From contig CAYGDG010000004.1 in NCBI GenBank assembly GCA_964348725.1, positions 2,133 to 66,132 of the forward strand: a DNA stretch of 64,000 bases, in the 5' to 3' direction. This document shows, in pieces, positions 1-64,000 of this stretch. The DNA comes from an uncultured Candidatus Saccharibacteria bacterium (GTDB lineage Bacteria > Patescibacteriota > Minisyncoccia > Phycocordibacterales > UBA9973). A program made the position numbers and the translations under genes. How positions within the stretch are numbered: the stretch's first letter is position 1; the number at the start of each line of letters is the position of its first letter. Under the pieces are notes generated by a model, which worked only from the letters and a program-made list of their open reading frames with translations, was not told the origin of the DNA and made no database searches.

Positions 1-284
1 CATTCGTGCGAAGCGAGTGGAAGAAATATATAGATTCCAGAATTTCATACATAAGTTCATCACCGGAAGCGAAATGAAAGTCCGGATCCTGTCCCTTTGC
101 TTGGAGTTATTTTATGCAAAGCACATTGAGCGCAAGATAAAGCATTTAGCTTCTTTCAGTGTAGGCTCTCGCTAGGCAAAGCCGCCAGAGTTTCTTTACC
201 TTTCCTATATCTTTCCTTTAGGTGTTCTTTAGTACGAACTTCATATAATTCTATGGAGCTTTTTTTACGCGCGGGGATTTTTAT

Positions 285-698
285 ATGGCAGAAGAAAACA
301 ACAACAAAAATAATCAGGATACAAAATACAAAGTGCTCATCGTGGAAGATGAGACATCTCTGCGCGAGCCGCTGGCGGAAGCGCTGGCCGGCGAAGGTTT
401 TTCTGTAGTGCAGGCGAAAGACGGCAAGGACGGATTTGATAAAGCGCTGGCCGAACGGCCTGACATCATCTTGCTTGACCTCTTGATGCCGGAGCGGGGC
501 GGGATGGAGATGCTCCGCTTGCTCCGACAGGATGCCTGGGGCGCGAATGCGGAAATCATCGTGCTGACGAATCTGAGCAATTCTGTGCCCTTGGCCGAAG
601 CGCTGGCGAATCACGCGCACCATTATATGGTGAAGAGCGATTATAGTATGGGAGAAATCGTGAGCAAAGTGCGAGAACTGCTCGCTTTGAAAGGATGA
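285..698 (+). CDS. stand-alone response-regulator receiver (CheY-like REC) domain protein
   Basis: 137 aa. REC motifs are visible (KVLIVEDE ... IILLDLLMPE ... IIVLTNLS ... K) and there is no output domain. Paralog of 3558..3935. Confidence 0.75.
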   Translation: MAEENNNKNNQDTKYKVLIVEDETSLREPLAEALAGEGFSVVQAKDGKDGFDKALAERPDIILLDLLMPERGGMEMLRLLRQDAWGANAEIIVLTNLSNSVPLAEALANHAHHYMVKSDYSMGEIVSKVRELLALKG

Positions 699-1984
699 AA
701 ATAATTTTCATAAAAACTCTGCTCGCTCTCGGCACCGCAGGAACATTTGTTTTCGCTTTCTTCGCATTTGCCGCGCCGCCCGCCTCGCCGTATATGCCGG
801 GCGAAGCGCTTGCTCCCGCCTGCGACCCGGGCACGCCGAACTGCACGGTGGAATCGCCGCTCCTCTCGGGCATCGCGCTCGGCGCGGACGGCAAAGTGCT
901 GAAAATTTCTTCGGGCGCTCCGGGCTGGGCGGATGATGAAGAGGGAACTTTTATTTTCTCCGCCGCAGATTACGAGCTGGATGATTTTGACGGTATCCTT
1001 TCCACGGACAAAGGCGGCACGGGGCTGGCGATTTTCTCCGCCGGTGATATTTTTTATGCGAGCAATAGTACGACCCTGTCGCTTTTGCCTGTCGGCACGA
1101 ACGGGCAGGTGCTGAAGATCTCCTCTGGTATTCCGAGCTGGCAGACGGATCTGACTATTTCCGGCGGCGGAGGCGAAGGGCCTTTTTCCGCCGGCGCGGG
1201 CATAGATGCGGCGAGCTTGTCCTCGGACATCATCGCCGTAGACCAGTCCGCGCTGAACCTGAATAATTTTGCCAATACGCTTTCCATAGCCAAAGGCGGT
1301 ACGGGCGCGGCGACGGCATCGGGCGCGCTGAATGCTTTAGGTATCGGCAATGTGGAAAACATTGCTTTGTCCTCGTGGACGGGAAGCGCGAATATCACCG
1401 CGCTCGGCACGATCGCTTCCGGCTCTGTTCCGTTTTCGCTCGTCTCCGGTACCGTTCCCGTATTACAAGGCGGCACGGGGCAGACGAGCTACACTGACGG
1501 CCAGCTTTTGATAGGAAACAGCACAGGCAATACGCTGACCAAGGCTACGCTCACTGCAGGGACGGGAATTTCCATCACCAATGGCGCGGGGTCTATCACA
1601 GTGGCAAATGCCGCCCCGGCAATCATCGCCGGCACATCCGACAATTCAAATACGGCGAATGGAAAATTTTATGCGCTCTCTGGAGATTCTTCTGGCAATG
1701 GCACGGATGCTTCCGCCGGCACGCGTACTCTCGTGCCGCGCGTGGGCACGATAAAAAATTTATATGTCATTCTTTCCGTCGCTCCCGGCGCGGGCAAGAC
1801 GAATACATATACAATTTACAAAAATGGCGTGGCCACATCGCTTGTCGCTGCCGTGTCAAACTCAGCGACCGCCGGCAATGACACCGCGCACACCGTGTCC
1901 GTGGCGGCGGGGGATGAAGTGTCCATCAATGTCGCCTCGCAGACCAATACCAAGCTCGGCTGGTCGGTGGAATTTACGAACTGA
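695..1984 (+). CDS. secreted repeat-rich surface protein (hypothetical)
   Basis: N-terminal signal/TM segment (LLALGTAGTFVFAFFAFAAP). Repeated KGGTG / ISSG(A/I)P(G/S)W motifs. Gly/Ser/Thr-rich and tail-fibre-like in composition. Start overlaps the previous stop (ATGA). Confidence 0.5.
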   Translation: MKIIFIKTLLALGTAGTFVFAFFAFAAPPASPYMPGEALAPACDPGTPNCTVESPLLSGIALGADGKVLKISSGAPGWADDEEGTFIFSAADYELDDFDGILSTDKGGTGLAIFSAGDIFYASNSTTLSLLPVGTNGQVLKISSGIPSWQTDLTISGGGGEGPFSAGAGIDAASLSSDIIAVDQSALNLNNFANTLSIAKGGTGAATASGALNALGIGNVENIALSSWTGSANITALGTIASGSVPFSLVSGTVPVLQGGTGQTSYTDGQLLIGNSTGNTLTKATLTAGTGISITNGAGSITVANAAPAIIAGTSDNSNTANGKFYALSGDSSGNGTDASAGTRTLVPRVGTIKNLYVILSVAPGAGKTNTYTIYKNGVATSLVAAVSNSATAGNDTAHTVSVAAGDEVSINVASQTNTKLGWSVEFTN

Positions 1985-1985
1985 T

Positions 1986-2723
1986 ATGGCAAGCATAGAC
2001 ACAATGCACGCATACGCCTGGAGCGAAAATGTCGGCTGGATACGCTTTGGCTCGGGCGTGGATGTGAGCGACAGTGCAGTCACTGGCTACGCGTGGATTC
2101 CAGAGCGTGGCTGGCTGCATCTGTCGCCCGCGCATTCGGGCGTGCATAATGACGGCGCGGGAAATCTCTCCGGGCAGGCGTGGGGCGAGCAAGTCGGCTG
2201 GGTGGATTTTGCCGGCGTCACGATAGATGCGGACGGATTCTTCCACGGCTATGCCGAAGGGGACATCACCGGGCAGGTGAATTTCAACTGCGAAAATACG
2301 GCGACTTGCGGCGCGTCGGATTTCAAAGTGCGCACCGAGTGGCGGCAGGCGAGCGCTCCCGTGCCAGTAGTTTCTTCCGGCGGCGGAGGCGTTGCCTCCG
2401 CCGCCGTCCCTACCATTCTGCCTGTGCCGGAAACATCACCAAGTATTCCTGCCGAAGTGCTGATTCTGCCCGTACCTGTAGCCACTCCCGCCCCGGCGGC
2501 AGAAATTCCGACAGCGCCCCGGCAAGTTTCCACCGCTTCCGTACCGATTGCCGTACCCGTGGCGCAGGCGGAAATTCCCTCAGTCATCTTTGACATCAGC
2601 GTCGCGCCCGGCATAGCCAAAGCGGGCAATCCGCTCATCCTTTCCGCCGCCGTATTGCTTGCTCTGTTTTCCGTCTGGCTCATCTTTTATTTTATTAATC
2701 ACAAGCGCGCGCCATATATATGA
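1986..2723 (+). CDS. membrane-anchored surface protein with three AW(S/G)E..GW(I/V).F repeats, a Pro-rich stalk and a C-terminal TM anchor (hypothetical)
   Basis: ATG at 1986, in frame with track ORF 1764..2723. Repeats YAWSENVGWIRF, YAWIPERGWLHL and QAWGEQVGWVDF. Pro/Ala/Val-rich linker. C-terminal hydrophobic helix followed by a basic tail. Confidence 0.5.
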   Translation: MASIDTMHAYAWSENVGWIRFGSGVDVSDSAVTGYAWIPERGWLHLSPAHSGVHNDGAGNLSGQAWGEQVGWVDFAGVTIDADGFFHGYAEGDITGQVNFNCENTATCGASDFKVRTEWRQASAPVPVVSSGGGGVASAAVPTILPVPETSPSIPAEVLILPVPVATPAPAAEIPTAPRQVSTASVPIAVPVAQAEIPSVIFDISVAPGIAKAGNPLILSAAVLLALFSVWLIFYFINHKRAPYI

Positions 2724-3496
2724 AAAATAAATTTATAATCTTACTTCTGCCTCTGCTTCTTTTCTCACTCTTCGCTTTTTCGGCGAATGCAGAGCAGAGC
2801 GGGGAAGTGCGGAGCGAACAGAGCCGCCTGTCCGCCCGCGCCGCGCCGGGAGAAACTTTGCCCTTTGCCGTGAAGCTCCTCAACTTCGGCTTCACCAAGC
2901 GTACTGATGTGCAAATTACCTATCGCATTACAGACAGCGCGGGGAATGAAATATATTCCGAGAGCGAGACGGTGGCGGTGGAAACTACAGCAAGCTTCGT
3001 GAAAGACATTCCCATCCCGCCTGGCACGCCCCCCGGCACATATCTCGCAAGTTCTGACATCACCTATCCCGGCCAGGTAGAGCCCGCGCATTCCGAATTT
3101 TATTTCTCCGTAGAGCCGAAAATCTTCGGCCTGTGGCAGAGGGACTTCTACCTCTACGGCGGCGGCACCATTCTCTTTGCCGTCCTCATCGCCATCCTGG
3201 CTCGCGCATTCATCCGTCACCGGCGCGCCTCCCGCTTTGCCCCGCATGATTACAGGAATGTCCCGTATGCTGAGCGCGTCTTTTACGAACTCATTTCCGA
3301 CACCGTGATGAGTATGCGCCAGCGGGTGGGCGATCAGGCGCTCATCATCGCTTCGCAGATAGACGGCCTAAAAATAGACGAGCAGGGCAAGGTCATACAG
3401 CTCACGGCTAAGCCTTCCAAGGTCATCGCTGACCTCGTGTCCCGCTACGAGAAGCTCGGACAGAAAGTTTCCTTCTCTTTCCGCGGGCGCACATAA
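2720..3496 (+). CDS. secreted, membrane-anchored hypothetical protein
   Basis: Signal peptide MKNKFIILLLPLLLFSLFAFSANA. Single C-proximal TM segment (ILFAVLIAILARAFI). Start overlaps the upstream stop (ATGA). Confidence 0.5.
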   Translation: MKNKFIILLLPLLLFSLFAFSANAEQSGEVRSEQSRLSARAAPGETLPFAVKLLNFGFTKRTDVQITYRITDSAGNEIYSESETVAVETTASFVKDIPIPPGTPPGTYLASSDITYPGQVEPAHSEFYFSVEPKIFGLWQRDFYLYGGGTILFAVLIAILARAFIRHRRASRFAPHDYRNVPYAERVFYELISDTVMSMRQRVGDQALIIASQIDGLKIDEQGKVIQLTAKPSKVIADLVSRYEKLGQKVSFSFRGRT

Positions 3497-3557
3497 AGTG
3501 CAGACGAAATTTATTATCAGTTGCTTTTGCAAATAAAATATAAGCAAAAATAAAAAT

Positions 3558-3935
3558 ATGAAAAAAGAAAAAATTTTAATAATTGAAGACGAAGCCGGCA
3601 TCCGCGAATCATTGCGGGATATTTTGCAGACCGAGGACTACACTGTGCTGGAAGCCAAGAACGGCAAAGAAGGCCTGGCTCTGGCGCTGGACACTCATCC
3701 TGATCTCATTCTCCTTGACCTGATGATGCCGGAGATGGACGGGATGACCACGTTGAAAAATTTGCGCGCCGACCCCTGGGGCGCGGAGGCGCGCGCGATC
3801 ATCCTCACCAATATGTCCGCCACCGATGAAGCGCTGGTGGAGCAGATGGTGGATTACAAGCCGCTCTTTTACCTTATCAAGAGCGACTGGAAGCTGGCCG
3901 ATGTCCTAAAGAAAATAAAAGATGTCTTCAAATAA
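3558..3935 (+). CDS. response-regulator receiver domain protein
   Basis: 125 aa REC domain (KILIIEDE ... LILLDLMMPEMDG ... IILTNMS ... K). Overlaps the downstream histidine kinase by 14 nt, so they form an operon. Confidence 0.75.
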   Translation: MKKEKILIIEDEAGIRESLRDILQTEDYTVLEAKNGKEGLALALDTHPDLILLDLMMPEMDGMTTLKNLRADPWGAEARAIILTNMSATDEALVEQMVDYKPLFYLIKSDWKLADVLKKIKDVFK

Positions 3936-4623
3936 ACAAATTCCCGATTTCACTTCGCTCGTGTCGCACCAGTTGCGCACGCCGTTTGCCACTATAAACT
4001 GGCACGCCGAGATGCTCCTCTCCGGCCGGCTCGGCGCGATGAATCCCAAGCAGGCCAAATACATCCGGGAAATTTACCGCGCCAGCCGCCGGATGCTGGA
4101 TATGGTGAACACTGTCCTTTCCATCTCGCGCATAGAAAAGGGCGTCCCCGCCGGAGAATTCGGGCCGACCGATATTTCCGCGCTGGCCGAGGCCATCTTC
4201 CGCGAGCGGCGTTTTGAAATAAAAGAAAAAAATCTCATCGTCAGGAAGTCTTTTGAAAAAATTCCCAAAATACATGCCGACCCCAATCAGATAAATATGA
4301 TAGTGCAGAACCTTCTTTCAAATGCCATCAAGTACACGCCCGCGGGCGGGCGCATCGCCTTTGCCATCAAGCGCGAAGTACAGCAGGGAGTGGCCGGCGT
4401 CAGCATCAGCATGGCAGATTCCGGCATCGGCATACCAAAGAGCGCTGAGAAAAATATCTTCGGTAAATTTTTCCGCGCCAAGAATGCCCGCGCGCAGGAA
4501 GCCGAAGGCTCAGGCCTCGGCCTCTACATTCTCAAATCGGTCATAGAAGAAATGCACGGCAGGATATGGTTCACTTCAGAAGAAGGAAAGGGTACGACAT
4601 TTTTCGTCTTTCTGCCTACCTGA
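3922..4623 (+). CDS. sensor-less cytoplasmic histidine kinase (HisKA + HATPase_c)
   Basis: H-box SHQLRTPFATI. N-box QNLLSNAIKYT. G1 box DSGIGIP. G2 box GSGLGLYI. No TM segment or sensor domain. Confidence 0.8.
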   Translation: MSSNKQIPDFTSLVSHQLRTPFATINWHAEMLLSGRLGAMNPKQAKYIREIYRASRRMLDMVNTVLSISRIEKGVPAGEFGPTDISALAEAIFRERRFEIKEKNLIVRKSFEKIPKIHADPNQINMIVQNLLSNAIKYTPAGGRIAFAIKREVQQGVAGVSISMADSGIGIPKSAEKNIFGKFFRAKNARAQEAEGSGLGLYILKSVIEEMHGRIWFTSEEGKGTTFFVFLPT

Positions 4624-4630
4624 ACAGTTC

Positions 4631-5140
4631 CTATATCCCAAGCAATTTCAGTACCGGCGCGGCGAGCGGGTCGGCAGATGTGCCGTATACCAATACGCCG
4701 CCGAGGAGGCCGGTAAGCGTGATGGCGAGAAGACCAAGGAAAGCCAAAAGTTTTGACAAGATCTTGTGCGTCAGTATTTTTTCAAAAAAAGATAGAAATT
4801 GCGAAATTTGCACCGAGTTCAACCTTGCCGAAAGTACTGGAATGACAACAGTCAGAATTTCTCCGATAAGCAGAAGTCCGTAGAGCCAGAGGGAAGCCGC
4901 GGCGAAGAACGAATGCATTTCCACTGTCTGCCTGTCCACGCGCACTAATTCCTCCGCTAATTCACCGGTAGTATTTGCCGCAAAAGCGCCGAGCATTCCC
5001 GCGAGGAGCAGCATACGCTCAATGTGTTTCCAGGATACCAGCGGCAGCCATTTTTGCCAAGGCAGGATTTTTACCACTGAATACAAAAATAGAAATGCTA
5101 TCGGAAAGTGCACTAAGATGGGGTGAATATTGTAAGTCAC
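4631..5140 (-). CDS. DUF2231-like polytopic membrane protein
   Basis: N-terminal HPILVHFPIAFL motif typical of DUF2231. Four predicted TM helices. Confidence 0.5.
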   Translation of the reverse strand: MTYNIHPILVHFPIAFLFLYSVVKILPWQKWLPLVSWKHIERMLLLAGMLGAFAANTTGELAEELVRVDRQTVEMHSFFAAASLWLYGLLLIGEILTVVIPVLSARLNSVQISQFLSFFEKILTHKILSKLLAFLGLLAITLTGLLGGVLVYGTSADPLAAPVLKLLGI

Positions 5141-5174
5141 TTTTTTATTATACTATATTTCGTCTTTGGAGTCT

Positions 5175-5768
5175 TCAGATGAGATGTCGCTCTGCCGCCG
5201 CAGGTTTTTCTTTGCAGGTCTTGATGAAGACGACCATGATTGTATTGGTGACAATCATGGATATGGAATGCAGGACGGTGGCGATGTTGTACGCGCCGAG
5301 GGTGGCGAGGATGAGCGAGTGGCGCAGGACATTCGTGCCGAAGAGGAGCGGCGTTTCGCTCTTCGGATGGCAATATGCTTTGCGCAGTGTCGGCACGAAT
5401 GCCACCAGGTCTATGGCGACGACGATGATGACGGACACAGTCGGGTCTTTAGTGATCAGCCAGGGGATGAGTCCAAGCAGAGCGACGGCGAGAAAATATT
5501 TGTCCGATCGCGGAGGATTCTTGAAGCCGTATTTCAGCGAGAAGAAGAAAATGGCGACGGTGAATATTTCGGACACGCCGGTGGCTATAGCCGCGATGCC
5601 CGCGCCCTTCGCTACTTGGCCGAAGAAAATTACACAGGACACGATGCTCCAAATGAACCAGGTATATGGATGCGGTTTCACTTTGCCGCGCACCACATCC
5701 CGTAAGTAGGGAATATTCCCGAGGAGAGCGAGGAGCGATGCGACGATGACCAGGATTATTTTGAACAT
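5175..5768 (-). CDS. hypothetical 6-TM membrane protein (paralog of 11272..11853)
   Basis: Hydrophobic throughout. Shares architecture with 11272..11853 (for example PTLRKAYCHPKSETP versus [16 protein letters not shown]). Confidence 0.45.
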   Translation of the reverse strand: MFKIILVIVASLLALLGNIPYLRDVVRGKVKPHPYTWFIWSIVSCVIFFGQVAKGAGIAAIATGVSEIFTVAIFFFSLKYGFKNPPRSDKYFLAVALLGLIPWLITKDPTVSVIIVVAIDLVAFVPTLRKAYCHPKSETPLLFGTNVLRHSLILATLGAYNIATVLHSISMIVTNTIMVVFIKTCKEKPAAAERHLI

Positions 5769-5870
5769 GGGCGTATTATACTATGTTTCGCCCGGCGCAC
5801 GAACTCGTAAACAAATTCCGGACGGGAGAACTTTAGAATTTCTTTATCTCTAATGTAGTAAAATCAGCAA

Positions 5871-6251
5871 GTGAAAGATTTTGATAATTGGAATAAATTA
5901 AAAAAAGAGCTCAATGAAAAAGGAAATTTTCCTTACCCTGCACCTCGTGAGATATGGTGGTGTTCTCTTGGACTGAACATTGGAGTAGAAATAGACGGGA
6001 AAAATGAAAATTTTGAAAGACCTGTTTTAGTTCTTCGCGCGTACAATAAAGAAATGCTCAAAGTCGTACCGCTTACCACAAGAGAAAAATCACCGCCTTT
6101 CTATTTTAAAATTCAGAACGAGGCGATTTCTTCTTTTGCCGTTATTTCACAAACGAGAGTAATCAGCTCCCGCCGGATGATACGGAAAATAAGCAAGATT
6201 TCACCAGAGGAATTTCAGCGCCTGAAAGCTGCTATTCAAAAAATCGGCTAG
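5871..6251 (+). CDS. MazF/PemK-family toxin-like protein with N-terminal extension (no adjacent antitoxin seen)
   Basis: REIWWCSLGLNIGVEIDGKNENFERPVLVL aligns with the MazF core GDLIWVDFDPTKGSEQAGHRPAVVLS. LKVVPLTTREKSPPFYF aligns with CLCVPCTTQSKGYPFEV. The C-terminal ISPEEFQRLKAAIQKIG aligns with APEELQLIKAKINVLIG. Confidence 0.6.
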   Translation: MKDFDNWNKLKKELNEKGNFPYPAPREIWWCSLGLNIGVEIDGKNENFERPVLVLRAYNKEMLKVVPLTTREKSPPFYFKIQNEAISSFAVISQTRVISSRRMIRKISKISPEEFQRLKAAIQKIG

Positions 6252-6353
6252 AAACAATCGGAGCCCGCCACTTTCGTGGCGGGCTCCTCGGAGTTCCGCA
6301 AAGGGAACCTAATACTTATATTATAGCAAAGCGCCTTGCTTCAAGTCAACCTC

Positions 6354-6626
6354 CTAATACAAAGTCTTCAACCAAACCCCCACGCCTTTATGCCCCGAGC
6401 AAGTGCCGCGCTTGTGCTGGCTGAAGCTGTATGTGCCGTCCTTGCATTTCGCGCTCGCGCCTTTCGGCGCGACCTTGGCCTTTACCGGAGCGTGCACTTT
6501 CACGCCGCTTGAATTCACATAATAATCGCTCGCCGCTATGGTCGGGACAGGGGAGAACGCCAGGCTGAAAGCCATCGCCAAAAGCAAAATAAAGCCGGGT
6601 ATCAAGTGCCTCTTTTTCGTATTCAT
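6354..6626 (-). CDS. DUF3761-family small secreted protein
   Basis: Signal peptide followed by the hallmark YYVNSSGVKVHAP ... AKCKDGTYSFSQHKRGTCSGHKGVGVWL. Confidence 0.6.
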   Translation of the reverse strand: MNTKKRHLIPGFILLLAMAFSLAFSPVPTIAASDYYVNSSGVKVHAPVKAKVAPKGASAKCKDGTYSFSQHKRGTCSGHKGVGVWLKTLY

Positions 6627-6754
6627 ATGTCCTCACTTTCGCATCTGGGTTCGCCTTTGTCAATATAAAAACTTTATCTTTTCTTTATGTGGGGTGTGTA
6701 TACTGCCGGTGGCGCGAATTGCGCTATTTATTATTTTGCCTAATTACAAGTTAT

Positions 6755-7417
6755 ATGGAAAAAAGTATACACAAAATTACAATCGGTATTCGCTATCGGC
6801 GTTCTTTTAGGATACCTGACATCTCAGGAAAAGTTATAGATTATATCTTGCACGATGATAAATCACCATTTCGTGAAAATTTCTTTCAAGAAGTTGGTGA
6901 AACTTCTGAAAAAGGTAAGATACTTGTAAGTGAAAAGAAAGATTTCTTGTCTATTGATATAGATAGCTTAATTTTAAGTTTAAATACAAATAATTTGGAG
7001 TCAGCCTTAACAAAAATCAAAGACTCATATTTTCCTTATTTTACAGATTCTATCTTTAAAGAATTTGAAATTGAAAATATAAATAGATTAGGTATTATTT
7101 TTGAACACAGGTTAGAAAAACTTGATTCAATAGATAAAATGACTAAAGAGCTTTCCTTAAATGAAATTTCTGCACCTGATAACTTTGAATTAAGATTTTC
7201 AAAAAAATTACCTACAACAGCTGGATTGATTTCAAAAAATATAGTTGACTTTTATAACACCATTTTTACCTATCAGAAGAATTCTAAAGGTATAGATATT
7301 AAGTTAGACTATCAACTATATTTTTCCCCAGAGATTGGTAGTATACAAGATGTTGAATTTAATAAATTTATTGATTCAGCAAAAAGTTATTTATTAGGTA
7401 AATTCTATAAATGGTAA
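6755..7417 (+). CDS. hypothetical cytoplasmic protein, first gene of an AT-rich three-gene operon
   Basis: Internal ATG at 6755 is preferred over the track start at 6689. About 30% GC against about 50% in flanking sequence. No TM segment. No recognizable domain. Confidence 0.45.
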   Translation: MEKSIHKITIGIRYRRSFRIPDISGKVIDYILHDDKSPFRENFFQEVGETSEKGKILVSEKKDFLSIDIDSLILSLNTNNLESALTKIKDSYFPYFTDSIFKEFEIENINRLGIIFEHRLEKLDSIDKMTKELSLNEISAPDNFELRFSKKLPTTAGLISKNIVDFYNTIFTYQKNSKGIDIKLDYQLYFSPEIGSIQDVEFNKFIDSAKSYLLGKFYKW

Positions 7418-7418
7418 A

Positions 7419-7949
7419 ATGGCAAAGAGAAACTACCATCTATCACGATTTCATCATACAGGTAAATCTAAGATAGAGAAAAATGATTATGTTGAATTAA
7501 TTAATGCTCCTCAAGAAAAAATCAATGATACTATTGAAGACAGCAGTGATGTATTTTCAGGCTCAGATATAACCGATTCTGGAAAAGGAACAATCTTAAA
7601 GAGTCGTAAAATTATAAAAGAAGATGTTGTAGAGCAGAGCAAAGCACAAAAATCTAAACCTTATGTATCTTTAGGTACAAAATTAAGTAAAAATATTAGA
7701 AAAATAATCTGGGATGGAATTATTGTTGCGATACTCATCACTGCTGTTGGAGTAGTATGGGGCCAGCAAAAAGATTTAGGGAAGATTTTAGCTAATATTG
7801 ATGCCATAAAAGATGATATTACTAAACTTCAAAATAAATATGACGATAACACAGGGTATATTGATAATGTAAAGATAATTACACAGATACAATCAGATTT
7901 GGCTTTTTTAAAGGAAAGGTTAATCAAAGTAGAGTTAAAAGTAGAATAA
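7419..7949 (+). CDS. hypothetical single-pass membrane protein with C-terminal coiled coil
   Basis: Start lies 1 nt after the upstream stop, so translation is coupled. TM segment IIWDGIIVAILITAVGVVWG. Heptad-like C-terminus. AT-rich. Confidence 0.45.
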   Translation: MAKRNYHLSRFHHTGKSKIEKNDYVELINAPQEKINDTIEDSSDVFSGSDITDSGKGTILKSRKIIKEDVVEQSKAQKSKPYVSLGTKLSKNIRKIIWDGIIVAILITAVGVVWGQQKDLGKILANIDAIKDDITKLQNKYDDNTGYIDNVKIITQIQSDLAFLKERLIKVELKVE

Positions 7950-7986
7950 TATTGTATCAATATATTCAAAATGCTAATATCAATAT

Positions 7987-8658
7987 ATGAGAATTAAAAA
8001 ATTAGTATCAAATATTGTTTTCATTAAAAGACCTGAAACAGAAAATAAATGGTGGCATCGTCTATCCCAGGTACTTGTTTTTGGCTCAGGTATTATTGTA
8101 TTTATAATTTCAATCTTATTTTCCTTAGATTATTTAGGTAATCATAGATATGTTGCTTATCATCCAACAGCATTTAGTCTAGAGCCAAACTATGAACGAG
8201 CCAAGGGAAAAGAATTCCGGTGTGAAGAAACCCTGAATTTTTCAGGGGAAGAGCGTTTCATAATTAAATGTGAAGGCATTGCAATTTCACCCGAAGCTTC
8301 AAAGAGATATCAAATACTCTACAATGTTGCTGATAAAGATTTAGAGAAGCAATTTGGTTTAGATAAATATGATGCTACTCATTGCTCTAATAGTGAAAAA
8401 TTTACAACTGAAGCAATGGATTGTATATGGCAAGCTGTAGAGGATAAGCAGGCAGATGCTGCGTATGATGAATATCTAGAGGCACAAAAAAATATCGCGC
8501 GCATTAAAGTTGTCAAAGATATTCACTATAAATACATACTAAGTGATGTCTGTATGTTTTTATTAGTTCCAATTGTTTCTTTTATTGCTTGGATTTTATT
8601 GTGGAATTCAGTTATTTATAGAGTGATTCTTTATATAATTTACGGAAAGAAAAAATAA
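7987..8658 (+). CDS. hypothetical two-TM membrane protein
   Basis: N-terminal TM (VLVFGSGIIVFIISILFSL) and C-terminal TM (VCMFLLVPIVSFIAWILLW). AT-rich. Followed by a strong terminator. Confidence 0.45.
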   Translation: MRIKKLVSNIVFIKRPETENKWWHRLSQVLVFGSGIIVFIISILFSLDYLGNHRYVAYHPTAFSLEPNYERAKGKEFRCEETLNFSGEERFIIKCEGIAISPEASKRYQILYNVADKDLEKQFGLDKYDATHCSNSEKFTTEAMDCIWQAVEDKQADAAYDEYLEAQKNIARIKVVKDIHYKYILSDVCMFLLVPIVSFIAWILLWNSVIYRVILYIIYGKKK

Positions 8659-8670
8659 TTAATAAAAAAG

Positions 8671-8700
8671 AAAACCCCGCAATATTGCGGGGTTTTCTTT
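8671..8700. terminator. bidirectional intrinsic terminator ending the AT-rich operon
   Basis: AAAACCCCGCAAtaTTGCGGGGTTTT: a perfect GC-rich stem with an A-tract upstream and a T-tract downstream. Confidence 0.55.
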
Positions 8701-8826
8701 GAGCGAGAGGGTGTACCTTTCTTGCGCCGTTTTCGGTAGCAAATCTGAAAAGTTGATTACTGAATTTCTCGCCGAAGTAAGCTCTCAATAATCCAGTACA
8801 TTTTACTCAGTTCCTCTAGATAGGAG

Positions 8827-9051
8827 TTATCCTTTAGGAGGGAAGTCATCGTTCCCATAAGAATTTCTCCAGCCAATCGTGCCATCTAGCTTCTGAACCA
8901 AAAGTTCAGCTTCTTTATTGATTGCGATTTCTCGCGCTCTTTCAATAGCTTCTTCTTTTGTTTCAAAAAATCCAGCAGCTCTTTCTGCTCCTGCACTTTT
9001 GACCTTCCATCCTTCATCACTAGGGCTTACCCATACTTGATTCAAAGACAT
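8827..9051 (-). CDS. DUF2188-family small protein
   Basis: VSPSDEGWKVKSAGAERAAGFFETKEEAIERAREIA ... DGTIGWRNSYGNDDFPP matches the DUF2188 pattern (GW.V...G.....F.T..EA...A..IA ... DGTI....SYGNDP). Confidence 0.55.
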   Translation of the reverse strand: MSLNQVWVSPSDEGWKVKSAGAERAAGFFETKEEAIERAREIAINKEAELLVQKLDGTIGWRNSYGNDDFPPKG

Positions 9052-9427
9052 AAAACTAATTCTGGTTAATTACTGCAGCCAGTCCGACTAATTTGGCTGG
9101 TTCGGTAAAAATAAAAAGCAAGAGTCCCTCTGACTCCGCTTTTTAATGAGATTTTGGTCTTTTTATTGGCGGCATCAGAGGTGAAGATTCTATTGGGTGC
9201 AAAAATTTGTTGAAATTGTTGTTGACCCTCCGATTTCTAACTTTTGTTTTTAGTTTTAGTGAACTACCCTTTAAGTATAGCATATTCCAGCACAAAATGC
9301 AAGCCGCTTTTCAGCATTTTTACATCGGTAACCCTGAAAACCAGCCCCCATTTCAGCTAATCGCGACCTTCTTTATAATTCCTTTATTTTGATTGTGTAA
9401 GATATGCTTGGGGAGTATAATGATATT

Positions 9428-9907
9428 ATGAATAAAGAACTTTTGGAAAAGATAACGGTATTTTTGAGCATACAGAAGAACAAGCTCGGAGCGGTGAGCA
9501 CGGTAAATGCCGATGGCGGGCCGGAGTCGGCGCTGGTGTATTTTACTTTTGATAATGACCTCAATTTTTATTTCGCCACCCGCGACAACAGCCGCAAGTA
9601 TCAGAACCTCATCCAGAATCCGAAAGTCGCCTTCGTGATGGGGCAGGACAATCCGCCGCAGACGCTCCAGCTGGAAGGCATCGCCAGCGTCATCCGGGAT
9701 GTGGAAGGGCAGAAGCACCTTTTTCCGGAGCTGGTGGGGCTCGCTTCCGCCAAGAATTTTTCCGCGCCCATCAGCCAGATGTCTACCGGCGGACTGCAGT
9801 TCGTGAAGATCGCGCCCACCTGGCTGCGCCTCGGGAATTTTGAAGTCCGCAAGCACGAGGATACTTTTCAGGAAATAAAAAAAGAATCTTCCGATGAAAA
9901 TAAATAA
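9428..9907 (+). CDS. pyridoxamine 5'-phosphate oxidase-family (FMN-binding split-barrel) protein
   Basis: ATG at 9428 (MNKELLEK). LGAVSTVNADGGPESALVYFTFDNDLNFYFATRDNSRKYQNLIQNPKVAF is typical of the PNPOx-like / general stress protein 26 fold. Confidence 0.6.
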   Translation: MNKELLEKITVFLSIQKNKLGAVSTVNADGGPESALVYFTFDNDLNFYFATRDNSRKYQNLIQNPKVAFVMGQDNPPQTLQLEGIASVIRDVEGQKHLFPELVGLASAKNFSAPISQMSTGGLQFVKIAPTWLRLGNFEVRKHEDTFQEIKKESSDENK

Positions 9908-10370
9908 CATCTTGCGCGCCGCTCTGGCTATACTCATCTGTGAACTGGCCGGCATTCTCGGCTCAGTCTTTACTGTCTCGGCAATTCCGAACTGGTATGA
10001 AGGCATCGTGAAGCCGGCGCTGAATCCGCCCGGCTGGGTTTTCGGCCCGGTGTGGACTTTACTGTACGCTCTGATGGGCATCTCGGCATTCCTCGTCTGG
10101 CGGCAGGGTTGGGGCAGGAAAGACGTGAAAAAAGCGCTCCGCATATTCGCTTTCCAGCTCGGCTTCAACGCTATCTGGTCCGTCATCTTTTTCGGCATGC
10201 ACAATCCGGGGCTAGCGCTCGCGGACATCGTGCTCCTGTGGCTGTACATCGCCTGGACGATAATTCTTTTCTACAAAATTTCCAAGCCCGCCGCATACCT
10301 GCTCATCCCGTATATCCTCTGGGTCAGCTTTGCGACCTATCTCAATTATTCCATCTGGATTTTGAATTAG
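9894..10370 (+). CDS. tspO: TspO/MBR family tryptophan-rich sensory protein
   Basis: PNWYEGIVKPALNPPGWVFGPVWTLLYALMGISAFLVW and five TM helices: the classic TspO signature. Confidence 0.8.
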   Translation: MKINNILRAALAILICELAGILGSVFTVSAIPNWYEGIVKPALNPPGWVFGPVWTLLYALMGISAFLVWRQGWGRKDVKKALRIFAFQLGFNAIWSVIFFGMHNPGLALADIVLLWLYIAWTIILFYKISKPAAYLLIPYILWVSFATYLNYSIWILN

Positions 10371-10416
10371 CGTGATATACTTGAGTCATTAGAAGTCATA
10401 GTAAAAATATACATAT

Positions 10417-10827
10417 ATGCAAATCACAATAAATTTTTGGGCAGTGTTGATCGCCGCTATCGTGAATATCGTCGTTGGTTCGCTGTGGTACGGTCCGCTC
10501 TTTGGCAAGATGTGGAAAGGGCTGATGGGCTTTACCGATGAATCAATGAAATCAATGAAGCTCTCCGCCGCGCACGCGATGGTCGGCGGCCTTATCACCG
10601 CGCTCGTCATGGCGTATGTTCTCAATCACTTCGCCGTGCTCACCGGCGTAGTCGGCTTGGACGGCGCGTGGCAGCTGGCATTCTGGATCTGGCTCGGCTT
10701 TATGATGACCGTCTCCGCCGGTTCGTTCCTGTGGGAAGGCAAGCCGCTGAAATTGTTTCTCTTGAATGCCGGTCAGCAGCTCGTGTCCATTTTCCTGATG
10801 GCTGTGGTGCTGGTGCTTTGGAAGTAA
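10417..10827 (+). CDS. DUF1761-family membrane protein
   Basis: GSLWYGPLFGKMW motif. Four TM helices. Confidence 0.55.
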   Translation: MQITINFWAVLIAAIVNIVVGSLWYGPLFGKMWKGLMGFTDESMKSMKLSAAHAMVGGLITALVMAYVLNHFAVLTGVVGLDGAWQLAFWIWLGFMMTVSAGSFLWEGKPLKLFLLNAGQQLVSIFLMAVVLVLWK

Positions 10828-10837
10828 TTTCTGCATT

Positions 10838-10873
10838 CACCCTCTCCTTAATAAGGAGAGGGCAGGGTGAGGT
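10838..10873 (+). repeat. palindromic element copy A (CACCCTCTCCTTAATAAGGAGAGGGCAGGGTGAGGTG), intergenic, 10 nt upstream of the msrB ATG
   Basis: A 10-bp perfect inverted repeat (CCCTCTCCTT / AAGGAGAGGG) with a 3-nt loop, followed by CAGGGTGAGGT. Near-identical to copy B at 61264..61298. Confidence 0.8.
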
Positions 10874-10882
10874 GAATTTCAC

Positions 10883-11275
10883 ATGTCAGAAATAAATAAA
10901 AGCGAAGAAGAATGGAAGCGCGAGCTCTCGCCGGAGGAATATAAAATCCTGCGCGAGAAGGGAACGGAAGCGCCGTTTACCGGGGAATACGATAAATTCT
11001 TTGAGAACGGGATGTATCGCTGTGCCGCCTGCGGCGCGGAGCTCTTTGATTCGTCTCGCAAGTACGATTCCGGCTGCGGCTGGCCCGCCTTTGATGAAGC
11101 CCTGCTCGGTGCCGTAAAATTCACCGAGGACAACACCCTCGGTATGCGCCGCATAGAAGCCACCTGCACAAACTGCGGCGGCCACCTCGGCCATGTATTC
11201 CCGGACGGCCCGAAAAATACCACCGGGCAAAGATTTTGCATAAATTCCCGTTCGCTGAAATTCAAAAATAAATGA
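10883..11275 (+). CDS. msrB: peptide-methionine (R)-S-oxide reductase MsrB
   Basis: [22 protein letters not shown] ... [21 protein letters not shown]: SelR/MsrB catalytic motifs and a zinc CxxC pair. Confidence 0.9.
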
Positions 11276-11853
11276 CAACCATTCTAATTATTTTCTTTTC
11301 TTCAATTTCGTACCTCATCGGTTTTTACGCTATCGTAAAAAAAGGATATCGCCCGAGCTTGTTTACCAGAATGGTATGGCTCGCTCTTGCCCTGAACAAT
11401 CTGTATAGCGTCATAAAATTGGGAAATGAAATACCCACTATCTCCCTTGCGTGGGTCACATTCCTCGGCTCATTATTGATTCTTATCGGCAGTATTTTCA
11501 AAGGCGAACGGACTTTCGGCAGGAATGAAAAAATTGCCAGCGTGCTCCTGGTGGCGAGCTTGCTCCTTTGGCTGTATGGAGGAATACCAATTATTAACCT
11601 CCTGATCGGACTCATCGCGCATCTTATCGGCTCAATCCCGACAGTCGTGCGAGCAGTCAAAGAACCCGAAAGCGAAAATATTCCTTTTTGGTTTTTCTTT
11701 GCCTTGGGTAGTCTCATTGCTTTCCTCTCTACAGATAATTCCTCTTTCAAAGGGTATATATTTATACTCTACTTCTTGATTTTTGACAGCGCGATGGTTA
11801 TGCTCTCTTTGCGAAGGTATATAAAGAATGGAAAAGATAATTCTCTTAAATAA
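11272..11853 (+). CDS. hypothetical 6-TM membrane protein (paralog of 5175..5768)
   Basis: Same length and hydropathy layout as 5175..5768. Overlaps the msrB stop (ATGA). Confidence 0.45.
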
Positions 11854-12595
11854 AAAGGAAGGCGAAACTCCGCTGGAAGCGCTGGAGCTTTTTCGCCGCA
11901 AGCATAGAGAATACAAAGATGTACCGATGACCTATGCGGGCAGGTTAGACCCGATGGCTTCGGGGCTTCTGATAATTCTCGCGGGGGAGGAATGCAAGAA
12001 GAAAGAAAAATACCTCGCCCTGCCGAAAGAGTACGAATTTGAAATCCTGTTCGGTTTTGCCACGGATACGTATGATATTTTGGGGAAAATGCAACACAAA
12101 GGACATACTGACAAACTGGAGTATGTTGGTATGTTAGAATTAGAAAAAAAGATAAAAGAAAGCCTGAAATATTTCCGCGGAAAAATCACGCAAACATATC
12201 CGGCATATTCTTCACGCACGGTAAAAGGCAAACCATTATTCGCATACGCTCGCGCGGGGGAGGAAGTGGAACTGCCGGAGAGGGAAGTAATGGTGAAGAA
12301 ATTGGAATTTTTAAAATTACGGAAAATCAGCGCGGGAAAACTTTTGGTTAATATTGAAAAAAGGATAAAGAAAGTACAGGGCGATTTCCGGCAGAAAGAA
12401 ATTTTGAAAATATGGAAAGGGGAGCTCCGCCGCAAAAAATCGGAACGATTTTTTGCGGCTTCTTTTCGCATTTCCTGCTCCTCCGGCACATATGTCCGCA
12501 CCATCGCAAATGACCTCGGCACAAAGATGGGCATACCCGCGCTCGCTTTTTCCATCAGGCGTACAAAATTAGGCAAATGGAAGGAAATACTTTAG
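11828..12595 (+). CDS. truB: tRNA pseudouridine(55) synthase TruB (short form)
   Basis: YAGRLDPMASGLLIIL catalytic Asp motif. TruB_N-type layout. 255 aa. Confidence 0.8.
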   Translation: MEKIILLNKKEGETPLEALELFRRKHREYKDVPMTYAGRLDPMASGLLIILAGEECKKKEKYLALPKEYEFEILFGFATDTYDILGKMQHKGHTDKLEYVGMLELEKKIKESLKYFRGKITQTYPAYSSRTVKGKPLFAYARAGEEVELPEREVMVKKLEFLKLRKISAGKLLVNIEKRIKKVQGDFRQKEILKIWKGELRRKKSERFFAASFRISCSSGTYVRTIANDLGTKMGIPALAFSIRRTKLGKWKEIL

Positions 12596-12604
12596 AATAT
12601 CGGT

Positions 12605-13204
12605 GTGCAAAATATTAATGAGATAATCATTCAAAACTTGTTTTCTCTGCCTGTTTGGGCGGTAAATTTTTTCATACTTCTGCTTGCGTACATTGAAAGC
12701 CTGCCGATAATCACGATATTTTTCCCCGGTATGATGGTCGCGCTCATAATTGGGAGCTTCACACAGACCGGAGAAATTTCTCCTTTCCTAGCAATCAATC
12801 TCATAGCGCTCGGAAGTTTTTTAGGCGATGTCACAAGCCTATATTTAGGTCCTAAGCTTTTAAAGATTCCCTGGTTTAAAAAATTCATTGAGAAAGAAAA
12901 ATATCAGAAACACTGGGCTTTGTTTGATAAGCACATCGCCTGGATACTTATTTTAAGCAAGGTGTTGCCATTTATTCGCTCAACACCGTCATTATTTGCC
13001 GGCGCGCGAAATATTTCCAAGACAAAGTATTTTCTCTACACGTTGATCGGTTCATATCTATGGTCGGCTCTCGCAATTCTGGGAGGAAGTTTTCTTGGCA
13101 AGATTTTCGGCGCACTAGTAATTCCAGTAATTATTCTCGTCTTTGTTTTAATAGGAATCATTACCTATCTGTATAACAATAAGACAAGTGGGCAAGGGAA
13201 GTAA
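12605..13204 (+). CDS. DedA/VTT-family membrane protein
   Basis: AYIESLPIITIFFPG ... GDVTSLYLG and VLPFIRSTPSLFAGARNISKTKYFLYTLIGSYLWSA match the DedA signature regions. Confidence 0.6.
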   Translation: MQNINEIIIQNLFSLPVWAVNFFILLLAYIESLPIITIFFPGMMVALIIGSFTQTGEISPFLAINLIALGSFLGDVTSLYLGPKLLKIPWFKKFIEKEKYQKHWALFDKHIAWILILSKVLPFIRSTPSLFAGARNISKTKYFLYTLIGSYLWSALAILGGSFLGKIFGALVIPVIILVFVLIGIITYLYNNKTSGQGK

Positions 13205-13223
13205 ATTATAGTAGTATATAGGA

Positions 13224-14138
13224 ATGCTATCCGCGATTTTTACTATAGTCGGTTTGTCCTTATTTGAGGCGGTTTCGTCCGTGGACAATGCCATCATAAA
13301 TGCCGAAGTATTATCCACAATGGGGCAGAAGGCGCGCCGGTGGTTTTTGACTTGGGGAATGTTCATCGCGGTATTTGCGGTGCGCGGGCTTCTGCCTTTC
13401 GGAATCATCTGGGCATTTAATACTTCGCTCACGCCTTTGCAAGTCATCTCCGCCGCGTGGTCTTCCGATCCTCTGGTCGTGGAGTCAATCCAAAAATCCG
13501 CTCCTATCCTGCTGGTAGCCGGCGGCGTGTTCCTGCTCTTCCTCTTTCTCCACTGGCTTTTCTTGGAAGACAAGAAGCTCGGCTTGCCGCGCGCGGAAAA
13601 ATTCTTTATGGAAAAAGGTATCTGGTTTTATGCCACGGTTTCCATCCTGCTCGCTGTCATCGCTTGGTTCGCCTTACAGGAGAGCAACTTGATGGGCTTC
13701 GGCGCAGTCATCGGCTCCACGCTCTTTTTCATCACGCACGGCTTCAAGCAGAATGCCGAAATGCAGGAGAAAAAATTGCTCGGCTCGGCGCATTCCGACC
13801 TTTCAAAACTTTTCTTTTTGGAAATTATTGATACCACTTTTTCCATTGACGGCGTGCTCGGCGCATTCGCTTTCACCCTTTCCATCCCGCTCATCCTCAT
13901 CGGAAACGGCTTCGGCGCGCTCCTCGTAAGGCAGCTCACTATCCACAATATTGAACGCATCAAGAAATATGTGTACCTAAAGAACGGCGCGATGTATTCC
14001 ATCCTCGTGCTTGGCGTGGTGATGGTCCTGCACGCTTTCGGCTTCCACATCCCGGAATGGGTTTCTCCGCTTTCCACTGTAGTCATCATCGGCGGATTCT
14101 TCTGGAAATCAAAAATAGAACTCAAAAATGCCAAATAA
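13224..14138 (+). CDS. DUF475/TerC-like integral membrane protein
   Basis: Two internal repeats, each with an (F/V)S(V/I)D(N/G) motif (EAVSSVDNAIINAEVL and DTTFSIDGVLGAFAF). Polytopic. Confidence 0.55.
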   Translation: MLSAIFTIVGLSLFEAVSSVDNAIINAEVLSTMGQKARRWFLTWGMFIAVFAVRGLLPFGIIWAFNTSLTPLQVISAAWSSDPLVVESIQKSAPILLVAGGVFLLFLFLHWLFLEDKKLGLPRAEKFFMEKGIWFYATVSILLAVIAWFALQESNLMGFGAVIGSTLFFITHGFKQNAEMQEKKLLGSAHSDLSKLFFLEIIDTTFSIDGVLGAFAFTLSIPLILIGNGFGALLVRQLTIHNIERIKKYVYLKNGAMYSILVLGVVMVLHAFGFHIPEWVSPLSTVVIIGGFFWKSKIELKNAK

Positions 14139-17133
14139 AGATTTTAGTGAAGAATATAACCAATTAAACAAAGCTCAAAAGGAAGCCGTGGACGCCATTG
14201 ATGGTCCGGTGATGGTAGTCGCCGGGCCGGGCACGGGGAAGACGCAGATTCTGGCTCTGCGCATCGCGAATATTCTGACGAAGACGGACACGAAGGCGGA
14301 CGGCATCTTGTGCCTCACCTTTACAAATGCTGGCGTGAAAGCGATGCGCCAGCGCCTACGCGCGTATATCGGCGCGGAAGCGAGTAAGGTGAAAGTGGCG
14401 ACCTTCCATAGCTTCGGTATGGAGATGGTGGAAAAATATTTCGCCGCGCTGGACTTACCCGAAGCGCCGCAGCTGATGGATGAAAAGGATTCCGTGGCAT
14501 TGTGCGATTCCATTCTGCACAGCCGCGACTGGGCTCAAATCCGCCCGCGCTCGGATGCTTCGCGATATTTTCGTGATTTGAAATCATTGATTTCGCTCCT
14601 GAAGCGCGAGCGCCTCGCGCCGGAAATCTTTGCCGCCGAAGTGCGCGCCGAAATACAATCCATACAAGAAGACCCAGAAAATATTTCTTCGCGCGGAGCG
14701 ACAAAAGGCGAATTGAAGAAAGACGCCCTCGCGAAAATGGATTCGCTTTCGCGCACGCTGGAAGCCGTAGAATTTTACGGACTGTACGAAGAAGCGAAAA
14801 AAGAGAAGAACGCATTTGATTATGACGATGTGCTGGAAGCATTAGTGAAGATAGTGGAATTATCAGAGGAATCAGGCTATTTTATCAGAGAAAATTATCA
14901 GTATATTTTGATAGACGAGCACCAGGATTCCTCCGGCGTGCAGAACGAATTTTTGGACAAAGTATGGGGCGGGGAAGAAATGCCTAATATTTTCGTCGTC
15001 GGCGATGACCGCCAGCTCATTTACGGCTTCGGCGGCGCATCATTGGAATACTTTGAAAATTTCAAGCACGCATTCGGCAAAGCGAAATTCATCACCCTGA
15101 CGGAAAACTACCGCTCCACCGCGCCGATTTTGGAAGCCGCGCATTCGCTTTTGCAAAGCTCTATCACGAAAGAGAAATTGCAGAGCCAGAGCAAGGAAAA
15201 ACATCCACTCCGCATTTTTGAATGCGACTATCCGCGCGATGAGATAATTCTGGCGGGCATAGAGATGAAAGAACGCCTTGCCAAAGGGGAAGACAAGAAC
15301 GAGATGTCCATTCTTTTGCCGAAGAATCGCCAAGTGCGCAGTGCGGTGGCGATATTGCGCGATATGGGCTTGCCTGTTTCTTCCGGCGAATCGCTGAACT
15401 TCTTTGATTCCTCTGAAGCGCGGGCGATAATTCGCGTGCTCAAAATAATCGCCGACCCGCACGATGGCGCGGCGCTTGCCGAAAGCTTTTTTGATACATT
15501 GTCCGGCATCGCGCCGCTGGATGCGCATAAATTCCTGCGCACGGTTAAGATGCGCGAATTTTCTTTGGCAAATACCACAGAGGAGAAATCCCTTTTCGGA
15601 AATGCCATTGCCGACTGGCTCGCCAAGCTCCGCTCGTGGCTCGCTGTTTCAGGCACGCTGTCCGCATATTCCCTCATCCAGCACATCGGTACGGAATTCT
15701 TGTTGAACACCGCGAAGAATCATGACGAATTAGTACGCCGCGTGGAAGTAATTCGCACCGTGCTTCATCTCGCGCTCGCGCAAATGGAAAAACAGCCGAA
15801 GCAAAAGCTTTCTGATTTTCTCGCTTTCATAGACCGCCTGGAATCATACGGCGAACACATCCCATTGTCCGTTTTCTCCGCCGACGAAGGCATCAAAGTG
15901 CTCACGCTCCACGGCTCAAAGGGCTTGGAATTTGATTATGTGTGGATAGCGCATATGGATGAAAAATCTTTGGCGGGTTCGGCGAACCGCGGCTTCGCAT
16001 TGCCCGCGCGCATAGAAGAAAAAAAAGAACAGAAAGATGAAATGGTGCTGAAGCGCCAGCTGTATGTCGCCATCACTCGCGCAAAAAGATTTTGCACGCT
16101 GTCGTACCCGGTGCATTCGTACACGGGAGGGGATTTGGAGCTCGCACATATCATCGCCGACTTGTCCGCCACGGCGGATAAACCGGAAGGAATTTTTGAA
16201 AAGAAAAATAAAGATGAGACGGAGGGAATGATATTGAAGCACGACCCGAAGGTATACATTGCAAGCAAAAAAGAAGAAAAAGAAAATACTGGTTTGGCAG
16301 AATTGGCAAAACTTGTCGCCAAGGATTACGAAGACAGAAAAGTGTCCGTGTCTTTGCTCAATAACTTTTTTGAATGTCCGTGGAAATGGTACTTCAGGAA
16401 TTTGCTTCAGCTTCCAGAGCCGGAAACAGCGAGCTTGGAATTTGGAAATGCCGTGCACGCGTCCATAGATAAGATTTTGAAAACTCCCGGCACGCCGAGC
16501 GCCAAAGAAATAGAAAACATAGTCACCGAAGCGGTAGAAAAAAGCAAAGTATCCCTCAGCCAGAAAGAAGTGCTCTCGCTCGTGCAGTATTGGGCAAAGA
16601 ACCGCCTGCCGGAAATCAGCACAAACAGGAAAAATGAAGAGCCTGTGCCCGTCTCGGATGAACGCTTCCCACATCTGTCCATTTACGGAAAAATTGACCT
16701 GATAGAAATTTTAGATAAGGAAGCCGTGCGCGTCACCGACTTCAAAACCGGCAGCGCCAAGAAAAAAAGCGAGATAGAAGGCCGCGTTTCAGTGGACGGT
16801 ACGCGGCATGATTCCGCTGAATCAGACAGAGGGCGGCTTTCAAACCTGATGCGCCAGCTGGCGATGTATTCATATTTGCTTTCCAATAATGCAAAATGGA
16901 AAAAAGATGTGCGCGAAAGCCGCCTGGAATTTGTGGAATCAAAAGACGCCAACAATTTTTACAATACCGTCATTCAGCCGGAGCACATTTCACTCCTCGT
17001 GCAGGATATCGCGGACTATGACACCCTACTCAAATCAGGGCAGTGGCTTTCTCGCCCGTGCAATTTTAAATCCTACGGCAAAGCCGACGCTGTGTGTGAG
17101 TATTGCAAACGAGGAGGAATCTATAAGCAATAA
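14128..17133 (+). CDS. UvrD/PcrA-like superfamily-1 helicase fused to a C-terminal Fe-S PD-(D/E)xK (RecB/AddB/Cas4-type) nuclease domain
   Basis: Walker A VVAGPGTGKTQILALRIA. Motif II ILIDEHQDSS. VVGDDRQLIYGFGGA. Helicase C-terminal motifs LTLHGSKGLEFDYVWI and VAITRAK. The C-terminus has CPWKWYF ... IDLIEI ... DFKTGS ... and the cysteine triad CNFKSYGKADAVCEYC. Confidence 0.8.
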   Translation: MPNKDFSEEYNQLNKAQKEAVDAIDGPVMVVAGPGTGKTQILALRIANILTKTDTKADGILCLTFTNAGVKAMRQRLRAYIGAEASKVKVATFHSFGMEMVEKYFAALDLPEAPQLMDEKDSVALCDSILHSRDWAQIRPRSDASRYFRDLKSLISLLKRERLAPEIFAAEVRAEIQSIQEDPENISSRGATKGELKKDALAKMDSLSRTLEAVEFYGLYEEAKKEKNAFDYDDVLEALVKIVELSEESGYFIRENYQYILIDEHQDSSGVQNEFLDKVWGGEEMPNIFVVGDDRQLIYGFGGASLEYFENFKHAFGKAKFITLTENYRSTAPILEAAHSLLQSSITKEKLQSQSKEKHPLRIFECDYPRDEIILAGIEMKERLAKGEDKNEMSILLPKNRQVRSAVAILRDMGLPVSSGESLNFFDSSEARAIIRVLKIIADPHDGAALAESFFDTLSGIAPLDAHKFLRTVKMREFSLANTTEEKSLFGNAIADWLAKLRSWLAVSGTLSAYSLIQHIGTEFLLNTAKNHDELVRRVEVIRTVLHLALAQMEKQPKQKLSDFLAFIDRLESYGEHIPLSVFSADEGIKVLTLHGSKGLEFDYVWIAHMDEKSLAGSANRGFALPARIEEKKEQKDEMVLKRQLYVAITRAKRFCTLSYPVHSYTGGDLELAHIIADLSATADKPEGIFEKKNKDETEGMILKHDPKVYIASKKEEKENTGLAELAKLVAKDYEDRKVSVSLLNNFFECPWKWYFRNLLQLPEPETASLEFGNAVHASIDKILKTPGTPSAKEIENIVTEAVEKSKVSLSQKEVLSLVQYWAKNRLPEISTNRKNEEPVPVSDERFPHLSIYGKIDLIEILDKEAVRVTDFKTGSAKKKSEIEGRVSVDGTRHDSAESDRGRLSNLMRQLAMYSYLLSNNAKWKKDVRESRLEFVESKDANNFYNTVIQPEHISLLVQDIADYDTLLKSGQWLSRPCNFKSYGKADAVCEYCKRGGIYKQ

Positions 17134-17139
17134 TTATTT

Positions 17140-17171
17140 GTAACATTTTCTGCGATAGCAGAGATTGTTAC
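17140..17171 (+). promoter_or_regulatory. 32-nt palindrome copy 1 (GTAACATTTTCTGCGATAGCAGAGATTGTTAC): putative operator and/or terminator
   Basis: Outer inverted repeat GTAACA/TGTTAC plus inner CTGCGATAGCAG. Identical to copy 2. Followed by a T-run. Confidence 0.5.
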
Positions 17172-17296
17172 ATTTAGATATTTTTTATTACTTTTTTATC
17201 AAATATTTAAGAAGGTTTTTTATAATCCCTTCAAATCAGTTATGAGGTAGCCGAAAATCACAAAAAGAGTAGGCATACAAATTTAATATTTTAGCT

Positions 17297-17980
17297 ATGA
17301 AAAAAGTTTTGTTCTTTGTAATTATTTTGGCTATTGCTCCGCCTCTGTCTGCGCAAGTGCACATAGAGGCTCTGGATTTTCCGACAGCTATGACAGTGCC
17401 CGGAGAGAATCAGATGTTTGCTCGGTATCAGATCGCGTCCGATTCAAATTCGGCATATCTGTATATGGATACCTGCAATATGCTTTTCTACGATTTCGGG
17501 AATTTCTCGGGGATGTCCCTGCGGAATGTCAGGCTGTTCGTAGACGGCGAGGAAAGATTGATGCAGATGACGATGCCCGGTGATTTCTGGCAATTTTATC
17601 CGAGCATATTGCTCGGTTTTCCGTATGGCTTTGCGGACACGGCGCAGATTCATTTTCTGGCTGATCTGCCGGACACGCTCGGTGATGACTTCATCCCCTC
17701 CGTAGGCGATTCGCTGTATGCGAGTATCCATTGCAGCTGTCATTATGTTACAGGCACCGGCTCTTTTGCCACCAATGAAGCCATCAGCCAGACTGTCTTC
17801 GTGACGTCTTCCTCCGTCGGAATTGCGCAACCTTCGCCGCAAAATTTCTCCGAGCGCCAAAATGCTCGCTTCTTTGATATCTTAGGCAGAGAAATCAGCC
17901 GAAGCAATCTGGAAAATCTCCCGCCCGGCGTGTACATCTGGCGGAGTGACCGCTTGGCAGGGAAAATCCTCGTGCGGTAA
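17297..17980 (+). CDS. secreted protein with a T9SS (Por)-type C-terminal sorting-domain-like tail
   Basis: Signal peptide MKKVLFFVIILAIAPPLSAQ. The C-terminus FFDILGREISRSNLENLPPGVYIWRSDRLAGKILVR resembles the Por_Secre_tail consensus (..D..GR.V......LP.GVYI......GK..K.LV). Confidence 0.5.
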   Translation: MKKVLFFVIILAIAPPLSAQVHIEALDFPTAMTVPGENQMFARYQIASDSNSAYLYMDTCNMLFYDFGNFSGMSLRNVRLFVDGEERLMQMTMPGDFWQFYPSILLGFPYGFADTAQIHFLADLPDTLGDDFIPSVGDSLYASIHCSCHYVTGTGSFATNEAISQTVFVTSSSVGIAQPSPQNFSERQNARFFDILGREISRSNLENLPPGVYIWRSDRLAGKILVR

Positions 17981-18034
17981 AAATTACTCGCGAGAAAAGC
18001 CATCGGGAACGGTGGCTTTCTTTTTACCAAGAAT

Positions 18035-18066
18035 GTAACATTTTCTGCGATAGCAGAGATTGTTAC
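18035..18066 (+). promoter_or_regulatory. 32-nt palindrome copy 2, immediately upstream of a TATAAT and the PaaX-like gene
   Basis: Identical to copy 1. Followed by ATCTAATCACACCTATAATAATATG, so it overlaps the likely promoter of 18089..18571. Confidence 0.5.
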
Positions 18067-18088
18067 ATCTAATCACACCTATAATAAT

Positions 18089-18571
18089 ATGAGCATAGTT
18101 AACGAAATTTTGCAGCAGTTAAATAAACAGGCATTTAATTACAAAGGCGCGCGCGTCAGTTTCTTTGGTATTCCAGAATTTAAAAAATATCGCACGGGCT
18201 CAGTCCGGGCGACTTTCTCTCGCTTGCTTGCCGATGGGCTCGTAGAAGATTGCGGTGACTTGCGCATCACAGTGAAAGGAAAAGAATATATAAAAAGAAA
18301 AATTGATTCACTGAAGCAGTTTGATTTCCGATTTGCCAAAGACGCGCCGAAGAATCTGATGGTAATGTTTGATGTGCCTGAGACGAAGAAGGCGGAGAGG
18401 GAATGGCTGCGCTGGCAGCTAAAAAAATTCAGTTACTTGATGATTCAAAAGAGTGTGTGGGTCGGCCCGTCGCCCTTGCCAAAGGAATTTATGGAGTATG
18501 TGGAAGAAATCGGTCTGAAAGACAGCCTAAAGACCTTTAAACTGGCGAAAGGGTATGACTTTAAAAAATAG
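18089..18571 (+). CDS. PaaX-like small transcriptional regulator (N-terminal winged HTH plus Cas2-like ferredoxin-fold domain)
   Basis: The N-terminus GSVRATFSRLLADGLVEDCGDLRITVKGKEYIKRK is wHTH-like. The middle NLMVMFDVPETKKAEREWLRWQLKKFSYLMIQKSVWVGPSP matches the PaaX/Cas2 pattern (PaaX: KWLLLLSEGLDKSTLADVKKQLIWQGFGALAPSLMASPS; Cas2: LVVV...R.RL...L...G..VQ.SV). Confidence 0.4.
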   Translation: MSIVNEILQQLNKQAFNYKGARVSFFGIPEFKKYRTGSVRATFSRLLADGLVEDCGDLRITVKGKEYIKRKIDSLKQFDFRFAKDAPKNLMVMFDVPETKKAEREWLRWQLKKFSYLMIQKSVWVGPSPLPKEFMEYVEEIGLKDSLKTFKLAKGYDFKK

Positions 18572-18578
18572 AAAATAA

Positions 18579-18610
18579 GTTACATTTCCTGCTATCGCAG
18601 AGTTTGTAAC
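18579..18610 (+). promoter_or_regulatory. 32-nt palindrome copy 3 (GTTACATTTCCTGCTATCGCAGAGTTTGTAAC), just after the PaaX-like stop codon
   Basis: Same architecture as copies 1 and 2, with the core reverse-complemented. Followed by TTTTAT. Confidence 0.5.
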
Positions 18611-18783
18611 TTTTATAAATATTTCGGCGCGTTGTCCAGCCAGCCCAAAATAAAGCCCAGAGCGAGGAAGATGACAAGCAGAACGGCGAGGATTATGTAG
18701 GTTTTTCGCATATCTTAATTATATAAGATAATAACCAAAATAAAAACAGGAAGCTTGTAATTACAAGCTTCCTGTTCATTTTT

Positions 18784-19146
18784 TTACCTCTTCTTTCTTT
18801 TGAGCATTTGGAGTAACTCTTTTTGTGTTCCAACTACTTCTTTGAGTAATTCTATTTCCTGCTCATAACGGGAAACTTTTTCTTTCAGTTCCTTGATTTC
18901 GGAACCGAAAACTAGATTTCCGTCAAAAGATTCCAGTTCAGTTTCTGTGATATGTAAGGCATCGCATATGAGTTTCAAGGTGTGGTGGTTGACCTTGCCA
19001 TTTTTTTCGATGTGGGAAATCATTGCCCTTGTCTTGTGGATTTTTTCCGCAAGGTCACTCTGGGTCATATCTCTCAAAATTCTTATGAGCATTATTTTCT
19101 TGCCCAGGTTCATTTTCTTAGAATCGGGTAGCGTAGATTTTTTCAT
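18784..19146 (-). CDS. XRE-family HTH transcriptional regulator with C-terminal coiled coil
   Basis: IRILRDMTQSDLAEKIHKTRAMISHIEKNGKVNHHTLKLICDALHI is a Cro/C1-type HTH. Confidence 0.7.
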   Translation of the reverse strand: MKKSTLPDSKKMNLGKKIMLIRILRDMTQSDLAEKIHKTRAMISHIEKNGKVNHHTLKLICDALHITETELESFDGNLVFGSEIKELKEKVSRYEQEIELLKEVVGTQKELLQMLKRKKR

Positions 19147-19242
19147 AGGTTTTTAATTTGCTTTGCCTACATTATATCATATACACTATATACTTGTCAA
19201 TACCTCTGTTGCAATTCGGCATTTTTAAGTTAAGATGACACT

Positions 19243-20337
19243 ATGCTCACGAAGGTGAATTTCAAATCAAAAGAGGAACTGCGGGCGGACTTGGCGAAGG
19301 AGGATTTCTGCCGCACGACGCTTTCTTTCTATAAATATGTACGTATTGCCGACCCGAAGGCGATGCGGGATTTTTTGTTTGATACTTTTTCCGAATTGAA
19401 ATGCCTCGGCAGGATATATGTAGCGAAAGAGGGAATCAATGCGCAGATGAATGTGCCGGAGCATAACTTTGCGGCTTTTGATCGGTTTATTCAGAGTACA
19501 AAAGAATTTGCCGGTGTGCCTTATAAAGTAGCTGTAGAGGAGAAACCTGCCCGCAATGCTTCGCATAGCGATGCAGGCGGGGGTCAGTCCAGCTTTTTGA
19601 AATTGACGATAAAAGTGCGCGAGAAAATAGTAGCGGACGGCATAGACGACCCAAGTTTTAATCCCGCAAATACCGGCGAATATGTGCTGGCGGAAGAAGC
19701 GAATGCGATGATAGACCGCGGCACGACGGTGATAGATATGCGCAACCTCTACGAATCCGCCATCGGGCACTTTGAAAATGCGAAGATAATGAATGTGGAT
19801 ACTTTCCGCGAGCAATTGAAAAAAGTGCACGCGATGTTTAAGGACAAGAAAGACGAAGAAGTGCTTCTGTATTGCACCGGCGGCATCCGCTGTGAGAAAG
19901 CTTCGGCCTGGATGAAGCACAATGGTTTTAAAAATGTAAAGCATATTAAGGGCGGCATTATAGATTACGCGCATCGGGTGAAGGAGCTTGGCTTGCCGAA
20001 TAAATTCCGCGGAAAGAATTTCGTCTTTGACGAGCGGATGGCGGAAAAAGTGGGGGAGGAGACGATAGCGTACTGCCAAGTGTGCGAAAAGGAAAAGTGC
20101 GATGATTATATCCACTGCAAAAATGAATCCTGCCATATGCTTTTCATTTCCTGCAAAAAATGCGAGCAAAACCTCGCCGGCTACTGCGGACGCATCTGCC
20201 AGATATGCGACAAATTCCCGAAAAAGATAAATGATATGCTCATCGGCAAGAGCCGCCAGAAGCACGGCAACCAGTTCAAGAAGAATTACAAGAAGTTCAA
20301 AGATATTAGCCCTATAAAAGTAAATTTAGTAAAATAA
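19243..20337 (+). CDS. trhO: tRNA uridine(34) hydroxylase TrhO (rhodanese-domain, UPF0176/YceA family) with Cys-rich C-terminus
   Basis: Long blocks are near-identical to E. coli YceA: SFYKY..IADPKA, GINAQ, VADGIDDP, YCTGGIRCEKASAWMKHNGF, GKNFVFDERM, followed by a CxxC-rich tail. Confidence 0.85.
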   Translation: MLTKVNFKSKEELRADLAKEDFCRTTLSFYKYVRIADPKAMRDFLFDTFSELKCLGRIYVAKEGINAQMNVPEHNFAAFDRFIQSTKEFAGVPYKVAVEEKPARNASHSDAGGGQSSFLKLTIKVREKIVADGIDDPSFNPANTGEYVLAEEANAMIDRGTTVIDMRNLYESAIGHFENAKIMNVDTFREQLKKVHAMFKDKKDEEVLLYCTGGIRCEKASAWMKHNGFKNVKHIKGGIIDYAHRVKELGLPNKFRGKNFVFDERMAEKVGEETIAYCQVCEKEKCDDYIHCKNESCHMLFISCKKCEQNLAGYCGRICQICDKFPKKINDMLIGKSRQKHGNQFKKNYKKFKDISPIKVNLVK

Positions 20338-20368
20338 AGCTGTTGGATGTGTGACCCTATAAAATTAT

Positions 20369-20968
20369 ATGCAACTTACACACAGTGACAGAGAAAAAAT
20401 CGCTCGTCAATATGATAAATCTTTATTAATTCCTAGTCATAATCTGACACATAGGTTTATTCTTGCTCCTGTTGGTTTGGTTGGTTCTGGTAAAAGCACA
20501 GTTGTTAAGCCGCTTTCAGAAAAATTTTCTCTTGTACGAATTTCCTCTGATGAAATAAGAGAAATTTTAAAAAAATTATCTTGTGACTATACACAGGAAG
20601 ATGTTTTATATATTGACATATTGTTGCTCCGTAAATATTTGAAAAGCGGATACGGAGTTGTTTTTGACAGTGATTGTGAAAACAAGGTATCAATCATAAA
20701 GGAGTTGGAAAAAGAATTTGATGTCCCAGTAATCTGGATAAATATTAATCCACCGGAAGAATTCATACTAAACAAGTTGCAACATATGAGCTATGAAAAA
20801 GGTCATGTTTTCAAAAATGCACAACAGGCTATCGCCACTTACTTTAAAGACAAACCGATTCATAGAAATTTGAGTATGCCATTTATTTCTACGATTGATA
20901 CTTCAAAAGAAAACCTCAACGGTCAGATTTACGAAACGAGCGAAAAGATAAGTAAGAGCTTGATATAA
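20369..20968 (+). CDS. P-loop NTPase, predicted small-molecule/nucleotide kinase (AAA_33 / zeta-toxin-like fold)
   Basis: Walker A LAPVGLVGSGKSTV. Walker B-like VVFDSD. 199 aa. About 33% GC, which is compositionally atypical. Confidence 0.45.
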   Translation: MQLTHSDREKIARQYDKSLLIPSHNLTHRFILAPVGLVGSGKSTVVKPLSEKFSLVRISSDEIREILKKLSCDYTQEDVLYIDILLLRKYLKSGYGVVFDSDCENKVSIIKELEKEFDVPVIWININPPEEFILNKLQHMSYEKGHVFKNAQQAIATYFKDKPIHRNLSMPFISTIDTSKENLNGQIYETSEKISKSLI

Positions 20969-21721
20969 ATGTCTCTTGGGGCATATTTTAGTGCAAAAAT
21001 AGTCTTTTTTTGCTATATTCTAGGGATGAATGAAAGGGGAAAAGAACATCCGCTGAATATACTCATCGCCGAATCGTACGGCGTGTTTTCCGAGCTTGGA
21101 TTTGAGATAGCGATAGAGCGCGAGCTGGAAGACGAACAGCACAACTTTGATATTTTGAATGTGCCGAAAGACCATCCCGCCCGCGATATGCAGGATACTT
21201 TTTATGTGAAAGGAAAAGAGGGCGTATTGCGCACGCACGCGACGAATGCTTCGGCTCGCGCTTTGGAAAAATTAGCGGCGGAGGGCAAGACGACTGCCGC
21301 ATATATTTCCATCGGCAAAGTGTTCAGGAATGAAGCCACGGACGCCACGCACGAAATGCAGTTCTATCAGATAGACGGCGCGATGGTGGGGGAGAATATC
21401 ACGCTGGCGAATTTGAAAGCGGTGCTTCTGCACTTCTACAAAAAAGTGCTCGGCGAAGAAGTGGAAATAGAATTCCGTCCGTCGTTCTTCCCATTTACCG
21501 AGCCATCCGTGGAAGTGTTCGCAAAATTCAAAGGCAAGTGGCTGGAAGTGATGGGCGCGGGAATGCTCCATCCGAATGTGCTGAAGAATTGCGGCCTTGA
21601 CCCGGCGCGCGTACAAGGCTTCGCCTTCGGCGGCGGCTTGGACCGCATAGCGATGGTCCGCTGGGGCATTCCCGATGTGCGGCTTTTTTATCAGGGGGAT
21701 TTGAGATTGAATCAGTTTTAA
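20969..21721 (+). CDS. pheS: phenylalanine--tRNA ligase alpha subunit (catalytic core only)
   Basis: DHPARDMQDTFYV, LRTHATNASARAL, FRNEATDATHEMQFYQIDG, FRPSFFPFTEPSVEV, GAGMLHPNVL. The true start may be the internal ATG at 21029 (MNERGK). Confidence 0.85.
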   Translation: MSLGAYFSAKIVFFCYILGMNERGKEHPLNILIAESYGVFSELGFEIAIERELEDEQHNFDILNVPKDHPARDMQDTFYVKGKEGVLRTHATNASARALEKLAAEGKTTAAYISIGKVFRNEATDATHEMQFYQIDGAMVGENITLANLKAVLLHFYKKVLGEEVEIEFRPSFFPFTEPSVEVFAKFKGKWLEVMGAGMLHPNVLKNCGLDPARVQGFAFGGGLDRIAMVRWGIPDVRLFYQGDLRLNQF

Positions 21722-21722
21722 T

Positions 21723-22325
21723 ATGAAAAATAAAAATTTAAAAATTATAATTTCCGTACTATTTCTTTTGGCGATAGGAGTTGCTATGTTTTTTTTGATT
21801 AACAAAAAAGACAATGCTATTTATGGGGACTCTATATTACCAATAGCAGAGCAAAAAGATTATTTAAAAAAACTCACTAGACTTTGGAATAATTATATAA
21901 AAAACCCAAACGAAGAAACCGCACAAGAATTGCTTGTATTTTTACCAGACACGAATAATCATATATATTCACCAGATGTTCCAGATTATGAATCGCTTAA
22001 GAAAGCGATAAACAATGATTATCCTAGAGTTCTAGAAATTATCTTTGAATTTCAGCGTAATTCAACAGGAGTTGATAAGGAATTTTTGAATATTCAAGCA
22101 GGATATTACTTGGAAGTTAATCCTAAAAACTTCTTAGAGATAGCTTCTAAAACTAAAGATTTTAGGGTAACTGATTATGATTGGACATTAGATTCAGATG
22201 AATTAACTAAAGAACATACCTCAAAAATGATTAATGCTTTAGAAAATGTTAAAGATAATAATTTTATAAATCTACGGGACAAACTTATTAAAGAATTTAA
22301 ATATAGTTTAAGTAGATATAATTAA
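21723..22325 (+). CDS. hypothetical membrane-anchored protein inserted between pheS and pheT
   Basis: N-terminal TM segment (IIISVLFLLAIGVAMFFLI). AT-rich, about 30% GC. No recognizable domain. Confidence 0.4.
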   Translation: MKNKNLKIIISVLFLLAIGVAMFFLINKKDNAIYGDSILPIAEQKDYLKKLTRLWNNYIKNPNEETAQELLVFLPDTNNHIYSPDVPDYESLKKAINNDYPRVLEIIFEFQRNSTGVDKEFLNIQAGYYLEVNPKNFLEIASKTKDFRVTDYDWTLDSDELTKEHTSKMINALENVKDNNFINLRDKLIKEFKYSLSRYN

Positions 22326-22326
22326 T

Positions 22327-24150
22327 ATGAAAATCTCCTACAACTGGCTCAAATGGTATATTCCTGAAATTCCCGAGGCGGACAAGGTCGCGGAGATTTT
22401 TTCGCGGCATCTGACGGAAGTGGAGGGAATGGAGAAAAAGGAGGATGGCGATGTGATTTTTGATTTGAATATTTTGCCGAATCGGGCGCACGATTTGCTT
22501 TCGCATCACGGCGTGGCGAAAGAATTAGCAGGACAGCTCGGCATCAAATACAATGATCCCACGCCGATGTATAAAGTGCCGGAAGCAAAGCCAACGAATT
22601 TGAAAATAGATTTGCAGACGGATAAATGCCGCCGATATATGGGGCGGATTGTGAGGAATGTAAAAGTAGGTGAAAGCCCGGACTGGGTGAAAGGGCACTT
22701 GGCTTCAATAGGGCAGAGGAGTATAAACAATATCGTAGATGCCACGAATATCACAATGTATGACTGCGGTCAGCCGATACACGCTTTTGATTTGGATAAG
22801 CTAGCGAGTGAAAAGATTATCGTGCGTACGGCGAAAGCGGGCGAAAAAATAACTTTGCTTTCCGGTGAGGAAAAGGAATTGAAAGAAGGGGATATGGTAA
22901 TTGCCGATGAACAGAATGCGCTCGCTATTGCCGGTGTGAAAGGCGGAAAAGTAGCGGAAGTGGATGCGAACACAAAAAATATTTTGATAGAAGTGGCGAA
23001 TTTTGACCCGGCCAGCGTGCGGAAGACTTCGCGACGATTGGGAATTTTGACCGATTCTTCCAAGCGATTTGAAAATGACCTTTCGCCGGAATTAGGAGAT
23101 CTCGCAATGAAAGAAGTATCCGGGCTGATGGTGGAATACGGATTTACGGATTTTGAAGAAATTATAGACCAGTATCCTGTGAAGCAAAAGGAACACAAAA
23201 TTTCTTTCACTACGGAATTAGTGAATAAAAAATTGGGAAGCAGCATCACCGATTCGGAAATAGAAACTATATTAAAAAATTATTCTTACGATTTTTCCCA
23301 TATGTTGGACATCTGGGAAATAAAGGTGCCTGCACTTCGCCTTGATTTAGTTTTCCCCGAAGATATGGTGGAAGAAATCGGCAGGATATACGGCTATGAC
23401 AAAGTAGTGCCGGTGATGCCAAAGATTGATTTCACGCCGAAAGAAAATGAAACTTTTGCCAAAATTTCCGCCGCGCGGGAGAAACTGCTTTCGGAAGGGT
23501 ATAGCGAAGTGATGACCTATGCCTTCCGCGCGAAAGGGGAAGTGGAAGTGCTTGCTTCTGCATCGGATAAAAAATTTCTGCGTACGAATCTCTCGGACGG
23601 ATTAAAAGAGAGCATAAAAATGAATCAGGCGAATTTACCGCTCCTCGGGATGAAAGAGGTGAAAGTTTTTGAAATTGGGAATGTGTTTGTGAATGGAAAA
23701 GAGGAGACGTATGTTGCGTACGGAAATAAAAAAGAAGTGAAAGAAATAAAATTGGAAGAATTCGCCTCGGCTGATGCTTTTGCTCAGGTCCTCGGGTCGG
23801 CCGCGCAATCTTCTCCTTCGGAGCGGCCTCTACCAGACCATTCGCAAAAGTATACAGCCTCGGCTTTTACGCTGTGGTCTGCGTATCCTTTTATCGCGCG
23901 TGATATTGCACTCTGGGCAAGTGAAAATACTACACCGGAGGAAATTATGGAAATCATAAAGGGGGTTATGGGCGAGCTCGTCGTGCGTGGTCCCGAGCTT
24001 TTTGATCAGTTCAAAAAGGACGCCAAAATATCCTATGCTTTCAGGGTGGTTTTCCAATCACCGGAACGGACTTTGACGGATGAAGAAGTGAGTGTTTATA
24101 TGGGTAAAATCACCTCAGCACTCACGGAAAAAGGCTTTGAGATTAGGTAA
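22327..24150 (+). CDS. pheT: phenylalanine--tRNA ligase beta subunit (short, 607 aa)
   Basis: N-terminal MKISYNWLKWYIPE. B3/4 and B5 regions. C-terminal FDQFKKDAKISYAFRVVFQSPERTLTDEEV is an FDX-ACB-like end. Confidence 0.8.
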   Translation: MKISYNWLKWYIPEIPEADKVAEIFSRHLTEVEGMEKKEDGDVIFDLNILPNRAHDLLSHHGVAKELAGQLGIKYNDPTPMYKVPEAKPTNLKIDLQTDKCRRYMGRIVRNVKVGESPDWVKGHLASIGQRSINNIVDATNITMYDCGQPIHAFDLDKLASEKIIVRTAKAGEKITLLSGEEKELKEGDMVIADEQNALAIAGVKGGKVAEVDANTKNILIEVANFDPASVRKTSRRLGILTDSSKRFENDLSPELGDLAMKEVSGLMVEYGFTDFEEIIDQYPVKQKEHKISFTTELVNKKLGSSITDSEIETILKNYSYDFSHMLDIWEIKVPALRLDLVFPEDMVEEIGRIYGYDKVVPVMPKIDFTPKENETFAKISAAREKLLSEGYSEVMTYAFRAKGEVEVLASASDKKFLRTNLSDGLKESIKMNQANLPLLGMKEVKVFEIGNVFVNGKEETYVAYGNKKEVKEIKLEEFASADAFAQVLGSAAQSSPSERPLPDHSQKYTASAFTLWSAYPFIARDIALWASENTTPEEIMEIIKGVMGELVVRGPELFDQFKKDAKISYAFRVVFQSPERTLTDEEVSVYMGKITSALTEKGFEIR

Positions 24151-24175
24151 ATTTTTGCTATACTAGGGCTACTTT

Positions 24176-26269
24176 ATGGCAACAGCAAAAGACAAAAAAA
24201 GTTTACCCGCCTCTGGAGGGCAGAAATACGGAGCCGAACAAATCTCCATTTTGGAGGGTCTGGAGCCTGTACGTAAGCGCCCGGGAATGTATATCGGCAC
24301 GACGGGGCCTGAGGGCCTCCACCACTTGGTGTGGGAAATTTTTGATAACTCCCGCGATGAAGCGATGGGAGGATTTTGTAATGAAATAGAAATCGTGATG
24401 CTTCCGGGCAATCGTGTGCGCGTGGCGGACAACGGCCGCGGTATCCCGACTGACATTCATCCAAAGACGAAAGTATCCGCCCTTGAAACAGTGATGACCA
24501 CTCTCCACGCCGGAGGAAAATTCGGTGGCGAGGATTCGGGCTACAAAGTTTCCGGAGGTCTTCACGGCGTGGGCGCATCCGTAGTGAACGCGCTTTCGGT
24601 ATACACTCGCGCGGAAGTGCATCACGATGGCGGGAAATTCTTTCAGGAATACAGCCAGGGTAAGAAAAAGGCGGCGGTGAAAAAATTCGGCACTTCCAAG
24701 AGAAGCGGAACGATCATCACCTTTGAGCCGGACGCGGAAATTTTCAAGGAAGGCGTGAAATTTAATTGGGATACGGTGGTAAACCACATCCGCCAGCAGG
24801 CTTACCTGGTGAAAGGGCTGAAAATTCACATCATAGACGCACGCGGATACGAGGCGAAGAAAGACATCGGAGAGCTGCTAGAAGACGCGGACGCTTTTTT
24901 CTTTAAGGAATTAAATATGGAATTTCCCTCCGTCGGCTTTTACTTTGAAGGGGGCCTGACATCGCTCATCAAGTACTACAACAAATTCGTGAAGCCGGTG
25001 CAGAGCAATATTTTTTACGTAGAGAAAGAACAGGACAGCGTGGGTGTGGAAATCGCCCTCCAATATGTAGACGACATCACCGACCGCATTGTGCCTTTTG
25101 CGAACAATATTTATAACCCGGAAGGCGGCACGCATGTGACCGGTTTTAAGACTGCGCTCACAAGGACGCTGAATACTTACTGCAAGAAAAATGAAATGAT
25201 GAAGGAAAGCGAAGGGGGATTCACTGGCGAAGACGTGCTGGAAGGCCTCACTGTGGTCATCTCCGTAAAGCTCCGCGAAATACAATTTGAAGGACAGACC
25301 AAGGCAAAGCTTGGCTCGATGGAAGCCCAGGGCGCAGTCGCGACCGTCTTCGGCGAAGCGTTCTCAAACTTCCTGGAAGAAAATCCAGACGAAGCCAAAG
25401 CCATCATCAGCAAATCCATCCTCGCGCTCAAAGCCCGCAAGGCGGCAAAAGCGGCGAAGGACAGCGTGCTCCGAAAGGGCGCGCTGGAAGGAATGACTTT
25501 GCCCGGCAAACTCGCTGACTGCCAATCCAAGAGTGCCGAAGAATCCGAACTCTTCCTGGTGGAAGGAGATTCCGCAGGCGGCTCGGCCAAGCAGGGCAGG
25601 GACAGGCGCACGCAGGCCATCCTGCCGCTCCGCGGAAAAATTTTGAATGTGGAGCGCGCGCGCATAGACAAGATGCTCGCATCCAAAGAAGTGAAATCCC
25701 TCGTCATCGCGATGGGAGCTTCCATCGGCGACACTTTTGATATTGAAAAAATGCGTTATCATAAAATCATCATCGCGACCGATGCCGACGTGGACGGCGC
25801 GCACATCCGCACTTTGCTCCTGACGCTTTTTTACCGCTACTTCAAGAAAATAATAGAAGCCGGATATATTTATATCGCTCAGCCGCCGCTGTACAAGATA
25901 AAAAAGGGCAAGCAGATAAATTATGCGTATTCCGACGAAGAGAGAATAAAATTGGCGGGGGATACTGACATCGTTATAGAGAATCTGGATGACCAGGTAG
26001 CTCCACCAGAAGGCGAGGAGAGTGAAGAAGAAGAAGTAAAAAAGAAATCATCCAAAGTGCACATCCAGCGCTACAAAGGTCTCGGAGAAATGAATCCGGA
26101 AGAATTATGGGAAACGACGATGGATCCCGAAAAGCGCGTCATTAAAAAAGTGAATATAGACGATGCCGAAGAAGCGAACAAGATATTTGATATACTGATG
26201 GGCACGGAAGTTCCGCCTCGTAAGTCGTTTATACAATCTAATGCCAAATTGGCGGAGATTGATATATAA
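24176..26269 (+). CDS. gyrB: DNA gyrase subunit B
   Basis: GLHHLVWEIFDNSRDEAMGG ATPase lid. GGLHGVGASVVNALS. TOPRIM EGDSAGGSAKQGRDRRTQAILPLRGKILNVERA. PLYKIKKG ... RYKGLGEMNPEELWETTMDP. Confidence 0.85.
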   Translation: MATAKDKKSLPASGGQKYGAEQISILEGLEPVRKRPGMYIGTTGPEGLHHLVWEIFDNSRDEAMGGFCNEIEIVMLPGNRVRVADNGRGIPTDIHPKTKVSALETVMTTLHAGGKFGGEDSGYKVSGGLHGVGASVVNALSVYTRAEVHHDGGKFFQEYSQGKKKAAVKKFGTSKRSGTIITFEPDAEIFKEGVKFNWDTVVNHIRQQAYLVKGLKIHIIDARGYEAKKDIGELLEDADAFFFKELNMEFPSVGFYFEGGLTSLIKYYNKFVKPVQSNIFYVEKEQDSVGVEIALQYVDDITDRIVPFANNIYNPEGGTHVTGFKTALTRTLNTYCKKNEMMKESEGGFTGEDVLEGLTVVISVKLREIQFEGQTKAKLGSMEAQGAVATVFGEAFSNFLEENPDEAKAIISKSILALKARKAAKAAKDSVLRKGALEGMTLPGKLADCQSKSAEESELFLVEGDSAGGSAKQGRDRRTQAILPLRGKILNVERARIDKMLASKEVKSLVIAMGASIGDTFDIEKMRYHKIIIATDADVDGAHIRTLLLTLFYRYFKKIIEAGYIYIAQPPLYKIKKGKQINYAYSDEERIKLAGDTDIVIENLDDQVAPPEGEESEEEEVKKKSSKVHIQRYKGLGEMNPEELWETTMDPEKRVIKKVNIDDAEEANKIFDILMGTEVPPRKSFIQSNAKLAEIDI

Positions 26270-26272
26270 AAA

Positions 26273-26308
26273 AGCTGTTCATTGTGATTAATGAACAGCT
26301 TTTGCTTT
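26273..26308. terminator. bidirectional intrinsic terminator (gyrB / 26318..26527)
   Basis: AGCTGTTCATTgtgattAATGAACAGCTTTTGCTTT: an 11-bp perfect stem followed by a T-tract. Confidence 0.55.
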
Positions 26309-26317
26309 AACGAGATA

Positions 26318-26527
26318 TCAAACTCGCCATATTTTTTCATCAAGACAGAAATCTATGTGAGCGCCAAGATTCACCACTTGATGACCGCAACTCATACAGA
26401 TTCCTCCTTTCTCTCGCTTTGCCTCTTTTCGTTTTAGTATTTCTTCTTTCAGAAGAATAAAAATAAAATATCCCAAGACAGACAATACGGGGGAAAATAC
26501 TACTGACCACGCTATAAATTTTTCCAT
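26318..26527 (-). CDS. small hypothetical protein (N-terminal TM, C-terminal CxxC...C)
   Basis: 69-aa ORF only. Weak support. Confidence 0.25.
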   Translation of the reverse strand: MEKFIAWSVVFSPVLSVLGYFIFILLKEEILKRKEAKREKGGICMSCGHQVVNLGAHIDFCLDEKIWRV

Positions 26528-26715
26528 AATAAGAAGTTTCCCTTACTTTACAATTTATAAAAGATTAAATCAAGTTATCCACCTTTGTGGCTTGCGTCAT
26601 TTTCCCGGCATTTTGGTATAATATATCCATAACCAATTGTTATTTTGACAATTAATCTAAACTCCATCCATACATCTAAAAAAGTCCCCCGAGTAAAGTA
26701 GGAGGCAAACACATT

Positions 26716-27666
26716 ATGAAAACTTTAGGCTTTCTTTTGCTGATTGTGCTTTGTCTTTTAGCATATTCAGTACTCGCGCAGAATCCAAATCTCGTGCCGA
26801 ATCCGAGTTTTGAATTTTATGATTCGCTTCCAAATGATGATTCTCAAATCGGTCGCGCGACCGGATGGAATGCCTGCTCAAACACCCCTGATTATTTTCA
26901 CGGCGCTTCGCCGAGCGGAAATGTCAGCATCCCGCAAAATTATTTCGGCACCGTGGAGCTTTCAGGGAATGAAGAGGTAGGGTGTGCCGGTTTTTATGCC
27001 AAGCATCCTTCGCATTATTGCGAAGTCGTAGGCAGAAAGCTTGCCAGCCCGCTCATATCAGGTGTGACATACTATGTATCTTTTTATGTGAGCAGGGCGG
27101 AAAAGATATCTAATTGCGGAGTTGATCACATTGGCGTTCTTTTTACCGATTATTTCTTCGGGGATACGGTGCACGGATGTGTTATCGTAGATAATCCGCC
27201 GCAAGTGCAGGATTTTGCCCACGTTTATTCCGAAGAGATAATCATTGATACTTTGGAATGGACGAAGATAAGTGGCTCGTTTACCCCAAGGGAAATATAC
27301 CGATTTATCTATATCGGTAATTTCTTCCATGTCCCAAATATGGAAATTGTTTCGGAGCCGCAGGATACTTGTATTGCATATTATTATCTTGATAATGTAT
27401 GCGTCTCAACTGATCCGGAAGTGTGCGGTGTAGTGGCGAGTGTGCAAAAACGAGAAGCTGCAAAGCATCCGCCGCTCTGGCCGAATCCATTTCAGGACAA
27501 TCTGTATATCCGTGATGCGGGTGTACCGGCGACATTATGTTCCGTTTTAGGGCAAGAACTCCGGCACTGGGAAGTAATTCCTAGTGAAATTGACTTCTCG
27601 GATTTTGAAAGAGGAGTGTATTTCTTGAAAACTGAAAAAGAAGTTTTCAAACTGATCAAACAATAA
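26716..27666 (+). CDS. secreted protein with a T9SS (Por)-type C-terminal sorting-domain-like tail
   Basis: Signal peptide MKTLGFLLLIVLCLLAYSVLAQ. The C-terminus LWPNPFQDNLYIRD ... LCSVLGQELRHWEV ... IDFSDFERGVYFLKTEKEVFKLIKQ matches the Por_Secre_tail pattern (YPNP......I......I.D..G..V......iD.S.L..GVYF.K........KLIK). Confidence 0.55.
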   Translation: MKTLGFLLLIVLCLLAYSVLAQNPNLVPNPSFEFYDSLPNDDSQIGRATGWNACSNTPDYFHGASPSGNVSIPQNYFGTVELSGNEEVGCAGFYAKHPSHYCEVVGRKLASPLISGVTYYVSFYVSRAEKISNCGVDHIGVLFTDYFFGDTVHGCVIVDNPPQVQDFAHVYSEEIIIDTLEWTKISGSFTPREIYRFIYIGNFFHVPNMEIVSEPQDTCIAYYYLDNVCVSTDPEVCGVVASVQKREAAKHPPLWPNPFQDNLYIRDAGVPATLCSVLGQELRHWEVIPSEIDFSDFERGVYFLKTEKEVFKLIKQ

Positions 27667-27685
27667 TTTTAAATGAGGCAAACAA

Positions 27686-27721
27686 AAAGCCCTTCACTTT
27701 CAAATTTTGAAGGGCTTTTTT
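27686..27721. terminator. bidirectional intrinsic terminator (26716..27666 / thrS)
   Basis: AAAGCCCTTCActttcaaatttTGAAGGGCTTTTTT: an 11-bp perfect stem followed by a T-tract. Confidence 0.55.
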
Positions 27722-27736
27722 ATGGGAATTTTAATA

Positions 27737-29506
27737 TTAAGTGCGCATGCGGACCGCGTCTGTAACTTTTTCGATAAAATTTTTCAAGAGCATCTGCTCT
27801 TTCGTGCCGCCCGCCCCGGCGGGTAAATCTCTATTTTCAATCGTCAGCATGCCGGATTCTATTTCCTTATCACCGAGAACGATGACGAACGGAGCTTTCT
27901 TTCCTTTGGCGGCATGAATGCGCTTGCCGAGTGATTCATTTCCGGCGATGAGTTCTGCACGGATATGGAAGCGGCGGAGTTCATCACAAATTTCTTTTGC
28001 CTTTTCGTCGTGATTCTCACGTACAGGGATGATGGCGACTTGGAGCGGGGAGAGCCAGGTAGGGAAGATGCCGGCGTAGTGCTCTATCAGGAAGCCGATG
28101 AAGCGCTCGTGCGTGCCGAGCGGCGCGCGGTGGATGCAGAGGGGAGTTTCCTGCTTGCCTTCCTTGCTGTTATAGGTGAGGCCGAAGCGGGCGGGTACGG
28201 CGAAGTCCACTTGGTTCGTAGCGAGAGTGAATTCGCGGCCGATGGCGCTCCATACCTGCACATCAATCTTTGGTCCGTAGAAAGCGGCTTCATTTGGTAC
28301 TTCTACATACGGAATGCCGGAATCAATAAGCACATCGCGCACCATTTTTTCGGTTTTTGCCCAGAGCGCTGGCTCGTTCACGAATTTCTCGCCGAGCTTT
28401 TTTGGGTCATGAGTGGAAAAGCGCATGACATATTTTTCAATGCCGAATATTTTGAAATATTTGAGGTACATTTCATTCACGCGCTTGAACTCGCTCGCGA
28501 ACTGCTCCTCGGTACAGTATATGTGCGCATCGTTCATGGACAGCGAGCGTACGCGCATGAGGCCGAAGAGCTCGCCAGATTTTTCATGGCGGTATACCGT
28601 GCCGTATTCAGCGAGGCGGAGCGGCAAATCGCGATAGCTCTTTGGGCGGGCGCCGAAAATTTTGTGATGATGCGGGCAGTTCATTGCTTTCAGATAATAT
28701 TTTCCGCCATCATATTCCATCGGAGGATACATGGATTCTTCGTAATAGGGAAGGTGGCCGGACGTGATGTACATGGATTCTTTGGCGAGGTGCGGGGTGC
28801 GCACGCGGTGATAACCATCTTCAAATTCCGTTTCTTTGGCGAGGGTTTCCAGTTCTTCCACCATCACGGCGCCGTTTGGAAGCCAGAGGGGAAGCCCTGC
28901 GCCCACATCATCATCAAAAGTAAATATATCCATTTCCGCGCCGATTTTGCGGTGGTCGCGGAGCTTCGCTTCTTCGCGGAGAGCAGAGAATTCTTCGAGT
29001 GCTTGCTCGGTTTCAAACGCCAAGCCGTATATACGCGTGAGCATCTTATTCTTTTCATCTCCGCGCCAATACGCGCCGGCGACGCGGTCCAAGCGGAAAG
29101 AACCTTCAGCGATTTCTTTTGCCGGATGTTCCAAATGTCCGCCACGGCAGAGGTCTTCAAAACCGCCGCATTCGTATAAAGTTATCTTTTCGCCGCGATC
29201 GGAAATTTCCTTGATGAGTTCCAATTTGTACGGATTACCGACAAAAACTTTCTCCGCTTCTTCGCGCGAGACTTCGCGGTGGGAGAATTCCGTCCACTTC
29301 GGCAGATTCTTCGCCATGCTCGCTTGTATCTTTTCCAAATTCGCTTCGGTCAATTTTTCCGCACCTAAGTCAAAATCGTAATAAAAGCCGTCATCAATGG
29401 CCGGGCCGAGGGTAGGGTGCGCGCTCGGATAATGTTCTAATACCGCCTGGGCAAGTAGGTGTGCCAGAGTATGCCGAGCGTTCTGTAATTTTTCGTTTTT
29501 ATCCAT
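27737..29506 (-). CDS. thrS: threonine--tRNA ligase (lacks N-terminal TGS domain)
   Basis: Starts in the second additional domain (HTLAHLLAQAV ... GPAIDDGFYYDF). Class II motifs HRKIGAEMDIFTF, YLKAMNCPHHHKIF, FGLMRVRSLSMNDAHIY. Anticodon-binding C-terminus. Confidence 0.9.
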   Translation of the reverse strand: MDKNEKLQNARHTLAHLLAQAVLEHYPSAHPTLGPAIDDGFYYDFDLGAEKLTEANLEKIQASMAKNLPKWTEFSHREVSREEAEKVFVGNPYKLELIKEISDRGEKITLYECGGFEDLCRGGHLEHPAKEIAEGSFRLDRVAGAYWRGDEKNKMLTRIYGLAFETEQALEEFSALREEAKLRDHRKIGAEMDIFTFDDDVGAGLPLWLPNGAVMVEELETLAKETEFEDGYHRVRTPHLAKESMYITSGHLPYYEESMYPPMEYDGGKYYLKAMNCPHHHKIFGARPKSYRDLPLRLAEYGTVYRHEKSGELFGLMRVRSLSMNDAHIYCTEEQFASEFKRVNEMYLKYFKIFGIEKYVMRFSTHDPKKLGEKFVNEPALWAKTEKMVRDVLIDSGIPYVEVPNEAAFYGPKIDVQVWSAIGREFTLATNQVDFAVPARFGLTYNSKEGKQETPLCIHRAPLGTHERFIGFLIEHYAGIFPTWLSPLQVAIIPVRENHDEKAKEICDELRRFHIRAELIAGNESLGKRIHAAKGKKAPFVIVLGDKEIESGMLTIENRDLPAGAGGTKEQMLLKNFIEKVTDAVRMRT

Positions 29507-29567
29507 AAAACCTATAATATCACAGTATGGTTGCTTTTCAAATTGAATATGCTATATTTATCTCATT

Positions 29568-29792
29568 ATGGTAGTAAGAATGAGACATACAAAATCGCAT
29601 ACAGCAAACCGCCGCTCGCACCATGCATTGGAAGCGACCAGCTTTTCCAAGTGCGCGAACTGTTCTGCGCTGAAGCGCCGCCACACCGTATGCCCATCCT
29701 GCGGCTTTTACCGCGGCAGGAAAGTGACTGATTTGGTGAAGAAAGCAGAGAAGAAGCAGAAGAAAGCAAAAGCCAAGACCGCAGCGAAATAA
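29568..29792 (+). CDS. rpmF: 50S ribosomal protein L32
   Basis: MVVRMRHTKSHTANRRSHHALEATSFSKCANCSALKRRHTVCPSCGFYRGRKV is an L32 zinc ribbon with a K/A-rich tail. Confidence 0.8.
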   Translation: MVVRMRHTKSHTANRRSHHALEATSFSKCANCSALKRRHTVCPSCGFYRGRKVTDLVKKAEKKQKKAKAKTAAK

Positions 29793-29833
29793 TTCCGCCG
29801 CTCTTCAAATAGGGGGCATTTGAGAATAAATTT

Positions 29834-30736
29834 ATGGCAAACAGGCACCTTTCCAGATCCATAGTTCTTCAGACCCTCTTTGAGTGGGATTTCAACGACG
29901 GCAAGGTGGAAATCAAAGACGCATTAAAACGCAACTTGGACGAATTTGCTCCTGGGCTGGAAGACGATGATTTTGTGGCGGCATTGACCGAACAAGTATT
30001 AAAAAAGAGGGAAGTGGTAGATGAAATTATCCAGAAAGCCGCGCCCGAGTGGCCTATCGAAAAGATCTCCGTAGTTGATAGGAATATTTTGCGCATTGGG
30101 CTGTCCGAGCTCCTTTTCGGTGATCGCGCGCAAGTGCCTCCGAAAGTCGCTATCAATGAAGCCATCGAATTGGCAAAAACGTTCGGCGGCGAAAATTCCG
30201 GCAAATTTATCAATGGCGTACTTGGTGCCGTGTACAAAGAAATCGGCGAGCCGGGCAAGGACGAGACTTCTAAAAAGAAAAAGAAAGATGACACGCCGGT
30301 GGACCCGTCAAAATTGCCGGTAGAAAAATTCGGCGGCGCGCTCATCTATTCAAAGAGGGACGGCGAGACACTCTTTGCCCTCGTGCATGACGTATTCGGC
30401 TATTGGACCCTTTCTAAAGGGCATCTTGATCCAGATGATACGGAAGAAGAAGGTACAGTGAAGCGCATCAAAGAAGAATTGGCGCTGGACATCACGATAG
30501 TAGAAAAATTAGGCGACACTGAATATGTGGCCAGCCATCCGGAAAAGGGAAAGCTCCTGAAAAAAGTGTCTTTCTTTTTGGCTGAGAGCAAATACCGCGA
30601 GCTTGTGTTGGAATCATCCGGCGGCCTCGACGGCGCACGCTGGTTCAGACTTTCCGAAATTCCGGAGCTCCGCATTTACAATGACATCATACCGCTCATA
30701 GCCAAAGCAGTGGAGATAATTTCAAAGCAGAAATAA
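29834..30736 (+). CDS. nusB: NusB antitermination factor fused to a C-terminal NUDIX-like hydrolase domain
   Basis: aa 1-140 are NusB ([10 protein letters not shown] ... [15 protein letters not shown] ... [25 protein letters not shown]). A KKKKKDD linker follows. aa ~160-300 have a NUDIX fold ([39 protein letters not shown] ... [12 protein letters not shown]), and the Nudix box is degenerate. Confidence 0.7.
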
Positions 30737-30758
30737 AAGAAAAAATAATTTTAATACA

Positions 30759-31454
30759 ATGATACAGTTTTCCGATTTCGAAAATAAAACAAAAGTAGTA
30801 TTTAAAGATAAAGACCTCTTACGTCAGGCGTTCATTCATCGTTCATATATCAATGAAAATCCGGCGGCTCATCTTTCGCACAACGAGCGCCTGGAATTTT
30901 TGGGTGATGCGGTCCTTGAGCTCGTGGTTACGGATTTCCTCTACAAAAAATATCCGACCTATACCGAAGGGGAACTGACCGCGCTCCGCTCTGCATTAGT
31001 AAATGCCATCATCATCTCCGAAGTCGCTTCCGTTCTCGGGATGAATGAATACTTACTCCTTTCCCGCGGTGAAGCCAAAGACACCGGCAAGGCGCGGCAG
31101 TATATTTTGGCAAATACCTATGAAGCGTACGTGGGTGCGGTATTTTTGGATCAGGGCTACGAAGCGGCGGATACATTTATCACGGAATCATTGTTGCCGC
31201 ACACCGAGGAAATAGTTTCAAAAAAACTCTGGCGCGATGCCAAGAGCCTGGTGCAGGAAAAAGCACAGGAATTCGTCGGCTCTACTCCTTCATACAAGAC
31301 ACTGCACGAATCCGGCCCTGACCATGACAAGCATTTTACTGTCGGTATTTTCTTTGCTGGCGAGCTCGTCGGCGAGGGCAAGGGCAAGAGCAAGCAGGAG
31401 GCCGAACAAAAAGCCGCCGAGGCCGCATTAAAAGCTAAGAACTGGCTGGATTAA
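30759..31454 (+). CDS. rnc: ribonuclease III
   Basis: ERLEFLGDAVLELVVTDFLY signature. C-terminal dsRBD (GPDHDKHFTVGIFFAGELVGEGKGKSKQEAEQKAAEAAL). Confidence 0.9.
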   Translation: MIQFSDFENKTKVVFKDKDLLRQAFIHRSYINENPAAHLSHNERLEFLGDAVLELVVTDFLYKKYPTYTEGELTALRSALVNAIIISEVASVLGMNEYLLLSRGEAKDTGKARQYILANTYEAYVGAVFLDQGYEAADTFITESLLPHTEEIVSKKLWRDAKSLVQEKAQEFVGSTPSYKTLHESGPDHDKHFTVGIFFAGELVGEGKGKSKQEAEQKAAEAALKAKNWLD

Positions 31455-31456
31455 TT

Positions 31457-33595
31457 ATGCGGCTGAAGACTTTAGAACTGAACGGATTCAAATCTTTTGC
31501 CAAAAAAACTTCTTTGGAATTTACGAGCCCGATCACAGCAGTCGTGGGCCCGAACGGCTCCGGTAAATCGAACGTGGTGGAATCCATCCGCTTCGTGCTC
31601 GGTGAACAGTCGATGAAAAGCATGCGCGGCAAGGGCGGCGCGGACCTCATTTTCAAGGGCTCGAAATCCCTTTCTCGCGGCACACGCGCATCCGTCTCCA
31701 TCTTTTTCGATAATAACGACAAAATATTCCGTCTCGAAAATGAAAGCGGCGAGAATATGAATATGAATTACGATACCGTCTCTATCGCGCGCGAAGTATA
31801 TGCGGACGGCCTGAATAAATATTCTTTGAACAATACCGATGTGCGCTTAAAAGACGTGAATGCGCTTCTTGCTTCCGTGAACATCGGCTCCTCCGGCCAC
31901 CACATCATTTCTCAAGGCGAAGCTGACCGGGTGCTGAATGCGCCTTCCCGCGAGCGCCGCGAAATGATCGAAGACGCGCTCGGCCTCAAGATATACCAAT
32001 ATAAAATAAAAGAAGCGGAGCGCAAGCTCGAACGCACCGGCGAGAATATGAAAGAAGTCTCGCTTCTGCGCCGCGAGATAGCGCCGCACCTGAAATTTCT
32101 GCGCGGGCAGGTGGAAAAATTCGCCAAAGCGGAAGAGATGAAGACCGAGCTCCTCGGCCTCTATCGCGACTATTTGAAAAAGGAAAGCGTCTACTTGGAA
32201 AAAGAAGAAACCGCGCTTTCCGGCGAGAAGAAAAGGCTCGAAGCGGAAATTCGCGTCATCTCCGAGCAAGTAGTCGATGAACCAAAAGCGGAAGAGAACA
32301 AAGAAAAGCAGGAAGATCTTCGCGTGGCCGAATTGCGCTCTCTCGAGCAAAAAATATATGCCGTGCGTGCCACAAAGAGCGAGCTCGAACGCAAGCTTGG
32401 CCGCATCGAAGGAATGCTCGAACTCAAAGAAAAGAAAGCTGACCTTTCCGGTAAGTGCCCGCTATGCGGACATATCATCGAACAGAAATCCGCAGAAGCC
32501 ACAGCCGAACATACTGACGACGATTTAGCCGAACTCAAAAATTCGAAAGAAGATATCCTGCGGCAGACCGGTGAAATGGAAAAAGAAATTTCCGTCCTCG
32601 ACGGAGAGATGCGCGCCCTGCGGCAGGCGATAGATTCCGAGCGCGACAGTGAGCGGGAAAAAGAACGAGAGCAGGAACGGGAGAAATATGCCTATAAGAT
32701 GAAGCTCGGCGAGCTTAATTCCGCTCTGAATATAGCGACGGTCAAAGAAGAAAATATCATTCGCGAAGCCGAAGCGTTCGAGAATGAGCTCAAGGAAGGC
32801 GCGGCACTCGTCGGTCCGGATATCCTTTCATATAAGAATGTAGAAATAGAAGGTACACCTGACAGATACCAGCAGGAAGAGGCAAAAAGAAAAATCGAGC
32901 GCTTAAAGATCAAGCTTGAAGATGCTGGTCTTGGCGGCGGGGGAGATATTGCCCGCGAATATGCGGAAGTCTCCGAACGCGACGCATTCCTCGCCAAAGA
33001 AATGGAAGATCTCGGCAAGAGCATCGGTTCATTACAAGCCCTGATGGCCGACCTCAAAGAAAAGATCGACAGCGAATTCAAGGACGGCGTGCGCAAAATA
33101 AATAAAGAATTTTCCGAATACTTTTCATTGATGTTCGGTGGTGGGCATGCATCGCTCGATGTCGTAGCACAGAATAATAATAGGAGAAAAGCCAAGCTTG
33201 ATTCTGCTGAATCAGACGATGACGGGGAGATACCACTCGAGCAGGGAATAGAGATAAATGTATCCTTACCCCACAAGAAAGTAAAAGAGCTGCACGCACT
33301 TTCCGGCGGCGAGCGCTCTCTCACTTCCATCGCCCTTCTTTTTGCTATGTCCCAAGTAAACCCCCCGCCATTCCTCGTGCTGGATGAAACTGACGCTGCG
33401 CTCGATGAAGCGAACAGCCGCAAATACGGTGATATGCTCGAAAAGCTCTCCAAGCATTCCCAGCTCATCGTCGTCACTCACAACCGCGAGACAATGAGCC
33501 GTGCCGGTGCGCTCTATGGCGTGACCGTCGGCGCTGACGGCGCTTCCAAGCTCCTCTCCGTCCGTTTTGACGAAGCGGCCGCTATTGCGAAATAA
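31457..33595 (+). CDS. smc: SMC-like ATPase with a Rad50/SbcC-type CPxCG zinc hook in place of the hinge (712 aa)
   Basis: SMC N-terminal head MRLKTLELNGFKSFAKKTSLEFTSPITAVVGPNGSGKSNVVESIRFVLGEQS. SMC C-terminal head LSGGERSLTSIALLFAM ... FLVLDETDAALDEANSRKYGDMLEKLSKHSQLIVVTHNRETMSRAGALYGVT. Mid-coiled-coil KCPLCGHII. Follows rnc, as smc normally does. Confidence 0.7.
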   Translation: MRLKTLELNGFKSFAKKTSLEFTSPITAVVGPNGSGKSNVVESIRFVLGEQSMKSMRGKGGADLIFKGSKSLSRGTRASVSIFFDNNDKIFRLENESGENMNMNYDTVSIAREVYADGLNKYSLNNTDVRLKDVNALLASVNIGSSGHHIISQGEADRVLNAPSRERREMIEDALGLKIYQYKIKEAERKLERTGENMKEVSLLRREIAPHLKFLRGQVEKFAKAEEMKTELLGLYRDYLKKESVYLEKEETALSGEKKRLEAEIRVISEQVVDEPKAEENKEKQEDLRVAELRSLEQKIYAVRATKSELERKLGRIEGMLELKEKKADLSGKCPLCGHIIEQKSAEATAEHTDDDLAELKNSKEDILRQTGEMEKEISVLDGEMRALRQAIDSERDSEREKEREQEREKYAYKMKLGELNSALNIATVKEENIIREAEAFENELKEGAALVGPDILSYKNVEIEGTPDRYQQEEAKRKIERLKIKLEDAGLGGGGDIAREYAEVSERDAFLAKEMEDLGKSIGSLQALMADLKEKIDSEFKDGVRKINKEFSEYFSLMFGGGHASLDVVAQNNNRRKAKLDSAESDDDGEIPLEQGIEINVSLPHKKVKELHALSGGERSLTSIALLFAMSQVNPPPFLVLDETDAALDEANSRKYGDMLEKLSKHSQLIVVTHNRETMSRAGALYGVTVGADGASKLLSVRFDEAAAIAK

Positions 33596-33622
33596 GCCTT
33601 ATTTTATAAGGTTTTATATTCC

Positions 33623-33651
33623 TTGACTTTTGCTATAAAAGGGTGTATAAT
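33623..33651 (+). promoter_or_regulatory. consensus sigma70-type promoter TTGACT-N17-TATAAT upstream of 33739..34068
   Basis: Perfect -35 and -10 hexamers with a 17-nt spacer. Followed by an inverted repeat ATTGTCT...AGACAAT and a second TAGACAA near the ATG. Confidence 0.45.
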
Positions 33652-33738
33652 GTACCCGAACATGATAAGTTGATTGTCTGAGCCGATTTTTGTCGTTTTA
33701 GACAATTAACCTATCATACACTTCTTAGACAACTAAAT

Positions 33739-34068
33739 ATGAAAACTAAACGCCTGACTGTCGCTCAAAAGAAAGCGGCACACGAAAATGCAAAGATTAT
33801 TTATGCTTGTATTGAAACTGCCGCTGGAATATTTCTGGGCATATTAATGGGTGCTTTTTTCAGAATTCTGGGAGAGGAAACTCGTTCACATGTCATAGGA
33901 TATGTCATATTCGGCATGTGCACTATGAGCATACAGCTCTATTTTCAGGAGAAAAAATACCCATACGCATTCATGATCGGTCTTTTCATCGGTGCAATTC
34001 TCTGGTGCTACATATTTCTTGATCCAGTAGGACATTGCACAATCAGCCATTTCCTTTCAAGAAGCTAA
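33739..34068 (+). CDS. small hypothetical membrane protein
   Basis: 109 aa with three hydrophobic helices. No recognizable domain. Confidence 0.35.
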   Translation: MKTKRLTVAQKKAAHENAKIIYACIETAAGIFLGILMGAFFRILGEETRSHVIGYVIFGMCTMSIQLYFQEKKYPYAFMIGLFIGAILWCYIFLDPVGHCTISHFLSRS

Positions 34069-34116
34069 ATAATGCAGAAAAATAAAAAAATGCCTCGGCT
34101 AATCCGAGGCATTTTT

Positions 34117-35994
34117 TTATTCCGTTTTTACTTCCTCAAACTTCACTTTCTCCTCCTTTCCCTTGATGACTTTCTCCGGCTGGAAGGCGCGGGAGAGAGG
34201 GACGGTATGCATGGCGGCTGTCATGGAGCCGTCTTTTTTTATTTTTATTTCCAGGAGCGCGCCGCGCATGGTATTTACGGAAAAGTATTGATCAAAGATA
34301 AAATTACCGAGGCTGTATGCGATGTAGCCATTTTTATATATTTCCGTATCCTGCACCACGTGCGGATGCGCGCCGATGACGAGCTTGGCGCCCGCATCTA
34401 CTGCGCGGTGGGCGAGCGTTTCTTGCCGTTCATTGTGTTTCGTCTGATATTCATCGCCGAAGTGAAATGATACGACGAGGTGATCTACTTCCGCGGCGGC
34501 ATTTTTTATTATTTCATCAAAATTCGGATCGCTGGCGAGGAGGAGCCCGGCTTCAGTTTCTGTCGCTTTCATCCAGTCGGGACCCACATCAGAGAAAGCG
34601 ATATAGCCTATCTTGATACCATACTTTTCTATGATTGCCGGCTTTTTCGCTTCTTCGTAATTCATGCCGCCGCCGGCTGTGAGTATTTCATTTTCTTTCA
34701 GGCGAGCGAGGGTATCGGTGAAGGCATTTCTACCCCAGTCGCCGACATGATTATTTGCAAGCGACAGTACGGAAAAGCCCGCGCCTTTGAGAGCGGGAGG
34801 CACGGTAGGGTCCATACGGAAAGAATACAAGTTACGTTTGTCAGCGCCTTGATCCGATGCGGGACCTTCCAGATTCGCAAATGCGATGTCCGCTTTTTGC
34901 AATATCCCCAGATTTTCAAAAAGAGCGGTATAATCACCGCCAAAATTTTTCATGACAGAATTTTTGACACCCCGATCCAGCATGATGTCGCCGCCGAAGA
35001 CGAGCGTGAGGAAGTCCGGATCTTTTATTTCCGGCACGCCTTCTTTTTCTTTCACCCAGGCAGTGTCCGCGTCCGCTTCGCCGCCGTAGTATACATTTTT
35101 TTTCAGATATTTCACGAGGCTCATGACGTCCGCATATCTATCAGGGCTCCGCAGGAGGGCGATGGCGACAGTGCGGTTGCCCGTTTCGGAAAGCGGTAGT
35201 ATAAAGACGGATAGTACGGTTTGACGCGCAGGATCAGTGTAGCCGCTCTTGCCGCCCTGATATCCTTCTTCACGCAGGAATTGATTGTTTGATGACCAGA
35301 TATGGCGGTCGGTCTTATATGTTCGTTTAGAACTTATGGAAAAGAGCTCAGGTTTTTTTGTACTAATGAAACCGGCAAGGCGAAAGAGGTCAAGCGCACT
35401 GCCTTGATTCCCGGCGGAAAGCCCGCTCGGATCGGCAAATGATGCTGACAATGCGAGGCGCTCGGATTCCTGGTTCATTTTTGCGATAAAATTTTCACGT
35501 CCGAAATGTTCGGCAAGTATTTCCGCGGCATCGTTTGATGATTCCAGAAGCAGGGGATACAAGAGGTCGCCAGTCTGTATTTTTTCACCTTTCCGAAAGC
35601 CGCCGTTTTCGCCGTATGTGGCGAGCGCGCGAGGGGATACTATCGCCGTGTCATGTTCGCGCGGTAGCTCCGTAGATACGAGGGCAGTCATGAGCTTGGA
35701 CACGGACGCGAGCGGCATCACTTCTTTTTCATTCTTTTTTAAAATTATTTCTCCGGTATCCAAGTCGCCCACGATGTATGCTTCTGCGGCTACTTTTGGT
35801 TTGGCGCTGCCATCTTTGAGGAAATAAAAGAATTCCGGCTCTTGTGGTACAGGGGTCACGGTGACGGGCGCCGGCTCACCTGTTTTTATTTTCTGATAAT
35901 TCGCACTCGTAATAAAAAAGACGAGCGATACGCCTACACCGATGGAAAAAATGGTCCAGAAAAATGCCTTGATTTTTCCTGTGTGCGTCATCAT
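34117..35994 (-). CDS. fusion protein: N-terminal serine-type D-Ala-D-Ala carboxypeptidase (PBP5/DacA-like) domain plus C-terminal CapA/PgsA-type metallophosphatase domain
   Basis: N-terminal TM segment. SxxK LASVSKLMTALV. SxN SSNDAA. KTG-like KSGYT. The C-terminal half has VFGGDIMLDRGV ... FANLEGP ... LANNHVGDWG ... VVSFHFGDEY ... GAHPHVVQ ... YSLGNFIFDQ (CapA/YwtB-like). Confidence 0.65.
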   Translation of the reverse strand: MMTHTGKIKAFFWTIFSIGVGVSLVFFITSANYQKIKTGEPAPVTVTPVPQEPEFFYFLKDGSAKPKVAAEAYIVGDLDTGEIILKKNEKEVMPLASVSKLMTALVSTELPREHDTAIVSPRALATYGENGGFRKGEKIQTGDLLYPLLLESSNDAAEILAEHFGRENFIAKMNQESERLALSASFADPSGLSAGNQGSALDLFRLAGFISTKKPELFSISSKRTYKTDRHIWSSNNQFLREEGYQGGKSGYTDPARQTVLSVFILPLSETGNRTVAIALLRSPDRYADVMSLVKYLKKNVYYGGEADADTAWVKEKEGVPEIKDPDFLTLVFGGDIMLDRGVKNSVMKNFGGDYTALFENLGILQKADIAFANLEGPASDQGADKRNLYSFRMDPTVPPALKGAGFSVLSLANNHVGDWGRNAFTDTLARLKENEILTAGGGMNYEEAKKPAIIEKYGIKIGYIAFSDVGPDWMKATETEAGLLLASDPNFDEIIKNAAAEVDHLVVSFHFGDEYQTKHNERQETLAHRAVDAGAKLVIGAHPHVVQDTEIYKNGYIAYSLGNFIFDQYFSVNTMRGALLEIKIKKDGSMTAAMHTVPLSRAFQPEKVIKGKEEKVKFEEVKTE

Positions 35995-37952
35995 GCTAGT
36001 TCGTAATCAATTATTTTGCGCTCCAAATCTGCCTTTTTTACTTTTATTTTTACGCTGTCGCCCAGGCGATAGCGCTTTTTCTTTTTCTTGCCGACGAGCT
36101 CCAGTTTTTTCTCGTCAAAGATATAAAAATCGTCCGATATGTCGCGGGCGCGTACCATGCCTTCGCACTTTGTCTCAATTTCTTCCACGTATATGCCCCA
36201 CTCGGTGACGCCGGAGATGATGCCTTTAAATGTCTCCCCAATACGGTGCGACATGTATTCCGTCTGCTTGTATTTGATGGATGCGCGTTCAGCGTCAGAT
36301 GCGCGCTTTTCCTGGTCGGAACTTTTGCGGGACATCATCTCATACTCGCTCAATTTTTCTTTCGGCACTTTCTTGCCGGCAAGGTATTCCATAAGCAGGC
36401 GGTGCACCATCACGTCCGGATAGCGGCGGATAGGGGAAGTAAAGTGCGTGTAGTGCTCAAAAGCGAGGCCGTAGTGCCCGATATTTTTTGTGGAGTATAT
36501 CGCTTTTGCCATAGAGCGGATGACCGCGCGATGCACGGCGTCCTTTTCGGGCTTGCCGGCGAGCGAGGCGAGGAGTTTATTTATTTCAAATGGGGGAATG
36601 ACGCCGTTCAGTAATTTTACTTTGTATCCGAGGCCGTTTAGGAAGAGCGCAAGGTCGTGCATTTTTTCTTTTTCCGGCGCGTCATGAATGCGGTACACGA
36701 AGACGCCTTCGCCTTTCTTCATTCCTTTGCCAATGCGTTCGGCTACTTTACGATTCGCGAGGAGCATGAGCTCTTCTATCAATTTATTTGAATCTCCGCG
36801 CACTTTTTTTATGACTTTGAGCGGCACGCCTTTTTCATCCAGCACGAATTTTACTTCTTCCTGGTCCAAAGACACTGCGCCTTTCCGGAAGCGCTCAGCG
36901 GTGAGCTTTTTGGCGATGCCGTTTATGATGGCGAGTTCCGCGTGTAATTCACCATTCTTATCCGTGATAGATTTCTCCGCGTCTTCATAGCTGAAACGCT
37001 TTGCGGAGTGGATGACGGTGCGGCCGAACCATTCATCCAGTACCTGACCTTCTGTGTTCATGTGGAATACGGCGCTCATGGTCAGGCGGTCCTGGCCGGG
37101 CACGAGGGAGCAGAGATCATTTGAAAGTACTTCGGGGAGCATGGGTATCGTCCTGTCTACCAAATATACAGAAGTCGCCCGCTCGCGCGCTTCCTGATCC
37201 AGCTCGCTGCCGGGACGCACGTAATACGATACGTCTGCGATGTGGATGCCGATTTCGTACACCTCACCCCCTGACCCCCTCTCCTTAGTAAGGAGAGGGG
37301 GAAGAATGCGGAAAGAAATCGCGTCATCAAAATCTTTCGCATCTGCCGGGTCAATAGTGAAGGTGAGTATGTTTCTGAAATCGCGGCGGCCTTCGTAATC
37401 TTTTTCAGAAATGCCGAGCCGGCTGATGGCCTGCGCTTCATCTTCCGTACCTCTTGGCAGATCTGGCGCAAAGCCGCGCTCAATGGCGATGGCATTCATC
37501 TCGGCGGAATTTTCGCCCGGCTTGCCGAGCACGCGCATGACTTTTCCTTCAGGCGCTTTGCGCGCATCTTTCCACGACGCTATCTCTACGTACGCTTTTT
37601 CGCCGGCTTTGGCGCCGCCCAGGTTCGCCGGGGGGATCAAGATGTCCGTATACATCTTTGTATCATCTGGCTTCAAAAAAAACACGCCGTTCTCTTCTTC
37701 AATCACGCCGGAAAAACCACGCTTGGCGCGGGATATGATTTCCACCACTTCGCCCGTCTGCCGCACACCTTTCTTTTGCGGGAATAAGGCCACGAGCACG
37801 GTATCGCCGTGCAGGCCGGTGTGCAGATGCAGGGATTCTATTTCCACATCTTCTTCATCTTTCTTTTTTTTCGGTTCCAATGTGCGCAGGTAGCCTACGC
37901 CTTTACCGGAAACAGACAGTATGCCTTCAAGGCGGTTAGATTGTGTATCCAT
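35991..37952 (-). CDS. rnr: ribonuclease R (RNB-family 3'-5' exoribonuclease) carrying an in-frame palindromic-element insertion
   Basis: Cold-shock-like N-terminal domains. RNB motifs FTIDPADAKDFDDAISF and HFTSPIRRYPDVMVHRLL. C-terminal S1 domain and a K-rich tail. Confidence 0.85.
   Translation of the reverse strand: MDTQSNRLEGILSVSGKGVGYLRTLEPKKKKDEEDVEIESLHLHTGLHGDTVLVALFPQKKGVRQTGEVVEIISRAKRGFSGVIEEENGVFFLKPDDTKMYTDILIPPANLGGAKAGEKAYVEIASWKDARKAPEGKVMRVLGKPGENSAEMNAIAIERGFAPDLPRGTEDEAQAISRLGISEKDYEGRRDFRNILTFTIDPADAKDFDDAISFRILPPLLTKERGSGGEVYEIGIHIADVSYYVRPGSELDQEARERATSVYLVDRTIPMLPEVLSNDLCSLVPGQDRLTMSAVFHMNTEGQVLDEWFGRTVIHSAKRFSYEDAEKSITDKNGELHAELAIINGIAKKLTAERFRKGAVSLDQEEVKFVLDEKGVPLKVIKKVRGDSNKLIEELMLLANRKVAERIGKGMKKGEGVFVYRIHDAPEKEKMHDLALFLNGLGYKVKLLNGVIPPFEINKLLASLAGKPEKDAVHRAVIRSMAKAIYSTKNIGHYGLAFEHYTHFTSPIRRYPDVMVHRLLMEYLAGKKVPKEKLSEYEMMSRKSSDQEKRASDAERASIKYKQTEYMSHRIGETFKGIISGVTEWGIYVEEIETKCEGMVRARDISDDFYIFDEKKLELVGKKKKKRYRLGDSVKIKVKKADLERKIIDYELA
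37261..37300 (-). repeat. palindromic element copy C, in-frame inside rnr (encodes PPLLTKERGSGGEV)
   Basis: The sense strand reads CCCCCTCTCCTTACTAAGGAGAGGGGGTCAGGGGGTGAGG. Same family as copies A and B, with substitutions that remove in-frame stop codons. Confidence 0.7.
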
Positions 37953-38007
37953 ATATAGAATATAGCATACCAGTTGCCTTTTTAAAACTTTATGCTAATA
38001 TAGCTGT

Positions 38008-38316
38008 ATGTTAAAAATTAGATTGAGCAGAATAGGCAGAAAGAACGACCCCGCATTCCGGGCGGTTCTGACCGACTCCAAGAATGCCGCGAAGAGCGGA
38101 AAATTTTTAGAAATCGTAGGGACGTATAATCCGAAAGCAGGCGAGGCGAAATTTGACGGCGAACGCATCAAGCACTGGATCAGCCAGGGCGCAAAGCTCT
38201 CTGACACGGTACATAATTTTCTTGTATCCCAAAAAGTAATAGAAGGGAAGAAAATAAACGTGCTTTCTAGGAAGAAGCCTACTATCAAGCGCAAGGAGTT
38301 GAAAGCGAAGAAATAA
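38008..38316 (+). CDS. rpsP: 30S ribosomal protein S16
   Basis: MLKIRLSRIGRKNDPAFRAVLTDSKNAAKSGKFLEIVGTYNP. Confidence 0.9.
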   Translation: MLKIRLSRIGRKNDPAFRAVLTDSKNAAKSGKFLEIVGTYNPKAGEAKFDGERIKHWISQGAKLSDTVHNFLVSQKVIEGKKINVLSRKKPTIKRKELKAKK

Positions 38317-38384
38317 TTTTATATAATAGTTCCAGCAGTCGCCTTGGTCGGGGACTGCCTGATTAAAAATTTATACAGTACATT

Positions 38385-38708
38385 ATGCAAGACAACGACA
38401 AAATATTTCTAGAGTATGTAGTGAAGGCTTTGGTAGATAATCCGAATGACGTAAAGATTGACCGTGCCGTGGACGAGATGGGTGTGCTCATTACGCTCAC
38501 CGTGAACCCGGCAGACATGGGCAAGATCATCGGACGTATGGGTAACACCGCAAAAGCGATCCGCACATTACTCCGCGTCATCGGCATGAAGAACAATGCC
38601 CGCGTGAATCTAAAGATAAACGAGCCCGAAGGCGGCACCCGCCCGGCTTCCGTGAGCATGCCTGTAGGCACTGTGGATCAGGCTATGGAGGACTTGAAGG
38701 GAATATAA
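38385..38708 (+). CDS. KH-domain RNA-binding protein (YlqC/UPF0109-like)
   Basis: GKIIGRMGNTAKAIRTLLRVIG is a KH GxxG loop. It occupies the conserved position after rpsP. Confidence 0.75.
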   Translation: MQDNDKIFLEYVVKALVDNPNDVKIDRAVDEMGVLITLTVNPADMGKIIGRMGNTAKAIRTLLRVIGMKNNARVNLKINEPEGGTRPASVSMPVGTVDQAMEDLKGI

Positions 38709-38793
38709 TTAAAATTTTTCCAGAAAAAGCCCGAGCAATCGGGCTTTTTCTTTACGGAGGTGTTACCCCGTATTCTTTGCTACCTGATTTATC

Positions 38794-39021
38794 GTGTGCT
38801 ATAATACAAGTATGGTTACCATAACCCTTCCGAAAATTGAATATTTGAAGTTGAAAAAGGAAGCTATCGCGTACCGTCGCTTGAAGGCGGAGGTCTTTGA
38901 ATCTTTGATGCGGGATCCTGTCGGCCGAGTCGTGAAAAATTTCCGAAAAACTAAAATTTATTCCGAAGGATTTCTGAAAGACCTCGAAGAAGGCCTCCGC
39001 TCGTCTTCTTATGGCAAATAG
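38794..39021 (+). CDS. putative antitoxin of a type II TA pair (hypothetical)
   Basis: 75 aa. Overlaps the downstream toxin-like gene by 11 nt. MVTITLPKIEYLKLKKEA may form a ribbon-helix-helix-like beta strand. An alternative start is at 38812. Confidence 0.3.
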   Translation: MCYNTSMVTITLPKIEYLKLKKEAIAYRRLKAEVFESLMRDPVGRVVKNFRKTKIYSEGFLKDLEEGLRSSSYGK

Positions 39022-39274
39022 TTTTAAAGTAATTATTGCTGCGCCAAAAGTTCTACAGTACGCGGCTGAGCGGGGAATTTCCGCAAAGTTTATGAAAGCC
39101 AGGGCCTACTTGGCAAAAGACATACGGCACTCTTCTTTACGCACCGAACTTCTTGAGCCGAAGTCGGATGGCGTTTATTCTTTTCGTGTAGATAGAAAAT
39201 ACCGAGGCCTTTTCTTTTTCAATACAAGCGGTGAAATTGAAATTTTCGCTCTGACTAATCATTATAAAAAATAA
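39011..39274 (+). CDS. putative RelE/ParE-superfamily (HigB-like) toxin
   Basis: LEPKSDGVYSFRVDRKYRGLFFFNTSGEIEIFALTNHY resembles HigB (LHPLKGDREGYWSITVRANWRITFQFINGDAYILNYEDYH). Confidence 0.4.
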   Translation: MANSFKVIIAAPKVLQYAAERGISAKFMKARAYLAKDIRHSSLRTELLEPKSDGVYSFRVDRKYRGLFFFNTSGEIEIFALTNHYKK

Positions 39275-39278
39275 CGTC

Positions 39279-39923
39279 ATGCGTTTCCATATTATTACAA
39301 TTTTCCCCCAGGCCTTTGACTCTTATTTACAAGAGTCTATTATCGGCCGCGCGATACGGGATAAGAAGATACAAATAAAGTTTTACAATCCTATGGATTT
39401 TTGCAAGCCAAAGGAGCGAGTGGATGGCCGGCCGTATGGCGGCGGGCCGGGGATGGTGCTGCGCCCGGAAGTTTTCTTGAAAGCATTTTCTTTAATAAAG
39501 ATTAAAAATAAAAAGGCAAAAATAAAAATCATACATTTCTCTCCCTCCGGCAAAAAATTTGATACGGCGTATGCAAAAACTTCTGCCAAAAAATATACGG
39601 ATATCATTCTCATTTCCGGCCGGTACGAAGGCATAGACGCTCGTGTTCAGAAAATTTTAAAGGCAGAAGAGATTTCAATAGGGGATTATGTCCTCACCTC
39701 CGGCGATTTGCCGGCCATGGTGCTGATAGATTCCATTTCCCGCCAGATTCCCGGCGTACTCGGCAAATATGAATCCCTGGAAGAAGAGCGCGTATCATCC
39801 AGCGAAGTGTACACTCGCCCGGAAATCTTCAAATACAAAAACAAGAACTACCGCGTGCCAAAAGTGCTCCTTTCCGGCCACCAGGCGAAGATAGATGAGT
39901 GGAAAAAGAGCCGCAATCTATAA
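39279..39923 (+). CDS. trmD: tRNA (guanine37-N1)-methyltransferase
   Basis: MRFHIITIFPQAF ... GRPYGGGPGMVLRPEVF ... LISGRYEGIDARV ... EISIGDYVLTSGDLPAMVLIDSISRQIPGVLG. Confidence 0.9.
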   Translation: MRFHIITIFPQAFDSYLQESIIGRAIRDKKIQIKFYNPMDFCKPKERVDGRPYGGGPGMVLRPEVFLKAFSLIKIKNKKAKIKIIHFSPSGKKFDTAYAKTSAKKYTDIILISGRYEGIDARVQKILKAEEISIGDYVLTSGDLPAMVLIDSISRQIPGVLGKYESLEEERVSSSEVYTRPEIFKYKNKNYRVPKVLLSGHQAKIDEWKKSRNL

Positions 39924-39999
39924 TTGACTTGCATTTTGTGCGGGCGTACAATTTATATAAACAACTTCTTATTTTCACTTCTTTAAAAAACTCAGACTT

Positions 40000-40374
40000 A
40001 TGAAAACTCTCATCTCCGTATGCGCAATGCTTCTGATTAGCTTCGGGTTATATGCCCAAGCATATCATCTGGAAACAGATGTATTTGATCCGTATCTTTC
40101 TTCTTCAGATACATTATGCGCTACACTTCGTTTTGATGACTGTGGCCGTCTGTCTTTAAAATTTTTAAGCACAACAGATGCGATGCGGATAGAAATTATA
40201 GATTATGAGCCGGATGATGATATATCAAGCTGGAAAGTGATGGATCTTTGCCGCTACAGGCTCACTTCGCGGTGGTATTGTGATACATCTTGGCACAATC
40301 CACTTGATTCGGCACAGTTCTCCTATCTCTTAGGAGAAACAGTGGCACGGCTTCGATATGAACACAAGAAGTGA
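40000..40374 (+). CDS. secreted hypothetical protein
   Basis: Signal peptide MKTLISVCAMLLISFGLYAQA. 124 aa. Confidence 0.4.
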   Translation: MKTLISVCAMLLISFGLYAQAYHLETDVFDPYLSSSDTLCATLRFDDCGRLSLKFLSTTDAMRIEIIDYEPDDDISSWKVMDLCRYRLTSRWYCDTSWHNPLDSAQFSYLLGETVARLRYEHKK

Positions 40375-40470
40375 CTTATAAATATGAAAGCGGGACTCAT
40401 CAGAGGCCCGTTTTTTTGATTTTAAAGCTGATTCGTGTTATTCTACAAAAAACTCTAAACCCTACGCACC

Positions 40471-41262
40471 ATGAAAAAAATAAATAAACTTACAGCACTC
40501 ATCGTGCTATCGCTCGCGCTTGCCGTGCCGGACCTCTATGCGCAAAAGACCCACATTCCCGAGCTTCTCGCGCAATGCGTGATGGCCGGGAGTGAAGTGC
40601 CGGAAGACGTGAAACTCCGTGCCCAAGACCTGATGAAAAAGACTGCCGATTCAGTCCTTCGGGACAGCGTCACCGCTCTGGTGCTCCGAAAAGCAGAAAA
40701 GAACATTATTAAAGTTAAAATTATCACAACAGGAAAGAATATCGATTATTTTCTTTCCCACGATTCTGCAACGACCGAGATACAGTACACACTTTATCTC
40801 CGCTCGGCTTCCGTGCGTAAAGTGGTGAAAGATGGTCAGACTGTCAATAAGTACACTTCCAGCTTGCTTGCCAGCGAAGTGAATTATTTAGATAGAAGAT
40901 ACGGCGTAAGCAGGATGTATATGAGCCGATGTATGAATCCCGGAGGCGGGCAGCATGAACAGAGTGGTTCAAGAAAGGATATCGAGTTTTTTGCTGACTG
41001 TATGGCGAATCTAATTGTGATGAGCGCCGCAGTTCCGCTCTCCCTTTCAAATTGTTTGGCGGTAGAGCTGGAAGACAGCACCAGTAGAAATCTTTTTATT
41101 CAGTATATCTGCCGACGGGGGATAGAAATTTCTAATACTGACGATGGCATGCATATCGCTGTCACTCGCTATGCGCCGGACGGCAAAGAATTACAATACG
41201 ATATACGTCTGAATGGGCAGAACTTGTCTCCCATTGCCGTACGTCATAATCCGCAAGAATGA
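40471..41262 (+). CDS. secreted hypothetical protein
   Basis: Signal peptide MKKINKLTALIVLSLALAVPDLYAQ. 263 aa. Confidence 0.4.
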   Translation: MKKINKLTALIVLSLALAVPDLYAQKTHIPELLAQCVMAGSEVPEDVKLRAQDLMKKTADSVLRDSVTALVLRKAEKNIIKVKIITTGKNIDYFLSHDSATTEIQYTLYLRSASVRKVVKDGQTVNKYTSSLLASEVNYLDRRYGVSRMYMSRCMNPGGGQHEQSGSRKDIEFFADCMANLIVMSAAVPLSLSNCLAVELEDSTSRNLFIQYICRRGIEISNTDDGMHIAVTRYAPDGKELQYDIRLNGQNLSPIAVRHNPQE

Positions 41263-41288
41263 CGCGGATTGCATACAAAATAAAAAAA

Positions 41289-41315
41289 GCGTTCCTCTCG
41301 GGGAATGCTTTTTTC
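41289..41315 (+). terminator. intrinsic terminator after 40471..41262
   Basis: GCGTTCCtctcgGGAATGC, a 7-bp stem with one G:U pair, followed by TTTTTTC. Confidence 0.5.
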
Positions 41316-41333
41316 TTTATCCACATAAAACGA

Positions 41334-41361
41334 TTGACTTTTTAACGGAGATGAGTATACT
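41334..41361 (+). promoter_or_regulatory. candidate sigma70-type promoter for rpoB (TTGACT-N16-TATACT)
   Basis: Hexamers lie about 140 nt upstream of the rpoB ATG. Sequence match only. Confidence 0.35.
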
Positions 41362-41503
41362 TTTGGGGATTGGAAGATTGAGTCACTGATGCAATCCTTT
41401 CGCATTATTATAGTGTTATCTTAATCACTCAGAGTCGAATAAGTAAAAGAAAAGCATAACTGAGCTGTTTTTCTTTTGTTTTTTCGTCTCTATATAACAA
41501 AAT

Positions 41504-44500
41504 ATGCATACAGAAGCAAAGCGTCCGAAGAAGTATTTCTCGAGGTACAAGAAGCCTCTCATTGAGTTCCCGAACTTGATCGAGACGCAAGTAAAATCTT
41601 TCAAGTGGCTCGTGGCCGAAGGCTTGAAAGAAGTATTCAAAGAATTTTCTCCTATCGCCGATTATTCCGGCAAGAAGTTCCAGCTGGAGTTCACTTCGTT
41701 CTCGCTCGGCGAGCCGAAGTGCGATCAGAACTATGCAAAGACTAATAAGCTCTCATACGAAGGGCTTTTGAAGGCGCGCGTGAAGCTCACAAATAAAATT
41801 CTCGGTACGGTAAAGGAGCAGGAAATATTTATGTCCGAGCTCCCGCTCATGACCGGCCATGGCACATTTATCATAAACGGCGTCGAGCGCGTGCTCGTGC
41901 CGCAGCTCGCTCGCTCTTTCGGCGTATTCTTCACTGAAAACGAGAGCAAAGGCAAGAGATATTTTGGCGCGAAAGTCATCCCTGCGCGCGGTGTCTGGAT
42001 CGAGATCGAATCAGAAGCTGACGGCGCTATTTATATTCGCATCGACAAAAAGAGAAAATTCCCCGCTACCGCACTCCTTCGCGTGATGGGCTTCCACACA
42101 AATGAAGCCATCGAAGAAGCCTTCAAGGGAAACCCTACCTGGGCGGAAGCTATTAAGGCATCCTTGGCTAAAGATCCAGCCAAGTCACTGAGCGATTCAT
42201 ATATTGATATTTACAAGCGCCTCCGCGACGGCGATATGGCGACCGCTGACAATGCGAAAGAATTCATCAATTCACTTTTTACCGCAGAACGCTACGACCT
42301 TTCTCCGGTCGGCCGCTTCCGTTTCAACAAGCGCTTTGAAAAAGACATGGGCGAGGCTGAAATGGCGCGCCGCACTATTTCCAAAGAAGATTTGGTGAGC
42401 GTGCTTACGAATATTATCGACCTCAATAATACGCCGGGGGCAAAGAGCGACGACATTGATCACCTCGGCCAGCGCCGCGTGCGCTTCGTGGGCGAGATGC
42501 TCCAACAGAAAGTGCGCACCGGTATGATGCAGATCAAGAGAAATATTCAGGACCGCATGTCTACTATTGACGTCGATACCGCGATGCCGATCCAGATTAT
42601 CAACCAGCGTCCGCTCCAGGCCCGCATCAAGGAATTTTTCACTACGAACCAGCTCTCACAATTCATGGCGCAGGAAAATGTGCTGTACGAGATAGAGCAT
42701 CTTCGCACGCTGTCCGCACTTGGACCCGGCGGTCTTGTACGCGAGCGCGCGGGTCTCGAAGTGCGCGACGTGCACCCATCCCACTATGGCCGCGTCTGTC
42801 CTATCCACACGCCTGAAGGTCCGAACATTGGTCTTATTCTTCACCTTGCAACATATGCGAAGATCAATGATTTCGGTATTATCGAAACTCCGTACATCAA
42901 AGTAAAGAACGGCAAGATCACCGGTGAAGTGCAATACTTGAACGCTCTTGAAGAAGAAAAGTACAATATCGCGCACGCCGGCATTCCGTATGACAAAGAC
43001 GGCAAGATCACCGAAGACAAAGTAGAAGCTCGCGTGAAGACAAACCCAGGCCTCATCGCTCGAGAAGAAGTGGACTTCATAGATGTCGCTACGAATCAGG
43101 CTTTCTCTATTGCTACCTCGCTCGTGCCATTCCTCGAACACAACGATGCAAACCGCGCACTCATGGGATCAAACATGCAGAAGCAGGCTGTGCCATGCGT
43201 ATTACCTGAAGCTCCGCTCGTTGCCACCGGCATGGAGGAATTAGCATCCCGTGATTCTGGCCGCCTCGTCATCGCTGAAGAAGACGGCGTCGTGTCATAT
43301 ATCGATGCGCGTAAAGTCGTCGTCACCGGTAAGACAGAGAAGACCTATACGTTTATAAACTTCCTCCGCAACAACAACTTTTCCGCATTCCATCAGCGTC
43401 CGAATGTGAATATGGGAGATAAAGTAAAGAAAGGCGACGTCCTCGCTGATACATCATCGACCGTCGGCGGACAGATTTCCCTCGGGCAAAACATCCTCGT
43501 AGCCTTTATGTCATGGTCTGGTTCGAACTACGAAGACGCGATTATTGTATCTGAAAGACTCGTGAAGAAAAGCAAATTTACTTCCGTCTACGTAGAAGAA
43601 TTTACTTGCGTTGTTCGCGATACCAAGCTCGGACCCGAAATTACCACTCGTGATATCCCGAATGTCGGCGAATTGAAATTGAAAGATCTCGATGAGGATG
43701 GCATCGTACGCGTGGGCGCGGAAGTTCGCGAGAACGATATCTTGGTAGGAAAAATTACTCCAAAAGGCGAGACTGAACTTACCCCTGAAGAACGCCTCCT
43801 CCGCTCCATCTTTGCCGAAAAAGCACGCGATGTGAAAGACACATCGCTCCGCATGGAACACGGCAAGCGTGGACGCATCATCGGTGTGAAGATCTTCTCT
43901 CGCGATCTCGGACACTCTCTCGAATCCGGCATCATTAAGAAGATCGTCATTGAAGTGGCGCAGATCAGAAATATTTCCGTCGGTGACAAGCTTGCCGGAC
44001 GCCACGGTAACAAAGGTGTCATTTCCACCATTCTTCCTGAAGAAGATATGCCGTACATGGCCGATGGAACTCCGGTAGACATTATCCTCACTCCGCTCGG
44101 CGTGCCTTCCCGTATGAACCTCGGACAGATTTTGGAAATGCATCTCGGTATGGCCGCGAACACCCTCGGCTACCAGGCGATCGTGCCGCCATTCCTTGGC
44201 GCAAAGCATGAAGAAATAAAAGAAGAGCTCGTAAAAGCGGGCTTGCCTGAAAATGGAAAGATGAAGCTCTTTGACGGACGCTCCGGCGACGCATTCCAGC
44301 AGGATGTGGCAGTGGGCTACATGTACATGTTGAAATTGCACCACATGGTGGAAGACAAGATCCACATGCGTTCCATCGGTCCCTACTCCCTCATCACCCA
44401 GCAGCCGCTCGGCGGAAAAGCTCAGGGCGGAGGACAGCGATTCGGAGAAATGGAAGTGTGGGCTCTCGAAGGATACGGCGCTGCTTATGCCCTTCGCGAA

Positions 44501-44695
44501 ATGCTTACGATCAAATCCGACGATATCTTGGGACGCTCTGCGACATTCGATTCCATCATCAAAGGAGAAACGATCAAAGCCCCGAACTCTCCGGCATCCT
44601 TTAATGTTATGTTGAACTACCTTCGCGGTCTCGCACTTGATGTGAACTTGAGCAAGAAAAACGGGTCGAATTCAGGAAATTCAGAAAATAATTAA
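41504..44695 (+). CDS. rpoB: DNA-directed RNA polymerase subunit beta (compact, 1063 aa)
   Basis: Fork loop, rifampicin region (GPGGL ... [21 protein letters not shown]) and the C-terminal [20 protein letters not shown]. Confidence 0.95.
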   Translation: [1063 protein letters not shown]

Positions 44696-44714
44696 TCATA
44701 AATATATAAAAAAT

Positions 44715-48323
<3,609 letters not shown>

Positions 48324-48333
48324 AAATCAATAT

Positions 48334-48418
48334 GGATCCCGTTAGAGATAACAAATTACAAGCCTCATTAATAAGTAAATATAGTAAAAATTATTTATGA
48401 AAATCTCTAACGGGATGG
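48334..48418 (+). promoter_or_regulatory. long-range inverted repeat spanning the dnaG ribosome-binding region and start codon
   Basis: GGATCCCGTTAGAGAT (48334..48349) and ATCTCTAACGGGATGG (48403..48418). 14-bp perfect complementarity. The dnaG ATG is at 48397. Confidence 0.45.
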
Positions 48419-50172
48419 ACTCTCCCGTAGAAAAAATAAAGGAGAGGCTTTCCATCGAAGAAGTAGTCTCTTCCTACATAAAGCTTGAGAGGTCCGGGAT
48501 GAATTTCAAAGCCCGTTGCCCTTTTCACAATGAGAAGACCCCGTCTTTTTATGTGTCGCCGGACAGGGGAGGCTACTATTGCTTCGGCTGCTCCGCCAAG
48601 GGAGATATCTTCACCTTCGTGGAAGAATTCGAAGGGCTTGATTTCAAGGGTGCGCTGAAGCTCCTCGCCGAGCGCGCGGGCGTGCAGCTCGCTCGGTATA
48701 ATCCGAAAGAAGAAAGCGAAAAGGAAAAACTGTACCGCGTGATGGAAGAGGCGACTGCGTTCTTTGAGAAAAATTTGGAAACAAATGCAGAAGCGAAAAA
48801 ATACCTGAAAGACCGCGGCTTGGAAGAAAAGACTACAGCAGAATTTCGCATCGGTTTCGTGCCGGATGATTGGCGCTTACTGTATGCGCACCTGCAAAAA
48901 AAAGGATTTGCCGACAGTGAGATAGAAAAAGCTGGGCTCGCAAAAAAATCAGAGAAAAGCTTGCCCGCCTCTGGCTGGGGGATGTATGATAGATTCCGCT
49001 CACGCATCATGTTCCCAATTTCTGATTCTTCCGGCCGTGTCATCGCATTCTCTGGCAGGGTTTTCGGACCGGCGTCCGAAAACCCTGCCAATGCAAAATA
49101 CCTCAACAGCCCCGACACGCCCATCTTCTACAAATCCTCTGTACTGTACGGCCTCGACAAGGCCAAGGACTCCATCCGCAAGAATAATTTTTCCATCCTT
49201 GTGGAAGGACAGATGGATCTCGTGCTTTCGCATCAGGCGGGCTTCAAGAATACCGTCGCTACTTCCGGCACAGCGCTTTCGGAGTCCACTGTCTCTCGCG
49301 AAAATGCCGTGAACAACCTCGGCCTCATCCGCCGCCTCTCCGGCAATATCGTGCTGGCTTTCGATGCGGACAAAGCAGGACTTTCCGCCGCCGGACGCGC
49401 CGGCAAGATCGCCCTCGCGCTCGGTATGGATGTAAAGGCTGCTTCGCTGCCCGAAGGCATCGATCCGGCTGACCTCATCGTGAAAGAGGGCGCAGAAGCC
49501 TGGAAAGCCGCCGTGCGCAATTCAAAGCACATCATCGAGTTCTTGCTCGAGAAAGTCTTAAAAAACACGCCGGACGAGCGCAAGGCAGGCAGGGAAATCA
49601 AGGAGAAAATACTGCCATATGTGGCATCGCTCGACAGCGCCATCGAGCAGGCGCACTTCTTAAAGAAGATCAGCGATGCTTCCGGCATACCGGAGAGTGC
49701 ATTGCAGGAGGATTGGAAAAAGGTAGAGCAAGAGGTAAAATATACTAAGGAAGCGCCCGCCGAAACCTCGGACAAATACCGCGAAAGCAAGATGTTCCGC
49801 CGGGATTACATCGAGCGGCGCTTGCTCGGCATAGCTCTCTGGCAACAGAAACAGAAAGAGCCGAAAGTGGACGCGGAGAATATTTTAAACAAGCTCGGTG
49901 GTATTCTGGAAAAATACGCCGACTCTAAAGAAGACCTGATATTCGAAGCTGAAGTATTTTATGAAAACAACATACGCCTCGCTCGGGATGTGGCGGAAAT
50001 GCTGCAAAATCTCGAAGAGGAAGAGATAAATGAAGAGCTGGCGCGGAAGATGCGCGACCTGCATATCGCGGAAGAAAAGAAAGAGAAAGAGAAGTCCGCG
50101 GAAATTTTAAAAGAAATCAATGAGTTGAATAAGAAGAAGGAAGAAATTAAAAACAGTCGCTTTTCCGCCTGA
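48397..50172 (+). CDS. dnaG: DNA primase
   Basis: Zinc ribbon CPFHNEKTPSFYV ... CFGCSAKGD. RNA polymerase domain. TOPRIM ILVEGQMDLV ... LAFDADKAG. Confidence 0.9.
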   Translation: MKISNGMDSPVEKIKERLSIEEVVSSYIKLERSGMNFKARCPFHNEKTPSFYVSPDRGGYYCFGCSAKGDIFTFVEEFEGLDFKGALKLLAERAGVQLARYNPKEESEKEKLYRVMEEATAFFEKNLETNAEAKKYLKDRGLEEKTTAEFRIGFVPDDWRLLYAHLQKKGFADSEIEKAGLAKKSEKSLPASGWGMYDRFRSRIMFPISDSSGRVIAFSGRVFGPASENPANAKYLNSPDTPIFYKSSVLYGLDKAKDSIRKNNFSILVEGQMDLVLSHQAGFKNTVATSGTALSESTVSRENAVNNLGLIRRLSGNIVLAFDADKAGLSAAGRAGKIALALGMDVKAASLPEGIDPADLIVKEGAEAWKAAVRNSKHIIEFLLEKVLKNTPDERKAGREIKEKILPYVASLDSAIEQAHFLKKISDASGIPESALQEDWKKVEQEVKYTKEAPAETSDKYRESKMFRRDYIERRLLGIALWQQKQKEPKVDAENILNKLGGILEKYADSKEDLIFEAEVFYENNIRLARDVAEMLQNLEEEEINEELARKMRDLHIAEEKKEKEKSAEILKEINELNKKKEEIKNSRFSA

Positions 50173-50227
50173 GGCGGATCAGCCTTTGGCTGAAATAATA
50201 TCAATATTAATAATAAATTAAAAAATT

Positions 50228-51487
50228 ATGGCTACAAAAAACAAAAAAATAAATAAGCCGAAAGCAAAAGCAAAACCTGCTAAGGCAAAGCCAAAGGCAG
50301 TAAAGAAAGTAAAGCAGGTCAAAAAAATCATCAAAAAACCAGCGCCAAAAAAAGCAGTCAAAAAAGAAAAGAAAGTCGTCGTAAAGAAAGAACCGGTCAA
50401 GAAAATGACCGCTGCTGAAAAGAAAGCAGATGACTTGCTAAAAACCTCAAATAGTCTCGTCGAAAAGGGCAAGAAGCGCGGCTTCATCACGTATGATGAG
50501 ATATTGAAGACATTCCCCGACATCGAGAACAACATCATATTCCTTGATGAACTCTACGAAAAATTCTCCGTCGCCGGCATTGATGTGCTCGAAGGCGGCA
50601 ATCTCTTGAACCTCGATGCTGAATTGACGGACAAGGACTTGAATAAGTCCACGATGCACGACTCCATCCAGATGTACTTGAAAGAAATCGGGCAGTACCC
50701 GCTCATCTATGCATCTGAAGAAAAGGAACTTGCAAAGCGTATCCAGAAAGGAGATTTGGAAGCCAAGAACCTCCTTGCCCGTGCGAACCTGCGCCTCGTG
50801 GTGTCCATCGCGAAGAAATACGTCGGCCGCTCGGCTGATTTAACTTTACTTGATTTGATTCAGGAGGGGAATTTGGGTCTTTTCAAAGCAGTGGAAAAAT
50901 TTGACTGGACGAAAGGCTACAAATTCTCCACGTATGCTACGTGGTGGATACGCCAGAGCATCACCCGTGCCTTGGCCGACCAGAGCCGCACCATCCGCAT
51001 CCCGGTGCACATGGTGGAAACCATTTCAAAATACAAGCAGGTGCATCGCCGCCTGTCCCAAGACCTCGGCCGCGAACCATTGGCGGAAGAAATTGCTACC
51101 GAGATGGGCATAGAAGTGGAAAAAGTACATACCATAGAAAATATTTCGCAGGAAACTATCTCCCTGGAACAGCCAGTGGGGGATGATGATGACAAGTCCA
51201 CGCTGGAAAACTTTATCCCCGATGATAAGATTCTCCGCCCTGACCAAGAATCTTCCCGCCGCATCCTTTCAGACCAGATTCGCGCAGTATTGGATGAGCT
51301 GAATCCGAAAGAAAGAAAAATATTAGAAATGCGCTACGGCTTGCTTGACGGCATCCAGCACACCCTGGAACGCGTGGGCGAAGAATTCGGCGTCACCCGC
51401 GAGCGCATCCGCCAGATAGAAGCGAAGGTGCACGACAAGCTCCGCGGACATGATAAGATTTCAAGGTTGAAGAACTACTTTGATTAG
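50228..51487 (+). CDS. rpoD: RNA polymerase sigma-70 factor RpoD with Lys/Ala/Pro-rich N-terminal extension
   Basis: Regions 1.2 to 4.2 are present. Region 2.4 [50 protein letters not shown]. Region 4.2 [26 protein letters not shown]. The gene lies directly downstream of dnaG. Confidence 0.9.
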
Positions 51488-51494
51488 CAGGCTT

Positions 51495-51590
51495 CCCCTC
51501 CTTGATTAAGGAGGGGATTGAGGGGTGGTAATTCAAAAAATCACCACCTCGGCCTTCGGCCACTCCTCCTCAATAAGGAGGAGAAATATG
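51495..51590 (+). repeat. cluster of three GC-rich hairpins after rpoD, two of them SD/anti-SD-like palindromes related to the repeat family
   Basis: CCCCTCCTTgatTAAGGAGGGG followed by ATTGAGGGGTGG. GGCCttcgGCC. CTCCTCCTcaatAAGGAGGAG followed 7 nt later by an ATG that opens a 13-codon ORF. Confidence 0.6.
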
Positions 51591-51765
51591 TGGTTTGAGC
51601 CTTATTTTGTAAGGCTATTTACCTGTTGACTTTTATACCCATATATGCTATACTTATCAGGTAAAGTAGTTTTTTAACAAATATTGATTTTGGGAATTTA
51701 GTGGCTGCCAGAGGAGCTTTTTGGCTCTTGCGGTGGCTACTAAACTCTATAAACAAAATCAAATT

Positions 51766-51930
51766 ATGAAAACATTAGATTCCATTCTCTTCTATCTCTT
51801 TATTTTTATGTTCCTAGGTCTTTCAGTTGGATTATTCTTTGGTTCAGAACCGATTACGAATAAGCATCTTGTCTCCCTGATTACCTTGGCAGTTGGTGCA
51901 ATTCTATTCAGAATAGAAAAAGGAAGTTAA
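51766..51930 (+). CDS. small hypothetical two-TM membrane protein
   Basis: 54 aa counted from the internal ATG (MKTLDSILFYLFIFMFLGLSVGLFF ...). Weak support. Confidence 0.3.
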   Translation: MKTLDSILFYLFIFMFLGLSVGLFFGSEPITNKHLVSLITLAVGAILFRIEKGS

Positions 51931-51995
51931 AAATCAAACCACCGCGCAAAAGAAAAACCACTTTTGCCGGTGGTTTTTCTTTTGCCAATTTTAAT

Positions 51996-52763
51996 TTATT
52001 TTACAATCTTATCCAATTTCACCTTTACCGATTCAAAAGGCTCAGCGCCGGCGATGACGTCCACTACTTTTCCTTTCTTTATGATGAAAGATGAAGGCGT
52101 GCCGTTTACGCCCGCTTCGGAGCCGGATTTCATGTGAAGGTCTACCTTGTCAGAATATTTTCCATCCGCGAGGCAGGTAGTGAAGGTGCTAACATTGAGC
52201 CCCAGGTCAGCGGCGATTTTCGGTAATTCGGCTGGTTCCAGGGAATCATTTGATTCCGTACGTGCGTATACTTCGTCGGTATATTTCCAGAAGGTGTCAT
52301 TACCGCCCTGTTCCCAGGCGCATTCCAGAGCGAGGGATTCATTGAAAGCGCGCTGATGCAGCTGTGGGATAGGGTAGTGGCGGTATACCCAGGCTACTTT
52401 GTCGCCGTATGCATTTACTACTTCATGCATCGTGTCGTGGAAGCGCTTACAGAATGGGCATTCGGTGTCGGAATATTCCACTATCACTATATCGGCATCC
52501 GCATTGCCAAAGATATGTTCGTCTTTTTGTACATCTATGTTGATACTGCCGAGGTCCGGTCCATCTGCAGGGGTCGGTGCGGCTGGTGCTTTACCGCGGA
52601 GGAGTATCGCTCCGGCGATGAGTACTCCGGCCAGGAGTATCGCTCCGGCGATGATCATCGGCCCGTTATTTTTATTATTTTCGGCTGCATGTGCCGGTGG
52701 TATTTCTTGGTTTTCCATAATGTATCTATTCTTGATTACTGTTAATATCTCCCATTGTAGCAT
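51996..52763 (-). CDS. DsbA-family thiol:disulfide oxidoreductase, membrane-anchored
   Basis: N-terminal TM segment. Thioredoxin fold with an active-site CPFC (VIVEYSDTECPFCKRFH). Confidence 0.7.
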   Translation of the reverse strand: MLQWEILTVIKNRYIMENQEIPPAHAAENNKNNGPMIIAGAILLAGVLIAGAILLRGKAPAAPTPADGPDLGSINIDVQKDEHIFGNADADIVIVEYSDTECPFCKRFHDTMHEVVNAYGDKVAWVYRHYPIPQLHQRAFNESLALECAWEQGGNDTFWKYTDEVYARTESNDSLEPAELPKIAADLGLNVSTFTTCLADGKYSDKVDLHMKSGSEAGVNGTPSSFIIKKGKVVDVIAGAEPFESVKVKLDKIVK

Positions 52764-52841
52764 TTTTTCTCGCTATGGTATACTAAGAGTATTACAAGTT
52801 AAATTGCTTGCGCAAAGGCGCGGCAGAATTAAAAATAATTT

Positions 52842-53147
52842 ATGTGTAAAGGAAATTGTAATTGTGGAAAGTGCGGAGGATGCACCGTCTCTCTCATCGC
52901 CAAGATTTTGGTCATCGTCGGAGGTGTGAACTGGGGTCTCGTCGGTGCAGGCTGGGTCTTCGGCGGCAGTGCTGACTGGAATCTCGTGCACATGGTGCTC
53001 GGCTCCATGCCGATGGTAGAAGGTATCGTGTACTTGCTCGTGGGCATAGCGGCTATCGCTATGATCATCGGTTGTAAGTGCAAGACGTGCACAGGTGGCG
53101 TATGTGCGACTGATCATGCTTCTGGCCCTGCGGCTGGAAATATGTAA
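52842..53147 (+). CDS. DUF378-family small membrane protein with Cys-rich N- and C-termini
   Basis: Core IAKILVIVGGVNWGLVGAGW ... VYLLVGIAAIAMII matches DUF378. Flanked by CKGNCNCGKCGGC at the N-terminus and CKCKTCTGGVC at the C-terminus. Confidence 0.55.
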   Translation: MCKGNCNCGKCGGCTVSLIAKILVIVGGVNWGLVGAGWVFGGSADWNLVHMVLGSMPMVEGIVYLLVGIAAIAMIIGCKCKTCTGGVCATDHASGPAAGNM

Positions 53148-53233
53148 TATTTGTTTTCTTCAAAAATCCCCAGGCCTGGCTTGGGGATTTTTGCGTTTTA
53201 GGCCTTAAAATGGTAGAATGAGCCCAATCATAT

Positions 53234-54475
53234 ATGGGCATTTCCACGGTACTATTTTATATATTGACGTTTCTGGCCGTTTACGTACAGGTCTTTTTTC
53301 TCGTTACATTCATTGAAAATCGGGACAAGATCAAGCGCCGCACGGGGGAGACGAAGCTTTCCAAATACCCGGCTGTTACTGTCATGGTGCCGTGCTGGAA
53401 TGAAGAGAAGACAGTCTACGGCACTGTGCGCTCACTCCTCGCGCTGAATTACCCGATGGATAAGCTGAATATTTTTCTCATTGATGACGGCTCTACGGAC
53501 GGCACCTATGCTGCTATTAAGCGTTTTGAAAAGTATAACAACATCACTATTTTCAAAAAAGAAAATGGCGGCAAGCATACTGCATTGAATCTCGGCCTCC
53601 AGCATGCGAAGACAGATTTTGTCGCCTGCTTGGACGCCGATTCTTCCGCTGATCCGCAAGCGCTCGCCCGCCTCATGAGCTACTTTGAGCGTGATCCGAA
53701 GATCATGGCGATCGCGCCCTCCATCATCGTGCGTGATCCAAAGAGCCTTACACAGCACGCGCAGAAAGCAGAATACCACATGGCCGTGTATGTAAAAAAA
53801 ATGCTCGGCTTCCTCGGCGCCATACATGTCACCCCCGGCCCGCTGACCGTCTTTCGCAAAAAAGTATTTGAAGATCTTGGCCCGTACCGCAAGGCACATA
53901 ATACTGAAGACATGGAGATAGCCTACCGCATGCAGACGAACGGCTATAAAATAGAACAGTGCCACGACGCGTATATATATACCGGCACCCCGCCGTCAGT
54001 GCGCACGCTCTACAAGCAGAGAGTGCGCTGGATATATGGCTTCATAAACAATACGATAGATTATCGCTCCATTATTTTTCGCAAGAAATACGGCAACTTT
54101 GCCTGGTTTACTATCCCGTCCGGCATTATTTCAGTGCTTGCCGCCATCTATCTCTTTTCGCGCTTCGCTTCCAAGATTGGCCATTTCATCGCTGAAAAAT
54201 TCACCCATGTCAGCGCCGTCGGTTTTGATTTCACCCCGAAAGCGCCGTCATTTGACCCTTTTTTCTTCAATGCTTCTTCGCTTCTTTTTATTACGATATT
54301 CCTCTACAGTTCGGTTATTCTCTCTATGATCATCGGCCACCGCATGGCAAATGGCAAATGGGGATTCTCCATAAATATGGTATATTTCTTTTGTATCTTT
54401 TCGGTCGCCGCGCCGTTCTGGCTGGCGAAAGCGATATTTGCCACCGTCTTTGCCCGTAAGCCCGCCTGGCGATAA
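53234..54475 (+). CDS. membrane-embedded family-2 glycosyltransferase (processive, NodC/IcaA/cellulose-synthase-like)
   Basis: VTVMVPCWNEE ... IFLIDDGSTDGT. DAD motif. QRVRW (QxxRW). TM helices at both ends. Confidence 0.8.
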   Translation: MGISTVLFYILTFLAVYVQVFFLVTFIENRDKIKRRTGETKLSKYPAVTVMVPCWNEEKTVYGTVRSLLALNYPMDKLNIFLIDDGSTDGTYAAIKRFEKYNNITIFKKENGGKHTALNLGLQHAKTDFVACLDADSSADPQALARLMSYFERDPKIMAIAPSIIVRDPKSLTQHAQKAEYHMAVYVKKMLGFLGAIHVTPGPLTVFRKKVFEDLGPYRKAHNTEDMEIAYRMQTNGYKIEQCHDAYIYTGTPPSVRTLYKQRVRWIYGFINNTIDYRSIIFRKKYGNFAWFTIPSGIISVLAAIYLFSRFASKIGHFIAEKFTHVSAVGFDFTPKAPSFDPFFFNASSLLFITIFLYSSVILSMIIGHRMANGKWGFSINMVYFFCIFSVAAPFWLAKAIFATVFARKPAWR

Positions 54476-54484
54476 CATACACAT

Positions 54485-55177
54485 ATGGAAAATCAAGACA
54501 ACAGAAAAATAGACTGGAAAAAATATCTGATAGTGTTTTTCCTGACGGCCGGGCTTTTTCTCATCGCCATCTATCTATCCAATTATTTCGGCGAGAAAAA
54601 AATAAATGAGCTGAAAACCATTCAGGATAAAATAGCCATAGATATTCTTTCTTCCGAGACGCAGTTTTCGCTTCTCTCCGAACTGTCCTGTAAAAATGTA
54701 GCCGATTCATTTCTTTCCGGCGAGCTCGGCGAGCTGGGACGCAAGCTGGAATGGAGCCAGGACAATCTGGGTTCCACTGAAGAAGTATCATATCTGAAAA
54801 AATATTATTCGCTGCTGCAGATAAAAGATTATCTCCTCATGAAGCGCATCGCCGAGCGGTGCAAGGTAAAAAGCGCGTTTATTTTGTATTTTTATACCAC
54901 CGCCGAAAACTGCACCGAATGCGAAAAGCAGGGGATCGTGCTGTCTACATTGCGCGACCGATATCCCGAACTCCGCGTCTACTCCTTTGATTACTCCACC
55001 GACCTCTCCGCCGTCAAAGCCATGCTGAATATCTATAAGATAGAAGACACAAAGCTCCCGGCGCTTGTCATAGATGATGAAGCCCTGACGGGATTCCAGA
55101 GCATAGGAGACTTGGAGAAAAAAGTAAATGACTCCTTCAAGCTCCAGGAGCCGAAAGAAGAAACAAAGAAAAATTAA
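54485..55177 (+). CDS. hypothetical membrane-anchored protein, possibly thioredoxin-like (CTEC)
   Basis: One N-terminal TM segment. The C-terminal half carries a single CxxC (YTTAENCTECEK). No firm family assignment. Confidence 0.3.
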   Translation: MENQDNRKIDWKKYLIVFFLTAGLFLIAIYLSNYFGEKKINELKTIQDKIAIDILSSETQFSLLSELSCKNVADSFLSGELGELGRKLEWSQDNLGSTEEVSYLKKYYSLLQIKDYLLMKRIAERCKVKSAFILYFYTTAENCTECEKQGIVLSTLRDRYPELRVYSFDYSTDLSAVKAMLNIYKIEDTKLPALVIDDEALTGFQSIGDLEKKVNDSFKLQEPKEETKKN

Positions 55178-55182
55178 TCTTG

Positions 55183-55255
55183 AGCCGGCACGAGGGATCG
55201 AACCCCGGACATCCAATTTACAAAATTGGCGCTCTACCAACTGAGCTATGCCGGC
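55183..55255 (-). tRNA. tRNA-Thr (anticodon UGU)
   Basis: The reverse complement folds as a cloverleaf: acceptor GCCGGCA/TGCCGGC, D-arm GCTC-AGTTGGTA-GAGC, anticodon arm CCAAT-TTTGTAA-ATTGG, T-arm CGGGG-TTCGATC-CCTCG, discriminator T. CCA is not encoded. Confidence 0.85.
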
Positions 55256-55314
55256 ACTTATTAAACAGCTGCGCTAACAATATTTCATACTACACTACGG
55301 ACGCCTTTTTGTCA

Positions 55315-55722
55315 TTATTCTATACCTTCCTCCTCTTTTATCCTATTCTTTATTTTCTTTATCTTATGCTTATAATCCGTCATCATCGAAAGGAATTTTG
55401 ACACTTCTTTCGCTTTTGGTTCGCCATCACGGTTCGTATATTTATTCGCAAGCGTCTGCGCCTTCTCTTTTATCTCCTTGCCCTTTTCCTTCAGGAAGCG
55501 GGAAGAGAGGATGGAGAAGCGGATGGTCTCGACGAGGGCGAAGTAGCCGAATTTTTTTGCTCCATATACGGCCATATGCTTCACATCCTCGATATCCGGC
55601 ACTTCCACTTGGAATTCGTGCGGTATTCCGAGGCGTCCGCTCCGAAGGGCGAGAAGCTTTCTTCCTATCATTCCAGCAATTCCGAGAAGGGATATGAAGA
55701 ATAAGATAAGAAGTAGGGTCAT
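55315..55722 (-). CDS. hypothetical small membrane protein, translationally coupled to tsf
   Basis: N-terminal TM segment. K/E-rich C-terminus. Start overlaps the tsf stop. Confidence 0.4.
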   Translation of the reverse strand: MTLLLILFFISLLGIAGMIGRKLLALRSGRLGIPHEFQVEVPDIEDVKHMAVYGAKKFGYFALVETIRFSILSSRFLKEKGKEIKEKAQTLANKYTNRDGEPKAKEVSKFLSMMTDYKHKIKKIKNRIKEEEGIE

Positions 55723-56492
55723 TATATTGAATAGCGCTTCACGTCCTTGATCTTCGCCTTGTTCTTCTCAAGGAGCTGTCCGACGGTCTCATCGCCCTTG
55801 ATGAACGGCTGATCAAGTAAAGTCTTTTCCTTGAAGTATGTGCTTATCTTGCCTTCGAGCATCTTTTTCTTAATGTCTTCCGGCTTGTCGATGGTAGCTA
55901 CTTCTTTTTCAAAGACTTCGGTAATCATCGCTTTGGCATTTGCATCGATTTCGTCCGCAGTGATGTATTCAGGCTTCATTGCGGCGATATGCATCGCCAC
56001 ATCTTTCGCCAGGTCGGCAGTGCCGCCTTCAAGGGATACGACGACGGCCATTTTGCCATTGTGGACATAGTTGCCGACAGTCGCGCCTTCGATGGTGTAT
56101 GCGTCACCCAGCTGGATGTTTTCGCCGGTCTTCTGGATGATCGGGTCTATCATGTCTTTTGCGGCTTCTTTCATTTTTTCAACGCCTTCGGCCAGCGCTT
56201 TGTCAGCAAGGGCAGAGAGAAGGTTTGTAAAGTCCTCGTTCTTTGACACGAAATCAGTCTCGCAGTGGAGAGCGATGAGGAGGGTCTTGTTTCCGGAGGT
56301 CTTTACCATCACGGCGCCGTCGGCAGCTACGCGGTCAGCTTTCTTGGCGGCGATGCCGGCGCTGTTTTTTTTCAGGATGGCGAGCGCCTTATCCATATTG
56401 CCTTCAGCTTCTTCAAGGGCGCGCTTGCACTGCATTACGGATACCCCTGTGGCATCTCTAAGCTCTTTGATAAGTTCTGTGGTGATTTGCAT
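55722..56492 (-). CDS. tsf: translation elongation factor Ts
   Basis: MQITTELIKELRDATGVSVMQCKRALEEAEGNMDKALAILKK is the UBA-like N-terminus. EF-Ts core. Confidence 0.9.
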   Translation of the reverse strand: MQITTELIKELRDATGVSVMQCKRALEEAEGNMDKALAILKKNSAGIAAKKADRVAADGAVMVKTSGNKTLLIALHCETDFVSKNEDFTNLLSALADKALAEGVEKMKEAAKDMIDPIIQKTGENIQLGDAYTIEGATVGNYVHNGKMAVVVSLEGGTADLAKDVAMHIAAMKPEYITADEIDANAKAMITEVFEKEVATIDKPEDIKKKMLEGKISTYFKEKTLLDQPFIKGDETVGQLLEKNKAKIKDVKRYSI

Positions 56493-56545
56493 ATATTATT
56501 TATGTTACATAAAGCGGAAGAACCGCTTACGCTAATTATAAAAGA

Positions 56546-57286
56546 TTATTCTTTGGAAGGCACGCTCATCTGTCCATCCTTGTAGGCGGATACGATAGCG
56601 GCGGTGAAAAGCTTGATTGCAGGGATGGCGGCGTCATTGCCGATGATAGGGAAGTCTATGCCTTTGATATTTGAGTCAGAGTTCGCGAGAGCGACGACAG
56701 GCACGCCAGACTTCCTGGATTCGGTAGCGGCGATGTGTTCGGCGCGGGCGTCAATGACGAACAGCGCATCCGGAGCTTTCTTCAAGCCAAGGAGGCCGGT
56801 GTAGTACTTTGCGAGCTTCTCCATCTTCTTTGCCATTACGACGCGCTCTTTCTTGGTGTATTTTTCGAGGTTGCCTTCGACGGTGTCTTTCTTGTAGTTC
56901 TCGAGTTCGGCGATGCGCTTCTTGATTTCGGTAAAGTTCGAAAGAGTTCCACCGATCCAGCGTTCGATGACATACGGCATATTCAGGGATTCTGCGGCAT
57001 TTTTGACCGCTTCGCGCGCTTCAGGCTTTGTGCCCACGAAGAGCACGGTCTTGTTGCGAGCGCCGAGAGTCTTTATGAATTCGGCTGCATCGCCCAGCAT
57101 CACGGCCGTCTTTTCAAGGTCTATGATGTCGGTCTTATTCTTGGTAGCGAATATATACTTGGCTACGGAAGGGTGGCGGCGCGTCTTGGAGTAGCCATAA
57201 TGCGCTCCCGCGTCAAACATCTTCTCTATAGACACTTGTGATACTTGATTTTCCTTGGTATTTTCTGCTTTTTGCATAGGGTTCAT
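56546..57286 (-). CDS. rpsB: 30S ribosomal protein S2
   Basis: MFDAGAHYGY.KTRRHPSVAKYIFATKNKTDIIDLEKT ... VLFVGTK. The start is placed at the internal ATG (MNPMQK) rather than the track start at 57370. Confidence 0.9.
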   Translation of the reverse strand: MNPMQKAENTKENQVSQVSIEKMFDAGAHYGYSKTRRHPSVAKYIFATKNKTDIIDLEKTAVMLGDAAEFIKTLGARNKTVLFVGTKPEAREAVKNAAESLNMPYVIERWIGGTLSNFTEIKKRIAELENYKKDTVEGNLEKYTKKERVVMAKKMEKLAKYYTGLLGLKKAPDALFVIDARAEHIAATESRKSGVPVVALANSDSNIKGIDFPIIGNDAAIPAIKLFTAAIVSAYKDGQMSVPSKE

Positions 57287-57375
57287 ATTAGCAGAAAGGC
57301 AGGATTTTTGCAAATTTAAAAAGATATGTGAATAAAAAAAGCCCCACAGTTTCGTGAGGCTTTTAAACATAAATT

Positions 57376-58053
57376 TTAATCCTTATTCTTGGTCACCGAG
57401 ATGCTTTGGCGTGTTTTCCAGAAATGCCGGAGAGACCAATCGTCGGAATAAATTTTTCCGCTTTCAAACTTCTGCTCCCCGTCAGGTAGATGGATGCCTC
57501 CGCCGCTGAAATTTATTACATTCAGCATGGAATTGCTTGCCCCCATCGATTGCAGCCATACTTGTGGAGCAATTACCTTGCTGATAAGGATACTTTCGGG
57601 CGCTCGCCCGAATACCTCGATCGGATTTTCCAGGATACATTTTTCAATAGTCAACCTTGTTCCGGTGATGTCATGCAAAGAAATTGAAAGCACCCCATCT
57701 GGTTTTCGGCCTATCCAATTTTCCGGATCAATAAATTGGCAATTTTCAAAATTGATGTGTTCTAGTATACAGTTTGAAAATTTAATTCCGCCAACGAAAA
57801 TACATTTTTTAAAAATTATCTGGACAGAGCCTTCGCCATGCAGAGTGATGATTTCTTTTCGCGCGAAGGAATTTACTTCCGAGAAATCAAAAAATTGGTT
57901 TTTGATTTTCAACACATGGGATGGGTTTTTCACCGGATGGCAATTTAAAACCGACATCGTCGAATTTTTCAGGAATTCAAGTACGTCGTCGGAACTCAAG
58001 AAGGGCGGTGCGTGCATTACAGCATCAGCTGGCTTAAAGGTTGTTGTGCTCAT
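57376..58053 (-). CDS. hypothetical protein (possible beta-helix repeats)
   Basis: 225 aa. Moderately AT-rich. Short N/C/F-containing repeats (FENCQFIDPENW, IKFSNCILEHINF). No confident family assignment. Confidence 0.3.
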   Translation of the reverse strand: MSTTTFKPADAVMHAPPFLSSDDVLEFLKNSTMSVLNCHPVKNPSHVLKIKNQFFDFSEVNSFARKEIITLHGEGSVQIIFKKCIFVGGIKFSNCILEHINFENCQFIDPENWIGRKPDGVLSISLHDITGTRLTIEKCILENPIEVFGRAPESILISKVIAPQVWLQSMGASNSMLNVINFSGGGIHLPDGEQKFESGKIYSDDWSLRHFWKTRQSISVTKNKD

Positions 58054-58168
58054 GGTATATTTTTTTTAAATAGTGATTTAAAATAATTTAATCACATATT
58101 ATTAAATAACACAACCCCTTTTGCTAAAAAGCCTTTTTTCCGCTACTATAGGCTATATGACCAAAGGC

Positions 58169-59437
58169 ATGCGACAATCCAAGCTTTTCACCAAGACCCG
58201 CAAAGAGGCTCCGGCAGAGGAGGTATCTAGAAATGCCGAGCTTTTGATACGCGGCGGCTACATTCATAAGGAGATGGCTGGCGTGTATGCTTATCTGCCA
58301 TTGGGTATTCGCGTAATAGAAAAGATAAAAAATATAATTCGTGAAGAAATGGATGCTGTGGGCGGGCAAGAACTTTATATGACTACTCTTCAGCCGAAAG
58401 ATATTTGGGAAAAGACTGATCGCTGGGATGATGCAAAAGTCGATAACTGGTTCAAGACAAAATTAAAGAATGGCGAAGAACTCGGAGTTGGTCTGACTCA
58501 CGAAGAACCTATAGTGGATGCGATAAGCAATTATGTTTCTTCATATCGCGATTTGCCTTTTTCCGTCTACCAGATCCAGAATAAGTTTCGCAATGAATTG
58601 CGCGCAAAAAGCGGCTTATTGCGCGGCAGGGAATTCATTATGAAAGATATGTATTCTTTTGCCAGAACGGAAGAAGAACACACGGAGCTGTACGAAAAAA
58701 TCGCTGCTGCGTATCATAGGGTGTATACAAGGCTCGGTATCGGGCATATCACATATCGCACATATGCCGACGGCGGCATTTTCACCAAGAAGTTCAGCGA
58801 TGAATTCCAGGTACTTTCCAGTGTAGGTGAAGACACTATATATTTGGATGAAGAAAAGAATATCGCCATCAATAAAGAAATATACACAGATGAGAATTTG
58901 GAAAAATTAGGTCTTGATAAGGCAAAATTGGTGGAAAAGAGAGCGATAGAAGTGGGTAATATCTTTCCGCTTGAAAGCAAGTATACCGATGCTCTGGATG
59001 TTTATTTTACGGATGAAAATGGAGAAAAAAAATCCATAATCTCAGGCTGCTACGGAATAGGTGTGAGCCGCACGATGGGCGTGCTTGCTGAAATACTTTC
59101 TGACGACAAGGGCATCATCTGGCCGGAAGCTGTCGCGCCTTTTAGGGTGCACTTGCTTGCCCTCGGCGAAGATGAGGCGGTGCAGAAAGAAGCAGAAAAG
59201 GTTTTCAATGATTTGGAAAATGCTGGGATAGAAGTGCTTTTTGATGACCGCACGGACATGTCGGCAGGGGCAAAGTTTGCCGATGCGGACTTGCTCGGCA
59301 TGCCATATCGCGCAGTCATTTCCGCGAGAAGCATGAAAGAAGGCGGTGTGGAATTGAAGAAGCGGAATGAAGAGAAAGGCAGAGTTATCAGCACAGATGA
59401 ATTAGTTAGGGCTTTAGACCCTAACGAGAGGGTCTAA
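58169..59437 (+). CDS. proS: proline--tRNA ligase (short form without editing insertion)
   Basis: MRQSKLFTKTRKEAPAEEVSRNAELLIRGGYI ... AGVYAYLPLGIRV. Class II motifs. C-terminal anticodon-binding domain. Alternative upstream ATGs at 58121 and 58157. Confidence 0.8.
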   Translation: MRQSKLFTKTRKEAPAEEVSRNAELLIRGGYIHKEMAGVYAYLPLGIRVIEKIKNIIREEMDAVGGQELYMTTLQPKDIWEKTDRWDDAKVDNWFKTKLKNGEELGVGLTHEEPIVDAISNYVSSYRDLPFSVYQIQNKFRNELRAKSGLLRGREFIMKDMYSFARTEEEHTELYEKIAAAYHRVYTRLGIGHITYRTYADGGIFTKKFSDEFQVLSSVGEDTIYLDEEKNIAINKEIYTDENLEKLGLDKAKLVEKRAIEVGNIFPLESKYTDALDVYFTDENGEKKSIISGCYGIGVSRTMGVLAEILSDDKGIIWPEAVAPFRVHLLALGEDEAVQKEAEKVFNDLENAGIEVLFDDRTDMSAGAKFADADLLGMPYRAVISARSMKEGGVELKKRNEEKGRVISTDELVRALDPNERV

Positions 59438-59451
59438 AGCCCTAACTACAT

Positions 59452-60498
59452 ATGTTCAAAAAATTTTACGAATTAATTTCAAACGACATCGGCATTGACC
59501 TCGGCACGGCGAATACTTTGGTGTACCTGAAAGGTCACGGCATCGTCATTAATGAGCCGTCGGTGGTGGCGGTCAATACCAAGACGAATCAGATCCTCGC
59601 TGTCGGCGCAGCGGCAAAAGAAATGCTTGGCAGAACGCCGGGACATATTCGCGCAGTGCGTCCGCTGGTGGACGGCGTGATTTCGGACTTTGAAGTCACC
59701 GAAGAAATGCTTTCATACCTCATCAATAAGGCCGACAAGATGTCCAAGAAATTCGGGCGCCCGCGCGTGGTGGTGGGCGTGCCGTCGGGAACGACGAATG
59801 TGGAGACGCGCGCTGTATATGATGCCGCTCGCAGTGCGGGCGCCCGTGAAGTGTACCTCGTGGAAGAGCCGATGGCCGCGGCTATCGGCATCCGCTTGCC
59901 CATCAAAGAACCGAAAGGCTCCATGATTATAGACATCGGCGGCGGCACGACGGATATCGCAGTCATTTCCCTCGGCGGCATCGTCAAATCTAAAAACCTT
60001 CATATCGCCGGCGACAAATTAAATACCGACATCATCACATACATGCGTGATGAATTCAAAATACTTATCGGCGAAAAAACTGCCGAAGCGGTAAAGATGG
60101 CGATAGCATCCGTATTACCCGGCGAGTACATGGAAGCGTCCGTGCGCGGGCGCGATCTCCTGACCGGTTTACCGCGCGAAGTGGTAGTAACCGATACCGA
60201 TATACGCGAAGCAATAGCACTTTCAATCAAAGGACTTGTGGAAGGCGTGAAAGATGTGCTGGAGACGACGCCGCCGGAAATTCTTTCTGACATCATGCAT
60301 CAGGGCATCACGCTCTCGGGCGGCGGCGCATTGCTTCACGGCTTGGACCGCTTGCTTCAAAACATTTTAAAAATTCCCGTCTACGTGGTGGAAGATCCGC
60401 TCTCCGCAGTCGCCCGCGGCACCGGCGTCATACTGGACGACATAGAAGGCTACCGTGAAGTTCTCATAGGTAATCAAGATGAGCTACCTCCTCGATAA
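59452..60498 (+). CDS. mreB: rod shape-determining protein MreB
   Basis: IGIDLGTANTLVY ... PSVVAV ... VVGVPSGTTNVETRAV ... IIDIGGGTTDIAVISLGG. Confidence 0.9.
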   Translation: MFKKFYELISNDIGIDLGTANTLVYLKGHGIVINEPSVVAVNTKTNQILAVGAAAKEMLGRTPGHIRAVRPLVDGVISDFEVTEEMLSYLINKADKMSKKFGRPRVVVGVPSGTTNVETRAVYDAARSAGAREVYLVEEPMAAAIGIRLPIKEPKGSMIIDIGGGTTDIAVISLGGIVKSKNLHIAGDKLNTDIITYMRDEFKILIGEKTAEAVKMAIASVLPGEYMEASVRGRDLLTGLPREVVVTDTDIREAIALSIKGLVEGVKDVLETTPPEILSDIMHQGITLSGGGALLHGLDRLLQNILKIPVYVVEDPLSAVARGTGVILDDIEGYREVLIGNQDELPPR

Positions 60499-61276
60499 AA
60501 AGAATCGGCAGAAAAAATATCGCACCATTGCGATAGGCGTTTTCATTTTGCTCGTCGCCATATATTTCCGTGCGGAAATTTACAATGGCTTTTCGCGTGT
60601 TCTCGGCGCGGTGGCAAAACCATTTCTCTCGTTCGGCCGAAATGTGGGCGGCGGCATTTCCGGCACTGGCGCGGCTTTTGCTTCCAAAAAATCTTTGCGT
60701 GCGGAAAATGAAAATCTAGAGGCACAGCTCGCCGAAATGCAGGGCAGGATGGGGAACTATGATATTCTGGCCGCCGAAAATGAAAACTTGAAAGAAATAT
60801 TGGCGAGAAAAAAAACTCCCGGCACATTGCTCCTCGCCGCCATCCTCGCACATCCGAACCGCTCTTTATACGATACTGTACTTATAGACGCGGGCGAAGC
60901 TGAAGGGGTGAAAGCAGGCGACAGGGTATTCGCGGAAGGCGATATACCGCTCGGCACAGTGGCGGAAGTCATGCCGCACTCGGCAAAAGTGCTCTTGTAT
61001 TCAAATCCCGGCGAGAAGACCGAAGCCATCCTCGGCGAAGGGCATGTCACCCTCACCGGCCGCGGCAGGGGAAATTTTGAGATGATTCTGCCGCGTGATT
61101 ATGTATTGGAGCCAGGCACTGCCGCGCATCTGCCCGGTATATATCCGTATGTCATTGCCCGCACGGCCACGGTCATTTCCGACCCGCGGGATTCGTTTCA
61201 GAAAGCGTTACTGATCAGCCCGGTGAATATTAATCACCTCAAATTTGTGGAGGTGGAGGTTTCACCCTCTCCTTAA
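60479..61276 (+). CDS. mreC: rod shape-determining protein MreC
   Basis: N-terminal TM segment. Coiled coil ENENLEAQLAEMQ ... ENENLKEIL. Beta-rich C-terminal domain. The last 6 codons and the TAA stop lie inside palindromic element copy B. Overlaps mreB. Confidence 0.8.
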   Translation: MSYLLDKKNRQKKYRTIAIGVFILLVAIYFRAEIYNGFSRVLGAVAKPFLSFGRNVGGGISGTGAAFASKKSLRAENENLEAQLAEMQGRMGNYDILAAENENLKEILARKKTPGTLLLAAILAHPNRSLYDTVLIDAGEAEGVKAGDRVFAEGDIPLGTVAEVMPHSAKVLLYSNPGEKTEAILGEGHVTLTGRGRGNFEMILPRDYVLEPGTAAHLPGIYPYVIARTATVISDPRDSFQKALLISPVNINHLKFVEVEVSPSP

Positions 61277-61298
61277 TAAGGAGAGGGCAGGGTGAGGT
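61264..61298 (+). repeat. palindromic element copy B (CACCCTCTCCTTAATAAGGAGAGGGCAGGGTGAGGT), between mreC and tgt
   Basis: Identical over about 35 nt to copy A. It supplies the mreC stop codon and a GGTGAGGT motif 5 nt upstream of the tgt ATG. Confidence 0.8.
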
Positions 61299-61302
61299 TC
61301 TT

Positions 61303-62568
61303 ATGAAATTTGAAATTATAAAAAAACTAAATAATTTGCTCGGTCGCGCGGGAATTTTAGAAACTCCGCACGGGGTTATCCGCACGCCGGCATTCGTGGC
61401 CGTCGGTACGAAAGCGACGGTGAAATCCCTCACGCCCGAGCACGTCAAAAGCGCCGGCTGCCAAGTGGTGCTCGGCAATACCTATCATTTATATTTACAG
61501 CCCGGCGATGAGATAGTGCGCAAAGCCGGCGGCATCGGGAAATTTATGAATTGGCAAGGACCGACGATGACGGATTCCGGCGGCTTCCAGGTATTTTCGC
61601 TGGGCGCGGCATACGGCAAAGATATTTCTAAAGTAATAAAAATCACCGACCCGTCGCTCCTAATACCAGAGCGTTTTGATGACAGCGATGCTCCGCGCCT
61701 CGCGAAGATCGGCGCAGACGGCGTGTCCTTCAAATCGCACTTGGACGGAAGCATTCACTACATCACGCCGGAAAAATCCATCCAGATCCAGCACAATCTC
61801 GGCGCGGATATTATTTTCGCTTTTGACGAATGCACTTCGCCGGCGGAAGATGTGCGCTATCAGGAAGAAGCATTGGAACGCACGCACCGCTGGGCGGAGC
61901 GATGTTTACGGGAGCACATCAAACTTAATACCACCCCCTTACCCCCTCCTAATTTAGGAGGGGGAAGCTCCGACCTAGGTCGGAGCGGGGGAGGTATCGC
62001 ATTGTTTGGAATTGTGCAAGGCGGCAGGGAAGAAAATTTACGCAAAAAATCCGCCAAGATAATTTCGGAGATGCAAGTGGATGGAAAAGGATTTGATGGC
62101 TTCGGCATCGGCGGCTCTTTCGCGAAGGAAGATATGAGTACTGCCGTAAAATGGGTGAATGAAATTTTGCCGGAAGAAAAGCCGCGGCACTTGCTCGGCA
62201 TCGGCGAGCCGGAAGATTTTTTTATGGGCATAGAAAACGGCGTGGATCTTTTTGACTGCGTCATCCCGACGCGCCTCGGCCGAAACGGCACGATATATAC
62301 GAAAAGAGGGAAGATAGTGATCACGAATGCGCAGTACAGAGAAGATTTTACGCCGATAGAGGATGACTGCCCGTGCACGACCTGCCAAGGCTACACCAAA
62401 GCCTACATCGCGCACCTTTTCCGCGGCAAAGAAATGCTCGCCGGCACGCTCGCCTCCACGCATAATATGTATTTCATCGTCTCCCTCGTAGACAAAATCC
62501 GGCAATCTATTTTGGATGGAAATTTTTATGAATTTAAGGAAAGCTTTATGAGGGAATATATAAAATAA
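61303..62568 (+). CDS. tgt: queuine tRNA-ribosyltransferase carrying an in-frame palindromic insertion
   Basis: TPAFVAVGTKA, QGPTMTDSGGFQVFSLG, LGIGEPED ... DLFDCVIPTR, and the zinc site CPCTTCQGYTKAYIAHL. Confidence 0.9.
   Translation: MKFEIIKKLNNLLGRAGILETPHGVIRTPAFVAVGTKATVKSLTPEHVKSAGCQVVLGNTYHLYLQPGDEIVRKAGGIGKFMNWQGPTMTDSGGFQVFSLGAAYGKDISKVIKITDPSLLIPERFDDSDAPRLAKIGADGVSFKSHLDGSIHYITPEKSIQIQHNLGADIIFAFDECTSPAEDVRYQEEALERTHRWAERCLREHIKLNTTPLPPPNLGGGSSDLGRSGGGIALFGIVQGGREENLRKKSAKIISEMQVDGKGFDGFGIGGSFAKEDMSTAVKWVNEILPEEKPRHLLGIGEPEDFFMGIENGVDLFDCVIPTRLGRNGTIYTKRGKIVITNAQYREDFTPIEDDCPCTTCQGYTKAYIAHLFRGKEMLAGTLASTHNMYFIVSLVDKIRQSILDGNFYEFKESFMREYIK
61931..61993 (+). repeat. composite palindromic element inserted in-frame in tgt (encodes TTPLPPPNLGGGSSDLGRSGGGI)
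   Basis: CCCCCTCCTaatttAGGAGGGGG followed by CTCCGACCTAGGTCGGAG. About 20 extra residues relative to the canonical Tgt loop between RWA..R and ALFGI(I/V)QGG. Confidence 0.65.
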
Positions 62569-62599
62569 AAAGTGAAGAAATTATTCTTCACTTTTTTTA
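62569..62599. terminator. bidirectional intrinsic terminator (tgt / 62614..62913)
   Basis: AGTGAAGAAattaTTCTTCACT followed by TTTTTTT. Confidence 0.55.
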
Positions 62600-62613
62600 C
62601 TAAAATACAAAGT

Positions 62614-62913
62614 TTATGCCGGCTGTCTTTTAGGCGCTAGGGATAAAGTTTGCATGGGATGTTCTTCTGTCCAAATCTTCAATCCGTGTTCGTGGCCGCA
62701 TCCGGTTGCCATACATTCAATTTCTCCTGTTGAGCCATTGACTGATAACCAAACAAAAGAGCCACATCTCGCGCATTTTTGAGGGCGATTTGGTTCACGA
62801 AATTCCAATGTTGCCTTTTCATTGTTTATGGATTTTACTATTCCATAAACACTATAGGTTGATCCCTTGAAATCAACTACTGAATTTACTGCAATTTTTA
62901 CCTTTGTTGCCAT
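62614..62913 (-). CDS. hypothetical zinc-ribbon protein
   Basis: 99 aa with a CARCGSF ... ECMATGCGHEH metal-binding cluster. Confidence 0.35.
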   Translation of the reverse strand: MATKVKIAVNSVVDFKGSTYSVYGIVKSINNEKATLEFREPNRPQKCARCGSFVWLSVNGSTGEIECMATGCGHEHGLKIWTEEHPMQTLSLAPKRQPA

Positions 62914-63081
62914 GGTTTCTATTTTAATGGTTAATAATTAGTGAATTTTTTCTAAGTCCAAAACTTTGGGCTCGGAAATAATCCACCAATACAACCGAAC
63001 AAAACTTGAAATAATTATAGCAATTTACAACAAAATTGTCAAGCGACAATAAACCCTTATTTTGCTATACTTAATAGACAT

Positions 63082-64000
63082 ATGGGGTTTAAACTCAAAA
63101 CTGAATTTCAGCCTGCGGGCGACCAGCCGAAGGCTATAGAGGGGCTGGTGAGCGGGCTCAAAAAGGGTATGCGGAAGCAGACATTGCTGGGTGTGACGGG
63201 TTCGGGCAAGACTTTTACGATGGCGAATGTCATACAGCAGATGCAAAAGCCGACGCTGGTGATAGCGCATAACAAGACCCTGGCCGCCCAGCTGGCGCAG
63301 GAGTTCAAGGAATTTTTTCCGGAAAATGCCGTGCATTATTTTGTTTCTTATTACGATTATTACCAGCCGGAAGCGTACTTGCCGACGACGGACACATACA
63401 TAGAAAAAGACGCGCAAATAAATAAAGAGATTGATCGGCTTCGTCATGCGAGTACGCAGGCACTTTTGTCCAGAAAAGATGTGATAATAGTTGCCTCAGT
63501 GTCCTGCATTTACGGCTTGGGAAGTCCGGAAGAATATAAGGAAGAAAATATGTCCCTCGCCGTGGGCGATGCCGCCGGGCGCTCGGAGATAATGAAGCGC
63601 CTTATCGGTATGCATTTCTCGCGCACGAATGCGGACCTGACGCCGGGAACTTTCCGCGCGATGGGGCAAAAGGTAGAACTGATGCCGATTTCGGAGACTT
63701 TTACATATAGTATTGAATTTTCCCCCTCTCCTTTACAAGGAGAGGGCGGGGGTGAGGTTCTTCGCATTTTAAAAATAGACGCCGTGTCATCCAAAGTCCT
63801 CGGTGAAGAGCAGAATATTTTTATTTTTCCGGCGAAGCACTTCATCACGAACAAAGCGAAGCTTCAGCAGGCGATAAAAAATATCAAAGAAGAACTGAAA
63901 GCCCAGCTGAAGAAATTTGATAAGGAAGGAAAAATTTTGGAAGCCGAGCGGCTGAAGCGCCGCACGAATTATGATCTGGCGATGCTGCGCGAAGTGGGCT
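63082..64000 (+). CDS. uvrB: excinuclease ABC subunit B (5' part; continues beyond window)
   Basis: MGFKLKTEFQPAGDQPKAIEGLVSGL ... QTLLGVTGSGKTFTMANVI ... YFVSYYDYYQPEAY ... ASVSCIYGLGSPEEY. Confidence 0.9.
   Translation, partial: MGFKLKTEFQPAGDQPKAIEGLVSGLKKGMRKQTLLGVTGSGKTFTMANVIQQMQKPTLVIAHNKTLAAQLAQEFKEFFPENAVHYFVSYYDYYQPEAYLPTTDTYIEKDAQINKEIDRLRHASTQALLSRKDVIIVASVSCIYGLGSPEEYKEENMSLAVGDAAGRSEIMKRLIGMHFSRTNADLTPGTFRAMGQKVELMPISETFTYSIEFSPSPLQGEGGGEVLRILKIDAVSSKVLGEEQNIFIFPAKHFITNKAKLQQAIKNIKEELKAQLKKFDKEGKILEAERLKRRTNYDLAMLREVG
63722..63758 (+). repeat. palindromic element copy D in-frame inside uvrB (encodes SPSPLQGEGGGEV)
   Basis: CCCCCTCTCCTTTACAAGGAGAGGGCGGGGGTGAGGT. Same family. 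The stop-creating positions are altered (TTTACAA loop, GGCGGGGG). Confidence 0.7.

Follow-up and report, generated by a model that had tools for sequence, protein, structure and literature searches.

A dispersed repeat of putative triplex-type design read in frame within the RNase R gene of a Nomurabacteria-like CPR bacterium

The rnr gene (35991-37952, minus strand) of the window, that is, of the whole 64,000-nt stretch of DNA analyzed here, is intact and hosts a copy of a repeat that recurs elsewhere in the same stretch. This raises the question of whether the corresponding residues are an ancestral loop of RNase R or the product of an insertion and, if the latter, to what class of element the inserted DNA belongs and how it may have reached this site. 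An earlier note on this DNA had proposed that a palindromic element is read through in frame by rnr, and our results uphold this: the reading frame continues across the copy, and the hairpin pattern that defines it matches the window 4 times, where 100 shuffles give an expectation of 0.

A three-part repeat copy in rnr

The rnr product (653 aa) has a complete architecture of OB_RNB, CSD2, RNB and S1 Pfam domains and scores 672.6 bits with NCBIfam TIGR02063 (cut-off 597.85), so that both the OB/CSD, RNB and S1 composition and the equivalog score above cut-off identify it as an RNase R. Its translation across the insert (...DFDDAISFRILPPLLTKERGSGGEVYEIGIHIADVS...) places the extra segment between RNB motifs I (DFDDA) and II (IADVS). 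The copy lies on the minus strand and has a 42-nt core, 5'-CCCCCTCTCCTTACTAAGGAGAGGGGGTCAGGGGGTGAGGTG-3', at 37260-37301, slightly longer than the interval 37261-37300 given before and containing it; with the 5' ATTCTT included, it extends over 37260-37307. That flank (37302-37307, minus strand, codons IL) probably belongs to the element, since it is constant across all rnr alleles that carry the insert (hereafter filled alleles).

Read along the minus strand, the core consists of a pyrimidine (Y) arm, CCCCCTCTCCTT (37290-37301, codons PPLL), loop 1, ACT (37287-37289, Thr; AAT, TCT or GGT in orthologs), a purine (R) arm, AAGGAGAGGGGG (37275-37286, codons KERG), loop 2, TCA (37272-37274, Ser; CTA or TTA in orthologs), and a third, reverse-Hoogsteen-type (RH) arm, GGGGGTGAGGTG (37260-37271, codons GGEV), which mirrors the R arm. 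The layout of 12+3+12+3+12 nt thus amounts to 14 codons. The Y/R hairpin comprises 12 bp with a folding energy of -14.1 kcal/mol as DNA and a z score of -3.7 (ViennaRNA), values that cover the hairpin alone. Between the RH and R arms, allowed triads (G.G:C, T.A:T, A.A:T) occur at 11 of the 12 positions, following a mirror rule in which G goes to G and A goes to T or A. Judged from its sequence, the rnr element is therefore of a three-part, putatively triplex-type design; the hairpin arms that the earlier note called palindromic are present, but the third part had been missed.

Covariation among variants of the repeat is in line with this description. Each of the 45 distinct homopurine hairpin arms in the loci compared has a mirror copy of itself within 12 nt on its 3' side, with a perfect match in 29 arm types and a match of at least 0.9 in 39, whereas tails belonging to other arms match perfectly in 5.6% of cases. 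None of 10,000 permutations over the 45 arm types reached the observed match; orientation and representative copy had been picked by mirror score, which introduces a mild bias. Two other readings of the tail were considered and rejected: a direct repeat of the purine arm is perfect in just 3 of the 45 arm types, compared with 29 for the mirror, and pairing with the upstream ACCTCACCC arm holds just for a minority of two-sided copies.

Filled and empty sites among RNase R orthologs

The RNase R proteins of B. subtilis (8cdu) and E. coli (5xgu) align to the window protein with a 10-residue gap, and the DDA-to-IADV spacing is 16 residues in 79 of 80 other RNase R loci among the matches listed, against 26 in the window. 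The search of genome contigs behind the latter count returned mainly Bacteroidota, with 3 close relatives among the matches listed, and serves as a distant control. The segment is lacking in Bacteroidota, Saccharibacteria, Campbellbacteria, B. subtilis and E. coli; the refuting condition named in the earlier note, an identical extra segment in distant lineages, thus turned out in favor of an insertion. The roughly 10 extra residues reported earlier between the two catalytic motifs are thus borne out as a net gain, although one that conceals a replacement: 17 codons stand in place of a 7-codon beta-hairpin tip, with 21 nt of the original sequence removed and no target duplication seen.

Among close relatives the segment is patchy. 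Of 120 Nomurabacteria orthologs, 56 are filled and 64 empty, and both states are scattered over the tree; the earlier note had overlooked how many relatives are filled at this very site. Under Fitch parsimony the root is empty and no fewer than 22 changes are required, a count that gives a rough idea of the number of gains in view of the poor resolution of the NJ tree at 65-70% identity. The clearest pair is formed by P0005 (filled) and P0074 (empty), whose DNA is 88% identical and which have 51 nt and 21 nt at the site, respectively; in the tree, P0005 is placed among five empty relatives. The site is occupied by at least two element subfamilies, by nested copies and by several other insert types, and one ortholog (P0003) carries a decayed copy. 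Within subfamily 1, filled alleles have the same junctions and the same 21 nt replaced. Their loops vary while the arms stay identical: third-codon-position identity is 0.34-0.53 over the gene, compared with 11-12 of 12 positions in the arms. This pattern speaks for an origin at the DNA level, as does the decayed copy. These sequence comparisons show the insert to be derived and patchy and its site to be repeatedly occupied, and they support an in-frame insertion of a dispersed repeat, with 10 additional residues, over an ancestral loop. The conservation of the arms at the nucleotide level could also stem from gene conversion by other copies.

The earlier note had further suggested that the rnr copy departs from the intergenic consensus exactly where in-frame stops would arise, and that these differences record selection after insertion. 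The first idea holds for one of the two differences. With the shorter 3' part that intergenic copies have, GGGCAGGGTGA, a TGA would come to lie in frame and the frame would shift, but a loop 1 of AAT is read as Asn in the rnr frame and is indeed found in two orthologs (P0004 and P0009). The second idea finds no support in this form: the loop change avoids no stop, and the long form (42 nt in all, with arms of 12 nt and loops of 3 nt) is a pre-existing subfamily that also occurs outside rnr (e.g. at L149 and L137), besides being the form of the apparently recent insertion in P0005. Since the long form exists independently of rnr, selection most likely filters the surviving variant, orientation and frame.

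In an AlphaFold2 model of moderate quality (whole-model mean pLDDT 74.8), the insert is flanked by strands 211-217 and 231-239, and pLDDT falls below 50 for residues 223-228. The model thus maps the insert to a low-confidence hairpin tip, which, going by secondary structure and pLDDT, would be surface-exposed. Together with the complete domain architecture, this placement speaks for tolerance, and the insert may well be a mere passenger that contributes nothing to RNase R.

Relation to known repeats and other copies in the window

Several features point toward the intrastrand triplex-forming repeats described in E. coli as BoxC, PIT or TMECO (Bachellier et al., 1990s; Hoyne et al., 2000; Hoyne and Maher, 2002, and Holder et al., 2015). 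The ITxF definition of Holder et al. (2015; PMC4666352) calls for stems of 6-15 nt, at most one mismatched triad and loops of 1-6 nt, class II elements having a 5' Y arm, an R arm and a 3' RH arm on one strand. The rnr element reads CCCCCTCTCCTT-ACT-AAGGAGAGGGGG-TCA-GGGGGTGAGGTG, with 12 of 12 Y/R pairs, 11 of 12 R/RH triads and loops of 3 nt each, and the mirror relation of the third arm to the purine arm is seen across the 45 arm types. By sequence, it thus has the design known from these E. coli repeats, an intrastrand triplex motif of the class II purine type. Both sets have in common the 8-mer trio CCCTCTCC / GGAGAGGG / GGGTGAGG (PMC4666352; confirmed in MG1655), the order Y arm, loop, R arm, 3-nt loop and reverse-Hoogsteen arm, a similar second loop (TTA, CTA or TCA here, TTA in TMECO type A), conserved stems with variable loops, inverted pairs (here in the rpoD spacer and the two-sided tgt copy), the lack of a linked transposase, and an association with local sequence change; this link is drawn from the table in PMC4666352 together with MG1655 coordinates.

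The differences are also clear. Arms of up to 12 nt occur here, the repeat resides in a CPR bacterium and not in a proteobacterium, small hairpins or extra copies are nested in loops, and copies also occur on viral contigs. In addition, TMECO in MG1655 is 'always located intergenically' (PMC4666352), whereas here copies are read in frame within genes, and individual sites are occupied repeatedly. The strict TMECO pattern, CCCTCNCCC N3-6 GGGNGAGGG N3 GGGNGAGGG, has 0 matches in the window because the loop-proximal pairs are T:A here, not C:G; with this result and a location that is not intergenic (3 of 7 copies in genes), strict TMECO/BoxC membership was rejected. A blastn search of the element against E. 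coli genomes gave no match, owing to the shortness and low complexity of the query, and Rfam at its gathering threshold reported one tRNA and a DUF805b motif only, with no match at the element. For TMECO in E. coli, the published in vivo footprint was negative.

With Rickettsia palindromic elements (RPE; Ogata et al., 2000; reviewed in PMC10969869), the element shares a selfish-looking palindromic nature, in-frame residence in unrelated housekeeping genes of a reduced-genome bacterium and the addition of a peptide where the protein fold allows. RPE, however, measure about 100-150 bp, have no third arm of the triplex type and occur solely in Rickettsia, whereas the element here spans 42-50 nt and fills one site repeatedly. 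No sequence similarity to RPE was seen, and NCBIfam gives only RNase R/II and S1-type families for the rnr product; RPE membership was rejected on the length of the element and the lack of an RPE family match. REP/REPIN sequences are likewise short GC-rich hairpin repeats (20-40 nt, mainly intergenic), but the element here has no GTAG/CGTC head. Y1_Tnp (RAYT-like) genes adjoin rnr in two relatives (L207 and L209), flanked by a different palindrome (CTAGGCAAGGCCTAG), and tblastn with both proteins found no match in the window; for these reasons a RAYT/Y1 transposase was rejected for now as the mobilizer, and no mobilizing enzyme or mechanism was found. Our verdict is that a known repeat class acts here like Rickettsia palindromic elements, in a new phylum; such elements were not found reported for CPR/Patescibacteria in our literature searches.

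A looser hairpin pattern recovers 5 copies in the window, and 2 further variants follow rpoD. Three of these 7 copies are in frame within genes and one overlaps a stop codon. Between a DUF1761 gene and msrB, an intergenic copy (10836-10873, plus strand) has its RH arm, GGGTGAGGT, 9 nt upstream of the msrB ATG. At the mreC-tgt junction (61261-61298, plus strand), the mreC stop TAA falls within loop 1, while the end of the RH arm lies 4 nt upstream of the tgt ATG; relatives lack this copy. Within tgt itself, a two-sided copy (61930-61995, plus strand) is translated in frame as TTPLPPPNLGGGSSDLGRSGGG and consists, in this order, of ACCACCCCC, TTA, a Y arm (CCCCCTCCT), a loop, an R arm (AGGAGGGGG), a nested hairpin (GCTCCGACCTAGGTCGGAGC) and an RH arm (GGGGGAGGT), at a site that is hypervariable across orthologs. 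The in-frame uvrB copy (63718-63758, plus strand; SPSPLQGEGGGEV), whose hairpin is translated in a different frame, was found in no other sequence among 120 homologs. After the rpoD stop, a subfamily-2 copy (51494-51530, plus strand) reads TCCCCTCCTT GATT AAGGAGGGGA TTG AGGGGTGGTA, and its inverted partner (51543-51583, minus strand) reads CTCCTCCT TATTG AGGAGGAG, followed by a nested hairpin and GAGGTGGT.

Origin of the insert and spread of the repeat

We consider it probable that a copy of the BoxC/PIT/'TM' type replaced the tip of the RNase R hairpin, through recurrent arrival without a transposase, and persists as a tolerated passenger. As single-stranded DNA, the element is predicted to form an intrastrand triplex of the class II purine-motif type by folding back on itself two times, and in this Nomurabacteria-like (CPR) genome one copy has swapped the 7-codon tip for 17 codons. 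It can survive in rnr because its core length is a multiple of three, because it has no stop in the sense orientation in this frame and because the Pro/Gly-rich stretch PPLL-x-KERG-x-GGEV merely lengthens a loop. Copies may arrive repeatedly and independently of a transposase by structure- or microhomology-guided copying, with template switching or short-patch recombination as candidate processes and purine-rich, loop-coding tracts as likely targets, while selection would filter just frame, orientation and variant. A bolder version, namely that site-selective, transposase-free copying of BoxC-like repeats repeatedly remodels surface loops of RNase R, Tgt and UvrB, with nested copies lengthening the inserts, and is a main source of protein length variation in CPR bacteria, seems to us possible but doubtful.

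The common junctions of subfamily-1 alleles, with the same 21 nt replaced and no target duplication, would be expected from repeated de novo insertion and, just as well, from short-patch homologous recombination that passes on an allele already filled. A single origin followed by spread within Nomurabacteria through DNA uptake and such recombination at the flanks (DFDDAISF / YEIGIHIADVS), which rank with the best-conserved regions of rnr, nevertheless appears unlikely in view of the two or more subfamilies of distinct sequence, and several further types of insert, at the site, and of the variation of loops 1 and 2 between alleles. Furthermore, the 24-30 nt adjoining the insert in P0005 resemble those of its empty relative no less than those of other filled alleles, a comparison of little power. 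One old insertion inherited vertically and lost many times, its arms kept either by selection for structure in DNA or RNA or by conversion from other copies, would agree with arms perfectly conserved despite saturated synonymous sites and with the frequency of filled alleles (56 of 120). We hold it to be very unlikely, since empty sites across clades, and also in distant lineages, share a homologous K-E-L-G-x-E-E tip that deletion could not recreate, P0005 is nested among five empty relatives, and decayed copies indicate that the arms are not strongly protected.

Hardly more than a slight chance is left to co-option, whether as a DNA structure or Shine-Dalgarno-like pause (AAGGAG, GGTGAGGTG) regulating rnr or as a partner-contacting protein loop. 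The recurrent occupation of one site would speak for it, as would the intergenic RH arms that lie 4-9 nt before start codons and could act as ribosome-binding sites. About half of the orthologs, however, do without the insert, its loops, the sole freely coding positions, vary, its pLDDT is low, no usefully placed start codon lies downstream of it, and purine-motif triplexes do not form in RNA (PMC4666352). As for an ancestral RNase R loop that resembles the intergenic repeat by chance, nothing but its presence in many orthologs favors it; with 0 chance matches expected, absence from 79 of the 80 other loci among the matches listed and from solved structures, and arms identical at the nucleotide level, the data presented here refute it.

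Many bacteria carry BoxC/PIT/TM repeats in abundance, and these form very stable triplexes in vitro. To our knowledge, they have no known function, no means of spreading has become known since the 1990s, and they have so far been described as intergenic. Because so many relatives have this loop filled, the way in which such repeats spread becomes testable, as the lineage offers many filled and empty pairs at one well-conserved coding site with exact junctions. Moreover, the in-frame colonization of genes known from Rickettsia also occurs in CPR bacteria, with a different and much shorter element. In-frame copies explain part of the length variation of conserved proteins in these bacteria and can mislead alignments, domain boundaries and gene calling.

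The repeat is also widespread outside this genome: the exact hairpin occurs in at least 120 metagenome stretches and in 28 viral-contig stretches, and the third arm is present as well in about 90% of the metagenome copies among the matches listed and in 31 of 32 viral copies.

The triplex-type repeat within rnr

The longest ORF over the site, on the minus strand at 35991..37952, reads ...DFDDAISFRILPPLLTKERGSGGEVYEIGIHIADVS... and is rnr. Its 653-aa product is a complete RNase R, with Pfam domains OB_RNB, CSD2, RNB (residues 189-525 in one stretch, E 6e-105) and S1, and with 672.6 bits to the NCBIfam RNase R equivalog TIGR02063 (cut-off 597.85 bits). The repeat copy occupies 37260-37307 (plus-strand numbering, minus strand) and reads ATTCTT CCCCCTCTCCTT ACT AAGGAGAGGGGG TCA GGGGGTGAGGTG. 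When the B. subtilis 8cdu and E. coli 5xgu RNase R structures are aligned, a 10-residue gap falls exactly at this insert, bearing out the earlier note, which had counted about 10 extra residues with respect to the E. coli enzyme. In an AlphaFold2 model made with 40 orthologs (mean pLDDT 74.8), the insert forms the loop joining strands 211-217 and 231-239, and residues 223-228 have pLDDT below 50. Given this connecting-loop placement, the low pLDDT and the absence of the insert from half of the orthologs, the insert would lengthen the tip of a hairpin and appears to be tolerated by RNase R.

The palindromic element described in the earlier note is real and in frame, but it is more specifically a BoxC/PIT-type triplex repeat, in which a pyrimidine arm, a loop, a purine arm and a second loop are followed by a third arm. 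The tail mirrors the purine arm (G stays G, and A becomes T or A), and readings of it as a spacer or a direct repeat were rejected. Arm AAGGAGAGGG goes with tail GGGTGAGGTT in subfamily 1, AAGGAGGGGA with AGGGGTGGTA in subfamily 2, and AGGAGGGGG with GGGGGAGGT in the tgt copy. The hairpins of the collected loci whose 3' arm is homopurine comprise 45 distinct arm sequences, and downstream of each, within 12 nt, lies its own mirror copy (perfect in 29, at least 0.9 in 39), with the caveat that orientation and representative copy were picked by mirror score. In the controls, perfect matches made up only 5.6% of comparisons with the tails of other arms, and the direct, non-mirrored arm was perfect in 3 arm sequences; the observed mean mirror score was reached by 0 of 10,000 permutations. 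A class II purine-motif intrastrand triplex consists of a hairpin duplex and, after it, a strand of G, T and A that runs antiparallel to the purine arm, with G.G:C, T.A:T and A.A:T triads. Judged by sequence, the layout of the element fits this definition, and 11 of the 12 triads of the rnr copy are allowed ones. As DNA, its 12-bp hairpin reaches -14.1 kcal/mol, with z of -3.7 for one strand and -5.4 for the other (ViennaRNA, modelling the hairpin only and no triplex).

The hairpin pattern matches four times in the window and never in 100 shuffles. The long form, 42 nt or 14 codons with arms of 12 nt and loops of 3 nt, also occurs in metagenome contigs outside rnr, one of which (L149) has an identical GGTCAGGGGGTGAGGT, L137 being another example. 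The proposal that the rnr copy was altered after insertion, as a repaired short copy, was consequently rejected, since the 42-nt form with 12-nt arms is a subfamily of its own. Nor would a loop AAT have created a stop: pasted into the rnr frame it encodes Asn, and two orthologs (P0004, P0009) have AAT there. The expectation of a stop from the intergenic 3' part was sound, as the short 3' part pasted into this frame yields TGA and a frameshift. In one ortholog (P0069; rnr at L210 10001-12127), loop 1 of the rnr copy holds two more triplex-type elements, one per orientation, so that the insert reaches 41 aa; the loops of these elements are insertion sites in their own right.

Hoyne and colleagues re-described the BoxC repeats of E. 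coli as potential intrastrand triplex (PIT) elements, and Holder et al. 2015 (PMC4666352) did so under the name TMECO, with the pattern CCCTCNCCC N3-6 GGGNGAGGG N3 GGGNGAGGG, for example CCCTCTCCC TTGA GGGAGAGGG TTA GGGTGAGGG; we confirmed two copies in the MG1655 hrpB-mrcB spacer. The element of this candidate phyla radiation (CPR) genome shares with them the 8-mers CCCTCTCC / GGAGAGGG / GGGTGAGG and a TTA-like second loop, but it does not match the strict TMECO pattern, having T:A where E. coli has C:G beside loop 1. TMECO has neither promoter or terminator activity nor a linked transposase, marks intergenic spots that are unstable and in MG1655 is "always located intergenically" (PMC4666352); archaeal analogues likewise lie between genes. 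In behaviour, the CPR element comes closest to the Rickettsia palindromic element (RPE), which is far longer and unrelated in sequence. The rnr insert is a repeat of a known class that acts in an RPE-like manner in a CPR genome, where it repeatedly fills the same protein loops. Our literature searches returned no report of BoxC/PIT-type elements in CPR/Patescibacteria or within genes; as far as we found, what is new is their intragenic, in-frame and recurrent use, the replacement-type junctions and the occurrence in this phylum.

Occupancy and conservation of the rnr site

The best 120 RNase R homologs are all from Nomurabacteria/Paceibacterota and, besides the protein itself, at most 71% identical to it. 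Among them, 64 have a short tip (SF-KEL-GKEE-YEIG) and 56 a longer one; many of the latter share RILPPLLxKERGLGGEV, and others belong to a second subfamily (PSLxKEGVGGG), are nested composites or look unrelated. The DDA-to-IADV spacing is 26 residues in the window, compared with 16 in the empty alleles and in 79 of 80 RNase R loci from other lineages, the distant lineages in which the earlier note would have taken an extra segment as a sign of an ancestral loop. Filled and empty alleles are intermixed on a neighbour-joining tree built with the site masked, and Fitch parsimony gives at least 22 changes from an empty root, an indicative count since the tree is weak at such divergence. The clearest case is a filled ortholog (P0005) nested among five empty relatives: it is 88% identical to P0074 over 1911 nt, with 51 nt at the site (CGTATCCTT...GAGGCG) versus 21 nt (AAAGATTTAGGTAATGACCAA). 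Repeated gain, rather than repeated loss, is suggested because the empty tips of different clades are homologous to one another, a state that a deletion could not restore. In the rnr of a Ca. Nomurabacteria MAG (L002 10001-11920), the empty site SF-RIL-NDNE-YEVG contains RIL, elsewhere seen together with the element, so it represents either a favoured state before insertion or the footprint of a loss.

Five filled alleles, in genes 63-75% identical in DNA, agree at the third position of 34-53% of codons gene-wide and at 11-12 of 12 in the three arms (P 2e-6 to 4e-3 per pair), while loop 1 (ACT, AAT, TCT, GGT) and loop 2 (TCA, CTA) vary. Fixed stems with free loops are the pattern of the repeat family, not of a selected peptide. 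The P0003 ortholog holds a decayed subfamily-2 copy, which indicates that copies erode; intact copies would thus be either young or refreshed by conversion.

Further copies and palindromes in the window

The looser three-part pattern finds five copies, and two further variants follow rpoD, for a total of seven in 64 kb, three of which lie in frame within the housekeeping genes rnr, tgt and uvrB. The tgt copy (61930-61995, within tgt at 61303-62568 +) is two-sided, with the three-arm order on both strands. Its site, the loop after HIKLNT, is empty (NTENK-IALFG) in about one third of 120 orthologs and carries in the others 10-55-residue inserts of several repeat-like kinds, e.g. SSFLGSLSASADAALTLGSSACERPQKE and NLAPLLVEEGVGGGDLKDHHLALKGTSPQKGGEEF; it is a hypervariable insertion hot spot in Nomurabacteria. 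The closest relative has the element as in the window, but with another hairpin nested in loop 2. In uvrB, which runs past the window end, the copy at 63718-63758 is read in a different frame through the hairpin (SPSPLQGEGGGEV; tip IEF-xGG-KIS), and it is probably recent, since no other of 120 homologs has it.

At the mreC-tgt junction (61261-61303), loop 1 contains the mreC stop TAA, and 4 nt separate the end of the G-rich third arm GGGTGAGGT from the tgt ATG. Two relatives lacking this copy (L211, L212) have mreC ending in ...IEK* or ...IQK*, and the element may provide mreC with a new C-terminus and tgt with a ribosome-binding site. One intergenic copy precedes msrB. The pair after rpoD (51494-51583) is inverted, like the inverted TMECO pairs of E. 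coli, and a hairpin GGCCGAAGGCC is nested in loop 2 of its second member.

Other palindromes were also observed. A 38-nt palindrome (TGTAACATTTTCTGCGATAGCAGAGATTGTTACA) recurs in three consecutive intergenic spacers (17139-17176, 18034-18071 and 18578-18615), which could represent operators or a shared leader; an Rfam DUF805b motif lies at 17241-17275, just 5' of an ORF at 17297-17980. A perfect 17-bp-stem palindrome, TGGCAGGGTTTTCGGACC-GG-CGTCCGAAAACCCTGCCA (49053-49090), in a dnaG-like ORF (48397-50172 +; FSGRVFGPASENPAN) may be an in-frame palindromic insert of another family. A GC-rich 13-bp-stem palindrome lies at 2378-2406 within an ORF at 1764-2723 (SSGGGGVASAA), and a 20-bp-stem one at 59403-59448 has no open frame across it on either strand.

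Junctions and possible routes of spread

The copies in rnr, tgt and uvrB and the one at the mreC-tgt junction each stand in place of a short piece of sequence, with no visible target duplication. By DNA count, rnr lost 21 nt, tgt 12 nt and the junction the last codon, the stop and the spacer; for uvrB the loss is about 18 nt, estimated from proteins. The replaced tracts are purine-rich and, in rnr and uvrB, similar to the loop-2/third-arm end of the element: TTAGGTGAAGAAGAA and CTAGGGGGTGAGGTG match at 11 of 18 positions, next codon included, which is a weak signal given how AT-rich the genome is. We found no transposase linked to the element. A RAYT-like Y1 gene was provisionally rejected as its mobiliser, being absent from the window and flanked elsewhere by a different palindrome. 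Such Y1_Tnp genes (PF01797, 220 aa) lie within a few kb of rnr in two relatives (L207 6772-7434 (-) and L209 352-1017 (-)), with the palindrome CTAGGCAAGGCCTAG, unlike the element, on both sides, which suggests that Nomurabacteria have a separate REP/RAYT-like system.

Replacement with no target duplication, purine-rich element-like tracts and the lack of a linked transposase lead us to favour transposase-independent copying, in which template switching at a stalled fork or microhomology-guided short-patch recombination would place the element, and selection would then leave only products in frame, stop-free and within loops. For subfamily 1, a serious rival is that short-patch homologous recombination carried a filled allele from one species to another; however, this fails to explain several different elements at one site. 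Besides such copying, viral contigs are a possible route between genomes, as the element occurs on 28 IMG/VR viral contig stretches, with the third arm in 31 of those 32 copies. Copies can also be clustered: four identical ones recur with a period of about 175 nt in L120 (2242-2838), five lie within 5.4 kb in L109, and the viral contig L214 has five within 7.3 kb.

Follow-up and report, generated by a model that had tools for sequence, protein, structure and literature searches.

The boundary between mreC and tgt is occupied by a copy (E5) of a dispersed non-coding repeat, which is probably of the class-II purine-motif intrastrand-triplex type and persists as a tolerated, near-neutral by-product of the spread of that repeat. 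The host is a Patescibacteria genome with Paceibacteria/Nomurabacteria-like features. Seven copies (E1 to E7) are found in the window, by which we mean the whole 64-kb stretch of DNA analysed (Table 1).

Table 1. Repeat copies and the genes that they adjoin or interrupt.
Feature	Position	Strand	Remarks
Copy E1	10836..10873	+	wholly intergenic, between a DUF1761 gene and msrB; 100% identical to E5; 9/9 triads
RNase R gene (rnr)	35991..37952	-	
Copy E2	37261..37305	-	in frame within RNase R; 11/11 triads
Copy E3	51494..51530	+	sequence variant TCCCCTCCTT/AAGGAGGGGA/AGGGGTGGTA; directly after the rpoD stop; 10/10 triads
Copy E4	51543..51583	-	variant, laid out as CTCCTCCT-TATTG-AGGAGGAG-TGGCCGAAGGCC-GAGGTGGT; mini-hairpin GGCCGAAGGCC in loop 2; 8/8 triads, read directly
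mreC CDS	60479..61276	+	265 aa; ORF list; Pfam MreC PF04085
Copy E5	61261..61299	+	39 bases; mreC-tgt boundary, site of the finding; 5' TTCA
E5 pyrimidine arm	61265-74	+	CCCTCTCCTT
E5 first loop	61275-77	+	AAT
New mreC stop	61274..61279	+	TAA 61274-76 at the hairpin apex; second in-frame TAA 61277-79
E5 purine arm	61278-87	+	AAGGAGAGGG
E5 second loop	61288-89	+	CA
E5 mirror third strand	61290-99	+	GGGTGAGGTT
tgt CDS	61303..62568	+	421 aa; Pfam TGT; PDB alignment; N-terminus aligns with relatives
Copy E6	61930..61995	+	full-length composite, in frame within tgt; left arm ACCACCCCC, hairpin 1, hairpin 2, right arm GGGGGAGGT; encodes TTPLPPPNLGGGSSDLGRSGGG; 9/9 triads on both strands
uvrB ORF	from 63082		runs off the window
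Copy E7	63720..63759	+	in frame within uvrB; 10/10 triads

In each copy, a homopyrimidine arm forms Watson-Crick pairs with a homopurine arm, and a third segment, rich in G, is the mirror image of the purine arm. Such pyrimidine/purine hairpins with a mirror third strand occur seven times in the 64 kb, with 8-11 perfect triads, and 20 shuffles yielded no motif. All seven have arms of at least 8 nt and a loop of 1-6 nt (the stems measure 8-12 bp and the loops 3-5 nt), and every third segment is antiparallel to the purine arm and mirrors it, with no triads other than G*G, A*A, and T*A. Among the sequence variants E1, E3, E4, and E6, arms and third strand covary. In E5, nine of nine triads were computed and ten of ten were counted by direct reading, all of the allowed types G*G, A*A, and T*A. 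As single-stranded DNA, each copy is predicted to be able to double back on itself two times and so form C-G*G / T-A*A / T-A*T triads; the energies computed are those of the hairpins. The E5 hairpin (CCCTCTCCTT/AAT/AAGGAGAGGG) is predicted at -17 kcal/mol as RNA and at -10.5 kcal/mol as DNA (z = -4.4). Even for the E. coli motif, no triplex was detected in vivo (Holder et al. 2015, PMC4666352).

The 3' end of mreC reads gtg gag gtg gag gtt tca ccc tct cct TAA TAA, which translates to ...VEVEVSPSP and a stop and bears out the ending ...EVEVSPSP-TAA given in an earlier note on this DNA. That note had placed the last six codons and the stop inside the copy. The stop does lie there, but by its identity with E1 the unit starts at 61261 and thus supplies four complete codons (61262-61273, SPSP), two nucleotides of a Val codon, and the stop. 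The stop was also said to sit in the hairpin loop, which is true of its two A's, whereas the T is the last base of the stem. On the other side, the tgt ATG at 61303 is the first start codon of its frame, with none earlier, and lies 4 nt past the repeat and 26 nt from the upstream stop; the spacing of 5 nt claimed before is correct when counted from GAGG, but only 4 nt (TCTT) follow GGTGAGGT. This start equals that of the relatives, which share M(K/H/Q)F(E/K)I..KKL..LGRAG, so tgt does not use a different one.

Comparison with relatives supports the reading of E5 as an insertion that remodelled the mreC 3' end, as the earlier note had proposed for a single inserted unit. All 119 MreC homologues (119/119) end in ...KFVEVE[K/I/L/Q]-stop and lack SPSP, so that their termini are not identical to the element-bearing one, in which KFVEVE is followed by V and SPSP. 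A junction table covers 80 related loci; at 12 of them the stop of mreC and the ATG of tgt overlap (TAATG), and at eight the stop lies 2-5 nt upstream of the ATG. Given homologues without SPSP and related loci in most of which the two genes overlap or abut, the unit is an insertion, one that moved the stop and separated two coupled genes. A deletion scar was considered and rejected, since mreC directly adjoins tgt in most relatives. One relative (L003) carries a 257-aa gene between mreC and tgt, and this gene is missing from the 64-kb window; the extra genes that L003, L174, and others have between mreC and tgt represent insertions at this junction that are specific to single lineages.

A copy of the repeat thus lies at a mreC-tgt boundary that in relatives is of the overlapping or abutting TAATG type. 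The original mreC stop is lost and replaced by four additional codons (SPSP) and the TAA at the hairpin apex, and the tgt start codon, itself unchanged, has come to lie at its present distance from the upstream stop. We consider that this was tolerated and is in essence a neutral side effect of the spread of the repeat through a genome that leaves hardly any space between genes. The 4-aa tail should matter little because the length of the MreC C-terminus already varies among relatives, in which natural extensions of 1-5 aa are seen. The nearest relatives are about 55% identical in MreC and thus offer no pair of empty and filled sites from which exact breakpoints could be reconstructed. No target-site duplication is common to E1 and E5. 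GAGGTT, which stands on both sides of E5, was tried as such a duplication and rejected, as excision between the two leaves mreC without a stop; it occurs twice because the VEVEV codons resemble the repeat tail.

Over 38 nt (TTCACCCTCTCCTTAATAAGGAGAGGGCAGGGTGAGGT; 10836-10873 and 61261-61298), E1 and E5 agree in every letter (expected number 0, from 100 shuffles), and their flanks are unrelated. An identical repeat could in principle have led an assembler to join mreC wrongly to tgt. Two independent Logan unitigs (L001 and L002) with this mreC stop end inside the repeat, both exactly at 61290, the last unique 31-mer before it, which indicates that short-read graphs branch here. However, the order mreC then tgt is conserved (of 82 related loci, 36 have tgt at most 107 nt from the end of mreC), and the alternative joins, mreC-msrB and DUF1761-tgt, would break this synteny. 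An artefact of assembly is therefore scarcely credible.

The earlier note also regarded the tail of the element as the ribosome-binding site of tgt, a claim that we do not uphold: the genome is poor in Shine-Dalgarno (SD) sequences, relatives share no conserved SD before tgt, and the tail is intrinsic to the repeat. An elaborated form of that claim would make the tail GGGTGAGG an exapted translation signal, serving as the SD site of tgt and, in E1, of msrB, replacing the SD-like VEVE codons (GTGGAGGTGGAG) that directly precede the tgt ATG in relatives with a TAATG junction, with the hairpin and its apex stop tuning the coupling of termination and reinitiation. The tail pairs with the anti-SD ACCUCCUUU at -8.3 kcal/mol, among the three best values in the window, and has its GAGG 5 nt from the tgt ATG, so that the complementarity lies within the 4-10 nt of the start codon expected of such a site; E1 before msrB reaches -8.6 kcal/mol. 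The last mreC codons are themselves SD-like in some abutting relatives (down to -10.6), and on this reading the insertion, having pushed the SD-like VEVE stretch some 47 nt further off, put another in its place. Full-length elements in two other lineages (L161 and L200) likewise place a tail 6 nt from the tgt ATG. We dropped an argument from the orientation of these two, because full palindromes present a G-rich 3' arm either way.

Neither SD-led initiation by the organism nor conservation of the site in orthologues was found. Only three of the 67 predicted genes of the window have an SD-like leader (duplex at or below -8 kcal/mol), and two of these three are the identical copies E1 and E5, which as one recent duplicate amount to effectively n = 1 for the association. 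The other 64 of 67 genes lack any SD, and the leaders are AT-rich and have a mean affinity of -1.1, weaker than the -2.2 of random genomic 20-mers. Among relatives, the affinity of the tgt leader varies between +2.3 and -10.6 kcal/mol and no SD is conserved. For 161 copies in other phyla, gene starts are not enriched where an SD tail would place them, a test that is noisy in GC-rich genomes. No 16S 3' end, from which the anti-SD could be read, lies within the 64-kb window or the related loci. In E. coli, the related PIT elements have no effect on expression and their distance to ORFs follows no trend (PMC4666352), and SD-poor lineages can be SD-blind despite an intact anti-SD, as described for Bacteroidia (PMC7797042, PMC13000453). 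The tail belongs to the structure of the repeat itself, as the triplex third strand, and did not evolve at the tgt site; its SD-like look probably follows from the G-richness of that strand and not from selection for tgt initiation. The likeness of the E5 tail to a tgt ribosome-binding site is thus probably incidental, and an exapted signal is unlikely. E5 may still contribute to tgt initiation or re-initiation, given its top-three anti-SD match, the workable spacing, and the elements before the tgt ATG in L161 and L200. The arrangement at mreC-tgt had been said to recur upstream of msrB. This is right for the downstream half, where the msrB ATG (10883) lies 9 nt from the tail, but not for the upstream half, in which the DUF1761 stop (10825-27) precedes the wholly intergenic unit by 8 nt.

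The hairpin could instead act in the RNA, its 10-bp stem-loop terminating or attenuating transcription within the operon, stabilising the 3' end of the mreBC message, or, in the manner of REP elements near stop codons, braking termination and so lowering MreC output. The predicted RNA hairpin is stable and straddles the stop codon, and ribosomes reportedly stall where a REP sequence and a stop are no more than about 15 nt apart, a finding ascribed to Liang, Rudd and Deutscher in 2015. However, the E5 stem is followed by CAGGGTGAGG, with no U-tract, and a scan of 61261-61303 found no intrinsic terminator (a G+C-rich hairpin with a U-tract) and no promoter. Three other copies (E2, E6, and E7) lie in frame in essential-type genes, where a terminator or stall would be harmful, and an RNA hairpin has no need of three-part mirror symmetry. 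PIT elements lack terminator and promoter activity, and purine-motif triplexes do not form in RNA (PMC4666352). We therefore consider an RNA-level function very unlikely.

The repeat probably belongs to the family described in E. coli and named successively BoxC, PIT (potential intrastrand triplex), and TM_ECO (Bachellier 1990s; Hoyne and Maher 2000; PMC4666352). Here as in E. coli, the copies comprise three blocks (a pyrimidine arm, a purine arm and, as its mirror, a G-rich third strand) separated by short loops, and the arms are nearly the same, CCCTCTCC/GGAGAGGG/GGGTGAGG here versus CCCTCNCCC/GGGNGAGGG/GGGNGAGGG. The published consensus is CCCTCNCCC-N3-6-GGGNGAGGG-N3-GGGNGAGGG (Holder et al. 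2015, PMC4666352); each block of E1, E2, E5, and E7 matches it at eight of nine positions, the ninth being T/A/T and not C/G/G. Loop 2 of these copies has 2-6 nt versus three in the consensus, and the arms of E3, E4, and E6 differ in sequence. In both settings the repeat also occurs many times in a genome, includes palindromic forms in which both strands carry a TM, sits at variable junctions, and has no associated transposase; for BoxC/PIT-type repeats the literature describes none. The pattern CCCTCTCC..GGAGAGGG..GGTGAGG matched at least 120 genomic stretches from many phyla, among them the E. coli hrpB-mrcB site listed by Kaplan et al. (PMC5100583). Rfam returned no family at any copy (gathering thresholds over the whole window, E-value mode over 61150-61400) or on 14 loci from other phyla.

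The differences lie in the host, here a Patescibacteria genome of 47% GC, and in the stems, which have eight G/C-rich positions plus T/A pairs versus nine G/C-rich positions. The loops here are A/T-rich, and loop 2 measures 2-6 nt or, where it holds a hairpin itself, 12-22 nt. There is about one copy per 9 kb, versus 23 per 4.6 Mb in MG1655. The E. coli motif is "always located intergenically" (PMC4666352; Kaplan et al., PMC5100583), which is an observation in E. coli and not part of the structural definition; here, three of seven copies (E2, E6, and E7) are read in frame within genes, and E5 reaches into the 3' end of mreC and supplies its stop.

The BoxC motif, at the same E. coli loci (e.g., hrpB-mrcB), has also been described as a G-quadruplex-hairpin-duplex switch, HPGQ (Kaplan et al. 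2016, PMC5100583), in which, applied to E5, the purine arm and tail would form a G4 that competes with the hairpin. Canonical copies from other phyla (GGGAGAGGG-NNN-GGGTGAGGG) do have four G3 runs, and circular dichroism (CD) support was reported by Kaplan et al. (PMC5100583). In the window, however, the defining pattern of four G3+ runs 1-7 nt apart occurs in none of the seven copies, in which only two-tetrad G2 patterns are possible, and we rejected HPGQ membership for them. Perfect mirror triads are kept in all copies, with the covariation noted above, and NMR favoured the triplex over G4 (Holder et al. 2015, PMC4666352). A G-quadruplex switch is thus extremely improbable for E5.

The three copies within housekeeping genes add residues that orthologues of Tgt, UvrB, and RNase R lack. 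E2 encodes ..LPPLLTKERGSGGEV.., a 10-aa insertion in RNase R according to the PDB alignment, and the RNase R of a Paceibacteria relative (L185) reads DDAISFKEMP----------NNEYEIGIHIADV at this site. E7 encodes EF-S-PSPLQGEG-GG-EV, an 8-aa insertion in UvrB, where B. subtilis has EFF--------GDEI and clade relatives have IEF-x-GG-KI. E7 is read in the same frame as E5 in mreC, and its loop has TAC, so no stop arises. E6 is an insertion relative to the Tgt of Z. mobilis and likewise to relatives with loops of 4-6 aa, and is predicted to fold into a three-way junction (-26 kcal/mol, z = -6.3). Related Paceibacteria have such elements at the mreC-tgt junction and in the same Tgt loop. The Tgt-loop element common to L150 and L201 is 89% identical between them, versus 78% for the coding flanks, and independent gain and old inheritance were both weighed as readings of it.

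One family that is both intergenic and in frame in conserved genes, and missing from the orthologues, recalls the Rickettsia palindromic elements (RPE). These are also small palindromic repeats of a reduced genome, found both intergenically and in frame in conserved genes, and add short loop peptides to proteins; but they measure 100-150 bp, whereas the elements here have 38-80 nt, are not triplex motifs, and are unrelated in sequence (PMC1779305, in its passages citing Ogata et al. 2000). REP/BIME (REPIN) sequences and MITEs such as the Neisseria Correia elements are likewise short dispersed palindromes that alter gene ends and mRNA structure and break short-read assemblies. Unlike them, the repeats here have no GTAG/CGTC tag, no RAYT or transposase partner, and no terminal inverted repeats with target-site duplication, and are defined by a mirror repeat added to the inverted repeat. 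In the literature searched, we found nothing on in-frame palindromic or triplex repeats in Patescibacteria.

A puzzling mreC-tgt boundary is thus explained by an E. coli repeat family of the 1990s that is itself poorly understood. This ultra-compact genome with overlapping genes gives the family a new setting: the repeat cannot stay intergenic as in E. coli, gene ends are rewritten, and loops of 8-22 residues are inserted in Tgt, UvrB, and RNase R. The window variants also separate the two published structural models, as mirror (triplex) symmetry is strictly kept and G-quadruplex potential is lost. We tentatively suggest, as a possibility and not as the favoured view, that the triplex-motif repeats of Paceibacteria and several other small-palindrome families are site-preferring insertion elements. 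They would repeatedly enter the same few permissive housekeeping-gene and operon-junction positions (the mreC-tgt boundary, entered in at least 3-4 lineages, and a single surface loop of Tgt, entered in many), in frame, making lineage-specific protein segments and new gene ends. If so, three-way covariation without G4 potential would mean that a triplex or three-way-junction DNA fold is recognised and copied, and would offer a handle on how BoxC/PIT elements spread across bacterial phyla. In practice, the repeats break short-read assemblies exactly at gene ends, as in the two Logan contigs that stop inside the unit, they create spurious antisense ORFs, and the SD-like strings that they plant can mislead the annotation of start sites and ribosome-binding sites in SD-poor lineages.

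The 38-nt string TTCACCCTCTCCTTAATAAGGAGAGGGCAGGGTGAGGT has two mismatch-free copies in the window, one ahead of msrB (10836-10873) and one at the boundary of mreC and tgt (61261-61298); their flanks are unrelated, and shuffles predict 0 matches for it. The unit holds a 10-bp hairpin (CCCTCTCCTT / AAT / AAGGAGAGGG), with a predicted energy in E5, the boundary copy, of -17 kcal/mol as RNA and -10.5 kcal/mol (z = -4.4) as DNA. mreC ends gtg gag gtg gag gtt tca ccc tct cct TAA TAA, with 26 nt from the first stop to the tgt start, and this stop consists of the final stem T and two loop A's of the hairpin. E5 does shape the C-terminus and stop of mreC, as the earlier note held: SPSP and the TAA fall within the unit. 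The six codons and the five nt to the tgt ATG counted there were slight overcounts; the unit, its extent set by identity with E1 (the msrB copy), supplies the four whole codons of SPSP, two bases of a Val codon, and the stop. The layout was also said to recur at msrB, but only its downstream half does so because E1 is entirely intergenic, with the stop of the upstream DUF1761 gene (10825-27) outside the unit and the msrB ATG at 10883. Two Logan unitigs terminate at 61290, within the exact repeat crossed by the mreC-tgt link, as expected for k = 31, and the conserved synteny of mreC and tgt argues that the window is joined correctly.

Coordinates of the mreC and tgt genes and of the seven repeat copies in the window
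Feature	Coordinates	Strand	Location or annotation	Perfect triads
mreC	60479..61276	+	Pfam MreC	
tgt	61303..62568	+	Pfam TGT	
E1	10836..10873		before msrB	9/9
E2	37261..37305	-	in RNase R gene	11/11
E3	51494..51530	+	beyond rpoD	10/10
E4	51543..51583	-	beyond rpoD	8/8 (read directly)
E5	61261..61299		mreC-tgt boundary	9/9 (10/10 by direct reading)
E6	61930..61995		in tgt	9/9 (both strands)
E7	63720..63759		in uvrB	10/10

A hairpin scan of the window found pyrimidine/purine hairpins at seven loci in 64 kb, each with a G-rich mirror image of the purine arm 2-22 nt downstream of that arm. The G-rich segments of all seven copies permit only G·G, A·A, and T·A triads. Arm sequences vary among copies (AGGAGAGGG, AAGGAGGGGA, AGGAGGGGG, AGGAGGAG) and the third strand varies along with them, which amounts to three-way covariation. 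A triad finder written for this analysis picked out 7 motifs in the window; run on 20 shuffles, it found none in any. From the symmetry of the sequences, we infer that the window copies could form triplexes. Loop 2 of E6 and of E4 carries an extra small hairpin, which makes these two copies longer, and E6, which has a C-rich left arm, is predicted to adopt a three-way-junction fold (-26 kcal/mol, z = -6.3).

E5 is a Patescibacterial variant of a known intrastrand-triplex repeat, named BoxC, then PIT (potential intrastrand triplex) element, and then TM_ECO (PMC4666352). The TM_ECO consensus, CCCTCNCCC N3-6 GGGNGAGGG N3 GGGNGAGGG, describes a class II purine-motif triplex (Holder et al. 2015, PMC4666352). 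The window element has the structure that defines the family, but its loop lengths and its ninth stem position are unlike those of the E. coli consensus. Kaplan et al. 2016 read the same loci as a G-quadruplex-hairpin-duplex switch (PMC5100583); the window element falls outside the G4 definition, and four G3 runs occur in none of its seven copies. The TM_ECO oligonucleotide triplex is very stable by CD and NMR, in vivo DMS footprinting gave no detectable triplex, and the motif has neither promoter nor terminator activity and is linked to local rearrangement between strains (PMC4666352). Scanning 185,579 species genomes with CCCTCTCC-N4-10-GGAGAGGG-N1-10-GGTGAGG yielded at least 120 stretches. 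The matches listed come from Planctomycetota, Chloroflexota, Cyanobacteria, Bacteroidota, Verrucomicrobiota, Actinomycetota, Omnitrophota, many Proteobacteria, and others, and their usual form is CCCTCTCCC-N4-GGGAGAGGG-YYR-GGGTGAGGG. An Enterobacter copy matches 4038/5426 E. coli genomes by blastn, e.g., in the hrpB-mrcB spacer, which is among the loci listed by Kaplan et al. (PMC5100583). At least 15 phyla carry the exact strings CCCTCTCC..GGAGAGGG..GGTGAGG (L005-L124), a range far past the Proteobacteria and Cyanobacteria stressed by the literature; the sequence itself, not merely the fold, recurs. Some matches are tandem arrays (L017, Pseudomonas, period ~151 nt; L027, Bacteroidales, period 78 nt; L091/L097/L099).

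The odd trait of the repeat in the window is its location inside genes and at their very ends. TM_ECO in MG1655 is "always located intergenically" (PMC4666352), and for ORFs Kaplan et al. give "none within" (PMC5100583). Three of the seven window copies lie in frame within conserved genes. At E7, UvrB reads IEF-S-PSPLQGEG-GG-EV versus IEF-x-GG-KI in clade relatives and EFF-GDEI in B. subtilis; at E2, RNase R reads FRILP-PLLTKERGSG-GEVYEIG versus FKEMP-NNEYEIG in the related locus L185; E6 lies within a surface loop of Tgt. E7 and E5 are read in the same frame, so that a single loop difference (TAC in E7, AAT in E5) separates read-through from termination. Most triplex motifs in relatives are likewise within long ORFs (tgt, L204 mreC, and others). 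This location is unlike that of E. coli BoxC and resembles that of Rickettsia palindromic elements (PMC1779305). We found no report of in-gene triplex repeats in Patescibacteria in the literature searched. Individual in-frame motifs include L204 5068-5100 (mreC), L160 11238-11270 (N-terminal part of tgt), and L153 9967-10039 and L187 9369-9404 (other long ORFs, of 486 and 1904 codons).

The host is a Patescibacterium, and its best MreC relatives, annotated as Paceibacterota or Nomurabacteria, are only ~55% identical. All 119 relatives end in ...(E/Q)LKFVEVE[K/I/L/Q]-stop, a few with 1-5 additional unrelated residues, and none in SPSP. In 12 of 80 related metagenome loci, the tgt ATG shares bases with the mreC stop (TAATG or TGATG); the stop precedes the ATG by 2-5 nt in eight loci and by 16 nt in one; about a dozen have 51-107 nt spacers with assorted palindromes, and other junctions carry 0.6-7 kb of additional genes (e.g., L003, L174). 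MreC termini of the relatives differ from the window's, and the tgt N-terminus of the tabulated loci is colinear with it (M-x-F-K/E-I-x-KKL...), ATG 61303 being the earliest start codon in frame. The absence of SPSP in relatives and their overlapping or near-abutting junctions support the proposal that an inserted unit remodelled the mreC 3' end. The ancestral junction would have been compact and probably translationally coupled; in the simplest history, insertion of ~40 nt would have removed the old mreC stop and supplied a new one four codons on.

L161 and L200 likewise have triplex-type elements between their mreC and tgt genes, and L132/L133 have one 22 nt past the mreC stop. A rough MreC tree (quick neighbour-joining, one protein) divides the window and these lineages among four distinct clades, each with neighbours that do not carry the element. 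Such elements may be an old inheritance that was repeatedly lost; the four clades with element-free neighbours favour independent gains, with the junction as a recurrent landing site. Motif density is 18 per 920 kb in relatives versus 7 per 64 kb in the window.

Across the clade (L126-L205), Tgt is hypervariable in the loop that separates ...EHxKL from ALFGIVQGG (window 61900-62010, residues ~205-232), with lengths from 4 aa (L128, L188) to >80 aa (L134, L144, L178). The inserted DNA segments, sometimes nested, belong to several unrelated families of long imperfect palindromes and have fold energies of -34 to -72 kcal/mol; the loop is apparently a landing pad where MITE-like elements preserve the reading frame. 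Three separated lineages (L150/L155 1878-1957, L201 5402-5476, window 61930-61995), whose sister lineages have 12-18 nt loops, share one composite triplex element at the same codon position of tgt; it runs from left arm ACCTCACCCC through hairpin 1 and hairpin 2 to right arm GGGGGATGAGGTT. Between L150 and L201 the element is 89% identical and the coding flanks 78%; the 80-nt L150 element shifts the tgt frame. A second in-frame family, encoding SPDAF-QSLG..LRSATPSQK(H/Y)xGSAP-like peptides, occupies the loop in L145 (an 87-nt palindrome), L142, L147, and L133, and one UvrB homologue among P0121-P0240 has a peptide resembling these, DSPDAFSRVLGNNPQTSSKKHTGS, at the E7 site.

The E5 tail had also been read as the tgt ribosome-binding site. 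Located 5 nt from the tgt ATG, it pairs at -8.3 kcal/mol with a generic anti-SD, which may not be the host's. By longest-ORF gene starts, only 3/67 predicted genes have leaders reaching -8 kcal/mol: msrB (via E1), tgt (via E5), and the ORF at 26716. Window leaders are mostly A/T-rich, and random genomic 20-mers bind more strongly on average (-2.2) than these leaders do (-1.1). In 34 relatives, the affinity of the tgt leader varies between +2.3 and -10.6 kcal/mol, and the VEVE codons GTGGAGGTGGAG account for the stronger values. Gene starts are not enriched at SD distance from the 161 copies examined in other phyla, which agrees with the "no trend to a specific distance" of Holder et al. (PMC4666352). 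SD-poor lineages may disregard SDs, as Bacteroidia do (PMC7797042, PMC13000453). The rarity of SD-like leaders, the variable tgt leaders, and the lack of a distance excess leave the ribosome-binding role unsupported. The tail may be a minor helper in tgt re-initiation; its SD-like look is best seen as a by-product of the G-rich third strand. ORF 26716-27666 is the sole window gene with a strong non-repeat SD-like leader (gtaggaggcaaacacattATG, -10.2 kcal/mol; 26690-26718).

The repeats also create or extend antisense ORFs, at 61239-61478 (-; 79 aa) and 63510-63854 (-; 114 aa), whose peptides contain ...SPCPLLIKERV... and ...SPPPSPCKGEGE...; such spurious ORFs could be mis-annotated as hypothetical proteins. 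The convergent rpoD-dsbA spacer (51488-51995), 508 nt in the window versus 42 nt in L003, contains E3, E4, a 54-aa hydrophobic small ORF (51767-51931, also a gene call on unitig L001), and a terminator-like hairpin (~51944-51975). A separate 38-nt palindrome, TGTAACATTTTCTGCGATAGCAGAGATTGTTACA, has three copies (17139-17176, 18034-18071, 18578-18615) that flank ORFs 17297-17980 and 18089-18571, and an Rfam DUF805b RNA motif (41 bits, 17241-17275) adjoins the first.

Follow-up and report, generated by a model that had tools for sequence, protein, structure and literature searches.

The composite palindrome at positions 61928-61997 of the 64-kb window (the whole stretch of DNA analysed here) probably belongs to a dispersed family of short repeats built of nested hairpins, REP- or RPE-like and likely to be selfish or neutral; it sits in frame within the tgt gene. 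An in-frame composite palindrome in tgt had been proposed in the original prediction, and this was borne out: the palindrome is perfect and the open reading frame is intact. The gene and the parts of the element are as follows:

61303..62568, + strand: tgt (queuine/preQ1 tRNA-ribosyltransferase), intact open reading frame of 421 aa
61928..61997, + strand: whole composite palindromic element, 70 bases, a three-way junction
61928..61938, + strand: 5' arm of the outer stem (ATACCaCCCCC), which on the minus strand reads as the G-rich tail GGGGGTGGT of a unit in reverse orientation (RNA/DNA fold)
61942..61964: hairpin 1, CCCCCTCCTAA t TTAGGAGGGGG, with 11-bp arms, polypyrimidine arm first
61967..61986: hairpin 2, GCTCCGACCT directly followed by AGGTCGGAGC, with 10-bp arms, at the position of the unit's optional second hairpin
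61987..61997, + strand: 3' arm of the outer stem (GGGGGaGGTAT; fold), which is the G-rich tail GGGGGAGGT (followed by AT) of the forward unit

Both perfect palindromes previously described as lying back to back are present, enclosed by an outer stem (ATACCaCCCCC/GGGGGaGGTAT) that had been overlooked, but they are not two independent elements. The repeat unit is composed of a hairpin with a polypyrimidine and a polypurine arm, an optional small second hairpin and a G-rich tail, GGGG(T/A)GGT, and the succession of hairpin, small second hairpin and tail is its standard architecture. The pattern of this unit was also matched on the minus strand at 61930-61963. The tgt element is thus two units arranged head to head with hairpin 1 common to both, so that their tails pair as the outer stem. 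The minimum free energy of the element was -50.7 kcal/mol as RNA (z = -7.5) and -28 kcal/mol as DNA (z = -7.4); none of the dinucleotide shuffles folded as well (0/200), and the element was the top-structured 90-nt segment of the entire window after GC correction (z = -5.3).

The CTCCGACCTAGGTCGGAG module is not itself a repeat, as no other copies were found in the window, in ~2.1 Mb of loci or in the viral collection. For hairpin 2, a search of the window allowing up to 3 mismatches found no second copy, and none was detected in the collected loci or viral contigs. The nearest relative, L001 (from another sample), has GCCgaaGGC in place of hairpin 2. A likeness in an 'SSDL' peptide between the Tgt insert and P0075 was coincidental at the DNA level.

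The host protein has a full-length TGT domain (Pfam PF01702, E = 3.6e-134, 447.8 bits), matches Tgt in the PDB with E = 1e-97 and is 73-86% identical to annotated Patescibacteria Tgt; its translation shows the CxCxxC...H zinc motif as well as the 'TDSGGFQ' and 'DECT' motifs. The palindromic element forms codons 210-231 (61930-61995) and encodes the peptide TTPLPPPNLGGGSSDLGRSGGG, the DNA across the insert reading ...AAT ACC ACC CCC TTA CCC CCT CCT AAT TTA GGA GGG GGA and continuing AGC TCC GAC CTA GGT CGG AGC GGG GGA GGT ATC GCA... (an example of a junction-spanning peptide is LNTTPLPPPNLGGGSSDLGR). With the Z. mobilis Tgt as reference, HMMER opened a 14-residue gap at this place, and the protein is ~18 residues longer than its closest insert-free orthologues (403-404 aa, 'KLNTENKIALFG').

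An AlphaFold model, which had been suggested as a check, predicted a disordered loop between a helix and a strand. In this AF2 model (pTM 0.82), the insert forms a coil at 211-232 whose pLDDT drops below 50 at 214-229, located between helix 184-210 and strand 233-238. The model would place it in an alpha-to-beta loop of the TIM barrel, and TIM-barrel topology suggests that this loop and the active site are on opposite faces. Ribosomes would then translate straight through the element, giving a disordered loop of 22 residues rich in Pro and Gly, and it is most likely that the enzyme retains its activity. Selection would remove copies that are out of frame, contain stops or fall in structured parts.

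We compared the same site in 82 related Paceibacteria tgt genes. The reading frame was open across the site in 82/82. About half of these genes had 0-8 residues at this position and ~40 of the 82 had 10-65 extra residues. Nearly all inserts were strongly palindromic (z = -4 to -11), and they grouped into roughly a dozen DNA clusters and singletons; the largest cluster was loosely linked and included both orientations. Neighbor-joining (NJ) sisters differed at the site, such as L005 and L013, L046 and L047, and L043 and L050. The cores of these inserts recurred in other genes, and the outer stems of the other palindromic families varied among copies with a common core. A conserved loop lacking palindromic DNA in unrelated Tgt had been named as the observation that would speak against an inserted element; instead, the loop is not conserved and the extra residues of orthologues are again palindromic at the DNA level. 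The loop is Tgt's main permissive position and so appears to act, in Paceibacteria, as a sink in which many unrelated families of palindromes turn over quickly.

It is very improbable that the extra residues were selected for a protein function, or that an assembly error or a pseudogene lesion produced the segment. A Pro/Gly-rich loop could in principle serve as a linker or interaction site, and palindromes can confuse assemblers. On the other hand, one DNA family gives unrelated peptides depending on frame and orientation, and the low pLDDT of the loop also argues against an adaptive role. Inserts at the same site were seen in independent assemblies from many studies, and L001, from another sample, has the same element, which speaks against an artefact, and the intact reading frame and catalytic motifs speak against a pseudogene.

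Membership of the tgt element in a repeat family was evident from the other copies in the window, where the unit pattern gave ten matches over both strands (five palindromic sites) versus 0 expected by chance. The copies outside tgt are:

10836..10873, + strand: intergenic copy, 9 nt upstream of the msrB (SelR) ATG
37261..37303, - strand: in-frame copy in RNase R, reading ILPPLLTKERGSGGEV, 10 aa more than in B. subtilis RNase R
51494..51583, + strand: intergenic composite of two units tail to tail, downstream of a sigma-70 gene
61261..61298, + strand: intergenic copy belonging to a sister subfamily (TTCACCCTCTCCTTAaTAAGGAGAGGGCAGGGTGAGGT); it ends 4 nt before the tgt ATG and is missing in L001
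63720..63762, + strand: in-frame copy in UvrB, reading FSPSPLQGEGGGEVL, 8 additional aa

The in-frame copies in RNase R and UvrB support the view, already taken in the original prediction, that tgt is a coding target of the same kind of element with a different subfamily sequence (arms CCCCCTCC versus CCCTCTCC). The two intergenic copies at 10836-10873 and 61261-61298 were identical at 38/38 positions and their flanks were unrelated. The composite at 51494-51583 contains CCCCTCCTT..AAGGAGGGG, GGGGTGGT..ACCACCTC, GGCCttcGGCC and CTCCTCCT..AGGAGGAG; it recurred in frame in other genomes, in UvrB and in a 2156-aa ORF, and peptides matching it (PLLVEEGVGGG...HHLALKG) were found at the tgt site of P0020, P0063, P0096 and P0113. 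Repeat copies are read in all three frames (PLLxKEG, PPPxxGGG and SPSPxxGEG), and the family is defined by DNA and not by peptide. In 1.42 Mb, 18 of the 24 perfect polypyrimidine-first hairpins were inside long open ORFs. The UvrB insert was missing from 49 of 52 related UvrB genes. The net gain in uvrB was 24 nt, yet the element-like sequence spans 43 nt, and the element's tail occupies the place of the native GGT GGA G (Gly-Gly) codons of orthologues; in general, the elements resemble replacement of a few native codons more than clean insertions.

In DnaG, a palindrome at 49053-49090 adds only 4 aa; its right arm repeats, in inverted form, the conserved codons beside it (GRVFG).

Replication errors of the quasipalindrome or template-switch type can create or perfect palindromes in genes without any mobile-element enzyme. 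One alternative is that the palindromes arise in situ, through hairpin-templated or template-switch errors or patch gene conversion, and are not moved as mobile elements; the similarity of copies would then reflect convergence on G-rich (Gly-Gly) or SD-like seeds together with concerted evolution. Such mutagenesis fits the DnaG palindrome, in which an arm inverts neighboring codons, and possibly hairpin 2, which is unique. The variable outer stems around common cores, the uvrB tail at native Gly-Gly codons and the fact that neither a transposase nor a target-site duplication was found are also in its favor. However, it does not explain identical multi-copy units at unrelated loci. Besides the 38/38 identity described above, cores 90-98% identical were present in different genes of a single genome (for example L049), and one composite is shared between genes that differ from genome to genome. 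Since such long identical sequences across loci make an independent origin unlikely, we consider in situ formation an unlikely explanation and prefer a dispersed repeat family.

Spread of the family may involve a trans-acting enzyme encoded elsewhere, hairpin or template-switch events, or patch recombination. A tblastn search for IS200/RAYT with an approximate TnpA query, a weak test across 2.1 Mb covering part of each genome, returned no match with E below 0.86. Inverted copies were also considered as transposon ends, but the pair in L126 flanks genes for a histidine kinase, a sigma-54 regulator, PrcB and a pseudouridine synthase, and no transposase. No direct repeat flanking the tgt element was found as a target-site duplication; the closest empty tgt allele is only ~81% identical at the protein level, and the boundaries of the element are therefore imprecise.

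Several classes of known repeats were compared with these elements. Earlier work has described in-frame RPEs in Rickettsia as well as REPs inside genes, uvrB among them (PMC10969869, PMC3733652). RPE-1 to RPE-10 were reported by Ogata et al. (2000/2002), as summarized in these two articles. RPEs share with our elements that repeated palindromic DNA lies in the reading frame of conserved housekeeping genes, is translated and is also found in intergenic regions, that it occupies fold-compatible surface positions in a reduced genome with no known transposase, and that uvrB is targeted. The present elements likewise are repeated hairpin DNA, are in frame and absent from orthologues in tgt, RNase R and UvrB, and lie in a loop. 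On the other hand, their host phylum, Patescibacteria, is unrelated, and the unit is 40-70 nt long versus ~100-150 bp for RPE-1 in the same accounts, so that sequence homology to RPE families is unlikely. They also differ by their SD-like polypyrimidine/polypurine arms and G-rich tail, and by the fact that a single loop hosts many different families, oriented either way, which turn over rapidly between sister lineages.

REP sequences, including the intragenic REPs of the GTAG/CGTC superfamilies (Di Nocera et al., 2013; PMC3733652) and REP dimers, REPINs and BIMEs (Bertels and Rainey, 2011; PMC3116915), are also similar. They are hairpin units of 20-40 bp, often in inverted pairs that form larger hairpins; they are mostly intergenic and sometimes in frame in repair or replication genes, and dimers encode 20-30 aa. 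Inverted pairing of this type was found head to head in tgt, tail to tail at 51494-51583 and in many unit pairs on metagenome contigs. In contrast to REPs, the arms here are homopyrimidine/homopurine, no RAYT was found (approximate query, 2.1 Mb), and none of the tags GTAG, CTAC, CGTC and GACG was present in the four window copies examined. Intragenic bacterial MITEs (ERIC, Correia/NEMIS and Nezha; reviewed in PMC10969869) are small non-autonomous repeats with inverted ends and possible in-frame fusions, and the outer stem of the tgt element could be read as terminal inverted repeats. However, MITEs have a non-palindromic core between their terminal inverted repeats whereas the tgt element is wholly hairpin, and no target-site duplication or related IS was seen. 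Within the library searched, no paper was found to connect Patescibacteria, Parcubacteria or CPR with MITE, REP, REPIN or in-frame palindromes, and a search on the arm sequences returned nothing relevant.

The tgt element is taken here to be probably selfish or neutral. A different explanation, which seems quite unlikely to us, is that the three-way junction is selected as a nucleic-acid structure, at the mRNA or DNA level of tgt; it might act as a translational pause between the barrel halves, as an RNase or stability determinant, or as a protein- or ribosome-binding site using the SD/anti-SD-like arms. L001 carries the same tgt element, with hairpin 1 and both tails identical to the window versus 78% identity for the gene overall, and its second hairpin has changed in sequence and is kept as a hairpin; such identity could indicate constraint rather than neutrality. 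Among metagenome units, 56 of 70 long spacers formed perfect hairpins of at least 4 bp, mostly with GAA, GCA or GTA triloops, compared with 17% in shuffles. The orientation with the polypyrimidine arm first was favored by 24:2, and the unit was found across GC contents of 0.28-0.71 and in Azospirillum, both of which could also suggest a structural role. On the other hand, about half of the tgt orthologues do without the insert, and unrelated families replace it in either orientation. The window and 20 metagenome loci gave no Rfam match at the gathering score, and permissive thresholds on the tgt insert yielded chance-level matches only (E >= 1.2). The host genes of intragenic copies are unrelated, loops being their sole shared theme. 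The tail was also considered as a portable ribosome-binding site, given the two window copies 4 and 9 nt before start codons, but metagenome units showed no enrichment: starts were 4-13 nt from the unit in 12/157 cases (7.6%) versus 54/738 random positions (7.3%), and this was rejected as a general role of the tail.

Assuming a selfish or neutral repeat, these observations extend what was first presented as a peculiarity of Rickettsia and was later seen sporadically elsewhere. In-frame palindromic repeats in essential-type genes appear to be pervasive in another lineage with reduced genomes, with three housekeeping genes affected in 64 kb. A single Tgt loop carries roughly a dozen palindromic families unrelated at the DNA level across relatives, with turnover between sister taxa. 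This provides a natural experiment in which selfish DNA creates loop variation in a protein, and filled and empty alleles could reveal the insertion mechanism. In practice, inserts like these break HMM hits into pieces, reduce the confidence of models and make CPR proteins look richer in 'novel' sequence.

The basic unit was also present far outside Patescibacteria. We tentatively consider, as a rather doubtful further possibility, that the unit (here read as a polypyrimidine/polypurine hairpin, a GC-rich hairpin with a GNA triloop and a GGGG(T/A)GGT tail) is a pan-bacterial element, so far uncatalogued, that has a hairpin-directed installation mechanism of its own and may land beside GGNGG motifs (Gly-Gly/SD-like) or nest into existing hairpins. 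If true, permissive loops of Tgt, UvrB and RNase R would become hypervariable segments in Patescibacteria. The unit spans phyla, is absent from RNA family libraries and deserves a study of its own. The same architecture was observed in another gene and genome at L009:10089-10142, with GGCTgcaAGCC as second hairpin, and matches in the plasmid collection were confined to Azospirillum and Paraburkholderia, all of them unannotated.

The tgt gene of this stretch encodes a tRNA-guanine transglycosylase whose top relatives in the PDB are the Z. mobilis Tgt structures (E ~1e-97), and it carries a composite palindrome within its reading frame, with the following components:

61303-62568, plus strand: tgt, 421 aa (Pfam TGT, E = 3.6e-134)
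61930-61995, plus strand: codons 210-231 of tgt, translated as TTPLPPPNLGGGSSDLGRSGGG
61942-61964: hairpin 1, perfect palindrome, CCCCCTCCTAA-t-TTAGGAGGGGG
61967-61986: hairpin 2, perfect palindrome of 20 nt, GCTCCGACCT and AGGTCGGAGC
61928-61938 and 61987-61997: outer stem, ATACCaCCCCC pairing with GGGGGaGGTAT

Both perfect palindromes described in the original prediction are present, although the pairing of the outer stem, which encloses both hairpins in a three-way junction, had been overlooked. An 84-nt segment with the element folds at -50.7 kcal/mol as RNA (z = -7.5) and -28 kcal/mol as DNA (z = -7.4), far outside chance, and none of 200 dinucleotide shuffles folded as well. After GC correction, the element is the most structured 90-nt stretch in the window.

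The HMMER alignment between the window Tgt and Z. mobilis Tgt has a 14-residue gap at the element. Among 120 close homologs (73-85% identical, annotated as Patescibacteria, Paceibacteria or Nomurabacteria), Tgt length ranges from 399 to 462 aa and nearly all variation is confined to this site. Approximately 25 of them are insert-free and read '...KLNTENK-IALFG' or similar, and the remaining ones have 10-60 added residues of several recurrent kinds unrelated to one another. We also collected 80 tgt loci from species-representative genomes and the contig of the closest relative (82 genes in all), and the reading frame was open across the site in 82/82. The distance from the helix end to 'ALFGIVQGG' is 0-8 residues in about half of the loci and 10-65 residues in about 40. 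A conserved loop lacking palindromic DNA, the case that would have spoken against the claim of an in-frame insertion, was not seen: the loop is variable, and the long inserts are, with few exceptions, strongly self-complementary (z -4 to -11 when the insert DNA of each locus was folded), most commonly as two inner hairpins within an outer stem. An assembly artefact was ruled out by independent assemblies.

At the DNA level, the tgt-site inserts form roughly a dozen clusters plus singletons. The biggest cluster, which is loosely linked, joins peptide 'families' of unrelated appearance, because frame and orientation vary among copies of what is the same DNA (forward in locus L005 vs reverse in L010 and L020; also L003 vs L037). 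In a neighbor-joining Tgt tree with the insert masked, sister sequences differ in insert family or presence (L005 vs L013, L046 vs L047 and L043 vs L050), and a deeper Zambryskibacteria-like clade is insert-free. Most insertion events in Tgt fall at the main site; of the secondary sites, the one following residue 259 is used in 10 genomes and the one following residues 361-363 in 8, and another lies near residues 107-124. Besides residues 107-124, these secondary sites comprise the 'QVDGKG' loop and the part of the zinc subdomain that follows CxCxxC, and some genomes carry main-site repeat families there. Two such loci are:

L020:11231-11317: secondary Tgt insertion
L044:10348-10370: secondary Tgt insertion

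A degenerate hairpin pattern gave ten matches on two strands of the window, representing five palindromic sites, and none in shuffles. In the repeat unit, a polypyrimidine arm is followed by a short loop and the polypurine arm that pairs with it; then, across a spacer of 1-5 nt or a small additional hairpin, comes the G-rich tail, which is either GGGTGAGGT or GGGG(T/A)GGT. Window copies outside tgt include:

10836-10873: intergenic unit copy
61261-61298: intergenic unit copy, 38/38 identical to the former, flanks unrelated
37261-37303, minus strand: in-frame copy in RNase R (ORF 35991-37952), 'ILPPLLTKERGSGGEV', +10 aa vs B. subtilis RNase R
63720-63762, plus strand: in-frame copy in UvrB (uvrB ORF 63082->64000), 'FSPSPLQGEGGGEVL', +8 aa vs B. 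caldotenax
51494-51583: intergenic tail-to-tail composite

The in-frame copies in RNase R and UvrB agree with the earlier suggestion that tgt is a further coding target of the same kind of element. The UvrB insert is missing from 49/52 related UvrB genes, and at the codon boundary where it lies, two other genomes (L057 and L012) have different inserts. The uvrB copy comprises 43 element-like nucleotides with a net gain of exactly 24 nt, and its tail occupies the position of the Gly-Gly codons (GGT GGA G) of orthologs. The intergenic composite recurs in other genomes, where UvrB and an ORF of 2156 aa contain it in frame, and peptides matching it were found at the tgt site elsewhere. L009 has another family member, with GGCTgcaAGCC as second hairpin, within the reading frame of a gene other than tgt. 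The cores of other tgt-site families likewise have copies at other places, most of them in frame: behind 'IIRPTGL.DP' in UvrB, twice in an ORF of ~450 aa, and in large ORFs of L049, L054 and L044. In 1.42 Mb of related sequence, the pyrimidine arm comes first in 24/26 perfect polypyrimidine/polypurine hairpins, and 18 of these 24 fall within long open ORFs; read in all three frames, family hairpins give PLLxKEG, PPPxxGG and SPSPxxGEG. Within the RNB domain, the RNase R copy falls in a beta-hairpin that follows the DDA motif. Of the two identical intergenic units, the first ends 9 nt upstream of the msrB start codon and the second 4 nt upstream of that of tgt, and their GGTGAGGT tails occupy the usual Shine-Dalgarno position; the tail as a general Shine-Dalgarno element failed a direct test on metagenome copies.

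Both strands of the tgt copy fit the unit pattern; the copy therefore represents two head-to-head units with hairpin 1 in common, so that their tails pair as the outer stem with one A.A mismatch. The proposed search for further copies of the hairpin 2 module yielded none in the window, fetched loci or viral contigs; this hairpin may be a local product of a hairpin- or microhomology-type process, or a variant of the optional second hairpin of the unit. In the nearest relative (L001, 78% nucleotide identity across tgt), the element occupies the identical position; hairpin 1 and the two tails are unchanged, and GCCgaaGGC replaces the 20-nt palindrome. The intergenic copy 5' of tgt is missing there and mreC directly abuts tgt. 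At some empty tgt sites (loci L007, L011 and L081; proteins P0026, P0054 and P0114) the site is 'KLGG(D/E)Q ALFG', and some read AAA TTA GGA GGT GAG CAA, resembling the 3' arm or tail of the unit (TTAGGAGG.. / GGTGAGG). This stretch may be the scar of a deletion or else a GGNGG motif favored as a target.

Using the pattern CCCCTCCT-N(1-9)-AGGAGGGG-N(0-30)-GGGGNGGT, we detected the unit in at least 120 metagenome contigs with a GC content of 0.28-0.71. Among the matches listed (L082-L201), copies are mostly intergenic and often form inverted pairs, the base that varies in the tail is mostly T (122 units), less often A (32) and rarely C (3), and 56 of 70 long spacers are perfect hairpins (17% in shuffles), mostly T-initial with GAA, GCA or GTA triloops. 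The second hairpin of the nearest relative, tGCCGAAGGC, recurs exactly in contig L167. On the Azospirillum argentinense p2 megaplasmid (L203, 1500-1640), an unannotated stretch of the same architecture separates two cistrons of an RND efflux operon. No Rfam family was matched by the cross-phylum unit. The 3' arm and the tail are almost mirror repeats of each other, and the variable base of the tail, A or T, stands opposite an A-T pair, which would fit a purine-motif triplex of tail and 3' arm.

This presence far outside the phylum, together with the perfect retention of hairpin 1 and tails in L001 (vs 78% for the gene) and a second hairpin that varies yet stays a hairpin, suggests a selected RNA or DNA structure; however, approximately half of the orthologs lack the insert, unrelated families substitute at the tgt site in either orientation, and neither the element in the window nor 20 metagenome loci gave an Rfam match. 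The best reading is that the tgt element is a selfish or neutral repeat similar to REPs (short hairpin repeats) or Rickettsia palindromic elements. Such units would be acquired as DNA, and selection would then remove all copies except those that are in frame, free of stops and located in permissive loops, of which the helix-to-strand loop of Tgt would be the most permissive and act as a turnover hot spot. An IS200 TnpA query gave no transposase match in about 2.1 Mb of fetched sequence, two inverted copies in L126 enclose unremarkable genes with no transposase among them, and no target-site duplication was found at element copies. Together with gains that resemble replacement of a few native codons, as in uvrB, this leaves room for hairpin- or microhomology-driven spread of units, toward which one more palindrome points:

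49053-49090: in-frame palindrome in DnaG (dnaG ORF 48397-50172, plus strand), perfect 17+4+17, TGGCAGGGTTTTCGGACcggcGTCCGAAAACCCTGCCA

Its left arm codes for the conserved GRVFG, and this arm is repeated in inverted form as the right arm, which takes the place of the native linker (+4 aa). The palindrome resembles the outcome of template switching more than a copy of the repeat family.

In an AlphaFold2 model of the window Tgt (48-sequence alignment, pTM 0.82), the insert forms a coil (211-232) flanked by a helix (184-210) and a strand (233-238), with pLDDT < 50 at 214-229. It is unlikely that the inserted residues have a protein-level function, as the DNA is read in varied frames and orientations and the loop is predicted to be disordered. 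In (beta/alpha)8 barrels, alpha-to-beta loops lie opposite the catalytic C-terminal strand ends, and from this knowledge of the fold we infer that the insert would be on the barrel face away from the active site. The catalytic and zinc motifs are unbroken, so the protein is probably active. Residues 94-133 (window 61582-61701) have no counterpart in Z. mobilis Tgt, split the Pfam and PDB matches in two and have low pLDDT. Because this segment is rich in Paceibacteria-invariant residues, such as D116, P117 and PERFDD (122-127), it is a lineage-specific feature that is conserved, in contrast to the palindromic loop.

The closest known elements are the Rickettsia palindromic elements and the intragenic REPs of Di Nocera et al. 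(PMC3733652), whose targets include uvrB and whose dimers encode 20-30 aa; the tgt element behaves in a similar way. However, the GTAG/CGTC tag is absent from the window copies examined, and the tgt element is therefore not a GTAG/CGTC REP. In the literature library searched, we found no report of in-frame palindromic elements in Patescibacteria. Overall, the interpretation as an in-frame palindromic DNA insert of a dispersed family is supported, and the element matters mainly for its hot-spot turnover and the uncatalogued cross-phylum unit.

Several other palindromes or self-complementary segments, and one RNA motif, were observed in the window:

59403-59448: perfect 20+6+20 palindrome, TAGTTAGGGCTTTAGACCCTaacgagAGGGTCTAAAGCCCTAACTA
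17138-17173 and 18033-18068: identical hairpin TGTAACATTTTCTGCgataGCAGAGATTGTTACA flanking ORF 17297-17980
17241-17275: DUF805b RNA motif (Rfam RF02914, 41.4 bits), between the first TGTAACATTTTCTGCgataGCAGAGATTGTTACA hairpin and ORF 17297-17980
2051-2140 and 2378-2406: GC-rich, strongly self-complementary segments in ORF 1764-2723 (plus strand, no Pfam match)

The first belongs to another sequence family than the tgt element and overlaps the last codons and stop of a class-II aaRS gene (58121-59437), just 5' of mreB. The two segments in ORF 1764-2723, one of which is a perfect 13+3+13 palindrome (CGGCGGCGGAGGCgttGCCTCCGCCGCCG), may be additional in-frame palindromes.

Follow-up and report, generated by a model that had tools for sequence, protein, structure and literature searches.

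A short segment of uvrB in the 64-kb stretch of DNA that was analysed (hereafter, the window) is most probably a solo copy of a BoxC/PIT/TM_ECO-type repeat, which inserted into a turn of domain 2 of UvrB, is tolerated there and most likely has no function at this place; we give this reading a probability of about 0.8. The plus strand from 63720 to 63762 reads TT-CCCCCTCTCCTT-TAC-AAGGAGAGGG-C-GGGGGTGAGG-TTCTT, in which a hairpin with a 10-bp stem, CCCTCTCCTT-TAC-AAGGAGAGGG, is followed by C-GGGGGTGAGG. The 5' arm CCCTCTCCTT occupies positions 63724-63733, the loop TAC 63734-63736, the 3' arm AAGGAGAGGG 63737-63746, the single C 63747, and the mirror G-block GGGGGTGAGG 63748-63757. Folding of the RNA of the 51-nt neighbourhood gave the 10-bp stem and the 3-nt loop, with a minimum free energy of -23.1 kcal/mol. 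The host gene enters the window with its first 306 codons (63082-64000, plus strand) and then leaves it; its product matches UvrB structures with E = 6e-108, and these 306 codons are undisrupted and include the conserved helicase motifs. As the original prediction had it, uvrB contains the element in frame: positions 63722-63757 carry the claimed sequence, and from ATG 63082 the frame has no stop codon through the repeat and up to the window end. The repeat peptide is S214-G224, SPSPLQGEGGG, which is followed by E225-V226 (...TFTYSIEF-SPSPLQGEGGG-EVLRILKIDAV...), and we infer that the segment is translated.

The expected length difference from orthologous proteins was also observed. In the alignment with the Bacillus and Geobacillus UvrB structures, the window UvrB has 8 additional residues at the repeat, opposite a clean gap, and 118 of the best 120 database matches have IEF-xGG-KI at this site without an insert. 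The idea that the resemblance to the repeat is due to chance, convergence or an assembly artefact, with no insertion at all, is effectively refuted by this gap together with the maintained frame, the profile match of the uvrB copy (E = 5e-9), and the complete lack of matches to the 36-mer of the repeat in 100 shuffles. What can be said for it concerns the tail, since the part GGx GGT GAG GTT possibly consists of ancestral uvrB codons. In fact, GGT-GAG-GTT coincides with the codons of the orthologues (xGG-K/E-I/V in the homologues), and the net gain of uvrB, 24 nt, is smaller than the stretch with similarity to the repeat, 37-43 nt. Thus, either about four ancestral uvrB codons were replaced, or the GGT GAG GTT tail is pre-existing uvrB sequence. 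A DNA pattern anchored at the site had no match in the JGI metagenomes, the window Tgt had no exact match in a protein look-up, and no empty-site uvrB allele of a near-identical strain was obtained.

In an AlphaFold model of the window UvrB, made with 65 homologues as input (mean pLDDT 77), residues 214-224 form a loop that joins strands 207-213 and 225-233, with a local pLDDT of about 80-85. In the model, a beta-hairpin of domain 2 thus has the repeat peptide at its tip, as a surface loop. Residues 146-255 match 3fpn_B, the 'UvrB interaction domain', which corresponds to domain 2, the UvrA-binding domain. Other Patescibacteria UvrBs (P0051, P0064, P0072, P0081 and P0082) have different inserts around the same loop. 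The location in the UvrA-interaction domain, and the presence of inserts in or beside the loop in several Patescibacteria, could be taken to mean that the insert is an adaptive change of the protein, by which a longer domain 2 loop tunes the UvrA-UvrB interaction in this lineage. However, the inserts share neither sequence nor length between lineages, the peptide is a low-complexity Pro/Ser/Gly sequence, and the same DNA is also found outside genes and in unrelated proteins; we regard such an adaptation as very improbable. The insertion of tolerated DNA accounts for the segment as follows. A short dispersed palindromic repeat would have entered the beta-hairpin turn of the UvrA-binding domain 2, and the copy survives since it adds 24 nt net, brings no stop codon into the frame, and yields a Pro/Ser/Gly-rich surface loop. 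The copy would then be selfish or neutral DNA comparable to the palindromic elements of Rickettsia.

The closest relative supports repeated events at this turn. The best UvrB match, P0001 (75% amino acid identity), is encoded on a JGI contig (L366) with the same gene order as the window, mreC-tgt-small ORF-uvrB, with uvrA further on. At the very same hairpin turn, uvrB of the relative has an unrelated 49-nt palindrome, GCTTTTTC...GAAAAAGC, which adds 16 amino acids. Its mreC-tgt spacer contains a composite of about 100 nt, made of a motif variant, two more hairpins and a Shine-Dalgarno sequence with ATG, and nearly the same 100 nt are found in frame in its tgt gene, in the loop that is occupied in the window tgt, in the opposite orientation. 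A canonical copy lies in frame in its uvrA. Thus, the lineage is saturated with small nesting palindromic elements, and permissive loops have been struck repeatedly; for the UvrB loop, this is indicated by the other inserts in the relative and in the Patescibacteria UvrBs mentioned above. In a lineage so full of these elements, and with about 91% of the genome being coding, permissive protein loops receive many of the copies. The repeat is thereby a source of lineage-specific protein loops.

The window contains four canonical copies (intergenic, in rnr, at the mreC stop/tgt start, and in uvrB) and two variants (in tgt, and an intergenic composite). A search for CCCTCTCC-N7-GGAGAGGG with up to 3 mismatches found 5 occurrences, against 0.09 expected. 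An nhmmer profile, for which 121 unrelated copies from metagenomes were used, matched at 10840 (+), 61265 (+), 63724 (+) and 37299-37265 (-) with E values from about 1e-8 to 1e-9, and gave weak matches to the variants at 51495 (+; E = 0.015) and 61964-61932 (antisense; E = 7.4). The further coding copies that had been proposed in rnr, tgt and the mreC terminus are real, with Pfam support for the host genes (RNB, TGT and MreC). The canonical copy in rnr, which encodes RNase R (35991-37952, minus strand), lies at 37261-37303 on the minus strand, sense to the gene and within the RNB domain; it has a 12-bp stem (-28.1 kcal/mol), encodes LPPLLTKERGSGGEV, and makes the protein 10 amino acids longer than RNase R of B. 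subtilis. The canonical copy TTCACCCTCTCCTTAATAAGGAGAGGGCAGGGTGAGGT at 61261-61298 (plus strand) provides the last four codons of mreC, which read SPSP, and the TAA stop, and puts GAGGT at a distance of 4 nt from the downstream ATG of tgt (61303); the MreC of the syntenic relative ends with VEVSI* and has no SPSP.

For tgt, the earlier picture had to be amended, as this copy (61930-61995, minus strand, antisense to the gene) is not a plain one. It is a CCCCTCC/GGAGGGG variant with the tail on the opposite strand and with a nested hairpin: the tail complement ACCACCCCC is followed by the hairpin CCCCCTCC-TAATTTA-GGAGGGGG at 61942-61964, the nested hairpin GCTCCGACCTAGGTCGGAGC at 61967-61986, and GGGGGAGGT. 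Together they encode TTPLPPPNLGGGSSDLGRSGGG and fold as RNA with -39.5 kcal/mol, and Tgt is 16 amino acids longer at this position than TGT of Z. mobilis. Two intergenic copies were added to the list. One, at 10836-10873 (plus strand), is canonical and identical to that at 61261-61298 in 38 of 38 positions; 7 nt separate its GAGGTGA from the ATG (10883) of msrB (SelR) downstream, and in both intergenic canonical copies, before msrB and before tgt, the tail is positioned as the Shine-Dalgarno sequence of the next gene. The other is a composite variant of about 100 nt at 51494-51590 (plus strand), which follows the ORF 50228-51487 and consists of CCCCTCCTT-GATT-AAGGAGGGG and GAGGGGTGGT, followed by CACCACCTC, GGCC-TTCG-GCC, CTCCTCCTC-AATAA-GGAGGAG and ATG, a layout that agrees with the composite of the relative. 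No target-site duplication was seen in the inspected flanks of any of the four canonical copies. An Rfam gathering scan gave no family match at any repeat copy in the window; elsewhere in the window, the same scan identified one tRNA-Thr and one DUF805b RNA. Because about 91% of the window is ORF, the finding that three or four of the six copies are coding reflects no enrichment in genes, just no exclusion from them.

It had been suggested that the coding copies are modified at stop-prone positions. The consensus loop TTAATAA reads TAA TAA in the frames of uvrB, mreC and tgt. In uvrB, the loop TTTACAA does avoid these stops, but the extra G of the tail, counted as another such change, restores the frame and removes no stop. 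The suggestion does not hold for rnr, in the frame of which the unmodified loop contains no stop, and TTAATAA is also unaltered in uvrA of the relative, where it is read in the same frame as in rnr (APLLNKERGGGEV). MreC, on the other hand, terminates because its frame reads the loop as TAA TAA. The avoidance of stops in the coding copies can be read as a survivorship pattern and does not demonstrate editing after insertion.

The original prediction did not identify the family of the element, which has been described since the 1990s. It is the BoxC/PIT/TM_ECO/HPGQ motif and not a new element, named BoxC first and later PIT (potential intrastrand triplex) and TM_ECO (Bergler 1992; Bachellier 1990s; Hoyne/Maher 2000; PMC4666352). 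It is new in guise, as a low-GC, 8-nt-block variant in Patescibacteria and inside genes. The C-block CCCTCTCC, the Watson-Crick complementary G-block GGAGAGGG and the mirror G-block GGGTGAGG of a class II purine motif are all present, in the layout CCCTCTCC(C)-loop-(G)GGAGAGGG-short loop-GGGTGAGG(G) and with a sequence nearly identical to that of the published motif. The third block when reversed is GGAGTGGG, with 7 identities and one T opposite A, and this mirror pattern, including the position of the T/A exception, equals that of E. coli GGGAGAGGG-TTA-GGGTGAGGG. As we read it, the C-arm could alternatively pair with the tail, with one T:T mismatch. The window element and the published motif are also alike in being dispersed and multicopy, in a copy number that is very variable between genomes, and in having no known function. 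The strict published pattern, CCCTCNCCC-N3-6-GGGNGAGGG-N3-GGGNGAGGG, is not matched by the window copies, because their blocks are 8 nt and not 9 nt long, with a TT/AA stem extension; the ninth positions are T, A, T instead of C, G, G. Loop 1 of the window copies is 7 nt, or 3 nt when the TT/AA pairs are counted, and loop 2 is 1-3 nt.

Holder et al. (NAR 2015; PMC4666352) counted 3610 copies in 262 proteobacterial genomes, with a maximum of 143 in one Enterobacter genome and 23 copies, about 5 per Mb, in E. coli K-12 MG1655. Compared with the latter, the window with its six copies in 64 kb, about 94 per Mb, is indeed unusually dense, as had been claimed, and it represents a low-GC Patescibacteria-like host, whereas the census with the strict pattern comprised Proteobacteria only. 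They also found an association of the motif with local genome instability and no tie to transposons, phages or plasmids (PMC4666352). Kaplan et al. (NAR 2016; PMC5100583) treated the same sequences of E. coli as a switch between G-quadruplex, hairpin and duplex, under the names HPG1/HPG2. Window copies resemble these in that the C-block is able to sequester two of the four G-tracts, and differ in that their G-tracts are shorter and would form at best a two-tetrad G-quadruplex. The locations differ as well. The E. coli motif is 'always located intergenically' according to Holder et al. (PMC4666352), and Kaplan et al. found 'none within' ORFs (PMC5100583), whereas the copies in uvrB, rnr and tgt lie within ORFs that have Pfam or PDB matches on either side of the copy.

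An alternative is that the uvrB palindrome is retained for a role as nucleic acid, either as an mRNA hairpin with two Shine-Dalgarno-like purine blocks that acts in ribosome pausing or regulation, or as a DNA switch between hairpin, triplex and G-quadruplex. The hairpins are stable (-23 kcal/mol in uvrB, and -19 to -40 kcal/mol in the other window copies by Watson-Crick folding of the RNA), all four canonical copies of the window are sense to the local gene, the tails of both intergenic canonical copies take the place of a Shine-Dalgarno sequence, and formation of a triplex and of G-quadruplex/hairpin structures by the E. coli motif in vitro has been published (PMC4666352, PMC5100583). However, 118 of the 120 UvrB orthologues do without the palindrome, and the turn in question is occupied by an unrelated sequence in the nearest relative. 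Furthermore, antisense coding copies are elsewhere at least as common as sense copies, and the window version, having G-tracts of only 2-3 G, has a weak potential for G-quadruplexes. For E. coli, Holder et al. reported that the triplex is stable in vitro and was not detected in vivo, and, citing earlier work, that the motif has no promoter or terminator activity (PMC4666352). We consider a nucleic-acid role of the uvrB copy unlikely.

A further point in favour of that role is the perfection of the stems. In all three coding copies (uvrB, rnr and tgt), the stems of 9-12 bp are perfect despite a saturated divergence of the host genes, and UvrB itself shares only 75% of its residues with the nearest relative. 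This pattern runs counter to the neutrality that we infer for the uvrB copy: it implies either a very recent insertion, or selection or gene conversion acting on the nucleotide structure, the latter of which would contradict pure neutrality. When stem perfection and the short net gain are taken together, recent insertion, gene conversion between copies, or a tail-like target next to the insertion would each explain them. With its copy, uvrB offers a genuine, if only mildly unusual, example of genes that tolerate selfish DNA.

For the distribution in other genomes, a relaxed pattern was used, CCCTCTCC-N6-8-GGAGAGGG-N1-6-GGGTGAGG, and an AT-extended form of it for the metagenomes. At least 120 loci were found in each of three collections (species-representative genomes, viral contigs and metagenomes); by our own estimate, roughly 0.1-10 loci are expected by chance in the genome collection. 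Judged by record titles, the matches listed include Proteobacteria, Cyanobacteria, Chloroflexota, Planctomycetota, Acidobacteriota, Verrucomicrobiota, Elusimicrobiota, Nitrospirae, Bacteroidota, Nomurabacteria and others, and the GC-rich genomes among them satisfy the strict pattern. A classic 'extragenic' repeat family of enterobacteria is, in this respect, pan-bacterial. The flanks of the matched loci are unrelated, and hence the 33-38-nt motif itself is the repeat unit. Since the same motif spans many phyla, it cannot be a species-specific DNA uptake signal, and that interpretation was discarded. An apparent CRISPR array in a viral contig (L168), with copies at a 72-nt period, had identical 'spacers' and was recognised as a tandem repeat.

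Approximately 20-25% of the copies at loci with a GC content below 0.55 are internal to ORFs (at least 25 codons inside an ORF of at least 150 codons), in either orientation. Among 360 loci, in the subset with GC below 0.55, antisense coding copies were at least as frequent as sense copies; a sense-strand rule, which fits the four canonical copies of the window, is contradicted by these loci and by the tgt variant. In-frame copies confirmed by Pfam were found in the NAD-dependent DNA ligase (ligA) of a planctomycete (PSPPWGEGRGEG) and in PriA of one locus (L097). Therefore, residence in frame is a general and previously unremarked property of the BoxC family outside E. coli. Gene-dense Patescibacteria-like genomes tolerate the repeat in essential genes of DNA and RNA metabolism, uvrB, uvrA, rnr and tgt, and ligA and priA are further hosts of this kind in other genomes. 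For annotation and alignment such copies are a trap, as low-complexity inserts of the type PSP..GEG or PLL.KERG can be mistaken for domains or errors. By eye only, copies were also seen in a Nomurabacteria Dus-like enzyme, a CheA, and a UDP-galactopyranose-mutase-like protein.

To our knowledge, no origin or mobiliser of the BoxC/PIT/TM motif has been known for about 30 years. The best lead on its dispersal came from the PriA locus. Here, a DUF559 domain (Pfam E = 4e-37) is encoded by about 360 nt between two inverted copies, and the whole assembly keeps the reading frame of PriA. Among the 360 motif-selected loci, all nine DUF559 matches adjoin motif hairpins, eight of them on both sides, and the flanking copies do not all have the same orientation. 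In a sample of 120 DUF559 proteins obtained by the protein profile alone, 44 had motif-encoded peptides at either terminus (PLLIKERGV, LSQRERG, PLPSGEREK, ...PSP), compared with 2 of 120 controls (UvrB termini). Three DUF559 genes without such peptides (in Nostoc, in Methylomonas between hsdR and hsdM, and in a metagenome) all had the motif on both flanks; the usual layout is hairpin-tail, DUF559, tail-hairpin. Among known structures, the DUF559 profile hit the structural-genomics chain 3hrl, and the homing endonuclease I-Bth0305I (3r3p) was a weak hit (E = 2e-4). Scans of the viral contigs with single DUF559 proteins gave 2 and 0 loci, and the 64-kb window contains no DUF559 gene.

In E. coli K-12, the stop codon of ycjD, annotated as a DUF559 gene, is overlapped by a remnant of the motif, and a complete BoxC follows 165 nt downstream. 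The ycjD region is absent from about 2080 of 5426 E. coli genomes, and the breakpoint lies about 40 nt away from this BoxC. Clean excision of a cassette was considered for this loss and rejected, as the alternative allele is a different gene island; for the same reason, the polymorphism leaves the mechanism undecided.

One possible explanation of these observations, which we put forward tentatively and regard as rather less likely than its negation, is that the BoxC/PIT/TM motif is the non-autonomous partner of DUF559 endonuclease genes in a pan-bacterial system resembling REP/RAYT. The motif-flanked DUF559 cassettes, of which one lies in frame in priA, would then be the autonomous units, and solo motifs such as the uvrB copy would be their dispersed offspring or footprints, mobilised in trans by the DUF559 endonuclease and colonising the protein loops of gene-dense genomes. 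The link is an association only, and the evidence for it suggests a connection in the way that the evidence first tying RAYT to REP did. REP/REPIN sequences are likewise short GC-rich palindromes, often in inverted pairs, and a single-copy nuclease gene between the repeats is their presumed mobiliser (Bertels & Rainey 2011; PMC3116915); the DUF559 genes are flanked in a like manner. In contrast, the sequences are different and have no GTAG motif, and the fold of DUF559 is Vsr-like, of the PD-(D/E)XK type, unlike that of an IS200-like HUH transposase. A literature search found no reported link between DUF559 and BoxC. The association, in which DUF559 genes nearly always lie between copies of the motif, makes the long-open question of the origin and spread of BoxC/PIT directly testable, and it is the part of this work most worth following.

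In its behaviour in genes, the window element comes closest to the Rickettsia palindromic elements. As far as they are described in PMC10969869 (citing Ogata et al. 2000), these are selfish palindromes found in frame in many unrelated housekeeping genes of a small gene-dense genome and translated as extra peptides compatible with the protein fold. The window element, too, is an in-frame palindromic repeat at a surface position in housekeeping ORFs (uvrB, tgt, rnr and uvrA of the relative). In the same account, the Rickettsia elements are about 100-150 bp long, unrelated in sequence and confined to Rickettsia (PMC10969869), whereas the window element is about 37 nt and pan-bacterial; it appears to work like them, by analogy, and is not a member of their family. 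A classification as a MITE was rejected: the unit is asymmetric (hairpin and tail), has no target-site duplication, and no transposase-bearing relative was seen. The cyanobacterial SDRs, reportedly described by Elhai et al. in 2008, are said to be mobile units of 20-30 nt that nest in one another and lie inside genes without breaking the frame. Nested small hairpins are also present in the window tgt and in three other loci (L367-L369), although the sequence families are different.

At the turn of the beta-hairpin of UvrB domain 2, where uvrB of the window carries its BoxC-type repeat, uvrB of the closest relative (contig L366, positions 4180-4250) has a 49-nt palindrome (GCTTTTTC...GAAAAAGC) that is unrelated to this repeat. 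Further, differing inserts at the domain 2 turn were found in the UvrB homologues P0051, P0064, P0072, P0081, P0082 and P0117, from several other Patescibacteria. The presence of different inserts at one turn in the window, in L366 and in other Patescibacteria indicates that this turn is, judging from the sequences, an insertion hot spot or a permissive site. The uvrB gene of L366 (3534-5737) is called as two ORFs of 403 and 319 aa, and around residue 385 its protein sequence loses register, pointing to a frameshift, a sequencing error or a pseudogene.

Copies of the BoxC-type motif are almost always located on both sides of DUF559 (Vsr-like endonuclease) genes, and the 3' ends of the DUF559 ORFs frequently extend into the motif. 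The genes compared were those in L019 (5594-6026), L097 (2407-2840), L162, L163, L254, L270, L317, L345, L360 and L367-L370, as well as in Escherichia coli (NC_000913, 1351200-1351760, corresponding to 2203-2761 of L361), where the gene is ycjD. No report of such bracketing was found in the literature searched. In L097, the PriA gene (1774-4404) includes, in frame between its 3'-DNA-binding and helicase domains, the whole of a DUF559 domain together with two inverted copies of the motif, one on each side. The reading frame of this replication protein runs through an entire endonuclease cassette.

The segment of ycjD and BoxC beside fabI is absent from about 2080 of the 5426 complete E. coli genomes. 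The allele lacking ycjD was examined in one genome, APEC E19019 (L362 1760-2120, compared with L361 2160-2830), in which a TetR/RND efflux island takes the place of the segment and the breakpoint is about 40 nt away from BoxC. This proximity is in line with the association of the motif with local genome instability and rearrangement reported by Holder et al. (PMC4666352). Although the same authors saw no link between the motif and phages, our scan of viral contigs found motif copies in at least 120 of them. In the viral contig L168 (IMGVR_UViG_3300020057_000061, 2570-2860), the motif forms tandem arrays with a period of 72 nt, and the 36-nt "spacers" are all identical; such arrays also occur in L128 and L190.

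In L366, a composite element some 100 nt long is present twice (1745-1852 and 2489-2593); it combines a motif variant with two further hairpins, a GGAGGAG, an A-run and an ATG. It supplies the Shine-Dalgarno sequence and start codon of tgt from upstream and is found again, nearly identical and in frame, in the interior of the same gene. The matching copy in the window (51494-51590) is intergenic and is followed by an ORF of only 13 codons. The tails of both canonical intergenic copies in the window contain a Shine-Dalgarno-like GAGGT(GA) 4-7 nt ahead of start codons (10869-10885, msrB; 61294-61305, tgt), and at these two genes the repeat may have taken on the role of a ribosome-binding site. 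In some copies of the motif, an additional small hairpin (GCTCCGACCTAGGTCGGAGC; GCCCGAAGGGC) or a longer insert is nested either in the loop or in the stretch that separates hairpin and tail; this is seen at 61967-61986 of the window, in L367 (upstream of 401), in L368 and in L369. This resembles the nesting that reportedly occurs in cyanobacterial small dispersed repeats (SDRs). A different palindromic repeat of 38 nt, TGTAACATTTTCTGCGATAGCAGAGATTGTTACA, is present in three copies between small genes of the window (17139-17176, 18034-18071 and 18578-18615), and is adjoined by an Rfam hit to DUF805b RNA (17241-17275).
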